Shown piece by piece: positions 1-20,349 of a stretch of DNA of 20,349 bases. Location of the stretch: positions 1 to 20,349 of the forward strand of contig JBMNQN010000016.1 of NCBI GenBank assembly GCA_050944155.1, written 5' to 3'. The stretch is from Candidatus Methanomethylophilaceae archaeon. GTDB lineage: Archaea > Thermoplasmatota > Thermoplasmata > Methanomassiliicoccales > Methanomethylophilaceae. Positions within the stretch are counted from its first letter, which is position 1; each line of letters begins with the position of its first letter. Position numbers and translations under genes: made by a program. The notes beneath the pieces were generated by a model. It made no database searches, was not told where the DNA came from, and saw nothing but the letters and a program-made list of their open reading frames with translations.

Positions 1-756
1 CAGGTAAGGGAATTCATCACCGAAGCGGGAAAATGCAGAGACGAAAGAGACCAATTCAACCATCTCGTCCGCGAATCCAAAGAACGCAGGGACGAATGGA
101 ACGCAAAGGTTGCCGAACTGAAAGGAAAGCTGAATGAGCTGAGACCCGAAAGAGGCGAAGACAGGGACAAGAGAGGACCGTCCGTTCAGGAACTGAAGAG
201 AAATCTTTCCAGAATGGAGTTCGAACAGCAGACCGGATCTCTCACCGCCGACAAGGAAAAAGCCCTCGTCAAGGCGATATCGGAAACCGCCAAAAAGCTG
301 AAAGAAATGGAAGCCGAGATGGAAGCCGACGCCGGACAGAACTCCGACTACAGGGAAGCACTCACACAGTTCAGAGAAGCCAAATCCAACGCGGAAGCCG
401 CACACTCGGAAATGTCTAAAAACGCGGAACTCGCACAGGCCGCCCATGAGAAGATGATTTCCTTCTACGACCAGGCGGACAGGCTGAGAAAGGAAGCGGA
501 CGGAGCCCAGGCGAAATTCATCGAGTTCAAGAAGAAATCCGACGAAGAACACGCGAATTTCATAAAGTCCATCAAATCCGCTCAGGAAACCAGCAGCGAA
601 GCCGGTGCAATCAGAGACAGGAAAGCCTCCGCACGCAGGAGGAAGGCCGACTCCGACACCAAGAAGGAAGCGAAGGAAATCTTCGAGCGCTTCAAGTCCG
701 GAGACAAGCTCAGCACCGAGGATCTGATGACCCTCCAGCGTTCTGGATATCTCTGA
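1..756 (+). CDS. Archaeal coiled-coil protein (COG1340-like), 5'-truncated by the window edge
   Basis: Frame 1 is open from base 1 (QVREFITEAGKCRDERDQFN...) to TGA 754-756. E/K/A-rich heptad composition, and the motifs EFEQQTGSLT and C-terminal EIFERFKSGDKLSTEDLMTLQ are typical of this family. Confidence 0.75.
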   Translation, partial: QVREFITEAGKCRDERDQFNHLVRESKERRDEWNAKVAELKGKLNELRPERGEDRDKRGPSVQELKRNLSRMEFEQQTGSLTADKEKALVKAISETAKKLKEMEAEMEADAGQNSDYREALTQFREAKSNAEAAHSEMSKNAELAQAAHEKMISFYDQADRLRKEADGAQAKFIEFKKKSDEEHANFIKSIKSAQETSSEAGAIRDRKASARRRKADSDTKKEAKEIFERFKSGDKLSTEDLMTLQRSGYL

Positions 757-765
757 TATCAAACT

Positions 766-787
766 GCCCGGAATCTGTTTTCCGGGC
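766..787 (+). terminator. Stem-loop just downstream of the coiled-coil gene (possible terminator or 3' stabiliser)
   Basis: GCCCGGAA (766-773) pairs with TTCCGGGC (780-787). A second inverted repeat TCCCCGAA-T-TTCGGGGA lies at 803-819, followed by a T-rich stretch. Confidence 0.5.
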
Positions 788-833
788 TGAAAAACATTAT
801 AATCCCCGAATTTCGGGGAATATTATTTTTTAG

Positions 834-849
834 CAAAGGTTTATATAAA
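834..849 (+). promoter_or_regulatory. BRE/TATA-like archaeal promoter
   Basis: CAAAGG followed by TTTATATAAA (840-849) in an AT-rich intergenic stretch. Confidence 0.55.
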
Positions 850-856
850 CTATTTA

Positions 857-949
857 CCAATGATGTTACTCGGGGACTAGGTCAGTTTTGTAGAGTGCAT
901 CCCATCCCTTCTGACTGGCTGGCCTTTTCCCGCACTTTTGTCTTTTTTT
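857..949 (+). ncRNA. Candidate small non-coding RNA (C/D-box guide-like, or hairpin sRNA)
   Basis: C-box-like ATGATGT (860-866), D box CTGA (911-914) and a terminal CCA/TGG stem. An alternative fold is a long hairpin 872-926 with core GTCAG/CTGAC. Preceded by a TATA box and followed by T-tracts (925-928, 936-939, 943-949). Confidence 0.4.
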
Positions 950-994
950 CGGGAAAGTTATTTTATCTGTTGTTCTCTTTGAGTGTCTGTTCTT

Positions 995-2344
995 ATGGTT
1001 CTGGAAGGTTTGGGCAAATCACTGAGAGGGCTTCTCGGCAAAATCGGAGGAGCGTCTTCCGTCGACGAAGAGCTTATCAAAGAGGTTACTAAAGATCTTC
1101 AGAGGGCGCTGCTTCAGGCGGACGTCAACGTTCAGCTGGTTCTTCAGCTTACCAACACTGTTCAGGAACGGGCTCTCAACGAAAAACCTCCCGCGGGAAA
1201 GAGTCCCAAGGAACACATAATCAGCATAATCTACGAAGAACTGGTGGATCTTCTCGACAACGGAGAAGGCATCCAGAACAAACCCCAGAAAATAATGATG
1301 GTCGGTCTCTACGGTCAGGGTAAGACCACCACCTGCGGAAAACTTGCCAATTATTTCATCAAAAAAGGATTTTCCGTGGGACTGATAGGGGCGGACGTTT
1401 ACAGGCCCGCCGCGCTGGACCAGCTGAAACAGCTGGGAGAGAAAGTCGGCGCCGACGTTTACGGAGAGCCCGGCGAGAAGGACGCAGCCAAAATCGTGAA
1501 AAACGGGATGGCCGCGTTCGGCGATAAAAAAATCGTCATAATCGATACATCCGGACGCCACGCCCTCGAAGACGACCTCATACAGGAAATCAAAGACATA
1601 GCGAAGGTTGCGAAACCCGACGAAAGGATACTCGTCCTGGATTCCCAGGTTGGACAGCAGGCGGGACCCCAGGCCGAAGCTTTCCACGAAGCCGTCGGCG
1701 TAACCGGAGTCATACTCACGAAAATGGACGGAACGGCAAAGGGAGGAGGCGCTCTTTCCGCCGTATCCAAAACCGACGCAAGGATAGTTTTCCTGGGAAC
1801 CGGCGAGCACATACGGGATCTGGAACCCTTCGCAGCGGACCGTTTCATATCCAGGCTTCTGGGAATGGGAGACCTTTCCTATCTGATGGAAATCGCCAAA
1901 GACGAGATTGCCGGCGACGAAGCGGTGGAACGTGCCAGCAGGAACATAATGTCCGGAAAGTTTACGCTGGTGGACATGTACCAGCAGATGGCCGCCGTAA
2001 CGAAAATGGGACCATTGCAGAAGGTCATGTCCATGCTTCCCGGAATGAGCAGTCTGGAAGACAAGATAAATTACGAAGAATCCCAGAAACGGCTGGCCAA
2101 ATTCAAAGTCATCATAGATTCCATGACCGTCGAAGAAAGAGAGCAGCCGGGGATAATCAAAGGAAAAAGAATAGTCAGAATCGCCCGGGGTTCGGGAACC
2201 GACCCTTCCGAAGTGAAGATGCTCCTGAAACAGTATAACCAGAGCAAAAAGATGATGGGTACAATAAGCAAAGACCGCAAAATGCGCAAGAAACTGATGA
2301 AACAGTTCGGCGGCATGGACCTGGATACGGAGCTGCAGTCTTGA
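995..2344 (+). CDS. srp54: Signal recognition particle protein Srp54
   Basis: ALLQADVN N domain, GLYGQGKTTT P-loop, DVYRPAA, DTSGR, TKMDGTAKGGGALS, Met-rich M domain with RIARGSG. ATG at 995 (MVLEGLG) preferred over GTG 983. Confidence 0.97.
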   Translation: MVLEGLGKSLRGLLGKIGGASSVDEELIKEVTKDLQRALLQADVNVQLVLQLTNTVQERALNEKPPAGKSPKEHIISIIYEELVDLLDNGEGIQNKPQKIMMVGLYGQGKTTTCGKLANYFIKKGFSVGLIGADVYRPAALDQLKQLGEKVGADVYGEPGEKDAAKIVKNGMAAFGDKKIVIIDTSGRHALEDDLIQEIKDIAKVAKPDERILVLDSQVGQQAGPQAEAFHEAVGVTGVILTKMDGTAKGGGALSAVSKTDARIVFLGTGEHIRDLEPFAADRFISRLLGMGDLSYLMEIAKDEIAGDEAVERASRNIMSGKFTLVDMYQQMAAVTKMGPLQKVMSMLPGMSSLEDKINYEESQKRLAKFKVIIDSMTVEEREQPGIIKGKRIVRIARGSGTDPSEVKMLLKQYNQSKKMMGTISKDRKMRKKLMKQFGGMDLDTELQS

Positions 2345-2931
2345 TCCGATTCGTAATAACGGGACACCGCGCTTCGGCGACTCCCGATTTCAAACTCGAC
2401 GACATATGCGGCGGAGCCGGACGCCTGGACGTTCTGGTGAGATGCGTGAGTTCCGCGTTCTTTCTAAGCCACGACATAAGGAAAGACGCGGAAGTCTATC
2501 TGATACTGCAGGGAGGAGACGACGCGCCCAAAACCGTGCGCTTTTCCGGTTCCGACATACGTTATCTGAATCCCGACGAAAGGAGCACGGCGTCTCTCGT
2601 AAGAAACGCTCTTCTGAAAAAAATTCCGGAAGGGGAAGAGATACGCTCGTCTCCCGGAGTGTACATATCCAGAATGTCATTTTCCGACGTACTGGAACAT
2701 CTGAAAGACAAAGGCGAATTCGTCTATCTCAGAGAAGACGGCAAAGACATAAGGGAAACCGTACTTCCAGAGAACCCCGTATTCGTTCTCGGCGACGACA
2801 AAGATCTTACCGAAGAAGAGGAAACCGTTCTTCAGAGTTATTCTCCGTCCTGCGTCCGTCTGGGACCCCGCAGTCTTCACGCGAACCATTGCATAACGCT
2901 GGTTCTGAACGAGATAGACCGTGCCGGGTGA
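2341..2931 (+). CDS. trmY: tRNA (pseudouridine(54)-N1)-methyltransferase TrmY (SPOUT)
   Basis: GAGRLDVLVRC, FFLSHDIRKD, LNPDERSTA, FVLGD and LGPRSLHANHCI motifs. The TTG start overlaps the srp54 stop (TTGA). Confidence 0.92.
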   Translation: MIRFVITGHRASATPDFKLDDICGGAGRLDVLVRCVSSAFFLSHDIRKDAEVYLILQGGDDAPKTVRFSGSDIRYLNPDERSTASLVRNALLKKIPEGEEIRSSPGVYISRMSFSDVLEHLKDKGEFVYLREDGKDIRETVLPENPVFVLGDDKDLTEEEETVLQSYSPSCVRLGPRSLHANHCITLVLNEIDRAG

Positions 2932-2962
2932 AAGTTTATTATTGCTACGTATATGACAAGGC

Positions 2963-3160
2963 ATGGCCGAGCCCGAAAGAATACCCCAGCACAGACACTG
3001 CGTCAAATGCGGAAAGGCGTTTACCGGTGTCGGCAATTTCTGCGGAGACGAATGCAGGGACAGTACCGGAAGGGAAACGAAAAAGAAACTGTACGTCTAC
3101 GTCGTAATCATGGTGGTTCTTATCGCAGCGACGGTGGGTATTACCATATGGGGAATGTGA
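2963..3160 (+). CDS. DUF2116-family Zn-ribbon membrane-anchored protein
   Basis: HRHCVKCGKA...FCGDEC zinc-ribbon motif followed by a basic patch and one C-terminal TM helix. Confidence 0.85.
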   Translation: MAEPERIPQHRHCVKCGKAFTGVGNFCGDECRDSTGRETKKKLYVYVVIMVVLIAATVGITIWGM

Positions 3161-3161
3161 T

Positions 3162-4118
3162 ATGAAATCCGCCGTAGCGGGCACCTTCGATGTTCTGCAC
3201 GACGGACATCTGGCACTTCTGAAAAGAGCCTTCGAAACAGGGGATTCCGTCGCAGTCGGAATCACGTCGGATGCCATGGCTTCCGCCGGCCGAAAGACCG
3301 TCGTTCCCCTGGAAGTGAGGAAGGCCGCACTGGAATCGTTTCTGTCCGGACAGAAAAAACCCTGGGAGATTTTCATCATAGACGACATATACGGCCCGAG
3401 AGAAACGATGGACGGAGTGGACGTTCTGGTTCTTACCGAAGAGACTCTCTCCAACGGAAAAAAACTGAACGAGGACCGCAGAAAAAGAGGACTTCCGGAA
3501 CTGGAATTTTCCGTAGTGCCCCTGGTCATGGCCGACGACGGTCTCAAGATCAGCTCTTCTTTCATCCTGGACGGAAAATACGGCAGGGACGGCAGGAGCG
3601 ACGCATTGGACGTTGCCGTGGGTTCCGTGAATCCCGTGAAGGTGGAAGCTGTAAGAAACGTCATGGAGAGGATATACGGAAGCGTAAGGGTTACGGCCGT
3701 GGAAGTCCGCACGGGAATTCCGGAACAGCCTTTCGAATCCGAAACCCGCAGGGGAGCGATAAAACGCGCTGAACTGGCACTAGGATCCCACAGACTTTCG
3801 GTGGGAATCGAAGCCGGAGTTTTCGAAAGGGAAGAAGGCCTTTTCGACATACAGTACTGCGCCGTTCTCGACTCGGACGGAACTCTTACCGTGGGAACGG
3901 GTCCGGGTTTTCTTTATCCTGAAAGCATTGCGGAACTGGTGAGAAACGGATACACCGTAAGTCAGGCCGTATCCGAACTTTACGGCGAATCGGACATCGG
4001 AAGAAAGAAAGGTGCCGTGGGAATGCTCAGCAACGGACTTCTGGACAGGCGTACCCTCACGGAGCAGGCGGTAACCGTCGCGATGATACCGCGGATCTCT
4101 TCCGAGCTGGGATACTGA
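3162..4118 (+). CDS. coaD: Bifunctional phosphopantetheine adenylyltransferase / inosine-xanthosine triphosphatase (YjjX/DUF84)
   Basis: N-terminal GTFDVLHDGH (HxGH) and KISSS. C-terminal VGSVNPVKVEAV, EQPF, VGIEAG and GAVGMLSNG of the YjjX family. Confidence 0.9.
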   Translation: MKSAVAGTFDVLHDGHLALLKRAFETGDSVAVGITSDAMASAGRKTVVPLEVRKAALESFLSGQKKPWEIFIIDDIYGPRETMDGVDVLVLTEETLSNGKKLNEDRRKRGLPELEFSVVPLVMADDGLKISSSFILDGKYGRDGRSDALDVAVGSVNPVKVEAVRNVMERIYGSVRVTAVEVRTGIPEQPFESETRRGAIKRAELALGSHRLSVGIEAGVFEREEGLFDIQYCAVLDSDGTLTVGTGPGFLYPESIAELVRNGYTVSQAVSELYGESDIGRKKGAVGMLSNGLLDRRTLTEQAVTVAMIPRISSELGY

Positions 4119-4145
4119 ATTATCTATCCTCGCTTATACGGGATT

Positions 4146-4712
4146 ATGAAATTCCTGCTGATTGTTTCCGACAATCCCTCCGGCGGACTTTCCGCCATAA
4201 AATCAATCTCCGGAGAAGGAGACGTTCTGGTTTCCGCTGCGCTGGGAACCGAAAAACTCAACGGTTCTCTGAAAAAGTGTCTGGATTCTGGGGCGTCGGA
4301 AGCGTACCGCATCATGGACGGGGATTTTCTCGGTTCCGATACGTGGGCGGTTTCCAGAATATACGCCGCGTTCGTCGAGGAATTCGCATCCGACGCGGAT
4401 CTGATAATTTTCGACGGGTATTCGTCTGCCGTTCCGTCGCTGGCACATCTGATTCAGGCCCAGCAGTTCTGTTACGTAACGGAAATAAAACGCAAAGACG
4501 GAAGGATTTCCGCGGTTCAGGATTACGGAGACGAAAAGAGAGAGTGCGCAGTACCGAAAAAATCCGTACTGGCACTTGTTAAAAACGATACCGAACCCAA
4601 CGTTTCCGCGGAGGACGGAAGGATAAAAGTTCTTTCCAGATGCGACATAGGTCTCGCCGAGTATTCGGTGGGTGCGAAAGGTTCCAAAATAACCGTTTCG
4701 GAGGAGATCTGA
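4146..4712 (+). CDS. Divergent electron transfer flavoprotein beta-like protein
   Basis: GASEAYRIMDGDFLGSDTWAVSRI and ADLIIF resemble the EtfB/FixA core. Only 188 aa, and the usual nucleotide-binding segment after DLI is not recognisable. Confidence 0.7.
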   Translation: MKFLLIVSDNPSGGLSAIKSISGEGDVLVSAALGTEKLNGSLKKCLDSGASEAYRIMDGDFLGSDTWAVSRIYAAFVEEFASDADLIIFDGYSSAVPSLAHLIQAQQFCYVTEIKRKDGRISAVQDYGDEKRECAVPKKSVLALVKNDTEPNVSAEDGRIKVLSRCDIGLAEYSVGAKGSKITVSEEI

Positions 4713-5407
4713 TGAGCGGGTGCGAAAGCTGCGCGGCCAGCGGTTCCTGTTCCGGTTCCAGCTGCAGCGGCGGTTCGTGCGGAGGGGAAAAGAAACTTCC
4801 CCCCGGAATGCTCGAGAGGTACGACACGAACGTATCCACGGCCGACGGAATTCTTGTTTTCATAGAAACCGTACGTTCCGGCGACGGCATTTCCGTACAC
4901 CCGGCGTCTGCCCAGCTCATAGGCAAAGCGTCGAAACTGGAAAGCGGAAGGATATACGGCGTGATTTTCGGAGACAACGAACTCAAACCCCTGTATTCCG
5001 AAATATATTCAATGGGCGTAAATTCCCTCTACCATGTGAAAGACGGACGTCTGGCACGGTTCCATCCCGAAGCTTACAGCGAAGCCGTTACGTCCGTATG
5101 CGAACGGGTGATTCCCGCTTCCGTACTGATAGGTTCAACAAAAAGAGGTTCCGAAATCGCTCCCAGAATAGCGGCTTCCATGGGCGCGGGGTTCGTTGCG
5201 AACTGCGACGATCTGGCACTCGACGGAAGGAGAATCGTCGGAATCAAAAATACCGACGGAAAAACAACACGCAGCGAAAGCAACGTTTTTCCGCTGGTTG
5301 CAACAGTCAAAGAAAATACGTTCCCCGATCCGAAACCTTCGGAAGGGGGAAAGGGAACCGTATTTTATTGGAAATACGGCGGGGACAACTTCAAAGAGTT
5401 TCTGTGA
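4712..5407 (+). CDS. Electron transfer flavoprotein alpha-like protein (N-terminal domain only) with Cys-rich N-terminus
   Basis: ATG at 4712 overlaps the upstream TGA (TGATG), with RBS GGAGG. GILVFIE, VLIGSTKRGSEIAPRIAASMGAGFVANC and VATVKENTF match EtfA/FixB domain I. No C-terminal FAD-binding domain. Confidence 0.75.
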   Translation: MSGCESCAASGSCSGSSCSGGSCGGEKKLPPGMLERYDTNVSTADGILVFIETVRSGDGISVHPASAQLIGKASKLESGRIYGVIFGDNELKPLYSEIYSMGVNSLYHVKDGRLARFHPEAYSEAVTSVCERVIPASVLIGSTKRGSEIAPRIAASMGAGFVANCDDLALDGRRIVGIKNTDGKTTRSESNVFPLVATVKENTFPDPKPSEGGKGTVFYWKYGGDNFKEFL

Positions 5408-5878
5408 TCACTCGTTGGCTGCCAGCGAAACCGCCCGGTCCAGGACTTCCTGGGCGTGGCCGTTCACTTTGACTTTCCTCCAGACGGCTTCCACGTTTCC
5501 GTCTTTTCCCACGATGAAAGTGGAACGGATCACTCCCTCGACTTCTTTGCCGTACATCATCTTCTTTCCCCAGGCGCCCACGGCCTTCGTAAGAGAAGCG
5601 TCCCTGTCGCTGAGAAGTTTGACTTTGAGTCCGTGTTTGTCGATGAATTTGCGGTGGGTTTCCGGCGAATCCCTGCTCACTCCGATGACCGGCACGTTTC
5701 TGAGCATGAAGTTGGTTATAAGATTGCTGAAATCCACGGCTTCGCGGGTGCATCCCGACGTGTTGTCCTTCGGGTAGAAGTATATGACATATCTGATTCC
5801 GTCCATGTTTTTGCCCGAGAGGATTTCTCCGTTTTCGTCGGGCAGCGCATAATCGGGAAATTTGTCTTTTACGTCCAT
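5408..5878 (-). CDS. bcp: Peroxiredoxin, BCP/PrxQ family
   Basis: YFYPKDNTSGCTREA active-site motif, VIGVSRD, RSTFIV. Confidence 0.93.
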   Translation of the reverse strand: MDVKDKFPDYALPDENGEILSGKNMDGIRYVIYFYPKDNTSGCTREAVDFSNLITNFMLRNVPVIGVSRDSPETHRKFIDKHGLKVKLLSDRDASLTKAVGAWGKKMMYGKEVEGVIRSTFIVGKDGNVEAVWRKVKVNGHAQEVLDRAVSLAANE

Positions 5879-5886
5879 ATCAACCG

Positions 5887-7542
5887 TCAGAACAATCCCG
5901 TTCTGCCGTTAATAAATTGCTCCAGGTCGAGTTCCGCCATGAGGACCGGATGGTTGATTCCGAAATCCGTGACAACTTTGGGAGACACCTCTCCGAACAC
6001 TCCGGCTCTCTTTCCGTTTACGGTGACGAAAGCTCCTCTTCCGGGAACGAACGTTTCGTAATTGCACACTTCGGGAGTGTATTCGCATCCGATTTCCCTC
6101 AGCACGCTTTCCGTCATCGACTTTGCTTCGGTGAACGAAGTCTTGGAAGCGGTCATGAGGGCGCACAGATGCAGGGAATTCTTTCCGTCCCTTACGGCGT
6201 ATCCCACTTCGAATATCTTCTGCGGAAGATTCCTGCGGCGGTTGTGCCTGAGTATGCGCATCAGACTGGGGAAAAGATTCGCCCTGAGGCAGGTGTGATC
6301 TTCGGTGATGGGATTCTTTATCCTGACCGTATCGACTTCCGGCATTCCAGAATAGAGAAACTCGTCCTTTTCGTTGCTGAGCGTAAGAGTGGTGACTTCG
6401 GTGTATCCGAGACCTATCATCACGTCTCTTATTTTATCCGAGAATAAGGCTTCCGGAAGATGTTTCGCAACCGTCTGGGACAGTTTGTACGGTTTGCCGA
6501 ATTTCTCGAAACCGTAACCGGCGGCAGCGTCTTCGTAAATGTCCACGTCGTGCATAATGTCCAGTCTCGTGGACGGGATTCTGACTTCGACGGAATCTCC
6601 GGACGGGAAGGCATCCATACCCATGGAACGGAGGGCTTCGGCTATTCCTTCCGCCCCCATTTCCGTTCCCAGGAATTTATCGCATTTTTCCGCCGATATA
6701 GTGCGTACCGACGGAGCAAGATTCGGAGAGAGGAATTTTTCTTTTCCCCTGTGCATAGTTACGGAACCTATTTTTCCCCCTCTTTCGGCCAGAGCGGTGG
6801 TTACGATGTCCAGGGCGCCTTTGACCGCTTTTTCGTCGTTTCCCGTAACGTCTATGAAAACGTTGACGGTTTTTTCGGTAACCGCGGTAAGGGCTCCGTT
6901 AATAATAGGCGGGAAAGAAAGAACGTTGTTTTCCGAATCTCTGATAATGGGGTATTTTTCGAACCCTTCGAGGAGATGTGCGTATTCCCGTCCCTTTTCG
7001 TGACTTTTCAGTATTCCGTCTAGATTTTCTTTTTCGTTTCCGTTCAGGGGAACGAAGGAAACTTCCGAAGGTTTCACCGCGGAGTATGTGAACGGCGGAG
7101 TAATCTTATCCAAATCGTGGATTCCTATGGCGACTTTCTTTCTTTTGCGCCCTACGGTGATATGGAGCTTCTCCTGCATCTCCATCATGGATTTGAGAAA
7201 AGTATCGTTTATTTTCAGCCCGTAAACCGCGGCGCACAGAAAGAACGGACGGACGTCCTTTACGCTTCCGTCGATGTAAACGTCTATGTCCGTTTCGGAA
7301 ACATCGTATTCCTGCATACCCGGTCTGATTCCCAAAAACGCCCTGAGAGAACGTGCCAGACCCTCGACGCAGTACAGATCCGGCCGGTTGGGAAAGAACT
7401 CCGCGGCCATCTCGTCCGAACCGGCTTCGGTATCGTGCATGTCGGCACCCATAAGGGGAATCTTTTCCACGAGTTCTTCCTGCGGAACCTTTTCGCCCAG
7501 CAGCGAACACAGGTCGCCGTAGCCGAAATTGATCAAAGGCAT
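5887..7542 (-). CDS. pheT: Phenylalanine--tRNA ligase beta subunit (archaeal type)
   Basis: PNRPDLYCVEGLAR, QEKLH...GRKRKKVAIGIHD, SFPPIING, RLDIMHDVDIYED, NPITED, FGEVSP. 551 aa. Confidence 0.96.
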   Translation of the reverse strand: MPLINFGYGDLCSLLGEKVPQEELVEKIPLMGADMHDTEAGSDEMAAEFFPNRPDLYCVEGLARSLRAFLGIRPGMQEYDVSETDIDVYIDGSVKDVRPFFLCAAVYGLKINDTFLKSMMEMQEKLHITVGRKRKKVAIGIHDLDKITPPFTYSAVKPSEVSFVPLNGNEKENLDGILKSHEKGREYAHLLEGFEKYPIIRDSENNVLSFPPIINGALTAVTEKTVNVFIDVTGNDEKAVKGALDIVTTALAERGGKIGSVTMHRGKEKFLSPNLAPSVRTISAEKCDKFLGTEMGAEGIAEALRSMGMDAFPSGDSVEVRIPSTRLDIMHDVDIYEDAAAGYGFEKFGKPYKLSQTVAKHLPEALFSDKIRDVMIGLGYTEVTTLTLSNEKDEFLYSGMPEVDTVRIKNPITEDHTCLRANLFPSLMRILRHNRRRNLPQKIFEVGYAVRDGKNSLHLCALMTASKTSFTEAKSMTESVLREIGCEYTPEVCNYETFVPGRGAFVTVNGKRAGVFGEVSPKVVTDFGINHPVLMAELDLEQFINGRTGLF

Positions 7543-7577
7543 GCCCGGAACATCCCCGATTCGATATAAAGGACTTT

Positions 7578-8732
7578 TCAGCGTCCCAGAGCGCTGTGCG
7601 CTTTTCCCAGATGTCCGGCTGCCTGAGCCGCAAGATTGGAAAGTTCGCCCGCAAGTACGGTGGCGGCGACTATTTCAGAAAGCTTTCCCGCTTTGCCGTT
7701 ACCGACGCATCCTATGAGTCCCAGAGCTTCTCTTTGACAGGGTAGGGAAGTTCCTCCTCCCACAGTACCCACTTCCACGACGGGCATGCGTACGGAAATG
7801 TAGAGATCTCCGTCGACGTTCTCGCATGAAACGAATGACATGCTGGCACCTACAACCTGCGCCGGATCCTGGCCCGTCGCTATGTAGAGGGCGGCGGCCA
7901 TATTCGCGGCGTGGGCGTTTGCTCCCAGCGTAACCGCCAGGGAACTGCCGACCAGGTTTTTCCTGTAGTTTACTTCGACTATCGAATCAACGGAAGTGTG
8001 CAGTTTCTTTTCGACGATTTCTCCTTTGACCAGAGCTTCGGCGACTACGGTTTTTCCTCTTCCGCGAACTATGTTTATCGCAGCCGGTTTTTTGTCGCTG
8101 CACATATTTCCGGAAACCGAAACCATCTGTGCCCCGGTGTTTTGTTCGATGAGCCTGCAGGCGGACTCGGTGGCTATCGTGGCCATGTTCATTCCCATGG
8201 CGTCTCCGGTGGAATATACGAAACGGAGGAACAGATTCCTTCCGTCGGGATATTTTTCGATTTCCGAAAGTTTTCCGTGTGACGTGGTTTTCGATATTTC
8301 TTCGTGAATCAGGTCCATGTTGGCGTCGACCCATTCCATGACTTCCGCGGAATGTGCCAGATCTCTGACTTTGAATACCGGCGCACGGGTCATTTTGTCT
8401 TTGAAAACCTTTGTGCGTACGCCTCCGGACGCATCCGTTACGGACATCCCGCGGGATATGGAAGCAACGAGCGCTCCCTCAGTCGTGGCCAAAGGAACCA
8501 AAAATCTTCCGTCCGCGAAATCTCCCTTTATCGTTACCGGTCCGGCATATCCCAACGGTATCTGGGTGGCGCCGATCATATTTTCGATGTTTTTGGATGC
8601 GGATTCGGAATCTAAGCAGAATTTGGATATGCTTTCCAGGGAAACGCCGCTGAACTCTTCGGCGGCTGCGCGGCGTTCGTCCACGTCGCTGTGGGAATAA
8701 CCTCTGTTCTTCAGTCCTTTCGGGTCTGCCAT
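7578..8732 (-). CDS. hmgA: Hydroxymethylglutaryl-CoA reductase (NADPH, class I)
   Basis: ENMIG, PLATTEGALVAS, TGDAMGMNM, SGNMCSDKK, GQDPAQ, GTVGGGT and the C-terminal catalytic His region (GHLGKAH). Confidence 0.96.
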   Translation of the reverse strand: MADPKGLKNRGYSHSDVDERRAAAEEFSGVSLESISKFCLDSESASKNIENMIGATQIPLGYAGPVTIKGDFADGRFLVPLATTEGALVASISRGMSVTDASGGVRTKVFKDKMTRAPVFKVRDLAHSAEVMEWVDANMDLIHEEISKTTSHGKLSEIEKYPDGRNLFLRFVYSTGDAMGMNMATIATESACRLIEQNTGAQMVSVSGNMCSDKKPAAINIVRGRGKTVVAEALVKGEIVEKKLHTSVDSIVEVNYRKNLVGSSLAVTLGANAHAANMAAALYIATGQDPAQVVGASMSFVSCENVDGDLYISVRMPVVEVGTVGGGTSLPCQREALGLIGCVGNGKAGKLSEIVAATVLAGELSNLAAQAAGHLGKAHSALGR

Positions 8733-8837
8733 GCGTTAGACAATCAATTGAGAATAGTTAATATTATGCAACACGGTATCCGCCTGCAGTCGGCTTGATT
8801 ACGGGGTTCTTTCGTAAAGCCTGCTGTTCGGAGACGG

Positions 8838-9929
8838 ATGATGGGGGAGAAGGAGAAAAGACTCAAACGGGAGCAGCTGGACTCGTTCATAACGACCTAT
8901 TTTCCGCTCGTTATCATAATGTGCATCGCTCTGACCGTAATTCTGGGATTTCTTTTCCAGGCGGTGACGGTTTACGACATGATATACTGGATCTGCGAAG
9001 GATTCGCCATAGGTTTCGCTTTTCTGGGAGTTATATGCCTGGCATACGTGGGGCCCCCGGTGGTAAAACACAGGTACTACATTCCCGTGTTTCTGATCTG
9101 TCCGGTTCTTCTGGCTCTTTTTCTTTACGCGCTCCACGACTACAACGTTGCCCCGGCTCTGTTCGTAAGCAGATTCTTCTATCTGTTCGGCGACGGAACC
9201 GTAACGCTGTCGACTCTGCTCATAGGATTCTATACAATCGAACTGGCGGTTTTTCTCGTTGCCATAAGCGTGTCTTCGGTTATTTCGGCGTATTTCAAAA
9301 AATATTTTTCCAGACTCATGCTGGGAATGCTGAGTAAAAATCCCGAATCCAAATCAAGAAAAGCTTCTTACTGGCTCTTTAACATTCCCGACGTTCTGGA
9401 CGTGGAAGACGTGGTTCTGGAACCCGTGGAGGAAAGAGGATTCAACCACATGATTTTCCTGGAACTGATAATTTATATGTTCCTTACCGGCCTGGCGATC
9501 TGTTCGTACATATTCCTGAACCCGTACTTCGTGAACGAGATGCCCATCGAAGAGATGATTATGATGGCCCTCCTCCTTTCTCTCTTCATAGCCGCCCTGG
9601 TGATTCCCTGGAACATCATACACGCAGTGGGAGCGAAAGCGAAGACCCAGGCACCCAGGGACATATATCTGTGGAAGGGGATGAAAAGCCGTCTCAGCCT
9701 GAGCATGATGACTCTGTTCGTTTTCTTCATGCTCTTTACTTTGCTGACGTATTTCAGAATGGATCTTTCGAAAGTTCTGATAACTTACGGAAGCTACATG
9801 GTTATGATGCTGGCAACTTCCATAATATACTCTTTCGTTTACGTAAACTCGTTCTACGTCCCGTTCAAAGACGGGCTGATAGATAGCTTCAACGCCGAAA
9901 AGGAAAGAAGGCGCAGAAAGGCGGAGTGA
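8838..9929 (+). CDS. Hypothetical polytopic membrane protein (about 8 TM helices)
   Basis: 363-aa ORF with two clusters of hydrophobic segments separated by a polar loop (WLFNIPDVLDVEDVVLEP) and a basic C-terminus. Family not recognised. Confidence 0.8.
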   Translation: MMGEKEKRLKREQLDSFITTYFPLVIIMCIALTVILGFLFQAVTVYDMIYWICEGFAIGFAFLGVICLAYVGPPVVKHRYYIPVFLICPVLLALFLYALHDYNVAPALFVSRFFYLFGDGTVTLSTLLIGFYTIELAVFLVAISVSSVISAYFKKYFSRLMLGMLSKNPESKSRKASYWLFNIPDVLDVEDVVLEPVEERGFNHMIFLELIIYMFLTGLAICSYIFLNPYFVNEMPIEEMIMMALLLSLFIAALVIPWNIIHAVGAKAKTQAPRDIYLWKGMKSRLSLSMMTLFVFFMLFTLLTYFRMDLSKVLITYGSYMVMMLATSIIYSFVYVNSFYVPFKDGLIDSFNAEKERRRRKAE

Positions 9930-9935
9930 CCGCGT

Positions 9936-10172
9936 TTATCTCTGCTTCTGGAACTTTCCGTCTTTCTTGTGGACGGATTTTCTGGCGTTTTTGTTTCTGG
10001 ACAGGAGTTCGTTGACTCTGGCTTCCGCTTCCGCTTTTGTGTTGTAACTAGCGAGAGCCCTCTGTGCGCCGTCACCCTTGACAATCCACTTGTTTTTGTC
10101 TTTGTCGTATGTGATTCTGTACGTCACCGAGGGACCGCTGGAGTCGCTTTCGGTTTTCTTTGCCGCTGCCAC
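9936..10172 (-). CDS. DUF2188-family small protein
   Basis: KWIVKGDGAQRA...TKAEA...VHKKDGKFQ pattern typical of DUF2188. GTG start, TAA stop. Confidence 0.75.
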   Translation of the reverse strand: MAAAKKTESDSSGPSVTYRITYDKDKNKWIVKGDGAQRALASYNTKAEAEARVNELLSRNKNARKSVHKKDGKFQKQR

Positions 10173-10316
10173 AACCGCACGATTGCTTTATCCGTATTTA
10201 ACCCTTGATTCGAAGGTCTTCCCGCGGAGCCTGTGCCAACAGCCCGGAGGAGAAATATTTCCGCCGTACGGAGACGGAATCCCAAGTGAAATATACGCAC
10301 ACTCCATCGGCTTTCC

Positions 10317-10952
10317 ATGAAGGAATCGGAATACTCCGTTATGGAAAGGGCCAAGAGACAGAATACCGGAGGAAATCCGAAAGGCGCTTCCGAAACGCTG
10401 GAGGATTATCTTAAAAAAAATCCGCACAACACAAAGCCCCGCATACTTCTCGCCAACATTTACATTTACAGTCTGGATATGTTCGATTTCGGAATTTTTC
10501 AGCTGGAAGCCGTTCTGGACATCGAACCGGATAACACCGATGCCCTGAAAGCCATGGTCACCGCCCTGGGTTCCCAGAAGAAACATAACAAGGAAACTTA
10601 CGAGTACTACAGGCGTCTGATGGAGCTGGATTCTTCCGCGGAAGTTTTGGAATCTTTCGCCAGGTTTCTCAGGATGCAATTGTTGGAGTTCAGAGCTTCC
10701 GCCGAATATTACGTAAAAGCGATTGAAGCGGACCCGAAAAATGTGGGATACCGCATCAATTATTCGTCTCTTCTGCTGAACGACCTCCGCGAATACGAGG
10801 AAGCGAAAAGGCAGATGGAAATAATCATGGCGATGGATCCGGAGAACTACAACGTAAGAAAAAATCTTACGAAATTGATGAAAGACCATTTCGACGAGAA
10901 CGGAAATCTGAAAAAAGGATTCCTTCACCGTCCCCGCAAACGGTCCAGGTAA
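10317..10952 (+). CDS. Tetratricopeptide repeat protein
   Basis: Repeated TPR-like helical units ending in NPHN, EPDN, DPKN and DPEN (e.g. AEYYVKAIEADPKN). Confidence 0.85.
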   Translation: MKESEYSVMERAKRQNTGGNPKGASETLEDYLKKNPHNTKPRILLANIYIYSLDMFDFGIFQLEAVLDIEPDNTDALKAMVTALGSQKKHNKETYEYYRRLMELDSSAEVLESFARFLRMQLLEFRASAEYYVKAIEADPKNVGYRINYSSLLLNDLREYEEAKRQMEIIMAMDPENYNVRKNLTKLMKDHFDENGNLKKGFLHRPRKRSR

Positions 10953-11027
10953 CGGGTATTAACACCGTGAATTTATGAAGAAAGATAAATAACGGTGTAA
11001 AGGATAGCCTGTAGCGAGGTAACAATT

Positions 11028-11567
11028 ATGGAACTCAAAGGATCCAAAACCGAAGCGAATCTCAACGCCGCCTTTGCCGGCGAAAGTATGGCCAGGAACA
11101 AGTACTCCTATTATGCTTCCCAGGCGAAGAAAGAAGGATACGAACAGATCGCGGATATCTTCATGGAGACCGCGGAAAACGAAAAAGAGCACGCCAAAAT
11201 CTGGTTCAAAGCTCTCCACGGCGGTCAGGTTCCCGACACCGTAGCCAACCTTAAGGACGCGGCCGCGGGCGAGAACTACGAACACACCGAGATGTACCCC
11301 GAATTCGCCAAAGTCGCTCGCGAAGAGGGATTCAAGGAAATCGCACAGCTCTTCGAAGCCGTCGGTAAAGTCGAGGTCGAACACGAAGCGAGATACCTGG
11401 CACTTCTGAAAAACATCGAAGAAGGAATGGTTTTCGAGAAGGACGAGGCAGTTATGTGGAAATGCCGCAACTGCGGTCACATCCACGTAGGCAAGACCGC
11501 GCCCAAGATCTGTCCGGTATGCTCCCACGAGCGCTCCTACTTCGAAGTAAGAGCCATGAACTGGTAA
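11028..11567 (+). CDS. rbr: Rubrerythrin
   Basis: [24 protein letters not shown] and EVEHEARY diiron ligands. C-terminal rubredoxin-like CRNCG...CPVCSH. RBS GAGGT upstream. Confidence 0.96.
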
Positions 11568-11578
11568 ATTCCGGTACC

Positions 11579-11604
11579 CAAACCTTTTCCCTTCGGGGTT
11601 TTTT
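11579..11604 (+). terminator. Terminator-like element between the convergent rbr and aCPSF1 genes
   Basis: CAAACCTTTT, then a CCC-TTCG-GGG mini-hairpin, then GTTTTTT. Confidence 0.55.
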
Positions 11605-11605
11605 C

Positions 11606-13510
11606 TTACCTGAGTCTTATGGTTTCTAGGTTCTGGGGAGCCTTCGTCTCTATTCCGTACTTTTTGTAAATCGAAGACGCGAGATCGGAACATTTCCTGT
11701 CTTCGCCGTGTCCGATGATTATCTTGTCCGGCCGGGGTTCCAGCGAAGAGATGTATTTCATCATCTGCTTTCTGTCCGAGTGTCCAGAGAATCCGTCCAC
11801 GGTTTCCCTGTTCATCTTTATCTTGAGATTGACGGGTTTTCCGCGGTGGTTCAACGTAATATCGGTACGACCCCTCTGAATGGTGCGTCCGAGACTGTTT
11901 TCGCTCTGGTATCCTACGAAAATCAGCCAGTTCTTCTCGTCGTCGGCCCATTCCCTGAAGTATTCCATCACCGGGCCTCCGGACATCATTCCGCTGGTTG
12001 CCAAAACGATGCACGGGTCGGGCGAGTGGCATATTTCTTCCCTCATGCCGGCGGTTTCCACTCTCTTGAATATGGGCGAAAGGAACGGGTTGTCGTCCTG
12101 CTGGAATATGCGGGTTCTCAGCTGGCTGTTCAGGTATTCTGGATACGCCGTGTGTATCGCGGTCGCTTCCCAGATCATTCCGTCCAGGTATACGTTTAGC
12201 TGGGGAATCTTTCCGTTGCGCATCATCTCCTCGATGACGAGCATGACTTCCTGGGACCTTCCCACGGCGAAGACCGGAATCAGAACGTTTCCTCCTCCCT
12301 GGGTCGCCCGTTTGAGGATATCCGCAAGTTCTTCGGAAGCGTCCATCCTGGAAGGCTGCATGTCGTTCCTTCCCCCGTAGGTGGATTCCACGACTACGGA
12401 TTCCAGACGGGGGAATTTGCAGTTGGCCGGGTTGAAGAGCCAGGTCTTCTCGAATTTCGAGTCTCCGGTGAAGGCGACGTTGTGCAGCCCGTCCCCTATG
12501 TGGAAGTGGGCTATGGAAGAACCGAGGATGTGTCCCGCGTTGTAGAGGGTCAGACGCACGTCCGGAGCTATGTCCGTGGTTTCGTTGTATTTCAGAGTGA
12601 TGGTGTGCATCACTTCGTTTCTGACGTCCTTGGCTTCGTAGAGGTTCTTTTTCGCCTCGCCGTATCCCAGTTTGATGTTGTCCAGCTGCAGAAGGGTCAT
12701 CAGGTCCCTGGTGGGCGGGGTGCAGTAAACCGGTCCGTCGTATCCGTATTTGAACAGGGCGGGCAGGGTTCCGCAGTGGTCCAGATGAGCGTGGGTGATT
12801 ACGACGGCGTCTATGTCGCTGAGAGGCTGTGCCTCGGGTATGGCGAAATACGGAGTGTCGTCGCTTCCCGGGTCGAGGCCGCAGTCTATGAGTATTTTGC
12901 TTTCCCTGGTGGTGAGCAGCGAAGCGGACCTTCCCACCTGACGGAAACCTCCCATAGTGGTGACTCTCACCCACTGTTCGTTTCCGATCTGCGGGCGGGC
13001 GAGTCTTCTCGCGGTGCGCCTGAGCATCTCGTGCCTTTCGTTTTTGTACATCCGCAGGTAGCCTCTCACGTCCGAGATGGTTTTGGACGGTATCGGCGGG
13101 GTGCGCATGACCTTGACGTTCCATCCCGTCTCCTGTTTGAGACTGGAAATGAGGGAACCTTCGGTACCTTTCACAACTTCCGGATAAATCGCTTCGACGA
13201 CGGCTTCGCCGGTATCGTCGTTGAAAAATATGTCGAATATTTTGGCTTCTTCGGGAATCATCGAGCGGAGTTTTTCCTCCACGACGGCGGGATCCCCCAG
13301 CACGGAAGGGTCGGGTCTGATGTCCACCCTCTTGTGGAGGTTCTGGGCAAGCAGCTTGGCCGCTTTGTTGTCTCCCGAAACTCTGTCGTATTCCTTTGTG
13401 TAAATGACGACCATGGGCCCTTCGAACTCTATCGAGGAAATCTCCAGGTTGTCCGGCGCGAGCCGCATGACTTCTTCTCTTAGATTGTCGAATAATCTGT
13501 CAGCATTCAT
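11606..13510 (-). CDS. fttA: Beta-CASP ribonuclease aCPSF1 / transcription termination factor FttA
   Basis: N-terminal KH domains (IEFEGP), GGFRQVGRS, THAHLDH metallo-beta-lactamase motif, NAGHILGS, ESTYG, PVFAVGRSQE, GFSGHSD, HGE. Confidence 0.96.
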   Translation of the reverse strand: MNADRLFDNLREEVMRLAPDNLEISSIEFEGPMVVIYTKEYDRVSGDNKAAKLLAQNLHKRVDIRPDPSVLGDPAVVEEKLRSMIPEEAKIFDIFFNDDTGEAVVEAIYPEVVKGTEGSLISSLKQETGWNVKVMRTPPIPSKTISDVRGYLRMYKNERHEMLRRTARRLARPQIGNEQWVRVTTMGGFRQVGRSASLLTTRESKILIDCGLDPGSDDTPYFAIPEAQPLSDIDAVVITHAHLDHCGTLPALFKYGYDGPVYCTPPTRDLMTLLQLDNIKLGYGEAKKNLYEAKDVRNEVMHTITLKYNETTDIAPDVRLTLYNAGHILGSSIAHFHIGDGLHNVAFTGDSKFEKTWLFNPANCKFPRLESVVVESTYGGRNDMQPSRMDASEELADILKRATQGGGNVLIPVFAVGRSQEVMLVIEEMMRNGKIPQLNVYLDGMIWEATAIHTAYPEYLNSQLRTRIFQQDDNPFLSPIFKRVETAGMREEICHSPDPCIVLATSGMMSGGPVMEYFREWADDEKNWLIFVGYQSENSLGRTIQRGRTDITLNHRGKPVNLKIKMNRETVDGFSGHSDRKQMMKYISSLEPRPDKIIIGHGEDRKCSDLASSIYKKYGIETKAPQNLETIRLR

Positions 13511-13592
13511 TTGTAACCTGCCGGGGGCGCCGCGGAAACAGACGCCCGTTTCTAAATCGTTGAAAAATATGTGTTTGGTAAGATGTTTGAAC

Positions 13593-14228
13593 TCAGTTCG
13601 GGTAGTTGAATCCGAGTTTCTCGCAGCGTTTGATTATATCTTTCTGCGGTATTTCCTGATATCCGTCTTTTCCTATGTAGGCCATCAGGAAACCGTTGCC
13701 GCTGTAAACGTCTCTCTGCCTTGCGGAGTTGAGGGCGGTGATTGCGGCATCGATCGCTTCGTCTTTGGTCATGTTTTCCTTGAAGGATGCTTCGAGGGAA
13801 CCGAGGGCGAACACGGAACCGGAACCCGTGGAAGTGTAGTCGCTTTCAAGGTATCCGCCGGCGCCGTCTATGCTGTAGACGTGGCCTCCCGTTTCGTCGT
13901 ATCCTCCGACGATGAGTCCGAGATAGAAGCCCTGGCGTATGACGTTGGCAACCAGGGTCGCAGCCGAGTGGACGGAAATGTTTTTGCCTTTTTTCATGGA
14001 GTACAGCGCGATTTCGGCGTTCATGTATCTGACCATGAGCTGTGCGTCGCCCACCGAACCGGCAATGGTCATGCCTACGTTCTCCGCGATGGGGTAAACT
14101 TTTCTGACGTCTTTGTTGGCAATCATGTGTCCCATTGTCGCTCTCTGATCCGTGGCGAGTATGACACCGTCTTTCGTTCTTATTCCGATGGTGGTCGTAC
14201 CGGTCTTGAGAGTCTCTTCGTTTGTCAT
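13593..14228 (-). CDS. psmB: Proteasome subunit beta
   Basis: Short propeptide followed by KTG|TTTIG with the catalytic Thr. AGSVGDAQ, STGSGS, RDVYSG. Lies upstream of aCPSF1, as is common in archaea. Confidence 0.96.
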   Translation of the reverse strand: MTNEETLKTGTTTIGIRTKDGVILATDQRATMGHMIANKDVRKVYPIAENVGMTIAGSVGDAQLMVRYMNAEIALYSMKKGKNISVHSAATLVANVIRQGFYLGLIVGGYDETGGHVYSIDGAGGYLESDYTSTGSGSVFALGSLEASFKENMTKDEAIDAAITALNSARQRDVYSGNGFLMAYIGKDGYQEIPQKDIIKRCEKLGFNYPN

Positions 14229-14400
14229 TTATCGTACCTCAGATGTTCTGAAAATAAAATCCGGTCTGTCTGACCTGTATTCGGAGATTCATTCGTTGTT
14301 TAAATAACTTGTTTTTTTCGGGCAGTTTCCGGAAAGATTTATTATTCCACATAATATAACAAATATTGCAGCTGGAAGCTGCGACTGTGAAGGGAATTAT

Positions 14401-15114
14401 ATGGAAAGCGCACAAATCAAAGCGTATGTTGCCGAACTTTTCGGTACCATGGTTCTGACGCTCGTGGGATGAGGTGTTGCGGTATACACCGGCGACGTGG
14501 TCGCCACGGCACTCGCTTTCGGTCTTTCGATCGTTGCGATGGCATACTGCATCGGAGACCGCTCGGGATGCCACATCAATCCCGCGGTATCTCTTGCTCT
14601 CCGCGTCGACGACAGAATCGACACGAAAACCATGATCTGTTACTGGATATTCCAGTTCCTCGGCGGTATAATCGGTGCGGGACTTCTGTACTACATCGCA
14701 ACCGCGACCGGAGGTGTCATCGTCGACGATTTCGGAACCATAATATCCGGACTGGGAACCAACGGATTCGAGGGACAGGGCGTATATAAAATCACGATGG
14801 CAGGAGCCATAATCGTCGAAATCATCCTTACGATGATTTTCACCCTGACCGTTCTGGGCGTTACCTAGAAGCAGAAGACCGCCGCACAGGCCGGATTCGC
14901 AATAGGCGGAAGCCTTACGTCCGTCCACCTGATAGGAATCAACCTCACCGGAACTTCCGTCAACCCCGCGAGAAGCCTCGGACCCGCGATATTCCTCGCG
15001 GTCGCCGGAACCACCATCGCTCTCGAGCAAGTCTGGGTATTCATCCTCGCGCCGTTCGTCGGAGCGCTGATTGCCGGATTCCTCTACAAGTACGTGTTCA
15101 GGACCGAAGAGTGA
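14401..15114 (+). CDS. aqpZ: MIP-family aquaporin (AqpZ-like), 237 codons, with in-frame TGA (codon 24) and TAG (codon 156): recoded gene or recent pseudogene
   Basis: Manual translation in one frame: MESAQIKAYVAELFGTMVLTLVG*GVAV...SGCHINPAVSL...VEIILTMIFTLTVLGVT*KQKTAAQAGFAIG...VHLIGINLTGTSVNPARSLGPA...QVWVFILAPFVGALIAGFLYKYVFRTEE*. RBS-like GAAGGGA upstream. Family identity is secure, functional status is not. Confidence 0.88.
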
Positions 15115-15120
15115 ATTCCT

Positions 15121-15150
15121 GCCGTTTCCGGACGGTTTCAAACCTCTTTT
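15121..15150 (+). terminator. Hairpin plus pyrimidine tract downstream of the aquaporin gene
   Basis: GCCGT-TTCCGG-ACGGT followed by CAAACCTCTTTT and further T-tracts. Confidence 0.5.
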
Positions 15151-15188
15151 CTTTATCATTTTTCTTTGGATTTTTCGAACGGAAAATA

Positions 15189-15207
15189 ATTGGATATATA
15201 ATCCAAT
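15189..15207. promoter_or_regulatory. Perfect inverted repeat overlapping the TATA-like box of nrdJ (candidate operator)
   Basis: ATTGGAT-ATATA-ATCCAAT, ending 51 nt upstream of the nrdJ ATG. Confidence 0.5.
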
Positions 15208-15258
15208 GCGATACATGTTATTAACCAGCAGTCTATCCCCCTCAAAGGGAGAAAATCA

Positions 15259-17493
15259 ATGGAAGTAGAAGATTGGCTCGGCAGGGATAACCAGCTCGGA
15301 ATCGACATATGGCAGAAGAAATACTGCCACAACGGCGAATCCTTCGATCATTGGCTGGACAGGGTTTCCGACGGAAACAGAGACATACGAAGACTCATCG
15401 TCGAGAAAAAATTCCTTTTCGGAGGCCGTATCCTTTCCAACAGAACCCTCGAACGGACCGGTCTCAAAGTCACGTATTCCAACTGCTACGTTCTGACTCC
15501 TCCCGAAGATTCCATCGAATCCATATTCGAAGCCGCGGGCAAACTTGCGAGAACGTTCAGCTACGGCGGCGGAGTGGGAATCGATCTTTCCAAACTCGCC
15601 CCCAGGGGAGCCAAGATAAACAATACCGCATCCGAAACTTCCGGTTCCGTCTCTTTCACGGATCTTTATTCAATGGTCACCGGCCTGATAGGACAGCACG
15701 GACGCCGCGGCGCCCTTATGCTTTCTCTGTCCTGCGAACACCCCGACCTCGAAGAATTCGCGGCCGTGAAAACGGATTTGGAAAGAGTCACCAAAGCCAA
15801 CATGTCCATCAGAATGACCGACGAGTTCATGAACGCGGTCAAAGACAAAAAAATATTCACCCAGAGGTTTACCAGACCCGAAACCGGCGAAGAAACCGTA
15901 AAAGAACTGGACGCCGACGCGTTTTTCAAGAAAATGTGCAGCGCCAACTGGGATTACGGAGAGCCGGGATGTCTGTTCTGGGACAGGATTTCCGACTGGA
16001 ACCTTCTCAGCGAATTCCCGAATTACGAATACGCCGGCACCAACCCCTGTGCGGAAGAACCTCTTCCCGCGGGAGGAAGCTGTCTCCTGGGAAGTCTGAA
16101 TCTTTCGGCTTTCGTCAAGGACGGACTGTTTGCCGAAGAAGAATTCCGGGACGCGGTACGCATAGCGGTCCGCGGTCTGAACGAAGTTCTCGACGCGGGT
16201 CTTCCCCTGCATCCTCTCGAAGAGCAGAGAGACTCGGTGTTCAAATGGAGGCAGATCGGACTGGGAATAATGGGTCTCGCCGACCTTCTCATAAAACTCA
16301 GGCTCAGATACGGTTCCGAAGAAGCAGTGGAATTCTGCGACAGACTCGGGTTCATAATGGCGGACACGGCGATAAACGAATCCGCCCGTCTTGCCAAGGA
16401 AGAGGGAATGTTCCCCGAATGCGTGATAGAAAACATTCTCGCTTCCCCGTACTTCAAGGCGAACACCACCCAGGAGACGAGAGACCTGGTATCTCAGTAC
16501 GGACTGAGGCATTCCCAGCTTCTTACGATAGCCCCCACAGGAACGCTTTCCACCATGCTGGGTATTTCCGGGGGAATCGAACCCATATTCGCCAACTACT
16601 ACGAACGCAGAACCGTGTCCCTCTCTAACAAAGACGAGTACTACAAAGTGTACACGCCCATAGTCAAAGAATACATGGACAATCACGGGTACGACGACGA
16701 TTCCGAACTCCCCGACTATTTCGTCAACGCGCAGATTCTGGATTACAAACAGCGCCTCGACATGCAGGCGGCGTGGCAGAACCACATCGACGCGTCCATA
16801 AGTTCCACCGTAAACCTTCACGCCGAGTTCCCCGAAGAGGACGTGGAAGGCCTTTACATGTACGCCTGGGAGAAAGGCTGCAAAGGTGTGACCGTTTTCA
16901 GGGACGGGTGCAAGCGCGACAGCATTCTCACCCCCAAGAAATCCGAAGAGGAAACCAAGAAAGAGAAGGAAGAGGAAGACGCCAAGAAGAAACGCGGTTC
17001 GGTTCTCGAGGTCGCGGACGACGTGGTGGGAAAGAAACGCAAACTGATGACCGGCTGCGGAAGCCTGCACTGTACGGCGTTCTTCGATCCCGAATCCGGA
17101 GATCTGGTGGAAGCGTATCTCAACAAAGGATCCACCGGCGGATGCAACAACTTCATGATTGGACTTTCCAGAATGATTTCTCTGGCGGCAAGAAGCGGAT
17201 GCGACATATATGCCATAGTGGACCAGCTCAAAAGCTGCGGTTCCTGTCCTTCGTACACCGTGCGTACGTTCACGAAACACGATACCAGCAAAGGTTCCTG
17301 CTGCCCCATGGCGGTGGGCTACGCACTGGTCGACATGTGGAAGGAGATGCAGGTCGAAGTCAAAGGCGTCGAGAACGTACCCTCGGAGCCGGTCAGGAAA
17401 GTCATCAATCCGTGTCCCAAATGCGGTTCCGAACTGGAATTCCAGGGCGGGTGCAACGTGTGCAAGGCATGCGGCTGGACCAAGTGTGATTAA
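15259..17493 (+). CDS. nrdJ: Adenosylcobalamin-dependent (class II) ribonucleotide reductase
   Basis: FLFGGR, YSNCYV, GGGVG, RRGALM, TNPCAEEPL (thiyl radical Cys), SCLLGSLNL, TIAPTGT, ISSTVN, KGVTVFRDG. C-terminal TSCPD-like Cys-rich domain and CPKC...CKACGWTKC zinc ribbon. No nrdB adjacent. Confidence 0.93.
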   Translation: MEVEDWLGRDNQLGIDIWQKKYCHNGESFDHWLDRVSDGNRDIRRLIVEKKFLFGGRILSNRTLERTGLKVTYSNCYVLTPPEDSIESIFEAAGKLARTFSYGGGVGIDLSKLAPRGAKINNTASETSGSVSFTDLYSMVTGLIGQHGRRGALMLSLSCEHPDLEEFAAVKTDLERVTKANMSIRMTDEFMNAVKDKKIFTQRFTRPETGEETVKELDADAFFKKMCSANWDYGEPGCLFWDRISDWNLLSEFPNYEYAGTNPCAEEPLPAGGSCLLGSLNLSAFVKDGLFAEEEFRDAVRIAVRGLNEVLDAGLPLHPLEEQRDSVFKWRQIGLGIMGLADLLIKLRLRYGSEEAVEFCDRLGFIMADTAINESARLAKEEGMFPECVIENILASPYFKANTTQETRDLVSQYGLRHSQLLTIAPTGTLSTMLGISGGIEPIFANYYERRTVSLSNKDEYYKVYTPIVKEYMDNHGYDDDSELPDYFVNAQILDYKQRLDMQAAWQNHIDASISSTVNLHAEFPEEDVEGLYMYAWEKGCKGVTVFRDGCKRDSILTPKKSEEETKKEKEEEDAKKKRGSVLEVADDVVGKKRKLMTGCGSLHCTAFFDPESGDLVEAYLNKGSTGGCNNFMIGLSRMISLAARSGCDIYAIVDQLKSCGSCPSYTVRTFTKHDTSKGSCCPMAVGYALVDMWKEMQVEVKGVENVPSEPVRKVINPCPKCGSELEFQGGCNVCKACGWTKCD

Positions 17494-17605
17494 AATAGGT
17501 AATGCGATTCCTATACCGGAGGGGCAGCGGTAAGACCACGTTCCTTTTGCACGCGCTGCGTCGGCGGCAACATCAAAATAATACTTGGACTGGCACGCGT
17601 TCGGC

Positions 17606-18112
17606 TCAGCCGACCCCTTCGCTTCTCCATACCGAGAATGCGTACGACTGAAAGAGCATCGCAATGCCGATTCCGCCGGCCGTTCCGGAAAGGAATCTGA
17701 GATATTTCAGGTCGTATCCCATTACGGCTCCGACGGCCCATTCTCCGAAAAGAACCGCCAGAAACAGAAGACCCAGTATGTTAAGTTTCGTTCCGCGGAT
17801 TTCCGTTCTTTCCAGAATATATCCCAAAACCGGAAGTCCCGATGCGAATCCGAAAATCATTCCCACGTCTCTCGAGCAGAACGCCGTCTGCGACCCGTTT
17901 ATTACGAAACTCCTGTCCGTCTGCTGATGGCAGAACATGTCTCCCAGAGCGTAAATCCACTCGGAAATTCTCCAGTCGTGATCCATAACTCCCGACGTTC
18001 CTCCGAGATCCGTGAAATGTCCGTACGGAAATAGAAACGGAGTCAGAAGTATAACGGCAAGCAGGGCTGCGGTGACTGTTGCGAAAAAATACCCCGGAGC
18101 CGAAGCCTTCAT
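17606..18112 (-). CDS. DUF2085-family membrane protein
   Basis: GDMFCHQQTDRSF...GSQTAFCSRDVG motif flanked by TM helices. Confidence 0.85.
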   Translation of the reverse strand: MKASAPGYFFATVTAALLAVILLTPFLFPYGHFTDLGGTSGVMDHDWRISEWIYALGDMFCHQQTDRSFVINGSQTAFCSRDVGMIFGFASGLPVLGYILERTEIRGTKLNILGLLFLAVLFGEWAVGAVMGYDLKYLRFLSGTAGGIGIAMLFQSYAFSVWRSEGVG

Positions 18113-18147
18113 GCTGCCCGATGGCTCCGGGAATATAAAACAGGGTT

Positions 18148-19533
18148 TCAGAAAGAGAACTGCATACAGAGGAAAAACACGATCATCGATACGGGAAGCA
18201 TCATGGAAAACCTGTACACGCTTTCCCTGACGCCGTTCTTTCCCGCAAGGGCGGAAGTGAGCAGCGCCATCATCGCGCAGAGTTCCGCAAGGTACACGGT
18301 AACGATAATTGCGGTTCCGCCAAGGTCCACGGAGTCGGATATCGTTCTTAGGGGTTCAAGCATGGAAATGCAAAGACCCAGTACCAAAGGTGCGAACACG
18401 GCGGCGGTGGCCGTCATCATATCAAGCACGCTCTTCAGTTTGTTGTTTATTCCCTTCGTGACGGTTTCCTGGTCCTGAATCTGCCTTCCCATGGAAATAG
18501 CCAGACGTCCCGCGTCCCTCAGATCTTTTCCGGAAGCGGCGAGAACGTCGCAGTAGATTTCCGCAACCTGCGGAGATACCGTTCCGACGGAAAGCATAAT
18601 CGCCGAACGCACGTCCCCGCGGCACAGTACGGATTCTCTTCTGAAACTCTCCGCAATTCCGGCAGTTTCTTTTCTTACGTTGAGAGCTCCGTATACGGCA
18701 TTCTCGAAGTTGTCTCCGGAAATCATGCGATTTCCCAGATCGAAAACCGAATCCTTAAGCAGTTTTTCGGTTTCCAGACGCTTCTTTTCCGCCGTGTGCG
18801 CGGGATAAAGAAACGCGAAAGCAGCGGCGCCCGCAATTGCGGAAGAAAATACCGCGGCAGTTACGAAATCTTCCGTCGTTTTCCAGATCAGTATTCCCAG
18901 GGGAAAGGCTAACGCAAGGGGAACCGCTGATTTCCAGTCCCTGTCGCCCTTCTCGAAGAAGGGGTTCTTTTCTTTGAGAGACAGCGCAACGGAAAGTACC
19001 GCGGCGGGAATTATCACGAGAGTCACGATAATCATGGGTTCTGTGCCGAAGGGGGAATCGAAAATTCCGCCTATCTGCATCAAAGGCAGGATTGACATCA
19101 TAATCATGGGAACCATAATACCCAGACCGAAAATAATCATACACGGATTGGAGAGGGAGGAGCTGTAGGATTCCCCCGTTTCCTTCAGGCTGCTCAGGGA
19201 AATGTCCGTGGCGTCCTTCAGTATTCTGGTTTTCTCCGCACCTTCCGCCGTTTCCGAAGCGGCCATGAGCATGTTCATGGAACGTCTGAATCCCGCCAGT
19301 TCTTTGGGAAGCGAAGATATCAGTCCGTTAAGTCCGGTTTTTATGTCTGGATTCACCCTTATGTCGGCGTCCGCAACGATGCGGGAAAAGAATTTCTTTG
19401 CGGACGGGGGACCGTCTTCCGCCACGGTTCTGACGGCGGAATCCAAAGAACCTCCGGATTCAATCACGACGGACATCATTCCCGTTATTTTCGGCCCTTC
19501 CCGTATCAGGGGACGGAATTCGGAATTCTTCAA
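18148..19533 (-). CDS. Type II secretion F / TadC-like membrane platform protein
   Basis: Two cytoplasmic helical domains, each followed by TM clusters (IFGLGIMVPMI; TAAVFAPLVLG). Directly downstream of a secretion ATPase. TTG start. Confidence 0.7.
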   Translation of the reverse strand: MKNSEFRPLIREGPKITGMMSVVIESGGSLDSAVRTVAEDGPPSAKKFFSRIVADADIRVNPDIKTGLNGLISSLPKELAGFRRSMNMLMAASETAEGAEKTRILKDATDISLSSLKETGESYSSSLSNPCMIIFGLGIMVPMIMMSILPLMQIGGIFDSPFGTEPMIIVTLVIIPAAVLSVALSLKEKNPFFEKGDRDWKSAVPLALAFPLGILIWKTTEDFVTAAVFSSAIAGAAAFAFLYPAHTAEKKRLETEKLLKDSVFDLGNRMISGDNFENAVYGALNVRKETAGIAESFRRESVLCRGDVRSAIMLSVGTVSPQVAEIYCDVLAASGKDLRDAGRLAISMGRQIQDQETVTKGINNKLKSVLDMMTATAAVFAPLVLGLCISMLEPLRTISDSVDLGGTAIIVTVYLAELCAMMALLTSALAGKNGVRESVYRFSMMLPVSMIVFFLCMQFSF

Positions 19534-19534
19534 T

Positions 19535-20347
19535 TCATTCGCCCCCGTCCATCTGCATCTTGACCTCGAATCTTCTTACCGATTCGTCTTCGGAAATTCC
19601 CTGGTTCTTCGCTATGTGCTCGTTCGCAATGTTGATCCACTCCGGCCCCAGATATTTCTCGTTTTCCTGTCCTTTTTCCGCGAGGAGGGTTCTGAGTCTT
19701 CCTCTGAGCCTTACCTCTTCCATCATAGTTCCGAAATCCGTTCCGGCAGAGGAAAGAATTCTTGAAACCACGGGAGAAGTACGCAGATTTTTGGGTTGGG
19801 AAATATCCGTGAAACTTCCTATTTTCTTTCCGGTTGCGACTATCTGGGTCATTTTTCTGGTCTGGTTTCCGGTGGCCTTGTCCCTGAACGTTCCCAGGGT
19901 AACCAGCACGTCGGTGGCCATGAAGGCTTCCGGCGCTATCCCCATATCGTGGACGACGCGTTCGTACACGGTTTTGGCGGAGTCTCCGTGTATCGTCCCC
20001 ATAATCGAACTTCCCGCTCTGCCGGTTCTCATGCTCTGGTACAGCGTTTTCGCTTCTTCCCCTCTGACTTCTCCGAGGACAATCGCGGATTCCCCCATCC
20101 TCAGGGAGACTCTCAGCGCCTCTTCCGCTCTCGAGAGACTGTTTCCGTCCATGCGTTCGCTGACCAGCATGGACTGGACTTTGTATCCCATCTTTCTCAT
20201 CTTCTCGCCGGGAAGTTCCATGGTGTCCTCGATGGTCAGAATCCTTTGGGACAGGGGGAATTCGAACATAAGAGCGGAAAGAAGTGAACTCTTTCCCGCA
20301 CCTCTGGCACCGCATATGAGGAACGTGCAGCGGTTGTCAACGAGATA
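19535..20347 (-). CDS. Type II/IV secretion system (VirB11/TadA-like) ATPase, 5'-truncated by the window edge
   Basis: Frame is open to the window end. Walker A GARGAGKS, Asp box TIEDTMEL, Walker B LGEVRGEEA, His box GTIHG. Confidence 0.9.
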   Translation of the reverse strand, partial: YLVDNRCTFLICGARGAGKSSLLSALMFEFPLSQRILTIEDTMELPGEKMRKMGYKVQSMLVSERMDGNSLSRAEEALRVSLRMGESAIVLGEVRGEEAKTLYQSMRTGRAGSSIMGTIHGDSAKTVYERVVHDMGIAPEAFMATDVLVTLGTFRDKATGNQTRKMTQIVATGKKIGSFTDISQPKNLRTSPVVSRILSSAGTDFGTMMEEVRLRGRLRTLLAEKGQENEKYLGPEWINIANEHIAKNQGISEDESVRRFEVKMQMDGGE

Positions 20348-20349
20348 GG

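Follow-up and report, generated by a model that had tools for sequence, protein, structure and literature searches.

Among the known systems closest to the locus described below are the genes with an in-frame TAG, other than methyltransferase genes, of 'Ca. Methanomethylophilus alvus', a species that has a pyrrolysine (Pyl) cassette and in which TAG makes up only 1.6% of stops. In the excerpted text of that study, these genes gained TAG in place of a sense codon while their orthologues lack it, and a new in-frame TAG in Pyl lineages could be a stable, tolerated Pyl codon (PMC4153887, Borrel et al. 2014). Selenoprotein genes of the Methanococcales type carry an in-frame TGA at a Cys-homologous position. 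As lineages that combine selenocysteine (Sec) with Pyl, the portion of a 2022 review at hand names only Sifarchaeia, Desulfobacterota and Bathyarchaeota (PMC9499178). Unitary pseudogenes of reductive genome evolution, finally, are marked by derived single-base stops in an intact frame, a promoter that is kept, and parallel decay or deletion of the same gene in relatives.

The locus described here resembles each of these in part. The window, that is, the whole stretch of DNA analysed, is the complete contig C16 (20,349 nucleotides) of a metagenome-assembled genome, G000 (1,039,042 bases in 27 contigs, rated 92.36% complete and 0.05% contaminated), and it carries an aquaporin frame interrupted by one TGA and one TAG. 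Its host is a methanogen of the Methanomassiliicoccales type that has a small genome and uses pyrrolysine; this order is not among the Sec and Pyl lineages named above. Like Methanococcales-type selenoprotein genes, the frame has its TGA at a Cys-homologous position; unlike archaeal selenoprotein genes, it has this codon away from any redox active centre and does not share it with its orthologues, and no tRNA-Sec, SepSecS, selD or SECIS element was detected. Like the TAG genes of 'Ca. M. alvus', as far as the excerpted text describes them, it shows a change from sense codon to TAG in a host that has a Pyl cassette and very seldom uses TAG as a stop, but here the TAG is unfixed, being CAG elsewhere in the species, and lies behind a TGA (PMC4153887). 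With unitary pseudogenes it shares the derived single-base stops, the apparently kept promoter, the probable transcription and the parallel losses in relatives, and it departs from them in nothing essential, the one twist being that one of its stops, the TAG, may not fully stop translation in a Pyl-decoding host. The initial annotation proposed a channel recoded at both stops, with a young pseudogene or an assembly error as fallbacks. We conclude that the locus is very probably an AqpZ-like aquaporin gene that has recently become a unitary pseudogene, caught in the course of parallel gene loss.

An AqpZ-like aquaporin frame with two stops

The frame (14401-15114, + strand) runs from an ATG at 14401 to a TGA at 15112-15114 and comprises 237 codons without indels. 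Its only internal stops are TGA at 14470-14472 (codon 24) and TAG at 14866-14868 (codon 156), so that an uninterrupted channel-coding frame is lacking. With X placed at both stops, the Pfam MIP profile PF00230 matches residues 4-229 over model positions 6-222 of 222 (E 2.5e-45), spanning the six-helix MIP domain whole and placing the frame in this family. Both NPA motifs are kept (N60-P61-A62 and N188-P189-A190-R191) and are invariant among close relatives. The same is true of F40, H176, T185 and R191, which align with Phe/His/Thr/Arg of AqpZ and which we take to be an AqpZ-type selectivity filter. The frame, its motifs and its pore residues thus stand as the initial annotation described them.

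The best solved relatives of the read-through frame are aquaporin Z chains (1rc2 and 8h1d among them; E 8.3e-36), and in the alignment to the AqpZ structure X24 stands opposite a Cys and X156 opposite a loop Asp. The best NCBIfam model is likewise aquaporin Z (NF003838), at 191.6 bits under a cut-off of 256, and an intact orthologue (P0003) also falls below this cut-off at 195 bits. Since both scores lie under the equivalog cut-off, we class the protein with AqpZ-like MIPs of archaea and not with AqpZ itself. It is like AqpZ in its two NPA motifs and its Phe/His/Thr/Arg pore residues, and unlike AqpZ in its broken frame and sub-threshold score.

Besides the profile and structure matches, the assignment draws on the genomic slot. 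The frame lies between the proteasome subunit gene psmB (13593-14228, - strand; PF00227, E 1.1e-54) upstream and the ribonucleotide reductase gene RNR (15259-17493, + strand; PF02867, E 2.6e-99) downstream, which serve as synteny anchors. Before the ATG, an AT-rich, TATA-like stretch and a purine-rich GAAGGGA (14337-14399, + strand) can be read directly as a putative promoter and RBS, and both still look intact. On the other side, a terminator-like element had been reported. A scan for hairpin-type terminators downstream of the frame found none, and what can be kept of the claim is a T-rich tract 3' of the stop (about 15146-15167, + strand, read directly), which is a possible archaeal terminator.

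Both stops occur in environmental DNA

A 1300-base stretch at the aquaporin locus is present in 20 of the 24 public runs listed; these belong to 15 studies, in which biogas, landfill, sludge and digester metagenomes were sequenced. In three DNA runs from three studies (X1, X2 and X3, with summed contig depths of 43, 2.7-10 and 624), contigs span both stop codons and show no difference from the window there; one of these runs may be the window's own source, and at least two are independent. Because both stops recur across these studies, they are real DNA, and the assembly error held in reserve by the initial annotation is excluded. A fourth study contributes an RNA library, X16, with a 746-base contig over 14378-15101. 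This contig keeps TGA24, which is therefore found in contigs of all four runs compared, and reads C at 14866, making codon 156 CAG (Gln) and not TAG.

Origin of the stops and variation within the species

Codon 24 is TGC in G001, another species of the genus, TGT in the outgroup G019 and Cys in a sister-species cluster (P0002), whereas more distant homologues have Val and TGA is found in the window's species only. Codon 156 is Gln in the sister-species cluster and in six same-species variants, and N, S or D in the other orthologues. TGA24 thus derives from a Cys codon (TGC/TGT) by one substitution, and TAG156 derives from CAG by a single C-to-T change (position 14866, where X16 has the alternative base) and, being polymorphic, is the younger lesion and a second hit. 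Each stop is accordingly one substitution from sense, as had been noted, while the recurrence in related genomes that recoding should leave behind was not found for either stop in the orthologues.

A search of 5.8 billion proteins gave, among the best 120 of 7962 matches, no full-length match above 90% identity. The sole match above 90% among these 120 is a cluster of 205-aa proteins at 98-99% identity, with six distinct members on 21 contigs from three sources. All six begin at an in-frame GTG (14497-14499, + strand) past TGA24 and carry Gln156, so that this GTG is the start chosen by gene callers for truncated calls in strains without the TAG. The sister-species cluster, in comparison, has 225 aa at 87-89% identity with both Cys24 and Gln156. 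Its members P0002, P0126 and P0127 are called from window residue 13, either because they lack the first 12 codons or because they use another start. P0127 has a C-terminus identical to the window's, but over its N-terminal two-thirds it matches the sister species, a hint that the two lineages have recombined.

TGA24 is seen directly in all five DNA-level haplotypes of the species, and its presence in the six 205-aa variants is deduced from their start point together with the X16 contig. The five haplotypes differ at four synonymous and four non-synonymous sites (pN/pS roughly 0.35), changes too few to separate neutrality from constraint, although they lean towards relaxed constraint. The non-synonymous differences are G41S, *156Q, A161V and S174F, of which G41S affects a residue invariant in all six aligned homologues, and the 205-aa variants add I142T, V202A and T206A.

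Several polar residues at usually hydrophobic sites had been offered as signs of decay. R68, Q163 and S171 are invariant in the intact orthologues and are thus no sign of decay, but S174 is a real derived change, since F is the residue in all close orthologues and in most variants of the species. Across codons 156, 161 and 174 (14866, 14882 and 14921) the haplotypes are Q-A-F, Q-V-F, Q-V-S, stop-A-S and stop-A-F. The occurrence of S174 on two backgrounds requires either recombination within about 55 bp or recurrent mutation in the species.

Parallel loss of the aquaporin across the genus

Among the 15 other species of the genus, six have an aquaporin match, always in the psmB-RNR slot. G001 retains an intact gene of 238 aa, 76-77% identical to the window's, in a psmB-RNR spacer of 1041 bp. 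Compared with G001, the window's genome has in-frame length differences of 3, 3 and 9 nt in addition to its two stops (spacer 1030 bp); G014 has gained 4 nt, lost 1 nt and acquired a TAA (1035 bp); G009 has five indels with a TAA and a TAG (1010 bp); and G012 has lost about 270 nt and has a TGA (705 bp). In G013 and G006, heavy deletion has left one and the same remnant of about 65 codons (spacer 639 bp). The aquaporin is gone from G004, G010 and G003, where the spacer measures 293, 296 and 283 bp, respectively. In G015, G002, G008 and G007 the RNR gene lies outside the 1.5 kb retrieved and no aquaporin was found, and a contig end interrupts the locus in G005 and G011. The tally for the 15 species is one intact copy, five broken, three deleted in situ and six unresolved or rearranged.

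The broken copies differ in their lesions except for G013 and G006, which have one in common, and none of the lesions of the window's genome is shared by another species of the genus. Judging from these lesions, the aquaporin is being lost repeatedly and in parallel across the genus, and its loss in relatives marks it as dispensable. Position 653 of the G001 gene is deleted in both G014 and G009, in different lengths.

A probable young unitary pseudogene

Within this series, the window's copy combines lesions that are derived with respect to intact orthologues with their presence in real DNA, as is characteristic of a pseudogene. The polymorphism of TAG156 within the species and the genus-wide decay series favour the young pseudogene that the initial annotation kept as a fallback. 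In the sequence of events we propose, a Cys codon at position 24 (TGC/TGT) would have mutated to TGA, the main stop codon of a host with no detectable means of reading it, so that translation would end after 23 residues; this allele would then have spread through the species. The dead but still transcribed gene would have gathered neutral changes, one of them the conversion of codon 156 from CAG to TAG. The amino-acid changes at conserved sites that now segregate among strains would be part of the same process. As TAG156 lies behind TGA24 and is not fixed, it is more simply explained as a neutral second hit than as a new Pyl site. A functional channel is presumably no longer made, and the loss of the gene may reflect its dispensability in the niche.

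Some features do not fit a pseudogene easily. The frame is otherwise perfect, as it keeps both NPA motifs and the pore residues and lacks any frameshift, the long-term dN/dS is low, there is no excess of changes specific to G000, and the locus is probably transcribed. The dN/dS between G000 and G001 is 0.147 at a dS of 1.05, and against the outgroup G019 there are nine unique residue changes in G000 and 12 in G001, with no frameshifts. The low ratio and the lack of excess changes indicate normal constraint for nearly all of the gene's history and a recent break. A functional read-through gene would look the same, so neither dN/dS nor the change counts can show relaxed constraint. The initial annotation had linked decay to stops unique to this strain and a dN/dS near 1; the ratio is not near 1, as expected for a recent lesion, and TGA24 is seen in this species only.

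Thus, what looks like double recoding by Sec and Pyl is most probably an ordinary young pseudogene, mildly unusual only because the host decodes Pyl and the second stop is a TAG that is still polymorphic. Its value is modest and lies in the natural gene-loss series that it completes in reduced-genome methanogens of digesters and landfills, where one syntenic slot presents every state from the intact gene, through copies with nonsense changes only, frameshifts or partial deletion, to complete loss.

Transcription and possible residual function

The alternative that retains the most weight, while unlikely, is that the locus keeps a partial function, either through a leaky TGA24 combined with Pyl insertion at TAG156, or through re-initiation at GTG 14497. 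The second route would give a product with some role, 205 aa long or, where a strain carries the TAG, 123 aa. Transcription is relevant to this reading and is suggested by X16, whose depth is 42.9 on the aquaporin gene and 36.6 on the adjoining proteasome gene and falls to 0 in the intergenic bins 14277-14364 and 15113-15244, both of which are covered by the DNA runs. The X16 evidence consists of contigs, which neither prove transcription nor map transcript ends, but the pattern hints that the aquaporin locus is still transcribed as a unit of its own, and its promoter probably still fires.

Apart from probable transcription, residual function would be in keeping with the persistence of TGA24 in haplotypes whose frame is otherwise open in every case seen, with the GTG-started 205-aa frame that gene callers pick, and with Pyl decoding, which on the excerpted evidence from 'Ca. 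M. alvus' probably makes TAG leaky (PMC4153887). Against it, no suppressor tRNA was found in the genome and TGA ends most of its genes. The predicted product of GTG 14497 would miss the first transmembrane helix of the six-helix fold, and we know of no functional MIP form without this helix. Moreover, the gene is dispensable, being deleted or broken in most species of the genus, and non-conservative polymorphisms are accumulating in it.

Within this alternative, a narrower version is less likely still: the aquaporin would not be fully dead, with TAG156 read as Pyl, in line with the proposal made for new in-frame TAGs of related gut methanogens, and TGA24 bypassed rarely by near-cognate tRNA-Cys or tRNA-Trp, giving a strongly down-tuned channel. 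If true, such a channel could account for a frame that stayed otherwise perfect during the spread of TGA24 through the species.

Pyrrolysine and the meaning of TAG

Of the Pyl genes that the initial annotation suggested looking for, pylT, pylS and pylD were found in the genome. On contig C25, tRNA-Pyl (anticodon CTA) lies at C25:636-706 (relaxed ARAGORN), and pylS and pylD score 273.6 bits (cut-off 178) and 204.9 bits (cut-off 150), respectively; two ORFs between pylS and pylD are taken as pylB and pylC by position alone. The Pyl system therefore looks complete, and TAG could in principle be read in G000. The only trace of mtmB is a C-terminal piece at the edge of C25, and a search of the 92%-complete assembly for mttB gave nothing, so that the genome offers no known Pyl codon for inspection. 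The ORF at the expected place of pylB (C25:1561-2617, + strand) ends in TAG, the very codon read by Pyl decoding, and the cluster's next ORF follows directly.

Stop usage was counted over 841 crude, long, non-overlapping ORFs, which end in TGA in 581 cases (69%), TAA in 236 and TAG in 24 (2.9%). TGA is accordingly the main, working terminator in G000, and there is strong avoidance of TAG. Given so small a share of TAG stops and the presence of a Pyl system, TAG156 alone is no proof of inactivation. This calls for caution in annotating Pyl-using archaea, where an in-frame TAG may be tolerated as a codon for Pyl or may be a further lesion of a gene already dead, two cases that only population and orthologue comparison separates.

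Places where the coding signal crosses a stop were screened across G000 by codon bias, on a crude gene set. The strict screen returned 20 places. Eighteen with TGA and one with TAA are adjacent genes, in which a start codon follows 0-5 codons on, and the aquaporin TAG156 is the only one of the 20 without a nearby restart codon. TGA24 itself ranked 37th, below the threshold, and the screen leaves room for other pseudogenes. Of the 63 candidates in a loose screen, 10 were retrieved and nine of these were run through Pfam (L062 was left out); eight gave no family, most of them resembling antisense frames, and one proved to be two adjacent genes. One of the loose-screen loci, L054 (C15:2192-3820, + strand), is a protein-like frame of 543 codons with an in-frame TAG at codon 143 and no restart nearby. 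It has an N-terminal hydrophobic stretch and repeat-like domains and gave no Pfam family; either its TAG is read as Pyl or this may be a further broken gene.

Selenocysteine and the meaning of TGA

A doubly recoded channel, in which TGA24 is Sec, TAG156 is Pyl and full-length protein is made only when both systems are active, can draw on the Cys-homologous position of TGA24, on an otherwise intact frame, and on pylT, pylS and pylD together with the rarity of TAG stops. Its Pyl half finds the machinery it needs; its Sec half does not. The best tRNA-Sec score in G000 is 38.7 bits against a cut-off of 47, the matches being ordinary tRNAs, the best selD score is 66.3 bits against 125, and SepSecS (PF05889) has no match, although in a genome only 92% complete such absences from this assembly alone are not conclusive. 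The survey was extended to the order for tRNA-Sec and SepSecS, with selD searched in G000. Neither tRNA-Sec above cut-off nor SepSecS (TIGR03531) occurs in any of the 41 same-order genomes (G000 and 40 relatives), while the positive control, Methanocaldococcus (M. jannaschii), was recovered. Likewise, no Rfam SECIS-type family matches 14200-15400 at E values up to 10. G000 has no tRNA with a TCA anticodon, its tRNA-Trp has CCA, and no suppressor tRNA was found in it.

Other ways of reading TGA fare no better. Sec recoding of TGA24 is rejected, since no tRNA-Sec, SepSecS or selD exceeds its cut-off in G000 and no tRNA with a TCA anticodon was found. Genome-wide reassignment of TGA is rejected as well, because TGA is the main stop and the sites where coding signal crosses it are adjacent genes with restarts. 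A programmed frameshift at the GGA-TGA-G of codon 24 was judged by eye: a -1 slip enters an ORF at 14469-14789 and does not restore the channel.

Together with the failure to detect Sec machinery, the main-stop role of TGA, the failure of either stop to be kept in orthologues, the polymorphism of TAG156 with CAG, and the absence of the window's order among the Sec and Pyl lineages in the consulted portion of the review (PMC9499178) make the double recoding claimed by the initial annotation exceedingly improbable. The two stops are better accounted for as successive lesions of a young pseudogene.

Equally negligible is the notion that a sequencing or assembly error conceals an intact gene: the window does come from a 27-contig metagenome-assembled genome, and a 1-base length difference in a T run at 15170 shows that its assembly is imperfect, but both stops are reproduced in the three DNA runs at the depths given above, TGA24 is also in the RNA-library contig of a fourth study, and the 205-aa frame past the TGA is called on 21 database contigs. 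At 15170, within that T-rich run, one base of the window is absent from the contigs of all three DNA runs, which may reflect an extra T in the window assembly or a difference between strains.
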